A stretch of 62,924 nucleotides of DNA, filler included, from Octopus bimaculoides (GCF_001194135.2; 3 parts of 3 records of this genome joined end to end with filler, not necessarily neighbours in it); one strand, 5' to 3'. Positions 1 to 62,924 are shown, numbered from the whole stretch's first letter. A program made the numbers and translations. Notes: generated by a model not told the origin, from the letters alone.

Positions 1-27090: not shown

Positions 27091-28067
27091 CAAGTTTATA
27101 TATAATATACATACATATATATATATCATCATCATCACCATTTAACATCTGTTGTCCATGCTGGCATGGGGTGGATGGTTTGACCAGGGCTGGTAAGCTG
27201 GAAGGCTGCACCAGACTCTAGTCTGATTTGGCATGGTTTTCTACATCTGGATGCCCTTCCTCACGCCAACCATTCCAAGAGTGCAATGGGTACTTTTACG
27301 TGCCACCAGCATGGGTGCCATTTGTGTGCCACTATGACTATGATTTTACTTAGCTTGATGGGTTTTCATACACACACACACACACACACACAGACATGCA
27401 CACATACTCTTATGGAAGCGTGGCTGTGTGGTTTAGGAATTTGCTTTCCAACTACATGACTTTGTGTTCAATCCCAGCGAAGCATGTTGGGCTTCTAATA
27501 TAGTTCTGGGCAGTAAAAGTCTTGTGAATGTACTTGGCAGACAGAAACTAAAAGAAGCCTGTGATTTAGCTATATAAGTACATGTGTGTGTGGTTGTGAG
27601 ATTATTGTAAATCCACATCATTCATTATTGATATGCTGCAAAGACATATCTAGCTATGTGGGAAATAATATCTTGCTTGATAATGGTTGGTGACAGGGAA
27701 GGCAGCTGGTAAGACAAAATCTACCTTAATAATCTCCCTGTGATGCATGCATCAAAATTGTACATTGAAACAATAAAACAATGATGATGATGCTTGTGTG
27801 TATGTATGTGTGTGTATATATATATGTATATATANNNNNNNNNNNNNNNNNNNNNNNNNNNNNNNNNNNNNNNNNNNNNNNNNNNNNNNNNNNNNNNNNN
27901 NNNNNNNNNNNNNNNNNNNNNNNNNNNNNNNNNNNNNNNNNNNNNNNNNNNNNNNNNNNNNNNNNNNNNNNNNNNNNNNNNNNNNNNNNNNNNNNNNNNN
28001 NNNNNNNNNNNNNNNNNNNNNNNNNNNNNNNNNNNNNNNNNNNNNNNNNNNNNNNNNNNNNNNNNNN

Positions 28068-28126
<59 letters not shown>

Positions 28127-28314
28127 GCATTATAAATCTTTCGTTCAGGAAGTTGCGGATTAGTTTGTAGCTAGAAGATGATCATTTTAATAAAATCTTT
28201 TTTGTTGGTCATTTTGTTATCTACAAATAAAAATTGTGATCTTATCTGAAGTATACTATGTTTTTCTCTTCAACTTACCCAGGTGCATACAGCCCACCAG
28301 TTTATCTGGTTTGT

Positions 28315-28607
28315 TTGGTGAAGGCATGTGGCTTAGTGGTTAGGATATTCGGCCCGCGATAATAAGGTCATGAGTTCAATTCCTGGTGGTGCATTGTGTC
28401 CGTGAGCAAAACACTTTATTTCATGTTGCTCCAGTCCACTCAGCTGGCAAAACACGAGTAGTGCCTGTATTTGTTTCAAAGGGTCAGCCTTGTCACATTC
28501 TGTGTCATGCTCTGTGGAGTGCTCAGCCACTTACACATTAATTTCATGAGCAAGCTGCTCTGTTGCTCAGAGCAACTGGAACCCTTGTTGCCATAACCGA
28601 TGGAGTG
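28315..28607 (+). mobile_element. SINE family D (tggcttagtgg / gagttcaattcc head) with TSD
   Basis: A-box TGGCTTAGTGG and B-box GAGTTCAATTCC; flanked by CCAGTTTATCTG(G/A)TTTGT at 28297-28314 and 28608-28625. Reverse copies at about 24310-24600 and 47293-47610. Confidence 0.8.
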
Positions 28608-29563
28608 CCAGTTTATCTGATTTGTGTGTATATGTATGTTTATCATAGAAAGATCCATTGATATCTACTTTTTTGTTGTAAAATAGAAAATTAAACGAAA
28701 ATTATACATAGCCAATTTTCATTATATTATTTATAAACTAAATTAAAAATTTCCTGAAGTTATATAGAAGCAGCATTTGTGTATCCATTTGTTTTATTCC
28801 AGTTATCTCCTCCTCCCATTAACAGTTGCTGAATTCTGCTCCTAGAAATTCTGTTGTTTTTTTTCTGTTATATATTCACTTTGAAGTCTGTCTGTTCACA
28901 ATTTTATCAAAAATTATAAAGAAAATGTCAATAAAATCACATATTCTTCAACTGAATATTTTAAAACATTTATTATGATTTACTCACTCTCTATGTGTTA
29001 AAATTAAATTCTAAAACAACAGTTTCAAGAAACTTAGATGTCCTCCATTTTCTTTTGATTTCTGAAATTAATCCAACCTTAATTTCATTACCAAAGTCAG
29101 AATTGTTTACACTCTCAGAATTTGGTACATTCTCTTCAAAATCCTGTTAACATTTGTTGCATATTTTTATGGAAACATTATTTCCTTAGAGTCACTATTA
29201 TAAAATTTTAAGTTAATATTTTCTTTTAAATGTTGATAAAATTTACATTCACTTTACATTATTTATTGATGTCCACCATGCGTGTATGTGTTCATGTATG
29301 TCTCTTCTGTTATTTAATTATTATAAATCCCCCACTGAGGAGGGAGCCAGTTTCCAACAAAGATACAAGGCTCCATCTTTGGGTGGTAGTTAACACAGAC
29401 AAATTCCCATTTGGAACTTGAGAAAAGTCTTGCATATTTTTACTGTTCCAGTGTATGTATGTATGTATGTATGTGTGTGTGTGTGTATGTATGTATGTGT
29501 GCATGTATGTATGCATTTATGTATGTATGCATGTATGTATGTATGTATGTATTTATGTATGTA

Positions 29564-29922
29564 TATGAGGTGAGTTTTTTGTAAATTTCTTCCCCAAAAC
29601 AAAATGGTATCACTTCTGCACTTGATTTATTTGCCAGATTTAGCACTTGTGGACGTCCATCTCTTCCCCAAGATGAAAATACAGCACAAAGTTCACCATT
29701 TTAACACCGTTGTCAAGCTCCAGGGTCAATCACAGAAGGTTCTCGACTTGCTTACAGAAAATGGCTTCCAGGTTAGATTCCAAAAGTGACAGGAATGCTG
29801 GGACTGGTGTATTGCTAAGCACGGTGACTATTTTGAAGGAGATGATGATAAAACCTAGGTAAATAAGCTACTTTTTTTTACTAAACATGACTAATCCAGT
29901 AATCTTTTGATACCACCTCATA
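29564..29922 (+). mobile_element. Mariner deletion derivative (C-terminal transposase relic)
   Basis: IYLPDLALVDVHLFPKMK...FQK*QECWDWCIAKHGDYFEGD; terminal TATGAGGTG / CACCTCATA flanked by TA on both sides. Confidence 0.75.
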
Positions 29923-30267
29923 TACATCTGTGTGTGAAAGCTTGTCTTTTCTTGTGTCCCATCATGGCATGATGGTTGTGTGTGTCACTGGCTTACAAAT
30001 GGTATCATTTGTTTTCACTATTCCGTGAAAACATGTCCGGCCAATGAGAAATATTACTTTACCTGGAAACAGGTGAGGGTTGGTGACAGGAAGGAGATCA
30101 CCCTGCATCATTGAATTCCATTCAAGACATGCAACCATGGAAAATCAGACATTAAAAGCATTAATGATGATGATGATGATGATGATGATATATATATATA
30201 TATATGGGAAATTTGATTTAGTTTTGTTAAATTGAATTTTCCCCTGTAAGTTTTGGATTTTATTCCC

Positions 30268-30347
<80 letters not shown>

Positions 30348-30519
30348 GCATGGATCAAAATGGAAATTTAAATGAGAGAACAGCTGAGGAAAGTCTATTG
30401 TAATTACTGGAAGGTGGGATGTGATTGGTCAAGAAAGGTCATGTGGTATCACAGTTTGATGTTGGTATTTGGAAAATACTGCATGGTGAACAAGAAATAT
30501 ACATATATATATATATATT

Positions 30520-30905
30520 TCTTACTTTTACTTGTTTCAGTCATTAGACTGTGGCCATGCTGGGGCTCTACCTTGAATTTTTAGTCAAATGAATCGACCC
30601 CAGGATTTAATTTTAAGCTTCATGCTCATTGTATTGGTCTCTTTTGCCAAACCACTAAATTACAAGGATGCAAACACACATCAACACCAATTGTCAAGCG
30701 ATGGTAGTGGGGACAAATCCAGACACAAAGACACACACACACATACGATGGGCTTCTTTCAGTTTCTGTCTGCCAAATCCACTCTTATGGCTTTGGGTGG
30801 CCTAAGGCTATAGTAGATGATACTTTACTCAAGGTTCTATGCAGTAGGACTAAACCCAGGACCATGTGGTTGGGAAGCAAGCTTCTTACTACATAGCCAC
30901 ACCTG
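30520..30905 (-). mobile_element. SINE family A
   Basis: Full-length reverse copy. Confidence 0.8.
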
Positions 30906-31261
30906 TGCTTATATATAGGTATCTTTGACCTGAGGAGTGGCCAGCGTAGCATCCCTCATTTTTGTAATTACTACTTTTGAGATTCTGCTAGCTAGGAAAC
31001 ATGTAGCCTGAATTTTATCAGTTTCATTCCCTAAATTTGGATATGTGTGTGTGTGTGTGTGTGTGTGTGATATTTTATATTGGTTGAGTTTTGCCTTTGG
31101 GGACACAAAGTCTTTAGGTAAAGCTCTGGGTACCAAAATACAGACTTGACCAAAATGAAATGTATACTGTTAATCTCTAGGATGGTATTGAGCATTCGCC
31201 TTTCCAACAGTCAACAGTAAACGGATATATAGATCTGTGTTTGTGTGTGTGTGTGTGTGTG

Positions 31262-31361
31262 NNNNNNNNNNNNNNNNNNNNNNNNNNNNNNNNNNNNNNN
31301 NNNNNTTAATTAATTAANNNNNNNNNNNNNNNNNNNNNNNNNNNNNNNNNNNNNNNNNNNN
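31262..31361. other. Artificial scaffolding spacer (44 N + TTAATTAATTAA + 44 N)
   Basis: An identical 100-nt construct occurs at 45223-45322; the 12-mer gives stops in all six frames. Confidence 0.9.
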
Positions 31362-31458
<97 letters not shown>

Positions 31459-31468
31459 GCCTGCCTGC

Positions 31469-31518
<50 letters not shown>

Positions 31519-31789
31519 GTTATATCGGTAGTGATGATTTATGATGTGTGTGTAACAATATATCACAGTATCAAATATATCTGTGTAACAATAAGCAATG
31601 TAACAAGAGTTATATATACTTATATACTTACAAGCGTTTGCACAATAGCAATCCAATACTCCCAATGCAGAATCAATAACAAGACTAACAGTTTTACGGT
31701 TCAACCCCTACTGTCTACTGGCTCATCTGTTTATAAGACTCATACAGTCCACTGACAGTCATGTGCAGGGGTATCAGTTCACTCCCCAA

Positions 31790-33925
31790 CACTATCTATC
31801 TCTCTGTAGGGGTGGGGTGTGGATGGAGAGGGTAACAACGAAGGGAGAAGAAGGTGGGTAAGAGTGGAGAGAGGAAGTAGGTGTCAGGGCAAGAGAAGAG
31901 AGAAGTGGGTAGGAGTGAAGAGAGGAAGTAGGTGTGAGATGAAGAGAGGATAGAGGGAGTCAGATGAAGAGGTGACAATGAAGTCAGATGAAGTGGTGCA
32001 AAGGAGCAAAGAGACAAGATTAATTCCATGGCGAAGGCAGGAGTCTAGATGGCCCCTATGCAAAGACAATCTAAACACAGTTAGGTGTTGTAATTAATGA
32101 CCGGTAGAGTGGAAATGGCATGAGACCAGGGCGTCATTGCTAAGTCTAATGTCTTGGAGGTGCTCTGCGAACTGATCAGCCAAGTGGCATCCCATTTGAC
32201 TGATGTACAGAGAAGGACAGAAAGAGCAGGAGATGCAGTAAATGACATTGCTAGAAGTGCATGTAAAGGAGTCAGTGATATGATAGGGACGATGTGGGTG
32301 CCTGTGAGGATGATGGTGCTGGGGAGGTAGGGGAAAGTACGGCAGCATGGGTGGGAGCAGGTAAACAAGTCAGGTTGGGAGGTGGGGTTAGGGAAGAAAC
32401 TGTGGACCAGGAGGTCACGTAGGTGGTGGGCTCGTTTGAATGAGGAGCGGGGTAGGTTTGAGAAGATGTGTGAAGTGGAGGAGTCGGACTGGAGTCACCG
32501 GAAGGCTCAGAGAATGGTGCATTAGAGAGGCAGGGTGTAGGCATGGTAGGTGAGAGGAAATGGGAGATGGGTAATGGTGGGGAAGATGCAGGGAGAGAAA
32601 GCAGAGGCACAGTCCACCGAGTGGTGTGGATAGTGGTGAGGAGATATCCACGAAGGATGAAGTGGCGAGCTGAGTCTCAATGTTGTGGTTGTCACTGCAG
32701 AGCCTGTGCATATTGAGGAATTGGGAGTAGGGTATGGATAGCTTGGTGTGGGTAGGGTGGGAGGAAGAGAAGTTGAGGTATGAGTGTGAGTCGGTGTGTT
32801 TGTGGTGGATGGAGGTAGTGAGAGCAGAGTTGTGTATGTTGACTGAAATGTCGAGAAAGGCGATGGAAGTGCTGGAAATGGTGCAGGAGAATTCAAGGGC
32901 AGGATGGAAGGATTGGACAAAAGAGAGGAAGGAGTCTAAATGTTCGAAGGAGAGCGAGGTCACACCAATACAGTCATCAATATAATGACCGTATAGTTCA
33001 GGAGTGGGACCAGTGAATCTTGAAAATATTTGGGCCTCAACGTAGCCAATGAACAGGTTTGCATAGTTGGGGCCCATTCTCATTCCCATGGCCACTCTCG
33101 AGAACTGTTGGTAAAACTCCCCAACGAACGAGAAGCAAGTGAGGGAGAGAACAAGTTTGGTCAGACGAAGAGGTATGGACGTGTCAGGTAGGGGGGTTCT
33201 GTCGAAGGTCTAGGAAGTGTTTGATGGCAACAAGTCCTTCATGGTGTGGGATCACCATATATAGACTCTTGATATCAAGAGTGAAGCGACATTTAGGGGT
33301 GGGCAGGAAGGAAGAAAGAGTTGAAAAGACAAAGAGCATGGTTAGTGTCATGGATGTGTGAAGGAAGGGAAGCCACTAGGAGGGCAAGGACCTGGTCTAG
33401 GTATTTAGAGATGAGTTCCGTGGGGCAGTTACAGGCAGAGATGATGGGCAGCCAGAGTTGTTGGGTTTGTGGATTTTGGGAAGGAAGTAAATAGTGGGGG
33501 TGGAAAGAATGTGGACATTGAGGTTGGAGATGGTGGAAGGGAGACTGGAGGAGGAGATGAGGTCAGGGATAGGTGGAGGACACCGTCTGTTGGTAGCTAG
33601 GCATGGGGTTGGAGGGAAGAGAGCAGTAGAAGGAGGTGTCTTGAAGTTGGCAGAGAGCTTCAGCCTTGTAGAGACCCACATGCCACACCATCATGGCTCT
33701 ATCCTCATCGGCCAGGTTTTTGCAACATCGAAGACATCAGAGAGAGAAGAGTTCAGCTGGGGAGATGTTCAGACGTTGGGGACGCCTGTGAAAGTTAAAC
33801 TGGTCCACAGCACATTGACACATGCCCGCAAAATGATCGACTGCTTGGAACTGGCCAGGAGCTGGCATCCAGTGGGATGGTCAGAGAGCCAGGTTGGTGA
33901 AGCAGTCTTCTTTGTTAGATGCAGG
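31790..33925 (-). mobile_element. Penelope-like retroelement (RT + GIY-YIG endonuclease), frameshifted and 5'-truncated
   Basis: RT motifs YFLPKIHKP, AMGMRMGPNYANLF, YIDD, FLD, HKHTDSHSYL; GIY-YIG segment FTCTSSNVIYCISCSFCPSLYISQ...FAEHLQDIR; the 5' end abuts a SINE copy. Confidence 0.9.
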
Positions 33926-34439
33926 TGGAGTGTTGACAGAAACGTTAGCACACCAGGTCAAATGCTTAGCTGTATTTCATCTGTCTTTACTTTCTGAGTT
34001 CAAATTCCGCTGAGGTCGACTTTGTCTTTCATACTTTCGGGGTTGATAAATTAAGTACCAGTTGCATACTGGGGGATGATCTAATTTATATATGTGTGTG
34101 TATGCATATATGTATGCATGTGTGTGCGTTTGCATGTATGTATGTATGTATACATACATATATACATATGCACACACACACAGACATACATACACACACA
34201 TGCACACATACATGCATGCATACATAGACACACACATGCGCAAAAACAAAACAAAAGCAAAAAAGAACACAGTGTAAATAACAGACAGTCAAGACTATTG
34301 ATAAGGTTGCAAGACGCAAGGAAAATTTTAGGAAAATAAAGACAAATGAGTGGAAATTCTAATGGTGGGTGTGTTAAATTTTAAGGCACAATAAGAAAAT
34401 GACTCCCCCAGACACAACAGAATATGCTTCAACACACGA

Positions 34440-35090
34440 AATCACATAATATGCTAGAAGAAAGCACCAAATCATCTTACCATGAAGAATATGTTCTCAA
34501 AAATTTTAGCAAACACCAGAATGTATGTGAGCCATGTTTTCCCTTAATGGCTTCATATCCTAAATCAATGTTTCCGACTTTTGCGTTGAAATCATCCATA
34601 ACCATTATCAACTCTTTCTCAGTCCGTTTTTCAATTACGCTCTGCAGAGTATCATAAAATTCAACTTTTGCTAATTCATCAGCATCATTTGTTGGGGCAT
34701 AGCACATAACGATTGTTAGGAAAATCCGCTTATGAGATGGTCTAAACTTTGCTAGTATCAATCTTTCATTTATGGGTTGCCTTTCTATTAATGCTTTAAC
34801 TGCTTTCTTAGTCAGCATCAGAGCTACTCACCTTGTGTGACACGCCTTATCATCTTTGTGCCCTGAGTGTATAATTGTTTTTCCAGAAGCTAGCTTAGTT
34901 TGTCCATTATCAATCCATCTAGTTTCACACAAACCCAAAATTTCCAATTTGTAATTGTCCATTTCTTTGCTAATATTTTCACACTTTCCAGCAGTAAACA
35001 TTGTTTGAACATTCCACGGACCAAAGTGGAATCCTTTGTCAAAAGCAGTATTGGCTAACTAGCTTCCCTAGGGCTTTGACTATTCGTTTG
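34440..35090 (-). mobile_element. RTE-clade LINE apurinic-like endonuclease fragment
   Basis: FGPWNVQTM...LGLCETRW, then CYAPTNDADE...VMDDFNAKVG; contains in-frame stops. Confidence 0.88.
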
Positions 35091-35104
35091 GTGTCATAAA
35101 ACAC

Positions 35105-35575
35105 CTTTGACTAGTTATAGATTGGATTATGAAGGAAACTACGATTGAAAGCCAAACAGGCATTGAATGGATGGATGCAGAAGTTTTAGAAGATCACAAC
35201 TTTGCAGATGATATAGCGCTACTTTCACAAACATATAACCAAATGCAGAATAAAACGTCAAAATTAGAAGCAATAGCTGCCAAACTAGGATTGAAAGTCA
35301 ACCGCGACAAATCAAAAATTATGTGCGTTAATGAAGAAAACAGTGAACATATTAAACTAGAAACCGGTGAACTAGTGGATGTAGCCAAGTTTACGTATTT
35401 AGGTAGTAAGATAACATTCTCAGGCGGCACCGACGAAGATATTAAGATGAGAATACGTAAGGCACCTGTTAAAAAAAAGTATGGAGCGCAAGTGTAATTT
35501 CAATAAAGAACAAAATAAGAATGTTTAACACTAACGTAAAAGCGGTGTTATTGTATGGGGCTAAGACATGTATAC
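35105..35575 (+). mobile_element. RTE-clade LINE reverse transcriptase fragment
   Basis: LVIDWIMKETT...NFADDIALL...GLKVNRDKSKIM...FTYLGS...MFNTNVKAVLLYGAKT. Confidence 0.9.
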
Positions 35576-36160
35576 ACTATTTAAACCTAATTTTTTCATC
35601 TCAACCATGTGCTTTTACAATCATAATAATATTGCAGTGAATGCAATTTGATCAGGAGCAAAAATATATATTTATACAAAATTAAGGATAAAACCACTTT
35701 AATGATTTTATCAACTGGCCAGTGTGTAATAAAACCATACAGGTAACAATTTATACTAATATATAATTACATACTATAATTATATTAAAGAGTGCAGATA
35801 AACCCCACCCACATGCTCAAAATAGATGTCTAATGGCTCTAAAAACCACATCTACACTCCAGCTGCATAAAGAAGGGCTGAGTTCTAATTGTGGAAGATA
35901 CATGTAAAAGGAGTAGACCCAGGAAGATGTGGGACAAAGTGGTGAGAAAGGATCATCAGACGCTGGCCTCACTGAAGAAATGACAAGGGACTGGGGGATG
36001 TGGTGATTTGCTGTACTTGATAAGACATGTCAGGCTAAGTAAAATCACTGTCCTCCATACATACAGGCTTCTCCTTTTAGGTGCTGGTGCCACTTAAAAA
36101 GCACTCATGCTGGTGCAGTGTTAATGCACCCATGTCAGTGCTGCATAAATGCACCTGTGT

Positions 36161-36214
<54 letters not shown>

Positions 36215-36869
36215 CTATTTCTCATTAGGGGTCAGCAGTTTTAAAGAGTGGTATTAAGTCTCCCTTAGTTTTATGACAGAATATTGCATACCATTATGTA
36301 ATATATGTTGCGGGTTCACTCATGGAAATAATACAAGAAACAATCTTTAAAAATAACAGCAAAACTTTATTCTTCTGTTAAATAGTACAGTGGACCAAAT
36401 AAAACATCACAAATTCTGGTGGTTGTATAGCTCATCCATCACTTGGATAATTCAGCTTGGGCTGTCATTTGTTACATGTGCTCCGTTACATTAATTTTAC
36501 TCTGGTGAATAACGGCAGGAAAATAACACAAGCCACGTTCATGAAACTTGCTCACCTCTCTCCTCATAAATGAATTGTTACACCAATTTATAGAAGGAGG
36601 GTAGGTTCCAGAGTGAGTGCATTCAAATTAGTTGTTTGAGAATGCATTACGTGCACTGTGATTGGATCTTTGATCCATATCTCATGCAGTACTCAACCAA
36701 TCAAGGAACAAAACTCAACCAATGTTCAAAACTCACATGATAAACAAGAAATCATTCTTGACAGATTAATGTACTGAACCTATAAAAAGGTGATCATCTT
36801 CAATATGCCATAATAGAAATTGATATCACTACCTATTCATACACACACACACACACACACATACCTCCC

Positions 36870-36919
<50 letters not shown>

Positions 36920-37830
36920 GCATACATATATCTGTGTTCATGTGGGTGTAGGTGTGTGCAGCATGACATTACCAAATAACTGTCAAAAAGCATCTTTGTC
37001 ATACTAGTGGTGCTGTTTGTTTACAGTCTTCCTTAAAATATGTTCTGCCATAAGGAAATATTACTTTGCTTGGAAATGAGCGAAGGTTGGTAATAAAAAG
37101 TGCATCCAGCTATAGAAAATTTGTCTCGACTGACTCCATGTGGTTAAAATAATCATGAAAAAATGAATGTTTAAATGATAATGATGATGATGATATGCAT
37201 GTATGTATGCATATGTGTATGTGTGAGTGTTTGAGTGTATATGAGTGTGTGTGGGTCTGTATGTGTGTATATGTATATGTGTATCTGAATGTGTGCATGT
37301 GTGTGTGTGTGTGTGTCTACGTTTGTGTCTATGTCTTTGATACTATACTGCTGTTTACCAAAACCAATGCTATATCAAGAATGTAACTGAGCCAATCAAC
37401 AAATAATAATCAATAAAATAAGTAGTAGACTTTCAGTAAATACTGGGGTCGATATTACTGACTAAAACCCCTTGAAGGTGGTGCCACAACATGGCCACAG
37501 TCCAAACACTGAAGCCACTAAAAGAATAGGTTCCTTTGTGAAAATTATTCTTGTGTCTAAGACACAAATCAATGACTTATCTGTTGATGTTAGTAGCGGA
37601 ATCTGTTAAAGTGATCTTGTAAATATTTGTGAGAATTTATTGATATAATTAAACTAGGTTATCTCTTTATCTACAATTCTGCTGCTGCTGCTGTTTCTGT
37701 TGCTACTGCTGCTGCTGCTGTTGTTGCCAGATGAAGATTTTTGAACAAAGGTTTTACATTCAGTAGTAATGAATTAAATAAATTAGATTGATTACATTGG
37801 AACTTAGTGATCGCTCACACTTACATATGA

Positions 37831-37867
<37 letters not shown>

Positions 37868-39539
37868 TGTGTGTGTGCGTGCGTGAGTGTGTGTGTATGT
37901 AAATATCAGTCATTGGAGCTTGACATTATTCTCTGGCTTGTCAATTTCTGTCGAGCCATCCAATTTATGCCAGTGTTGAAACATTGAAGATGGACATTAA
38001 ATGATGATGATGATGAGGAGGAGGATACACACACACACACACACACACACACATATTATATACATATATATATATAGCAAGTGGGCAAGTGGCAGCTAAT
38101 TGACACTTGTACAATGGGGTATCCCAATGGCCATGTGGATAGTGTTGCTACATAGGTTAAAAAATATTCTGAATCTGGTTAACAATTTTAGTAAAAGTTT
38201 TACATGTAAATATCTTTTTTATACCACAGTAATTTGAAAACTGTAAGTGACTGGTCTTAATGTCAGCAAAGAATATAATCACCATATGACTGTTTGGCTC
38301 AAGGCAAGGCAAGAGATGTCAACATTCACACATATTTGCATTCACACACACACACACACAAGTTAGTGAGGAGGTTTGTACAGTGTTTCTCATGAGCTGA
38401 AGGAAGAGCCCTGAATTGAGCTGTGAAGATTGAAACCCTCATAGTGAAGAAAGAAGAATTATCTGGAAGCAAACTCTCTTTGTCTTCTCATTAATAGGGA
38501 TATAGTCAAGGAAAGCTACAAAATATTTCACTTACATTTGCTTTTGGTATTTGTTAGTGAGATTGGAGCTAACAAAGTTTGTTCACTAAAATATGTTTCC
38601 ATAGTTAATAAAGGCAAATAGTAGAGGAGTTGATCATGTCTGTGAAATTAGGTTAGTTGTTAGTCTTGATTGTTTGATCATGTCATAGGTTTCTTCAAAC
38701 ATGGCTCATCAGAATAACCAATGACCAAATGTGAGTGTTTGATCTGCTAAAAATGACAACCACATTCTCTTAAATCAAACTTACCATTTTAAAAAGAGAA
38801 GATCACATTGGATGTGATCTTGATGAGGCAGTCATGGTTGGAATGGTATTAATCAGAGGTCTGTTCTATCAGGACTGAGCTGGGAGCTACCCCTCCCCAC
38901 TCACCAGCAATCTTTAATATGATGTTTGATCAAATGAAATGTGCTTCTAATATATTTTTTCACATTTTGCATAGTCCTCCATTCTAACAGTATTTAATAT
39001 ATAGATAATATAATACAACCATTTTAAACATCTCCCTTTTATAACAACCATTTAAACATCTCCCTTTTATAACACAAACACATCTATTTCATAAAATGAT
39101 ATTAATGTTTACCCTATTATATACTACAATATATCATGTTCCTGTTCACACACCACCCTGCTTGTGTTTACACACTATCAATGATAAACATGATCTGCTC
39201 CTATAAGAGAGAGCATAAAACAGAAGAGGTTATTGAAGAAAATCCAATTCCATATCTGAAAGAATTCCTAAAGAGATTGAAAGTCTTCACCCCAAAATTA
39301 CTAAAACAAAAATTACCTGAAAAGTTTTCAAGCATCAGCCATCTTTTATTTAACCAACTTTTAACTATCATATGCTTAATATTTTCTCTCATATTTTAAT
39401 ACAGAGGTTCGCAATGTAGTTGGTACCACCCCCAAGTGACCAGTGGACAGGTCAAAGGAGGTCTTAGACTTTAGGGAGTGGTAGAGTAACATAATTAACA
39501 TGCTAAATATTACCTATAACCAGTAATCTCTTATCGTTT

Positions 39540-39749
39540 GTCTTTTACTTGTTTCAGTCATTAGACTGTGGCCATGCTGGGGCACTATATTGAAGAATTT
39601 TTAGTCAAATGAACTGACCCCAGTACTTATTTTTCTTTTTTTAGGCCTGGTACTTATTCTGTAAGTCTCTTAGTCCGAACCTCTAAGTTACTGGGACGTA
39701 AACACACCAACACTAGTTTTCAAGTGGTAGTGGGGGACAAACACACACA

Positions 39750-39788
<39 letters not shown>

Positions 39789-39915
39789 GTATATGACGGG
39801 CTTCTTTCTGAATCTGTCTAACAAATCCACTCATAAGGTTTTGGTCAGCCCAAAGCTGCAGGAGAAGACACTTGCCCAAGGTGTCACACAGTGGGCTGAA
39901 CCCAGAACCATGTAG
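39540..39915 (-). mobile_element. SINE family A
   Basis: Near full-length reverse copy. Confidence 0.8.
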
Positions 39916-41275
39916 TAATGGTTATCAAAATGAAATGAGATTTCATCAGGCACAAGGTAATCATTAATTTGCAATGTATAAAGTAATTATACAACTTTCA
40001 TCTTTATTAATTTTTTTATCATTTCACTGTTAAAAGCTTATACAATCCATTTTTAGAGTAAAGTTTATAAATCATCATCCATGTTAAGTTAGTTTAGTCG
40101 TGATACCTTACTCACCACTTAGGTGAGCACTACATAGAAGAGGTTAAGAACCAGTTTTATTAGAACATATTTTATAGAGCTGAATAAACTGTACAATTTA
40201 GGTCATATTTTTGACTGTATTGTTGGATGTTGTGAAAGTCTAGCAGCTGAGATTGTAGTGTTGGTTACAACAAAAGTACAGCAGCAAGCTTCATATATTT
40301 AGTTGTGGTGTTGGTTGTGGTAAAAGTACAGCTGCTAGGGCTATAGCTTTGGTTGTAAAAGTGTAGTAGCTAGAGTAATAAAGAAAAAAAAATGTTTATG
40401 AAACTGTTTTCTATAGCTGTGATGAAGATATTTTTTTCCTGTACATGGAGCTGATTGTATGAGATTTGTATAAGAAATGTGTTGAAGTATGTAAGTAAAG
40501 CATGTACAGAAGAAATGCAAGGGTTTGAGTTACTTGATCTAAGTATGGTCTGTTGGGCACAGTATGTCATTTAATAAAAGAACAAAGTAGATGGACATTA
40601 AACACCTTGCATGATGAGTGGCTACACTGTATATTGAACTGGAGTGAAAAATGAGTTGTTGGTTGAAAGCTGGGGTTACATATAGACAAGGAGAAACAAG
40701 GAAAATGTAATAAGTTGTGAAGTTGAGATCTGAGGCTTAGATTTCACAACAAAGATGAGGTAGGATCAAAATGAATGGACAAATGCTACGTTTGTAGACT
40801 TGGAAAATATAATCAAACATAAAAGGGCAAGTGTGGTGAAAGGAACCTGTTGAACATTATATAGTGTTGGAAATGTAGATGTTTAATCAAAAATATGACA
40901 GTAAAATAACAGAGGCAGTTCAAAAGATTTCATTTAAGTTTAAAACATGCAAAGGTTATATTAAAAAAAAATTGTGACAAAGTGATACAGGTGCTGCAAG
41001 AAAACATTATAATTTCATTCTTTTTCTAGTTTCTGTCATTGGATTGTGCCCATGCTGGGAAACTGTCTTCAAAAGTTTTAGAGATATTATTGATCCCAAA
41101 ATTTATTTCAGTTTGGTACTTATTTCATTGATATCTTTTTATCTGACAACTAAATTATTTTTTTTTTTTACATAAAGTGACTCATTCCAACATATTGGTT
41201 AATATTGATAAAGATAAATATAGACATAGGTAAGACTATAGATGCAGACAAACATGTATATGCATGTATATAGAT

Positions 41276-41309
<34 letters not shown>

Positions 41310-42658
41310 CTCTGCAGTCTACATCTATATACACATATACAGATGTGTATAAGTGTATAACTGTGTATACACATACAAAGTTTCTATCTACTAAGTTCAC
41401 CTCAAAAAATATTGTTTAAACCAATGCCACTGTAAAAGACATTCATCCATGATGCAGTGATGTTAGATCAAACCTGGGACCACGTGATTACAAAGGGAAC
41501 ATCTTAACAAAAGGTGGTGCAAAATAACTATTAAAAATCAAATTGAGAGAAACAAACAAAGACAACAACAATAAGATGATAAAGAGTAAAAATGATTTAA
41601 AACAGAGAATTGAACCTTGAAAATATTGATTGAAACAAATCATCCACTGTGTTTACATTGATCCATATCAGAAATGGTAAACTTCAGTAGCAAACGGAAT
41701 TGAAGCAAATAGACAAAAATGACATGAGTAAAACTGACTGAAGATTCTAGAATAAGCATTAATAAAACATTGGTAAAATTATTTGAATTTCTTATGAATT
41801 TATTTCTATGGAATAACGATAAACTGAATGCAAAGGGAAAAAATGCAACAAAATAAAACAAAAAGGTTATGCTAATATAAAATATAATACTGAAAAATAA
41901 TCAGATAAAAAATTAACGGAAGAAGTAATTGCAGGTTAGACAAGAAATAAATTAATCTGGGAAAGAAGTTACTGGAAAATATTGTTTTGTTATTTACTAA
42001 AGATATCCAACTGTTGGATTGAACTGGTGTCTTTTCCATTGTATGGTAGAACAAAAGCACTGTGATTTTATATAGATTTTAAACCTTATAGACAACAGTT
42101 GAAGAGAATATTGGGAAAAACTAATATAATATAGCACAATCCAGACTTCAGCCATACAGCAATGAAGATGATGATGATGCTACTTAATCTGAGGTAATAG
42201 TGATCCAAATGTATTCCATCTGTCTCAATTCCATTTTTTTTAACAATCCAAGTACTTTTTAAGATAGTAGGTGTGATATCAGGTTAAATTGGGCTGCTAG
42301 GTCTACCAGGTTATGCAGTCTCACAGAAGCTTCTTTGATAATGATGATGATGATGAGGACGATGATGATTATAATGATGATGGTAACAGTTATGGTGATG
42401 ACCATGAGGTGCTGATAGTGATGATGATGGCAAAGATATTAATGGTCCTGATGATCTTGATGGTGACGTCAACAATGATGATGATGGTAATTATAATGAT
42501 GTTGATGAACACTAGTATTTAGCTGCTGTCACACCAGGCCTTAAGTATTTAAAGTATCCACTTTTGATCAATACCTGTGGTAGCAACAATTATTGGAAAA
42601 CTACACACTCAGTTTTGCAACCTCTACTGCTTCAACAACAACAACAACAACAACAGCA

Positions 42659-42737
<79 letters not shown>

Positions 42738-43092
42738 TCAAATACCACCTGCACTAATACCTACTCTAAGTTTTTCCAAAAATGTGGCATGGAAGAGGCC
42801 ACAATAGTGACACCAGATATATCTTTCCCTCTCACCTTCTCCACCTGTCCCGGTAAAAGTCCAATATCAATCAATATGGAGATATTTCTCAACAATTACA
42901 CACTATTTTCTCATTCATTGAATGATTAATCTCTGATAGAAAATAACAAGAAATTCTTTAACAAGTTTTAGTTGTGTACTGTGGTGATGAAATATTGATG
43001 AAATATTGAATACTTATGAAAACATATTGAAATGCTTGCTTGATGAGGAAGTTGTGGTTTGGGAACATTTATTTTATATATCCCAATTGTAT

Positions 43093-43123
<31 letters not shown>

Positions 43124-43126
43124 TTG

Positions 43127-43162
<36 letters not shown>

Positions 43163-43254
43163 GTGAGAATTCATAAAAAAAAAACAAAAGACGAAGACTG
43201 GTGGTTGTAGAAAATAAACAGATGTATTAGTATAATGCTCGGGAATTGAAAAAG

Positions 43255-43292
43255 TCTCTAACGTTTCGAGCCTACGCTCTTCCACAGAAAGA
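43255..43292 (-). ncRNA. Degenerate minimal type I hammerhead motif (Penelope-associated type)
   Basis: Minus strand TCTTT-CTGTGGA-A-GAGC gtag GCTC-GAAA-CG-TT-AGAGA: 5-bp stem I, perfect 4-bp stem II, palindromic AACGTT stem III; A6 of the core is substituted. Confidence 0.5.
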
Positions 43293-43361
43293 AACAAGGA
43301 GAGAAACAATTAGAGAAATAAAATGTGTGTAGTGGTTTGCGATCTATCATGGCAAAATGTA

Positions 43362-43400
<39 letters not shown>

Positions 43401-43869
43401 NNNNNNNNNNNNNNNNNNNNNNNNNNNNNNNNNNNNNNNNNNNNNNNNNNNNNNNNNNNNNNNNNNNNNNNNNNNNNNNNNNNNNNNNNNNNNNNNNNNN
43501 NNNNNNNNNNNNNNNNNNNNNNNNNNNNNNNNNNNNNNNNNNNNNNNNNNNNNNNNNNNNNNNNNNNNNNNNNNNNNNNNNNNNNNNNNNNNNNNNNNNN
43601 NNNNNNNNNNNNNNNNNNNNNNNNNNNNNNNNNNNNNNNNNNNNNNNNNNNNNNNNNNNNNNNNNNNNNNNNNNNNNNNNNNNNNNNNNNNNNNNNNNNN
43701 NNNNNNNNNNNNNNNNNNNNNNNNNNNNNNNNNNNNNNNNNNNNNNNNNNNNNNNNNNNNNNNNNNNNNNNNNNNNNNNNNNNNNNNNNNNNNNNNNNNN
43801 NNNNNNNNNNNNNNNNNNNNNNNNNNNNNNNNNNNNNNNNNNNNTATATATATATATATATATATCATC

Positions 43870-44500
43870 ATTGTCATCCTCATCATTTAACATCCATTGT
43901 CCATGCTGGCATGGGTTGGATGGTTTGACCAGGGTTGGCAAGCTGGAAGGCTGCACTACACACCAGTCTGATTTGGCATGGTTTCTACAGCTGGATACCA
44001 TTCCTAATGTCAACCACTCTGAGAATGTAATGGGTGCTTTATGTGCCACTGGCATGGGTGCCATTTGTGTGACACCAGTATCTGCCACAACTGCAATTTT
44101 ATTTGGCTTGATGGGTCTTCTCAAGCATGACGTAATGCCAAAGGTCTTGGTTATTCATCATTCCCTCCATGAGGCCCAACACTTGAAAGGTGCTTTTCAC
44201 AAGCCACTGTCATTGGTCACTTTGCCTCTGTGAAGCCCAATGCTTGAAAGGTGCTTTTTATTTGCCACTGGCATGGATGTCAGTTACTTGACACCAGCGT
44301 CAGCCATGACTTCGATTTCACTTAGCTTGACAGGTGTTCTCAATCACAGCATATCACCAAAGGTCTTGGTCACCAATCATTGCCTCTGTGAGGCCCAAAG
44401 TTCAAAGAACATGCTTCACTACCTCATGCCATGTCTTCCTGGGTCTACCTCTACAGCAGGTTCCCTCCACAGTTAGAGATCGATAAGCGATTTTGATTAT
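43870..44500 (-). mobile_element. RTE-like LINE 3' end (family C), reverse copy
   Basis: Minus-strand YRSLTVEGTCCRGRPRKTWHEVVKH (RTE C-terminus); 3' UTR ends ...catgccagcatggacaatggatgttaaatgatga. Confidence 0.8.
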
Positions 44501-45191
44501 GAAGCAAGTGAAATCAAAATCAAAATCAAAATTGCTGACGTGACCGATGACAGTACCACCTGATTGGCACTCGTGCCAGTGGAATGTTAAAAGCACATCT
44601 GAATGTGGGGTATAACCGGCCCACTTACGAGTACCCCTCATTCATTGGACAATGAACTTTGCTTACAAAAACCTATTGAGGCATGTGAAAAGAAATCAAA
44701 ACTGCTGATGTGGCCGATGACAGTACCACCTGATTGGCACTCGTGCCAGTGGAACGTTAACAGCACATCCGAGCATGATTGCTGCCAGGCCATGGATTGG
44801 CTCCCATGTCAGTGGCATGTAAAAAGCACCATTTGAGTGTGATCATCGCCAGCGTCGCCTTCCCGGCACATGTGCAGGTGGCACATGAAAAACAACATTT
44901 GAGCATGGTCGTTGTCAGTGCCACCGGACTGGCTTCTGTGCAGGTAGCATGTAAAAAACACCTCTTGAGCATGGTCATTGCCAGAACCGCCTGACTGGCC
45001 CTCGTGCTGGTGTCATGTAAAAGCACCCACTACACTCTCAGAGTGGTTAGAGTTAGGAAGGGCATCCAGATGTAGAAACTTTGCCAGATCAGATTGACCC
45101 TGGTGCAGCCTCTGGCTTGCCAGTCCTCAGTCAAACCGTCCAACCCATGCCAGCATGGAAAGTGGGCGTTAAATGAGGATGATGATGATGA

Positions 45192-45195
<4 letters not shown>
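44500..45195 (+). mobile_element. RTE-like LINE 3' UTR (family C) with ~65-bp internal repeats
   Basis: Repeated gtgccagtggcacgtaaaaagcacc units, then ...ccaacccatgccagcatggaaagtgggcgttaaa(tga)n. Shorter copies at about 5735-5900 (-), 12745-12945, 17590-17800, 27130-27360 (-), 35870-36150, 57500-57850 (-), 60650-60950 (-) and 62255-62355. Confidence 0.8.
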
Positions 45196-45222
<27 letters not shown>

Positions 45223-45720
45223 NNNNNNNNNNNNNNNNNNNNNNNNNNNNNNNNNNNNNNNNNNNNTTAATTAATTAANNNNNNNNNNNNNNNNNNNNNN
45301 NNNNNNNNNNNNNNNNNNNNNNAGAGTTATTAATATTTCTAAGTCTCTCTAAAGGAGACTACGGCAGCGGTACTGGAAATTAATAGTTATCGCCAAGCCA
45401 ACATGGCAGTCCCAAAATTAGGACGAAAGCTGCCGTGAATTAGCTCCAAGAAGCCATCGCCTCTAGCTAGCTATGTGACACACGAAACCTGTGTCCTTTA
45501 TAACCTTCGAACAGGGGAGGTCAGCAGTGTCCCCCTGCTGGTTTGGCATCTGCAGACTAGTTTCAGGGTGTTGCCCCTTGTCAATGCAGAGCAGCCAAGC
45601 CTTAGCCAGGCGGCGCTGCTGACTATCTGATATATATATAAACCCATCTATCCATCCATCCATCCATCCATCCATCTAGCTAGCTAGCTGTCTGTTTGTC
45701 CGTCTCTCAATTTATCTGTC

Positions 45721-45768
<48 letters not shown>

Positions 45769-46229
45769 CATAGCAAAAAAGTTATTGATATTGTATTTCA
45801 TGGTGGGATTGGGTGTCCTTATACCAATAATAAACATGCACACTGGTTCTATTTCACATCATTTATTATCAATAGTCAATTAATCAACCATTTAACCAAT
45901 TATCTAACCGATTGCTTGGTTAATCATTTGGTCTATTAATCAATCAACTAAGTTTCTTAAAGTCCTTTTGTTATCAATCCTATTCTCATCAATGCCATGC
46001 TTTCTTTACTCAGGGTTTGCTCCAGGTCTTTCTGTTTCCTAGTCTATAGATTCAATATTTATAAGAATATGAGTAAGAGTGTATGCCAGAGAAGGAGAGA
46101 GAGAGAGAGAGGGGGGTGAGAGGGAGTGAGAATGAAAGAAAGAGAGAGTGTATATGTGAGTGTGTGCTGGTGTATATGCATTTATGCATGAGTCTGCGTG
46201 GGTGTGCACTTGTGTGACTTGGTGTAGCT

Positions 46230-46362
46230 TCAGGAGTGGCTGTGTGGTTAAGAAGCTTGATTCCCAACCACATGGTTCTGTGTTCAGTCCCACTGTATGG
46301 CACCTTCGGCAAGTGTCCAAAGCCTTGTGAGTGGATTTGGTAGATGGAAACTGAAAGAAGCC

Positions 46363-46397
<35 letters not shown>

Positions 46398-46612
46398 ATG
46401 CATGTATTTATGTGTCAGTGTTTGTCCCCCACCACCATTGCTTGACACTGATGTTAGCGTGTTTACATCCCCGTAGCTTAGTAGTTCAGCAAAAAGAGAC
46501 TGGTAGAGTAAGTAATAGGCTTACAAAGAATAAGTCCTGGGGTCAATTTGTTCGACTAAAGGTGGTGTTCCAGCATGGCCACAGTCCAATGACTGAAACA
46601 AGTAAAAGAATG
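46230..46612 (+). mobile_element. SINE family A
   Basis: caggagtggctgtgtgg...gaaacaagtaaaaga. Confidence 0.85.
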
Positions 46613-47616
46613 TATAAAAGGATGTGTGTGTGTGGGGGGGTCTGTATATATGTATATATGCATGTATGTATGCATATACAAATGCACACACACACACACA
46701 CACACTTGATCACATAGCTCCCAGTTTATTTCACTCACCACGTTTGAGTGGTATGTCTTGTCATAAGCATTAGGATCTTCTGCAACATAGTTTATCATCA
46801 ACCAATACAGTCCTTTGTTGTCTCCTCTGTAAGATGTAACATTTTGAGGTCAGTCTTTGTGTGCGTGTATACATAAGCACAAAAAAATTAGCAAGTAGAT
46901 TGCCACTAGTTTAAAACCTTTTGATACCAACACACCTGAAACTTCCCCCGGTTGCATGAACTGACTTATTGTTTTAAAATAAATAAAAACTTTCCTTCAA
47001 AATGTCCTGTTAATCTTATGTCCCAAACACCAGCTTAATGATGGTTCCAAATTCTGGCACAAGGCCAGCAATTTGGGGTAAGGGAGATAATCGAGTATGT
47101 AGACCCCCCAGTGTTCAAAGCACCCTGTATATATATATATATATATATNNNNNNNNNNNNNNNNNNNNNNNNNNNNNNNNNNNNNNNNNNNNNNNNNNNN
47201 NNNNNNNNNNNNNNNNNNNNNNNNNNNNNNNNNNNNNNNNNNNNNNNNNNNNNNNNNNNNNNNNNNNNTCTTATATATATATATATATAAAGTAACTGGC
47301 ACTCCATTGGTTATGAAATTGAGGGTTCCAGTTGATTCAATTAATGGAACAGCCTGCATCTGAAATTAACATGCAAGTGGCTGAGCACTCCACAGATATG
47401 TGTACTGTTAACATAGTTCTCATGGAAATTCAGCATGACACAGAGTGTGATAAGGCTGGCCTTTTGAAATACAGGTACTATTCATTTTTGCCAGCTGAGT
47501 GAATTGAAGCAATGCGAAATAAAGTGTCTTGCTCAAGGACACAATATGTCACCAGGAATCGAACTCACGACTTTACAATCATAAGCCGAATACCCTAACC
47601 ACATGCCTTCACTTTT

Positions 47617-47652
<36 letters not shown>

Positions 47653-47685
47653 ATATGTAAGTATATATGTATGTATATCTTTCAG

Positions 47686-47847
47686 GTTGGCTGGAGACCA
47701 TTTGCAGATGACAGATATTACAGATATTGGTGGGTAGAGTTTATCAACCTGGTTTATCCCATATTAGTGCTGCTTTTGCTTCTATTCATCTATGCATGGC
47801 AAGTTGGAAACTGTTGGTGGAATTTAAATGCCCGAATTTACATAAAG
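47686..47847 (+). CDS. Internal coding exon (first recovered) of a multi-pass membrane protein, possibly gustatory-receptor-like/7TM ion channel; encodes TM1
   Basis: Acceptor tctttcag|GTT, donor AAG|gtaagt; 162 nt, phase 0/0; VGWRPFADDRYYRYWWVEFINLVYPILVLLLLLFIYAWQVGNCWWNLNARIYIK; splices in frame to the next exon. Confidence 0.9.
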
Positions 47848-48887
47848 GTAAGTTCAGCACTGCTACTGCTGCTACTACTGCTGCTTTCAGGATTGATAAA
47901 ATAAGTATCATTTGAGCATTAGGGTCGATGTAATTGACTTATTCCTTCCCTGAACTTGCTGGTTTTGTGCCAAAATTTGAAACCGATACAATAATTGAAG
48001 CCATTTATGTACATACTTAATGTATGAGCAATGCCTTGTATTTTCATCATATCTACCTTTTCCTGAAGAGAATACACTCATCTGCATCATTTGTTAGGAT
48101 CAGGTACCTTTTATTTTTGTTTCTTTTCACTGATCCCATATTGATGGATACAAGTACATAGATCCATATAAAAAAAATATGAAGCTTCACAATACAGTCA
48201 TGTGAGCACAAGTGATAGTCACTGCATTCTGAGTAATTGCTGTGTCATTCTTTTGCAGACCAAGGAGAATGTTTGACTGATAGCTGTCCTGTGCTATCAC
48301 AGACCAATCAGTGATAAGAATATCATGGTTCAACTGAGCATACCATGTTATTTCAGATCAGTGATGAATGAATCAGTGATAAACAAAGCTACATGTAGTA
48401 TATCAATGTCGTCATGCCTCTGTTAGGGAAACAGAATAGGCAATGGAGATGCATGGTTTTAAACTCCTGTTATACAGGAGAATTGCTTTTTAAGCTTCTT
48501 TGTGATGCATCATTAAAGATGTGCCTGTCAGATGCTTCATTAGTCTGAGAGAAATTTGTTAAGAGTTCGTTAATATTACAATGACAGAATGTCTGTAAAT
48601 CATGTTGCCAAATTTAAATTTTGCCTTTTGACAATGACTCACTCCATTTTCGTATTTTGGTTAAGTAAATTACCCACAATACTACAATCATGATCCAAAC
48701 TTTAAGCACCTTTGGCCACATGCTTTCATGAGATCAGAATAAAGGACTTACAAAAATCTTCCTCCAAATCCTCTAGAACTATATATATCAGAATTCAAAA
48801 TTTTATTGCATTTGTGTATTTATACTTTTTTAATACTTGCTGTTTTTAACCTGTTTTTATTTTCTTTCTTCTTTTGAATTCCAACAG

Positions 48888-49112
48888 AGCCATGAACACA
48901 AACATATGCACACAAGTAGTAGCAATAAATCTGCCTTGACAATGTCTGAAGATACGAATTTGACAACCATCAATAAAAAGGGGAATGTTGAATGCCAGCA
49001 GAATATGCCCACTTATTTAATAACAGATATATTGCACTTGATCATGTTCTGTATGGGAATGGTTTTTTTCCGTTATCATGGTGATGAACAAGTATGCGGT
49101 CTCTTAGAGAAG
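48888..49112 (+). CDS. Coding exon 2 (recovered): loop plus TM2
   Basis: Long pyrimidine tract then ccaacag|AGC, donor AAG|gtatat; 225 nt, phase 0/0; SHEHKHMHTSSSNKSALTMSEDTNLTTINKKGNVECQQNMPTYLITDILHLIMFCMGMVFFRYHGDEQVCGLLEK. Confidence 0.9.
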
Positions 49113-50878
49113 GTATATTCTTTGCATTGTTTTAAAGATATTTATTTCACTTAGCTGATGGCTTCATAGAAACCTAATGCAATGATTAATCATATATACA
49201 TAAAAGATCTTAAAGACTGAATTTAACATCAACGTTTGATATTTAGAAAGATAGCAAGTTGGCAGAATCATTACTGCACTGGAAAAATGCTGAGCAGCAT
49301 TTCTTTTGACTTTATGTTCTGTGTTCAAAAGCCACCAAGGTTGACTTTGCTTTTCATACTTTCAGGGTCGATAAAATAAGTACCAGTTGAACACTGGGGT
49401 CAATGTAATCAATTTACCCCTCCCTAAAACTGTTCACCTTGTGCCAAAATTTGAAATCAATATTTGCTATCGAGAGTTTTAAAACCATGTTTTAAGCGTA
49501 AAAAATTACTTTCCAACAGATTTTGTTTTTGAATTTGTTTCACAAGAATCCAAAATCATGTGTTGAAACTGATATTATTATATTTTAGAAGAGTTAAATT
49601 AGAACCTATAAACACACTCACCAGTTATTATTCACTTTCTTTTAGTTATATTTGCAGAAAATTTCACCATACTTTACCTGTGATTTTGTGGTGATTTTAA
49701 ATTTGGAGAATTTCTAAATTCAATCCATTGAAGTCATAGGAAAAGTGTGTCAAAAATTTCTGGGAATATAACAAAAAACCAGATGTGAACCACAACTGGT
49801 TAGTTTGTTTATAAGCTTTAATTTGGTTGTCCCACATTGTAACAATAGTTTTTTTTTAATATAATTACTAGCAAATATTCAAGGCAGTGAACCTGAAAAA
49901 TTGTTAGCATGTCAAGCAAAATGCTTAGTGGCATTTTATCCATCTTTACATTCTGAGTTCAAATTCCACTGAGGTTGACTTTGCCTTTCATCCTTTTGGG
50001 GGTCAATAAAATAAATACCAGTTGATCACTGGGGTTGATGTAATTGACTTACCCCTTCCTCTGAAATTAGTGACCTTGTGCCAAAATTTGAAATCAATAT
50101 AATTACTATGCTTTTGCATATTTTTAAAAACCATTATAACTATTTCAATAATTTATACTTAATAGTAGAACTCAGAGTAGCAATAAATGATATTGGGTTA
50201 AAAACCATTTGGATAGCAGAAATCAAAGGCCGGGCATCATATTTACAGAAGATATGTGGTATAAGTTCTATAGGCAACCTTCGACTATTTCTATTTAAAG
50301 GAATTTTTAAATTAACATTCACACTCTGTTATTTATAGCTTTATCTACTTCAAGTTCCATTGTTAAAAATGAATTATTTCTTGTTTCTCAAAGTTTCTAA
50401 GTTCTTATGATGTATCTCAATAATTGTTTATTTTAAGATTTAATCCAATGAGTCGCCAGAAACCACACTATATTGGCAGGCTTCATTAAATCATTTAGTT
50501 AAATTTCATTGTTCTGACTTCAGATTCTGCAAAGATTAATTTTGCTTGTCCCTCAGTTGACTATATCTTCTCTTATAATTCTTGGCCTTATGTCTTATTC
50601 CACCAAAAATTAACGATGATTTTTCTTTTGAATTTAAAACTGAGAAGATTAAAGATTTCAACTAACTTAACCATTTTGATACTAACCTTACTGAAACCAC
50701 CTATGGTTATATGATACAAATTTCCTATTTTAAAGTTATCTGAATTAAAACCTTCTAATCAAAATTTTATGTTAATTTATGTTACAAACACCATTTTAAT
50801 AATGGCAAAATTACTTTACTGAATTCTTTGTTATTTAAAAGACATAACTGAAACAGAGATAATGTATTTCAATAGAAA

Positions 50879-50904
50879 TCTATATATATAAAAATGAGAA
50901 TGTG

Positions 50905-50947
<43 letters not shown>

Positions 50948-52239
50948 GTGAATCCCTAAAACTCGAGAACTACGCAACCAATTTCATTCAAATTTTACAC
51001 ATGCCTTACTTANNNNNNNNNNNNNNNNNNNNNNNNNNNNNNNNNNNNNNNNNNNNNNNNNNNNNNNNNNNNNNNNNNNNNNNNNNNNNNNNNNNNNNNN
51101 NNNNNNNNNNNNNNNNNNNNNNNNNNNNNNNNNNNNNNNNNNNNNNNNNNNNNNNNNNNNNNNNNNNNNNNNNNNNNNNNNNNNNNNNNNNNNNNNNNNN
51201 NNNNNNNNNNNNNNNNNNNNNNNNNNNNNNNNNNNNNNNNNNNNNNNNNNNNNNNNNNNNNNNNNNNNNNNNNNNNNNNNNNNNNNNNNNNNNNNNNNNN
51301 NNNNNNNNNNNNNNNNNNNNNNNNNNNNNNNNNNNNNNNNNNNNNNNNNNNNNNNNNNNNNNNNNNNNNNNNNNNNNNNNNNNNNNNNNNNNNNNNNNNN
51401 NNNNNNNNNNNNNNNNNNNNNNNNNNNNNNNNNNNNNNNNNNNNNNNNNNNNNNNNNNNNNNNNNNNNNNNNNNNNNNNNNNNNNNNNNNNNNNNNNNNN
51501 NNNNNNNNNNNNNNNNNNNNNNNNNNNNNNNNNNNNNNNNNNNNNNNNNNNNNNNNNNNNNNNNNNNNNNNNNNNNNNNNNNNNNNNNNNNNNNNNNNNN
51601 NNNNNNNNNNNNNNNNNNNNNNNNNNNNNNNNNNNNNNNNNNNNNNNNNNNNNNNNNNNNNNNNNNNNNNNNNNNNNNNNNNNNNNNNNNNNNNNNNNNN
51701 NNNNNNNNNNNNNNNNNNNNNNNNNNNNNNNNNNNNNNNNNNNNNNNNNNNNNNNNNNNNNNNNNNNNNNNNNNNNNNNNNNNNNNNNNNNNNNNNNNNN
51801 NNNNNNNNNNNNNNNNNNNNNNNNNNNNNNNNNNNNNNNNNNNNNNNNNNNNNNNNNNNNNNNNNNNNNNNNNNNNNNNNNATTGTGATTTCTGCAATGT
51901 GGTGCATAAATTGTCAAGTAAATGAGACGCATCTTTGCCTCCACTGATTCACTTGCAAAGTGTTGAGTAAAATTATTTCGTTGCAGACCTCCTTTGGGTC
52001 TTTTTATTATCACTACGACACACATAGTCCCCAGTTGGTAACATTGATTTCAAGGCCCTCCTAGATGAGAGACTGGCATTCCACTTAATGTCTATGTTCC
52101 ATGCTGGCATGGATTGGAGAGTTATTAATGTAGAAATATGGTATCGTAGCTACTAACAGTTGAGGGTTGCGTAGTCTAGACGGCGTTTTTAGATTTCATT
52201 ATTCTCTTTAACCCGGGCAAAGCCGGGTATTTCTGCTAG
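50879..52239 (+). mobile_element. Non-autonomous Helitron termini spanning an assembly gap
   Basis: 5' A|TCTATATATATAAAAATGAG then (GTCT)n; 3' hairpin ACCCGG-gcaaag-CCGGGT (52211-52228) then CTAG|T. An ~870-nt gap lies between, so continuity is unproven. Confidence 0.65.
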
Positions 52240-52279
52240 TATAGTAATAAAAAGGTTAAAAGCCATGTGTTTTATCTTT

Positions 52280-52667
52280 TATCTTTTACTTGTTTCAGTC
52301 ATTTCACTGCAGCCATACTGGAGCACTGCCTTGAAGAATGTTTAGTTGAAGGAACTGACCCCAGGGTTTATTTTTTCTTTTAAGCCTGGCACTTATTCTA
52401 TCAGTCACTTTTACCAAACTGCTAAGTTATGGGGATGTAAACAAACCAGCACCAGTTATCAGGCAGTAGTGGAGGAACAAACACACATGCATACACACAC
52501 ACACATTTATATGACGGGCTTCTTTTAGTTTCCATCTACTATATCCACTCTCAAGGCTTTGGTTGGCCTGAGGTTATAGTAGAAGACATTTTCCCGATGT
52601 GCCACAAAGTGGGACTGAACTCAGAACCATGTGGTTGGGGAGCAAGCTTCTTACCACACAGCCACCA
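52280..52667 (-). mobile_element. SINE family A, intronic
   Basis: Full-length reverse copy. Confidence 0.85.
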
Positions 52668-53630
52668 TAAGGTGAAAATCTGTCATCGATATAGTAATAA
52701 GTTCTGAAGCAAAACTATGTTGCTTTATTTATAAAGAGGAAAGATCAGTATCCCCAAAATGGGTGATAGTTGGCCTTGATGTGGAAACATAAAGACATCT
52801 TGACTACTAGCAGAATTATTGGCATTTTGAATTTTGAATAAATCATGAAATTAACTGTTATTTTTAAAAATGCTATTATTATAACTATCCATAGATGCTT
52901 TACAAACTACAGTACAGAGATCTATTTTTAATAGCACAAGGCATGGATCCTGCAATAAGTTTACTAAATCAAGTGAAGAAGTGGTAAGGAGAATTAAAGG
53001 TTTTGAAGTGTAGGTTTCAGTTACACATTGTTATTGAGTGCTTAAGGCAGTGAGCTGGCAGAATTGTTAGTGCTCTGAGCAAAATGCTTGGTGGCATTGT
53101 GTCTGCCTTTGCATTCTGTGTTCAAGTTCCACTGTGGTCGACTTTGCCTTTTATCTTTTTGGGGTCAATAAAATAAACATCAGTTGAACACTGGAGTTGA
53201 TAAAATATATACCAGATGAACACTGGGGCTGATGTAAAGGACTTAACCCCCCACCACCACATGCTGAAGTAATTGACTTATTCCAAACTTGCTGGCCTTG
53301 TGCCAAAATCTGAAACCAATATTATGAAAAGATAACCTCATTCTCCAATAATTCATGTAAATGTGTAAATTTGCACCTCCATTCAACAATATTTGAATGG
53401 AAAAAAATAGGGAAGAAAAATGAATCTGAAATACTTATGAATGAAAAAAATTAGGAAATAGGTAAGGAGAAATAATGTATTTGCACCGTATCCATGAGGT
53501 TTACAAAATTTGGTTGTTAATAAGAATTAAATTAAATTATAATGTATACATTTCCTAAGCCTTGAAATATTTAGATCTAAAAGCAGTGAATTAGCAAGTT
53601 CTTTTGGGAATTAGACAATATGTGTAGTGG

Positions 53631-53694
53631 TGTGTAGATCCAACCCCTTTATTCAGAGATAAAATTCTCAGAATAAAGGGGTTGGATCTACACA
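53631..53694. repeat. Perfect 24-bp inverted repeat (64-nt hairpin), intronic
   Basis: TGTGTAGATCCAACCCCTTTATTC (53631-54) and GAATAAAGGGGTTGGATCTACACA (53671-94). Confidence 0.9.
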
Positions 53695-54319
53695 ATTATG
53701 CCTTTCGATCAATAGGGTTGATAAAATAAAGTACCAGTCAAGTACTGGAATTGAACTAATTGAGTGATGTTAGTGTTTCACTGGTTCATTCAAGTAAGAG
53801 ACTGTGGTTGAGAAACCTGTAAAATTCTCTTAGAGTTATTCATATTCTAAGTGTAGATGAGAATGTCAACTTCAAAGACCACAGTTCTTCTGTGACGAGC
53901 AGCTACTCCAATATTATTAGTCTTGGCAGATGCAGTGATACACAATGCCACACAAATCCTAAAGTTAATGGGAAATGGGTGTAGTTCAGCCTCCTGCAAG
54001 TTCTAATGGATTGAAGATTTTCAACCAGTTCATAGCAATAAACAACGAATAGATAAATCTCTTCTGGAAAGGTACCAACCAATCTGAAGAAATATTTTTG
54101 CATAATCTGGCACCTATTTCCAATAGATAGCTAGGTGAATTGCAGAGCATATAATTAAATATTTTGTCTAAATAAAGAACCAAAATACCAGTAAAGTACA
54201 GATCTATGGGTGGGTCATTCAATATCACATCTACTTTTACATTTTGATTCTCCTATTCAAAAGTATATCAAATAATTTTGAATAGATCAGGCCTTCTTCC
54301 ATTTTGTCATTGTTTACCA

Positions 54320-54745
54320 GGCATAGCTGTGTAGTTAAGCAGATTGCTTTGTAACCATGTGATTTGGGGTTCAGTCCCACAGTACAGCACCTTGAACGAG
54401 TGTCTTCTACTATAAATCAAGGCTGAAAAATGCCTTGTGAGTGAATGTGATTGGCGGAGACTGTGTAGAAGTCCTTTATGTGTGTGTGTGTGTGTGTGTC
54501 TGCATGCATGTATGTATATATCTATGTGTTATGTGTGTGTGTCTGTGTGTTTGTTCCTCACCACTGCTTGACAACCAGTGTTGGTTTGTTCATGTCCCTG
54601 TAACTTAACTAAAAAGCAAAAGAGACTAAAAGAATAAGTACCAGATTTTCAAAAGAAATAAGTTCTGGGGGAAATTTGTTCAACAAAAATCTTCAGCAAA
54701 GTACCCCAGCATGGCTACAGTTCAAAGACTGAAACTTGTAAAAAA
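54320..54745 (+). mobile_element. SINE family A, intronic and diverged
   Basis: Head and tail recognisable. Confidence 0.75.
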
Positions 54746-54997
54746 ACAAATGACAAAGAATATTACTCCATTATTTTTTTCTTTTGTTCTCTACCTGTTT
54801 CTCTTGTCAATGGATAAATTATTCAAAATGTTGATATTTCTTTCTTTCTCTCATTGTACAATGAACACTTGTAAACTTCGTTACTTCTTTTTTTCTCTTT
54901 TTTCCTTCCTCACAGTCCATCTTCAGTATTATCTATAGCTATAACATAGTGAATGTTATCTGAAATATTCTATCATTTTCTTTCTCTCATTTACCAG

Positions 54998-55065
54998 GTG
55001 TTTCTTGAGATAGAATCTCTACGAAATCGGAATGTTTCAAACAATATCATGGTAAGAAAATTCAG
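54998..55065 (+). CDS. Coding exon 3 (recovered): loop between TM2 and TM3
   Basis: Acceptor ctctcatttaccag|GTG, donor TTCAG|gtaagt; 68 nt, phase 0/2; VFLEIESLRNRNVSNNIMVRKF+ag; phase matches the next exon. Confidence 0.85.
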
Positions 55066-55224
55066 GTAAGTGTTGTATTTTTATCTTTCATAATTCTCTT
55101 TTCATGGATCAACTCTCTAATCCATCCAAACCAAACTACTCAGTAGCCAAATTAGTGTGTTGCTATGTGGTTTATTAAGCTACTAGAAATAGTTCACAAA
55201 TCCCTCTCAAAGCATACTCTACAG

Positions 55225-55558
55225 CAGGAGTTCTCAACTTGGGTCCATATGGACCCTTGAGGTCCATATAAGATTTTGCGGGGTCCACTGATGCAATATA
55301 GTAGATTGGAGGTTCACAGTAAATTTTCATGGGCCATGAAAAAACTGTATTTTAGACTAGTAAAGTTTATGTGCAATAAATTGGTTATACATTCAAAATA
55401 CACAAACTATTTCAACAATTTTTATACAAGTCCTAATCATATTTTTAATTATAAAAATACAATAGGATTTTTTAAACATCGAATGGCTATGGGAGTCCAC
55501 CCAAGTAAAATAGGAATTAAAAGGGTCCATAGATAATAAAAATGGTTGAGAACCCCTG
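55225..55558. mobile_element. hAT-type MITE, intronic
   Basis: TIRs CAGGAGTTCTCAAC / GTTGAGAACCCCTG (13/14); degenerate 8-bp TSD ctctacag / atttacaa. Confidence 0.75.
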
Positions 55559-56319
55559 ATTTACAAGCTTAAATAAGAAAAACACATATTAGATATGTAG
55601 TAACAGTATATCATCACCCACATCATCACTCCTAAAATCATGAGAGGGTCATGGGTTAAAATAACTTTGATTATAGGTCAACTCAGTCAGAGTTTATCAG
55701 GGATTAAATATCAACAAGAAGAAAAATATTCATGACTGCATGTTAGCAAGCTTCAGAATTTCCATTTTATATTTAAAAAGAATTGGTATGTCAGTGTTTG
55801 GAATCTGCTGCATAATACCCATCCCTCTTTGCCATTCTAACTATGGAACTGTTTCCTCATCTGCAATAATTATATAATGATTTTACTGATGTATCCTGAT
55901 GTCTTCCAAGCAAAATAATTTACGAGATGCACACAGGTTAGATCAGATGTGGGGCTGTGCCAATGCAGTACAATCACTGCATCCACCACTTGTCCGTATT
56001 TGCTGGGGCCACCCTGGGCAACCCTCCAAGCAGTGTCCCCAAGCCCACCCAATTGTTTTTGCGCAGTAATATTTCATGTAGTTGTTGGTTATGGCTGATC
56101 AGTTAAAGAATTTAGTGAATGCCCCTAAACTCTATACAGAGGCAGGATGCTCATGCAGGGGTTAACAGTGAGTACCCAGTAGGCAGTCAATGCAACTCTG
56201 AGGTAGGGGTCTATGAGGTAGAAGTGGTGTCCAGCAGTAGCAGCAGCAATGGCAATGCTAGCAGCAACAACAACAGCAGCAGTACTAACAACATACACTG
56301 AAATATGTTGGAGCAATGA

Positions 56320-56640
56320 TGGACCCTTTTAAGTTGCAACTAAATAACTTCAAATCTTCTATTAGGATCCCAAAGAGGTGCAACATTATGGCACTGGTCA
56401 ATACATGTCCTATTTAAAAGAAAAGGAAATGCCATGCAAAATTAAATGGAAGCACCTGAAACATTCTGAGCCATACCTCAATAGAAGAAGACAATGCAAA
56501 CTTTGCATGGCCAAAAGAGCAAGGATCCTTCAAAAAATTCTCTTGGTTCAGGTGCCTCTTAAATTCAAAAAGTGAGGATTTAGTTGATGCCTTCAGGATA
56601 GAAAATTTGTGTTAGAAAAGTGGATTTCCTTGCTGCAATA
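56320..56640 (+). mobile_element. Decayed Penelope-like GIY-YIG C-terminal fragment
   Basis: YMSYLKEKEMPCKIKWKHLKHSEPYLNRRRQCKLCMAKRARIL fits the 'YIW.LK...IKW.IL...Y....C.LC..EK..I' pattern of PLE endonuclease C-termini. Confidence 0.6.
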
Positions 56641-56821
56641 GCAGATGTGAAACCAATGGTAACTTTCTGCCCAGCCATAACCAATAATGTAATGTGTGTG
56701 TGTATTCATATTTATGTGTGTATATATATATATATATATAGGTGAGAAAGTTGGTATGTGAAAGCACGTGGTTGGATGTATAAAAGATAATAAGAGTGAA
56801 AAAACTACAGAAGACTTGTGT

Positions 56822-56994
56822 TATATAGTTAAAGTATATATTTAAATTATGTTAGAAAAATGTTATAAAATCTTTTTGGTATATAAACATTGTATTTTGA
56901 GAAATAACCGGTTTCGTGTTGTCTTTTCAAATTTCTCTACTTCATTGTAACGTGTTCGCTCTGACATAATTTAAATATATACTTTAACTATATA
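56822..56994. repeat. Perfect 31-bp inverted repeat enclosing a hammerhead motif (probable Penelope inverted pLTR)
   Basis: 56822-56852 is the exact reverse complement of 56964-56994; the right arm runs into a gap. Confidence 0.75.
56899..56937 (-). ncRNA. Minimal type I hammerhead motif with U3-A8 core variant
   Basis: Minus strand GAGAAAT-TTGAAAA-GACAACAC-GAAA-CCGG-TT-ATTTCTC: perfect 7-bp stem I, palindromic ACCGGT stem III, stem II reduced to one G-C pair. Confidence 0.5.
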
Positions 56995-58051
56995 NNNNNN
57001 NNNNNNNNNNNNNNNNNNNNNNNNNNNNNNNNNNNNNNNNNNNNNNNNNNNNNNNNNNNNNNNNNNNNNNNNNNNNNNNNNNNNNNNNNNNNNNNNNNNN
57101 NNNNNNNNNNNNNNNNNNNNNNNNNNNNNNNNNNNNNNNNNNNNNNNNNNNNNNNNNNNNNNNNNNNNNNNNNNNNNNNNNNNNNNNNNNNNNNNNNNNN
57201 NNNNNNNNNNNNNNNNNNNNNNNNNNNNNNNNNNNNNNNNNNNNNNNNNNNNNNNNNNNNNNNNNNNNNNNNNNNNNNNNNNNNNNNNNNNNNNNNNNNN
57301 NNNNNNNNNNNNNNNNNNNNNNNNNNNNNNNNNNNNNNNNNNNNNNNNNNNNNNNNNNNNNNNNNNNNNNNNNNNNNNNNNNNNNNNNNNNNNNNNNNNN
57401 NNNNNNNNNNNNNNNNNNNGTCACAAAGTCATCAGTGGTGCCCCAGCAGTCAGCCAGACAACAGGAAATGTAATGTAATGTAATGTAATATCATCATCAT
57501 CATCATCGTTTAATGTCCGCTTTCCATGCTAGCATGGGCTGGACAATTTGACTGAGGGCTGGTGAACTGGATGGCTACACCAGGCTCCAATCTGATTTGG
57601 CAGAGTTTCTACAGCTGGATGCCCTTCCTAACGCCAACCACTCCGAGAGTGTAGTGGGTGCTTTTGTGTGCCACCGGCACGAAGGCCAGTCAGGTGGTAC
57701 TGGCAATGGCCATGCTCAAAATTGTGTATTTTTCATGCCACCTGTACAGGAGCCAGTCCAGCGGCACTGGCAACGATCTCGCTCGAATGTCTTTGCACGT
57801 GCCACCGGCACAAGTGTCAGGAAGGTGACGCTGAGCACAGGTGCCATCCCATTCCCATTTCTGAGTATACTTACCTTGTGTTCTGTAATATTTTTTTTAT
57901 TGTGTTTCAATTTTGAATTTAAAAAATGGTTGTTTACATGGTGGTAGCAGGGCTGCCCATTCAGCAAAAATAAGCATTATTCTTTCATATTCAAAATATT
58001 CATCTTTTAAACATCAACTTCTTTTTATTTTTATTCATTTTTTTTTTTTAG

Positions 58052-58159
58052 GATATTCATGGGAGCTGGAATCACATGGGTGTTAATGACAGTTGGCCTG
58101 CAAATTCTCTATTTTTGGATTTATCGTTCACATATATTCATAACCACTGAGAGTTTAAG
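58052..58159 (+). CDS. Coding exon 4 (recovered): TM3
   Basis: Poly-T acceptor ttttttag|G, donor AAG|gtaagt; 108 nt, phase 2/2; (R)IFMGAGITWVLMTVGLQILYFWIYRSHIFITTESL+ag. Confidence 0.9.
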
Positions 58160-59214
58160 GTAAGTAAGCATCTAAGGAAAACAATCTTGTAATGTTGAAA
58201 TATTTGACATACCTGCCATGATGTTATAAGAGCTAGTTGTTATTCTTCCCATTGTTGTTTAGCCTTGGGTGATTACCTGTCATATTGATGTATGGCCAAC
58301 AGCATTAAAGCTCTGGCCATCCCATCAGTGTTCAAGATTATATTACTCAACATGAGTCATAAAGGTGTGGTTTATAAAGATATATGACTGGGATTTCCAA
58401 CAGGTCCTTAATACAAAAGGTTTATGCAGAGGAAGTAAAATCATTCTATGTTATTGCTTGGTTGTGACCTATTTATTCAAATCCTATTTTGGTGACTTTT
58501 ATTTAACATTTGAATGTAGTCATTCCCATGTATAACTTTAGCTTCACGAATACTTTAACCGTGTGACACCTATGTATGACAATGAGAATCAAAATTAACT
58601 AAAAATAACTACAAATATCTTGGATAAAGTGTAAGAATCAGGCATATAGATTCGTTAGTTTATTATGCATGAACTAAAGGTAGCTGAAATGAATCTCATA
58701 CTAAATACTAGTCTTGTAGCCCCTCCTCAGTCACCGCCAGCACACCTATCTCTCCTCCTTTCCTTATCCTTGTTGTGTCCCATCCAACTTTCCTTCTCCC
58801 AGTCACCACACTAATTCCTATGTCTAGTCCTTTCTCCCCAGAATATTGTCTGTCCGGAACCCCCTCCCTGCTAATGTCTTTCAAGTAGGTATTAACTTGC
58901 AACAGTTTAAATAGAATTTTAATGGCATTGATCTCACTTGTCTTGGGAGGTGTATGACTAAATAATAAATAAATAACCATTTGGAAACGTTTCCATATAT
59001 TTTTGACTTCAAATGTGATTACTGCTATCTCTGCCTTTCACTCATTCAGAGTAGGCTAATCATTTGTTGCCCAAAGAAGTAACAGTTCCCTGTACACTGT
59101 CACCACTTCCTTACACTAGCAATAACATTTGTTCTAAAGCTACCTACAGAGGTAATTAGATTGATCACCAAGGTATGACAAATTATCAGGAAGGTGCAGG
59201 TGTGGTTATAGGTA

Positions 59215-59488
59215 CAGGTGTGGCTGTGTCGTTAAGAAGTTAGCTTTCTAACCACATGGTTTTGGGTATTCCCACTGAGCAGCCCCTTCTGAAAATGTCT
59301 TCAGCTTTAGCATCAAGTCAACCAATGCTTTGTGAGTGGATTTGGTAGATGGAAACTGAAAAAAGTCCATCATGTATACATACATACATACATACTGTGT
59401 GGATGTTCATTGTGTATTTATAGATGTGTGTGTGTATGTATGTGTGTGTGTGTGCATGTCTTTGTATGTCTTTGTAAGTGTGTGTCTT

Positions 59489-59523
<35 letters not shown>

Positions 59524-59850
59524 ATGGTGAGGTGCATGTCTTTGTAAGTATGTGTCTTTGTGTGTGTGTGTGTGTGTATGTGCATGTGTGCACGTCTTCG
59601 TATGTGTGTCTTTGTGTGTGTTTTTGTGTAAGTGATGGTGCATATATGTGCGTATATTTATATTTATGTTTGTCTCCTACTACTGTTTGACAAAGGTTGC
59701 TGGTTTGTTTATATCCCTGTAACCTGGTACTTTGACAAGAGTTGAATGGAATAGGTACCAGACTTAGAAATAAGTACTAGTCTCAATTTGTTCAGTTAAA
59801 CCTTTCAAGGTTCCAGCATGGCCACAATTCTAATAACTGAAACCAGTGAA
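59215..59850 (+). mobile_element. SINE family A with expanded internal (GT)-rich tract, intronic
   Basis: Head at 59215 and tail at ~59850, separated by ~280 nt of microsatellite. Confidence 0.7.
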
Positions 59851-61125
59851 AGGTAACTCTGACCTTGTTAAGAATATTCTCATGCATAACTTTAATGACT
59901 CTCAAACCATGCATTCATATACTTTGTTTACCAAATACTCTCCAGACTGCTGATTTTGGCATCCTTTCAAATGCTGTTCTCTAGATCACAGACATTTCAA
60001 ACTAAAACGGTTTATTCTTATCTAAGAACTTTTGTTATGCTACAAATTATACAAAACATATTACTATAAATATGTATAAATATGTATAACAAATATATTA
60101 TACAAAACATTACTACAAATATTTTCCCATCTTCTGACACAAAATGAAATTGCACTTTAATATAGCAAATCCTGCCAAGCTAATTCTTCTGTTTCTACAG
60201 GTTAATAATATCAGAACTACACACTAATGAATTAAACTTGTAAATTTATTAATAATTCAACTGCTAATACTTGTGAGTTAATCAACTTAGAAGATGAAGT
60301 AAGGTGATTGAAGGTGAAAGAAAACTATTGAGAATTAAGTGCCATGGCCACATGGATATTTCAGTATACTGGCAATGGGATGTGAACCCTGAACCAACTG
60401 GTTGATAGATAAATGCCTATGTGTAAATATATGGCAGTAGTTTTGATTAAATAAATCATTATCAAAGAATAAATAAATAAATGATAGCTACAAGAAACAA
60501 ATGTTCTGAAACACCAACTAGTTTGATCTATAATAAACTGCAGCCAAATATTCAAATTACACCTATTGTCTTAAAAAAGAAGACCGTTTATATCATAGAG
60601 CCAGTTACATTACCAACAACAACATCATCGTCCTTATCCCCATCGTCATCATCATCATCATCATTTAACATTTGCTTGCCACGCTGCTGTGGGTTGGACA
60701 GTTTGATAGGAGCAGACTAGCTAGGGAGCTGCCCAAGTTCCAAATGTGTGTTTCAGCTTAGTTTCTATGGCTGGATGCTCCTTCTTAATGCCAACCACTT
60801 CAGAGAGTGTACTAGGTGCCTTCTACGTGGTTCTGGCACAGGTACTTTTATGTGACACTGGCACGAGCACTTTTACATGGCACCAGCATGAATGCTTTTT
60901 ACATGACATCAGTGCTCACGAGCCCTCAAGAGTAGGACCTCTCAGTTAAGAGAAGGATGCAGAGAACATACCTGTAAGCAGAGACAGCTACTATGCCAGG
61001 AGGGAAAAAAATGTAGTGATGAAGTTGGAATTCCACCTTTTTATCATCAGGCTGTCTTGAGACTAAACAACAGCTGCAATAATAAGAAATTCAATTTTTT
61101 TTCATTTTGTAATTTTCATATACAG

Positions 61126-61303
61126 TTCAGCTACTATTTGGAGCCTTGTAGTCTTGGAAGTTATTGGCGTTTTTATGATCAACACAGTGAGCTTAGCAGC
61201 TGTCTGCAACTATGTGATACAGTGTGAAGCTATCATACTCTTTGTAAGGGGAATATCTCTTCGATTTCTTGATTCTGGACAGGATCTGCCGAAAGGCATG
61301 AAG
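61126..61303 (+). CDS. Coding exon 5 (recovered): TM4 and following helix
   Basis: Acceptor ttttcatatacag|T, donor AAG|gtagat; 178 nt, phase 2/0; (S)SATIWSLVVLEVIGVFMINTVSLAAVCNYVIQCEAIILFVRGISLRFLDSGQDLPKGMK. The five exons total 741 nt, 247 codons with no stop. Confidence 0.88.
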
Positions 61304-61436
61304 GTAGATATAACTTATACTATTATTATTATTAATATATTTTACTTCTTAGAGATCTCGGTCTTACTTGCTCTGGTTGATTCTGTGAGAGTGGACAGCA
61401 CCCTTTTGTCAGAAGTCCCACGGAGTCTATTATTAT

Positions 61437-62125
61437 ATGAAAACTCACACCTTATTTTGTTGGGTATGGTGGAAAGTGTCAGCTGTCCACAGCCAGCAGA
61501 CTAAGGTGACACTTGTTTACTGGTCATGCTTCAAGAACCCTGTAAAGGAGTCTTGCAGTTCCAAGCAATACTGATTTTTGTAGGTGTTCTACCTTCACAC
61601 TTGCACCGGTCTTTTTCAGCCATGCTGGTAGTTGAGTGCTGATGCTTCCAAGTACACCAAATACTATTGGTATCACATCTACTCCCCTCATTGACCACAA
61701 CCTTCATAATTTTCACTTTTAATCATCATAGTTGTTTATTTTTTCTTCCTGTTTCACATTGATCCTATTGTTACTGGGACATGCTATGTCGATTATCATA
61801 CATGTTCTTTTTTATTCACCACAACAATGTCTGGTTTCCTATGTCTGGTCAGGTGATTGCACAGGATCGTTACATCCCACAGGATTTTGCAATTCTCATT
61901 TTTGGTGACTCCTTCTGCTCTTTGTAGGCCATGATTTCCACAGAGCTCCCAATGGATCATTCTTTCCACATTGTCATGGCATCATATATATTTGCGTTGT
62001 GCCAATTTCAGGCATTCACTAACAATGTGTTGTACTGTTTCACCCCTCTCACCACACATTCAGCATTTGTCGCTATTGGTAGTGCTGCCAATTTTGCACT
62101 TCATATAATTGATTGTGGCATTAAT
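61437..62125 (-). mobile_element. R4/Dong-type non-LTR retrotransposon 3' fragment (CCHC + restriction-like endonuclease), intronic
   Basis: Minus strand SDKC*MCGERGETVQHIVSEC, HDNV, KILWD, RKPDIVVVNK..MIIDIACP, VIPIVFGVLGS...LQKSVLLGTARLLYRVLEA*; the 3' end runs into a (TAA)n tract. Confidence 0.85.
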
Positions 62126-62924
62126 CACGTTTGGATAGTGCTTTTTACGTGCCACCGGTATGGGAACTAATCAGGTGGACCTGGCATTGACCACGTTTGG
62201 ATGGTGCTTTTTATGTATATATATATATATATATATATATAAATATATATATATAAGCCTGGTGTTGCCATCCGGTTTCACCAGTCCTCAGTCAAATCGT
62301 CCAACCCATGCTAGCATGGAAAGCGGACGTTAAACGATGATGATGATGATGATGATATATGTAGAAAGGGAGGAAGAGAGACAGAGAGATAGAAAAGCTA
62401 GAAGAAAGGAAAAGGAAAGGAAATCAACTAGGGAACCATTTAACACAAGTTCAGTTTAATACATTCATATGACAGGAAGAGTAGGAGGACTACCGAGGTG
62501 TGGCTGTAGACACAGAAGTGAGGCAGGTAGATATTGGACATCCGGTTGATTCTGTGAGAGTGAACAGCACCCTTTTGTCAGAAGTCTCACAGAGTCTATT
62601 ATTATTATGTTTTTTTTTCTTCTTTCTTCAAATTTTTTCCCATTTCTCGCCGAGTGTTTTCCGTACACCTAGGACAGAGAAACGTTGTATGCATTCCCAA
62701 TTTACACACGCAAATTCATAGGTAAAACATGTATTTAAGAAAAAAAGAAGAAAAAAAATCATGAATGGATGTTGTTTTCACAGCGATAATGCTCTTCTTA
62801 GTACATGAGTCGTTCCAATTAGCACGATTTTTTGCACCTCCTGTAGAGATGGTAAGCCTGGTATTATTTTCAAATAGATTTCAGTACCTTTTTTTATCAT
62901 TCCTAGAGATCCTACAATCACTGG

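What the first reader, a model, noticed from the sequence alone, without database searches (positions are those of the whole stretch)
47686..61303. Uncharacterised multi-pass membrane gene with gustatory-receptor-like / 7TM ion-channel architecture
Seen: five exons with canonical splice sites and consistent phases (0,0,0,2,2,0) give 247 uninterrupted codons with four hydrophobic helices. The TM1-TM2 loop has two N-glycosylation sequons (NKS, NLT) and one Cys at each end (GNCWW, VECQQ), implying a cytoplasmic N-terminus and an extracellular first loop. TM4 continues into NYVIQCEAIILFVRGISLRF, a long amphipathic helix. Known: insect Or/Gr-type 7TM ion channels have an intracellular N-terminus and a long cytoplasmic helical extension after TM4, unlike GPCRs. 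Inference: the motifs GWRPF, YP, LH, EQ..L.EKVF and NY..QCE recall, from memory and unverified, an uncharacterised invertebrate membrane family sometimes labelled gustatory-receptor-like. A cephalopod member would be a candidate chemosensory or ligand-gated channel distinct from the Cys-loop-derived chemotactile receptors. The start exon is upstream or in a gap, and TM5-7 lie beyond the window.
Basis: partly seen in the sequence, partly recalled or inferred. Interest (0 to 1): 0.8.

Follow-up and report, generated by a model that had tools for sequence, protein, structure and literature searches.

The report
Octopus GrlHz gene, exons 4–8

Summary
It matches residues 116–362 of RefSeq XP_014777607.1 (Octopus bimaculoides LOC106874396, 519 aa, "uncharacterized") at 100% identity. 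Both assembly gaps lie in introns and hide no coding sequence. The O. sinensis orthologue is collinear, and none of 43 homologues has extra residues at those junctions. The full gene has 12 coding exons over about 68 kb; the window carries exons 4–8, which encode TM1–TM4.

The family is GrlHz (Gustatory receptor-like Holozoa; fly CG3831), defined by Benton & Himmel, eLife 2023. This exact protein is in their GrlHz sequence set and trees. My own tests agree:
- A profile of the family against fly CG3831 gives 99.95% probability.
- An AlphaFold2 model (pTM 0.76) has seven TM helices, long TM4–6 helices and a split TM7a/7b.
- The 20 best Foldseek PDB matches are all insect Gr, Or or Orco structures; the next hit falls to E 0.24.

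It is not a canonical Gr: no Pfam hit, and no TYhhhhhQF motif.

The architecture call is supported. A chemosensory role was not tested. The gene looks single-copy and deeply conserved, and fly GrlHz is expressed broadly outside neurons, which argues against that role. Verdict: already known, low interest.

The parts
45323..47685 (+). 3' part of the intron before coding exon 4. It contains microsatellites, SINE-like repeats and a 120-N gap at 47149-47268.
   Evidence: tblastn of the full protein finds no part of residues 1-115 here. In locus L001 the previous exon lies about 19 kb upstream. Repeats.
47686..47847 (+). Coding exon 4 of 12 (residues 116-169): GWRPF motif, TM1, and conserved Cys158 at the start of extracellular loop 1.
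   Evidence: Boundaries are ...tttcag|GTT and AAG|gtaagt, phase 0/0. 100% match to XP_014777607.1. AF2 helix 130-156.
48888..49112 (+). Coding exon 5 (residues 170-244): variable loop 1 with sequons N182 and N193, conserved Cys205, TM2, and the start of the EQ..L.EK motif.
   Evidence: Boundaries are ...aacag|AGC and AAG|gtatat, phase 0/0. 100% match. Loop 179-199 has pLDDT below 50; helix 209-232. Conservation.
49113..54997 (+). Intron 5, containing the assembly gap 51013-51881 and SINE-like repeat copies.
   Evidence: The junction 244|245 is continuous in RefSeq, in the O. sinensis orthologue and in 43 homologues, with no inserted residues. Repeats.
54998..55065 (+). Coding exon 6 (residues 245 to two-thirds of codon 267): VFL motif and the cytoplasmic TM2-TM3 linker helix.
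   Evidence: Boundaries are ...accag|GTG and CAG|gtaagt, phase 0 in and 2 out. V245 36/43 and F246 39/43 conserved. Aligns to the family consensus EkVFLQ...lIr.lR without gaps.
55066..58051 (+). Intron 6, containing the assembly gap 56995-57419.
   Evidence: The junction 266/268 is continuous in the orthologue and the homologues.
58052..58159 (+). Coding exon 7 (end of codon 267 to two-thirds of codon 303): TM3.
   Evidence: Boundaries are ...tttttag|GAT and AAG|gtaagt, phase 2/2. AF2 helix 255-290. W276 is at least 90% conserved.
61126..61303 (+). Coding exon 8 (end of codon 303 to residue 362): TM4 with the NY..QCE motif, its long cytoplasmic extension, and the first residues of the TM5 helix.
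   Evidence: Boundaries are ...atacag|TTC and AAG|gtagat, phase 2 in and 0 out. Single helix 304-353 with pLDDT above 90. Motif conservation.
61304..62924 (+). 5' part of intron 8. It carries repeat copies and minus-strand ORF fragments that resemble a retroelement tail.
   Evidence: The next coding exon (residues 363-396) lies about 9.5 kb further on in L001, beyond a 3.1-kb N run. Repeats.

Best explanation
Window 47686-61303 (+) carries coding exons 4-8 of the 12-exon, roughly 68-kb gene LOC106874396 of Octopus bimaculoides. This is the octopus orthologue of GrlHz (Gustatory receptor-like Holozoa; Drosophila CG3831). GrlHz is a lineage of the seven-transmembrane ion channel (7TMIC) superfamily that also contains insect odorant and gustatory receptors.

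Shown:
- The five exons encode TM1 to TM4: TM1, an extracellular loop 1 with a conserved cysteine pair and glycosylation sequons, TM2, a cytoplasmic linker, TM3, and TM4 with its cytoplasmic extension.
- The rest of the protein (an N-terminal S0-like helix, TM5, TM6 and the split TM7a/7b) is encoded outside the piece.
- The 7TMIC fold is supported by an AlphaFold2 model and a Foldseek search.

Inferred by analogy with Orco, MhOr5, BmGr9 and Gr43a, at roughly even odds: four subunits assemble around a central pore lined by TM7b, where the family keeps a glutamine (Q504) at the extracellular end. The cytoplasmic parts of TM4-6 plus TM7a would form the anchor bundle, and the protein would conduct cations when gated by a still unknown stimulus.

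The gene appears to be single-copy and is deeply conserved, and the fly orthologue is expressed in non-neuronal tissues. A general cellular or physiological role is therefore more likely than a role as an environmental chemoreceptor.
For: - Gene model: reproduced exactly. 100% identical to XP_014777607.1 residues 116-362. The full exon map on GCA_001194135.2 CM046605.1 shows 12 coding exons.
- Orthologue: O. sinensis has a collinear 519-aa protein, 97% identical.
- Family: homologues occur in bivalve, chiton, annelid, hemichordate, starfish and scorpion. BLASTP against Dmel CG3831 gives E 1e-12 over 417 columns. hhalign of the 43-sequence profile against CG3831 gives probability 99.95%, E 1.6e-37, 379 columns.
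- Publication: the protein is named by accession in the GrlHz curated database, alignment and trees (files 27-34) and in GrlHz-Dmel-CG3831.fasta (file 168) of PMC9998090.
- Fold: AF2 mean pLDDT 77 and pTM 0.76, with TM core blocks mostly above 90. There are seven TM helices, helices of 45-50 residues for TM4, TM5 and TM6, and TM7a 459-471 followed by TM7b 485-504. Foldseek against the PDB: ranks 1-20 are all Gr64a, Gr43a, BmGr9, MhOr5, AaegOR10, AgamOR28 and Orco (E 2.8e-5 to 3e-3, probability 1.00, target-normalised TM-score 0.47-0.69). Rank 21 drops to E 0.24 and TM-score below 0.2.
- Topology: two sequons and a cysteine pair conserved in 40/43 sequences lie in the TM1-TM2 loop. The N-terminal segment and the TM2-TM3 linker are rich in K and R.
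- Channel mechanism of the structural relatives: tetramer, S7b pore and Q/F gate (PMC11100771).
- Expression and conservation of GrlHz: PMC9998090. Placement in Class-A eukaryotic 7TMICs: bioRxiv 10.1101/2023.08.30.555482.
Against: - No GrlHz protein has been shown to form a tetramer or conduct ions. The authors of the family themselves say a completely different activity cannot be excluded.
- Sequence-level links to Gr/Or are absent or faint. No Pfam family passes its cut-off. Only 1 of 43 members touches 7tm_6 (E 0.0085) and 1 of 43 touches DUF3537 (E 0.1). The family profile finds no Gr/Or chain in the PDB by sequence.
- The Gr pore motif TYhhhhhQF is not present; only Q504 (30/43) resembles it.
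- Foldseek RMSDs are large (5-9 A) and identity is 8-15%.
- I could not check octopus RNA-seq, so transcription of these junctions in O. bimaculoides rests on the RefSeq model and on the conserved collinear orthologue.
Confidence: 0.9

Rival explanations
1. It is an octopus chemosensory receptor: a ligand-gated channel on sensory cells of the suckers, olfactory organ or skin.
For: It shares the fold of insect Gr/Or chemoreceptor channels. Extracellular loop 1 is variable and carries glycosylation sequons.
Against: Only this one O. bimaculoides gene appeared in my search and in the passages I read from the published GrlHz trees. The family has conserved orthologues from Capsaspora to lancelets, which is the opposite of the lineage-specific expansions typical of chemoreceptor families. 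Fly GrlHz is expressed in heart, ovary, testis, fat body and nephrocytes, and only sparsely and non-neuronally in the proboscis. Octopus also has separate canonical GRL genes, such as LOC106874590, which group with C. elegans LITE-1-type GRLs. No octopus expression data were available here.
Confidence: 0.07
2. It has the 7TMIC fold but is not an ion channel. For example, it could be a scaffold, a lipid or solute handler, or an organellar membrane protein, with the resemblance to Gr/Or being structural only.
For: No function is known for any GrlHz. The family's authors keep this option open. The Gr pore motif is missing apart from one glutamine. The PHTF branch of the superfamily also has no shown channel activity.
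Against: Every 7TMIC with a solved structure is a tetrameric cation channel. The anchor-domain helices and the split TM7 are retained with high model confidence. Q504 at the outer end of TM7b is conserved in 30/43 sequences.
Confidence: 0.35
3. The exons are a chance assembly of open frames, or a pseudogene broken by the assembly gaps.
For: The piece is AT-rich and repeat-rich and contains several unrelated ORFs of 100 aa or more. Two N runs fall inside the finding's span.
Against: 247 of 247 residues are identical to a RefSeq protein, in one ungapped stretch. Motifs are conserved across phyla in all five exons. The O. sinensis orthologue is collinear. The gaps lie in introns and no residue is missing.
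Confidence: 0.01
4. It is a G-protein-coupled receptor, with seven TM helices and an extracellular N-terminus.
For: The full protein has seven hydrophobic segments.
Against: No GPCR appears among the 50 listed Foldseek PDB matches, while 20 Gr/Or/Orco chains match. There are no GPCR Pfam hits. The sequons and the conserved cysteine pair sit in the TM1-TM2 loop, which implies an intracellular N-terminus.
Confidence: 0.01

Closest known systems
GrlHz (Gustatory receptor-like Holozoa), type member Drosophila melanogaster CG3831 / Q9W1W8 (Benton & Himmel, eLife 2023)
   Same: It is the same family, and this protein is listed in the family's published data set. The alignment runs end to end (hhalign 99.95%). 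The shared motifs are CK..L.PY, GW/L.P, LH, EQL..L.E.VFL, NY..QCE, P..QA.R and LDS.LLF...AKLF.IP. Both have seven TM helices and the 7TMIC fold.
   Different: Identity to the fly protein is only about 21%. The octopus protein has a longer, disordered N-terminus (residues 1-87) and a longer glycosylated extracellular loop 1. It has no WD40/NOL10-like N-terminal extension, unlike some hymenopteran database entries.
Insect gustatory receptors (Gr43a, BmGr9, Gr64a; PDB 8jm9, 8vc1, 8jme)
   Same: These are the best structural matches (E 2.8e-5 to 8.7e-4, target-normalised TM-score 0.47 to 0.67). Shared features are an intracellular N-terminus, an S0-like helix, long S4-S6 helices, a split S7a/S7b, and a glutamine near the outer end of S7b.
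   Different: Identity is 8-12%. There is no Pfam 7tm_7 or Trehalose_recp hit and no TYhhhhhQF motif. Grs are large, fast-evolving families expressed in taste neurons. GrlHz looks single-copy and, in flies, is broadly non-neuronal.
Insect odorant receptors and Orco (MhOr5 7lic, AaegOR10 8v00, AgamOR28 8v3c, Orco 6c70)
   Same: Same fold. Target-normalised TM-scores reach 0.69 for the odorant receptors MhOr5 (7lic_A) and AaegOR10 (8v00_D). Orco itself (6c70_A) ranks 20th at E 3e-3 and TM-score 0.56.
   Different: There is no significant sequence similarity. One of 43 family members gives a sub-threshold 7tm_6 hit at E 0.0085. ORs are insect-specific, whereas GrlHz predates animals.
Canonical non-insect GRLs (for example octopus LOC106874590, C. 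elegans LITE-1/GUR, Nematostella GRL1)
   Same: Same superfamily, and also present in octopus.
   Different: They form a separate cluster in the published similarity network and tree. GrlHz forms its own cluster, linked only weakly to the Or/Gr/GRL clusters. Canonical GRLs are detectable by Gr sequence profiles; GrlHz is not.
PHTF proteins (Class-B eukaryotic 7TMICs)
   Same: A conserved, functionally uncharacterised 7TMIC-fold family that is also present in octopus.
   Different: PHTF is placed in Class B and GrlHz in Class A. PHTF has a long intracellular insertion and an N-terminal PHTF domain. The octopus protein shows no Pfam PHTF hit.

Membership tests
GrlHz (Gustatory receptor-like Holozoa) | Significant full-length sequence similarity to D. 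melanogaster CG3831 | tested here: met
   BLASTP E 1e-12 over 417 columns. hhalign of the 43-sequence profile against CG3831 gives probability 99.95%, E 1.6e-37, 379 columns.
GrlHz (Gustatory receptor-like Holozoa) | Placement in the published GrlHz clade | tested here: met
   [quoted passage not shown] I did not build a tree of my own.
GrlHz (Gustatory receptor-like Holozoa) | Orthologues across Holozoa, low copy number | tested here: met
   Homologues occur in molluscs, an annelid, a hemichordate, an echinoderm and an arachnid. Only this one O. bimaculoides gene and one O. sinensis gene appear in the published-tree passages I read. I did not run a dedicated paralogue search of the octopus genome.
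7TMIC superfamily (Or/Gr fold) | Seven TM helices with an intracellular N-terminus | tested here: met
   Seven hydropathy peaks and seven AF2 TM helices. The N-in orientation is inferred from the sequons and the conserved cysteine pair in the TM1-TM2 loop, from K/R-rich cytoplasmic segments, and from the structural match to Gr/Or. No experimental topology exists.
7TMIC superfamily (Or/Gr fold) | Long TM4-TM6 helices reaching into the cytoplasm (anchor domain) and TM7 split into 7a and 7b | tested here: met
   Helices 304-353, 357-401 and 408-452 (45-50 residues each), then 459-471 (7a) and 485-504 (7b), mostly with pLDDT above 90.
7TMIC superfamily (Or/Gr fold) | Tertiary-structure similarity to solved Or/Gr/Orco structures and not to other seven-TM folds | tested here: met
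   Foldseek PDB ranks 1-20 are all Gr/Or/Orco (E<=3e-3, probability 1.00). Rank 21 has E 0.24. No GPCR, adiponectin-receptor or channelrhodopsin chain appears among the 50 listed matches.
7TMIC superfamily (Or/Gr fold) | Homo- or heterotetramer with a central cation pore lined by TM7b | not testable with these tools
   No multimer prediction or experiment is available here. This is known only for Orco, MhOr5, BmGr9, Gr43a and Gr64a.
Insect gustatory receptor family (Pfam 7tm_7 / Trehalose_recp) | Match to the family profile above Pfam's gathering score | tested here: not met
   P0001 has no Pfam family at E<=10. No 7tm_7 hit occurs in any of the 43 members.
Insect gustatory receptor family (Pfam 7tm_7 / Trehalose_recp) | TYhhhhhQF motif in TM7b | tested here: not met
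   TM7b reads ...FACFLFPILFQTG. Only Q504 is conserved (30/43). The residue after it is T, not F, and no T-Y pair lies seven residues upstream.
Insect odorant receptor family (Pfam 7tm_6) | Match to the family profile above Pfam's gathering score | tested here: not met
   Only 1 of 43 members gives a sub-threshold hit (E 0.0085). The octopus protein gives none.
G-protein-coupled receptors | GPCR fold with an extracellular N-terminus | tested here: not met
   No GPCR appears among the 50 listed Foldseek PDB matches. There is no GPCR Pfam hit. The topology indicators point to N-in.

The most novel reading that the evidence does not exclude
Octopus GrlHz has been co-opted as a sensory or otherwise ligand-gated cation channel, for instance in sucker or olfactory epithelium. 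Its variable, glycosylated, disulfide-stapled extracellular loop 1 would contribute to ligand recognition. This would give the first functional assignment for the whole GrlHz family. Nothing here excludes it, because no octopus expression or electrophysiology data could be consulted.
Probability: 0.06. Interest if true: 0.7.

Novelty: already known. Interest (0 to 1): 0.2.

Why it matters
As a discovery it matters little. The gene is annotated in RefSeq, and this exact protein was already placed in the GrlHz family of the 7TMIC superfamily in 2023. Two things remain useful. First, it shows that an unaided read of raw sequence can recover a correct five-exon model and the right remote family. 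Second, no GrlHz protein has yet been characterised functionally. It is still open what a deeply conserved relative of insect chemoreceptor channels, apparently single-copy in octopus, does in non-sensory tissues, and whether it is a channel at all. The octopus gene adds no special leverage on that question beyond what fly or cell-culture models already offer.

Tried and rejected
- Pfam scans of the exon products, the 247-aa product and five full-length family members found nothing meaningful. Scanning all 43 members gave only isolated sub-threshold hits.
- phmmer of the 247 aa, and hmmsearch of the family profile, against PDB sequences gave only chance matches: SDR16 at E 1, and a viral polymerase-cofactor coiled coil at E 0.1. 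The link to Gr/Or is visible by structure only.
- The search for homologous proteins with the exon 4+5 product (129 aa) returned nothing, although the 100% identical protein is in that collection. The word index missed it. The exhaustive HMMER search found it. A reader relying alone would have wrongly concluded that no homologues exist.
- From memory I considered PHTF, CALHM, pannexin/LRRC8/innexin, TMC/OSCA and GPCRs. None was supported once homologues and the fold search were in hand.
- I checked whether the exons overlap repeats. They do not; the SINE-like copy nearest exon 4 starts at 47884.
- I checked whether the newer chromosome-level assembly fills the gaps. It does not.
- Rfam and tRNA scans of the piece found nothing.
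- Pfam on the minus-strand and other non-gene ORFs found nothing.
- Literature searches for a functional study of CG3831/GrlHz, or of a cephalopod Gr-like receptor, found none.

Full report
**Layout of the piece.** The usable piece is 45323-62924. It is AT-rich and has three N runs: 47149-47268, 51013-51881 and 56995-57419. It is full of GT/AC microsatellites and dispersed SINE-like repeats. Open frames of about 100 aa are common on both strands, so ORF length alone proves nothing here.

**The observation.**
- 47686-47847
- 48888-49112
- 54998-55065
- 58052-58159
- 61126-61303

All are on the + strand. Each follows a pyrimidine-rich tract ending in AG and is followed by GT; three of the donors are the consensus AAG|gtaagt or CAG|gtaagt. 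The phases are 0,0,0,2,2,0 and the sum is 741 nt, or 247 codons without a stop. None of the exons overlaps a repeat.

**Is it real?** Pfam and PDB sequence searches of the product were empty. The word-indexed protein search with exons 4+5 found nothing. The exhaustive HMMER search of 1.84 billion representatives did find it. Two proteins match all 247 residues at 100% in one stretch, and 95 more score E<=1e-3.
- The 519-aa match is RefSeq XP_014777607.1, "uncharacterized protein LOC106874396 [Octopus bimaculoides]". O. sinensis LOC115212387 is in the same 90% cluster.
- The 755-aa match is an older UniProt model of the same gene, padded with low-complexity and repeat-derived segments.
- More distant homologues come from a freshwater mussel, a chiton, an annelid, an acorn worm, a starfish and scorpions. 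All are unnamed, except for one automatic "Odorant receptor" label.

**The gaps.** Both N runs inside the finding fall in introns, between exons 5 and 6 and between exons 6 and 7.
- The O. sinensis protein is also 519 aa and aligns without any indel.
- In a 43-sequence alignment of full-length homologues, no sequence has a residue inserted at junctions 244/245 or 266/268.
- The profile alignment to the fly protein runs through both junctions without gaps.

No coding sequence is hidden in the gaps. The chromosome-level assembly (GCA_001194135.2, CM046605.1:25212055-25285623, locus L001) contains the piece at 100% identity but keeps the same N runs. On L001 the gene has 12 coding exons over about 67.6 kb. 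The window holds exons 4-8.

**What the family is.** The library holds Benton & Himmel, eLife 2023 (PMC9998090). They name Drosophila CG3831 "GrlHolozoa (GrlHz)". It is a protein with the Or/Gr (7TMIC) fold but almost no sequence similarity to Grs. It has homologues across Holozoa, including lancelets and Capsaspora. In flies it is broadly expressed in non-neuronal tissues (heart, ovary, testis, fat body, nephrocytes), and its function is unknown.

Their supplementary GrlHz files name Octopus_bimaculoides_XP_014777607.1 / LOC106874396 explicitly. The same files also name the starfish and scorpion proteins my search had found. [quoted passage not shown] A follow-up preprint places GrlHz in "Class-A" eukaryotic 7TMICs with insect Ors/Grs, animal Grls and plant DUF3537.

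**Independent tests.** I took the CG3831 isoform A sequence from that supplement.
- Sequence: BLASTP against the octopus protein gives E 1e-12 over 417 columns at 21% identity. The 43-sequence profile against CG3831 gives hhalign probability 99.95%, E 1.6e-37, 379 aligned columns.
- Model: AlphaFold2 on the alignment gave mean pLDDT 77 and pTM 0.76. The N-terminal 87 residues and loop 179-199 are disordered, and most TM blocks are above 90. The helices are 93-116 (S0-like), 130-156, 209-232, 255-290, 304-353, 357-401, 408-452, 459-471 and 485-504. That is seven TM helices, three very long helices for TM4-6, and a split TM7a/7b.
- Fold search: in Foldseek against the PDB, ranks 1-20 are exclusively Gr64a, BmGr9, Gr43a, AaegOR10, AgamOR28, MhOr5 and Orco (E 2.8e-5 to 3e-3, probability 1.00, target-normalised TM-score 0.47-0.69). 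Rank 21 has E 0.24 and TM-score below 0.2. No GPCR is listed.

The protein passes that test.

- Hydropathy finds the four helices in the window and three more downstream.
- N182-K-S and N193-L-T lie in the low-confidence TM1-TM2 loop. Cys158 and Cys205, at its two ends, are each kept in 40 of 43 homologues. This suggests a conserved disulfide on the extracellular or lumenal side.
- Together with K/R-rich N-terminal and TM2-TM3 segments, this fits the N-in topology of 7TMICs.
- All recalled motifs are real family signatures.
- The "long amphipathic helix" after TM4 is the cytoplasmic part of one 50-residue helix. It corresponds to the anchor-domain extension seen in Orco and the Grs.

**Where it is not a Gr or Or.**
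- No Pfam family passes its threshold for any of 43 members. One member touches 7tm_6 at E 0.0085 and one touches DUF3537 at E 0.1. Both are 7TMIC families, but the hits are too weak to count.
- The family profile finds no Gr/Or chain in the PDB by sequence.
- The Gr pore motif TYhhhhhQF is absent. In BmGr9 its T, Y, Q and F each have an assigned role in the pore and gate. TM7b here ends ...FPILFQTG, and only Q504 is conserved (30/43).

It is a member of GrlHz and of the 7TMIC superfamily, not of the Gr or Or families proper.

**Mechanism.** Shown: the gene structure, family membership, predicted fold and predicted topology. Inferred: by analogy with every solved 7TMIC, the protein would form a tetramer. 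TM7b would line a central pore, the TM4-6 extensions plus TM7a would form the cytoplasmic anchor, and a stimulus sensed in the TM1-6 bundle would move TM7b. I put roughly even odds on GrlHz being a channel at all, because nobody has tested it and the Gr gate motif is largely missing.

The chemosensory suggestion is weaker, at about 0.07:
- Only this one O. bimaculoides gene appeared in my search and in the published-tree passages I read.
- The family is conserved across animals and their unicellular relatives.
- The fly orthologue is broadly non-neuronal.
- Octopus has separate canonical GRL genes.

**Verdict.** The finding is already known. Interest is low, apart from the still-open function of the GrlHz family.

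Noticed in passing
window 47884-47992, 49284-49466, 49918-50103, 53081-53325: Four or more copies of one dispersed repeat of about 110-240 nt (core GTCGATAAAATAAGTACCAGTTGAACACTGGGGTCAATGTAATCGACTTA...TTGTGCCAAAATTTGAAA), 60-84% alike, all in introns of the gene. It looks like a SINE-type element. One copy starts 37 nt after exon 4's donor.
   Followed up: partly
window 46231-46317, 54318-54404, 59215-59301 (direct); 52585-52653 (inverted): A second repeat family whose head resembles a tRNA (…GGCTGTGTGGTTAAGAAGC…GGTTC.GTGTTCAGTCCCACTG…). It is followed by a shared segment, 46317-46365 / 59322-59370, that is 90% alike. ARAGORN calls no tRNA, so these are probably tRNA-derived SINE heads.
   Followed up: partly
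window 61524-61969 (-) and 62778-62921 (-); also 61372-61436 and 62541-62605 (94% alike): Minus-strand ORF fragments (…VIPIVFGVLGSISTQLPAWLKKTG…LQKSVLLGTARLLYRVLE; …ILWDVTILCNHLTRHRKPDIVVVNKKEH) resemble, from memory, the C-terminal tail of non-LTR retrotransposon ORF2 proteins common in marine invertebrates. Pfam finds nothing. They lie in intron 8.
   Followed up: partly
window 57483-57566, 60642-60706, 62277-62360 (inverted); L001 58547-58890: Another interspersed repeat begins with (TCA)n followed by GTTTAATGTCCGCTTTCCATGCTAGCATGGG. A 344-nt copy, 90% alike, sits in the opposite orientation in a downstream intron of the same gene. The long ORFs at 57552-57944 and 60725-60946 lie inside these copies and are probably not genes.
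   Followed up: partly
window 46457-46558 (+): The older UniProt model of this gene (A0A0L8GW10, 755 aa) includes a segment, …ACLHPRSLVVQQKETGR, translated from repeat sequence in the intron before exon 4. It also carries long poly-Asp/Glu inserts elsewhere. RefSeq and the O. sinensis orthologue lack them, so they look like gene-prediction artefacts.
   Followed up: partly
L001 68609-68740 (coding exon 11, outside the window): O. sinensis isoform X2 (475 aa) skips exactly this 132-nt, phase-0/0 exon (residues 432-475). That removes the end of TM6 and all of TM7a. It is either a non-functional splice form or an annotation artefact.
   Followed up: no
related sequences: GrlHz-Dmel-CG3831.fasta in PMC9998090: Hymenopteran GrlHz entries are named "nucleolar protein 10". 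They carry a roughly 700-aa NOL10-like WD40 N-terminus fused to the 7TM part, and the paper reads this as a WD40 domain of some GrlHz proteins. A nucleolar protein fused to a seven-TM protein could instead be a merged gene model of two neighbouring genes. This was not checked.
   Followed up: no
L001 1-1880, 25940-32144, 49747-52857, 60864-63194 and others: The chromosome-level O. bimaculoides assembly still has eleven N runs in this 73.6-kb locus. They include the ones that bound and interrupt the window's piece. Intron sizes for this gene are therefore only estimates.
   Followed up: yes
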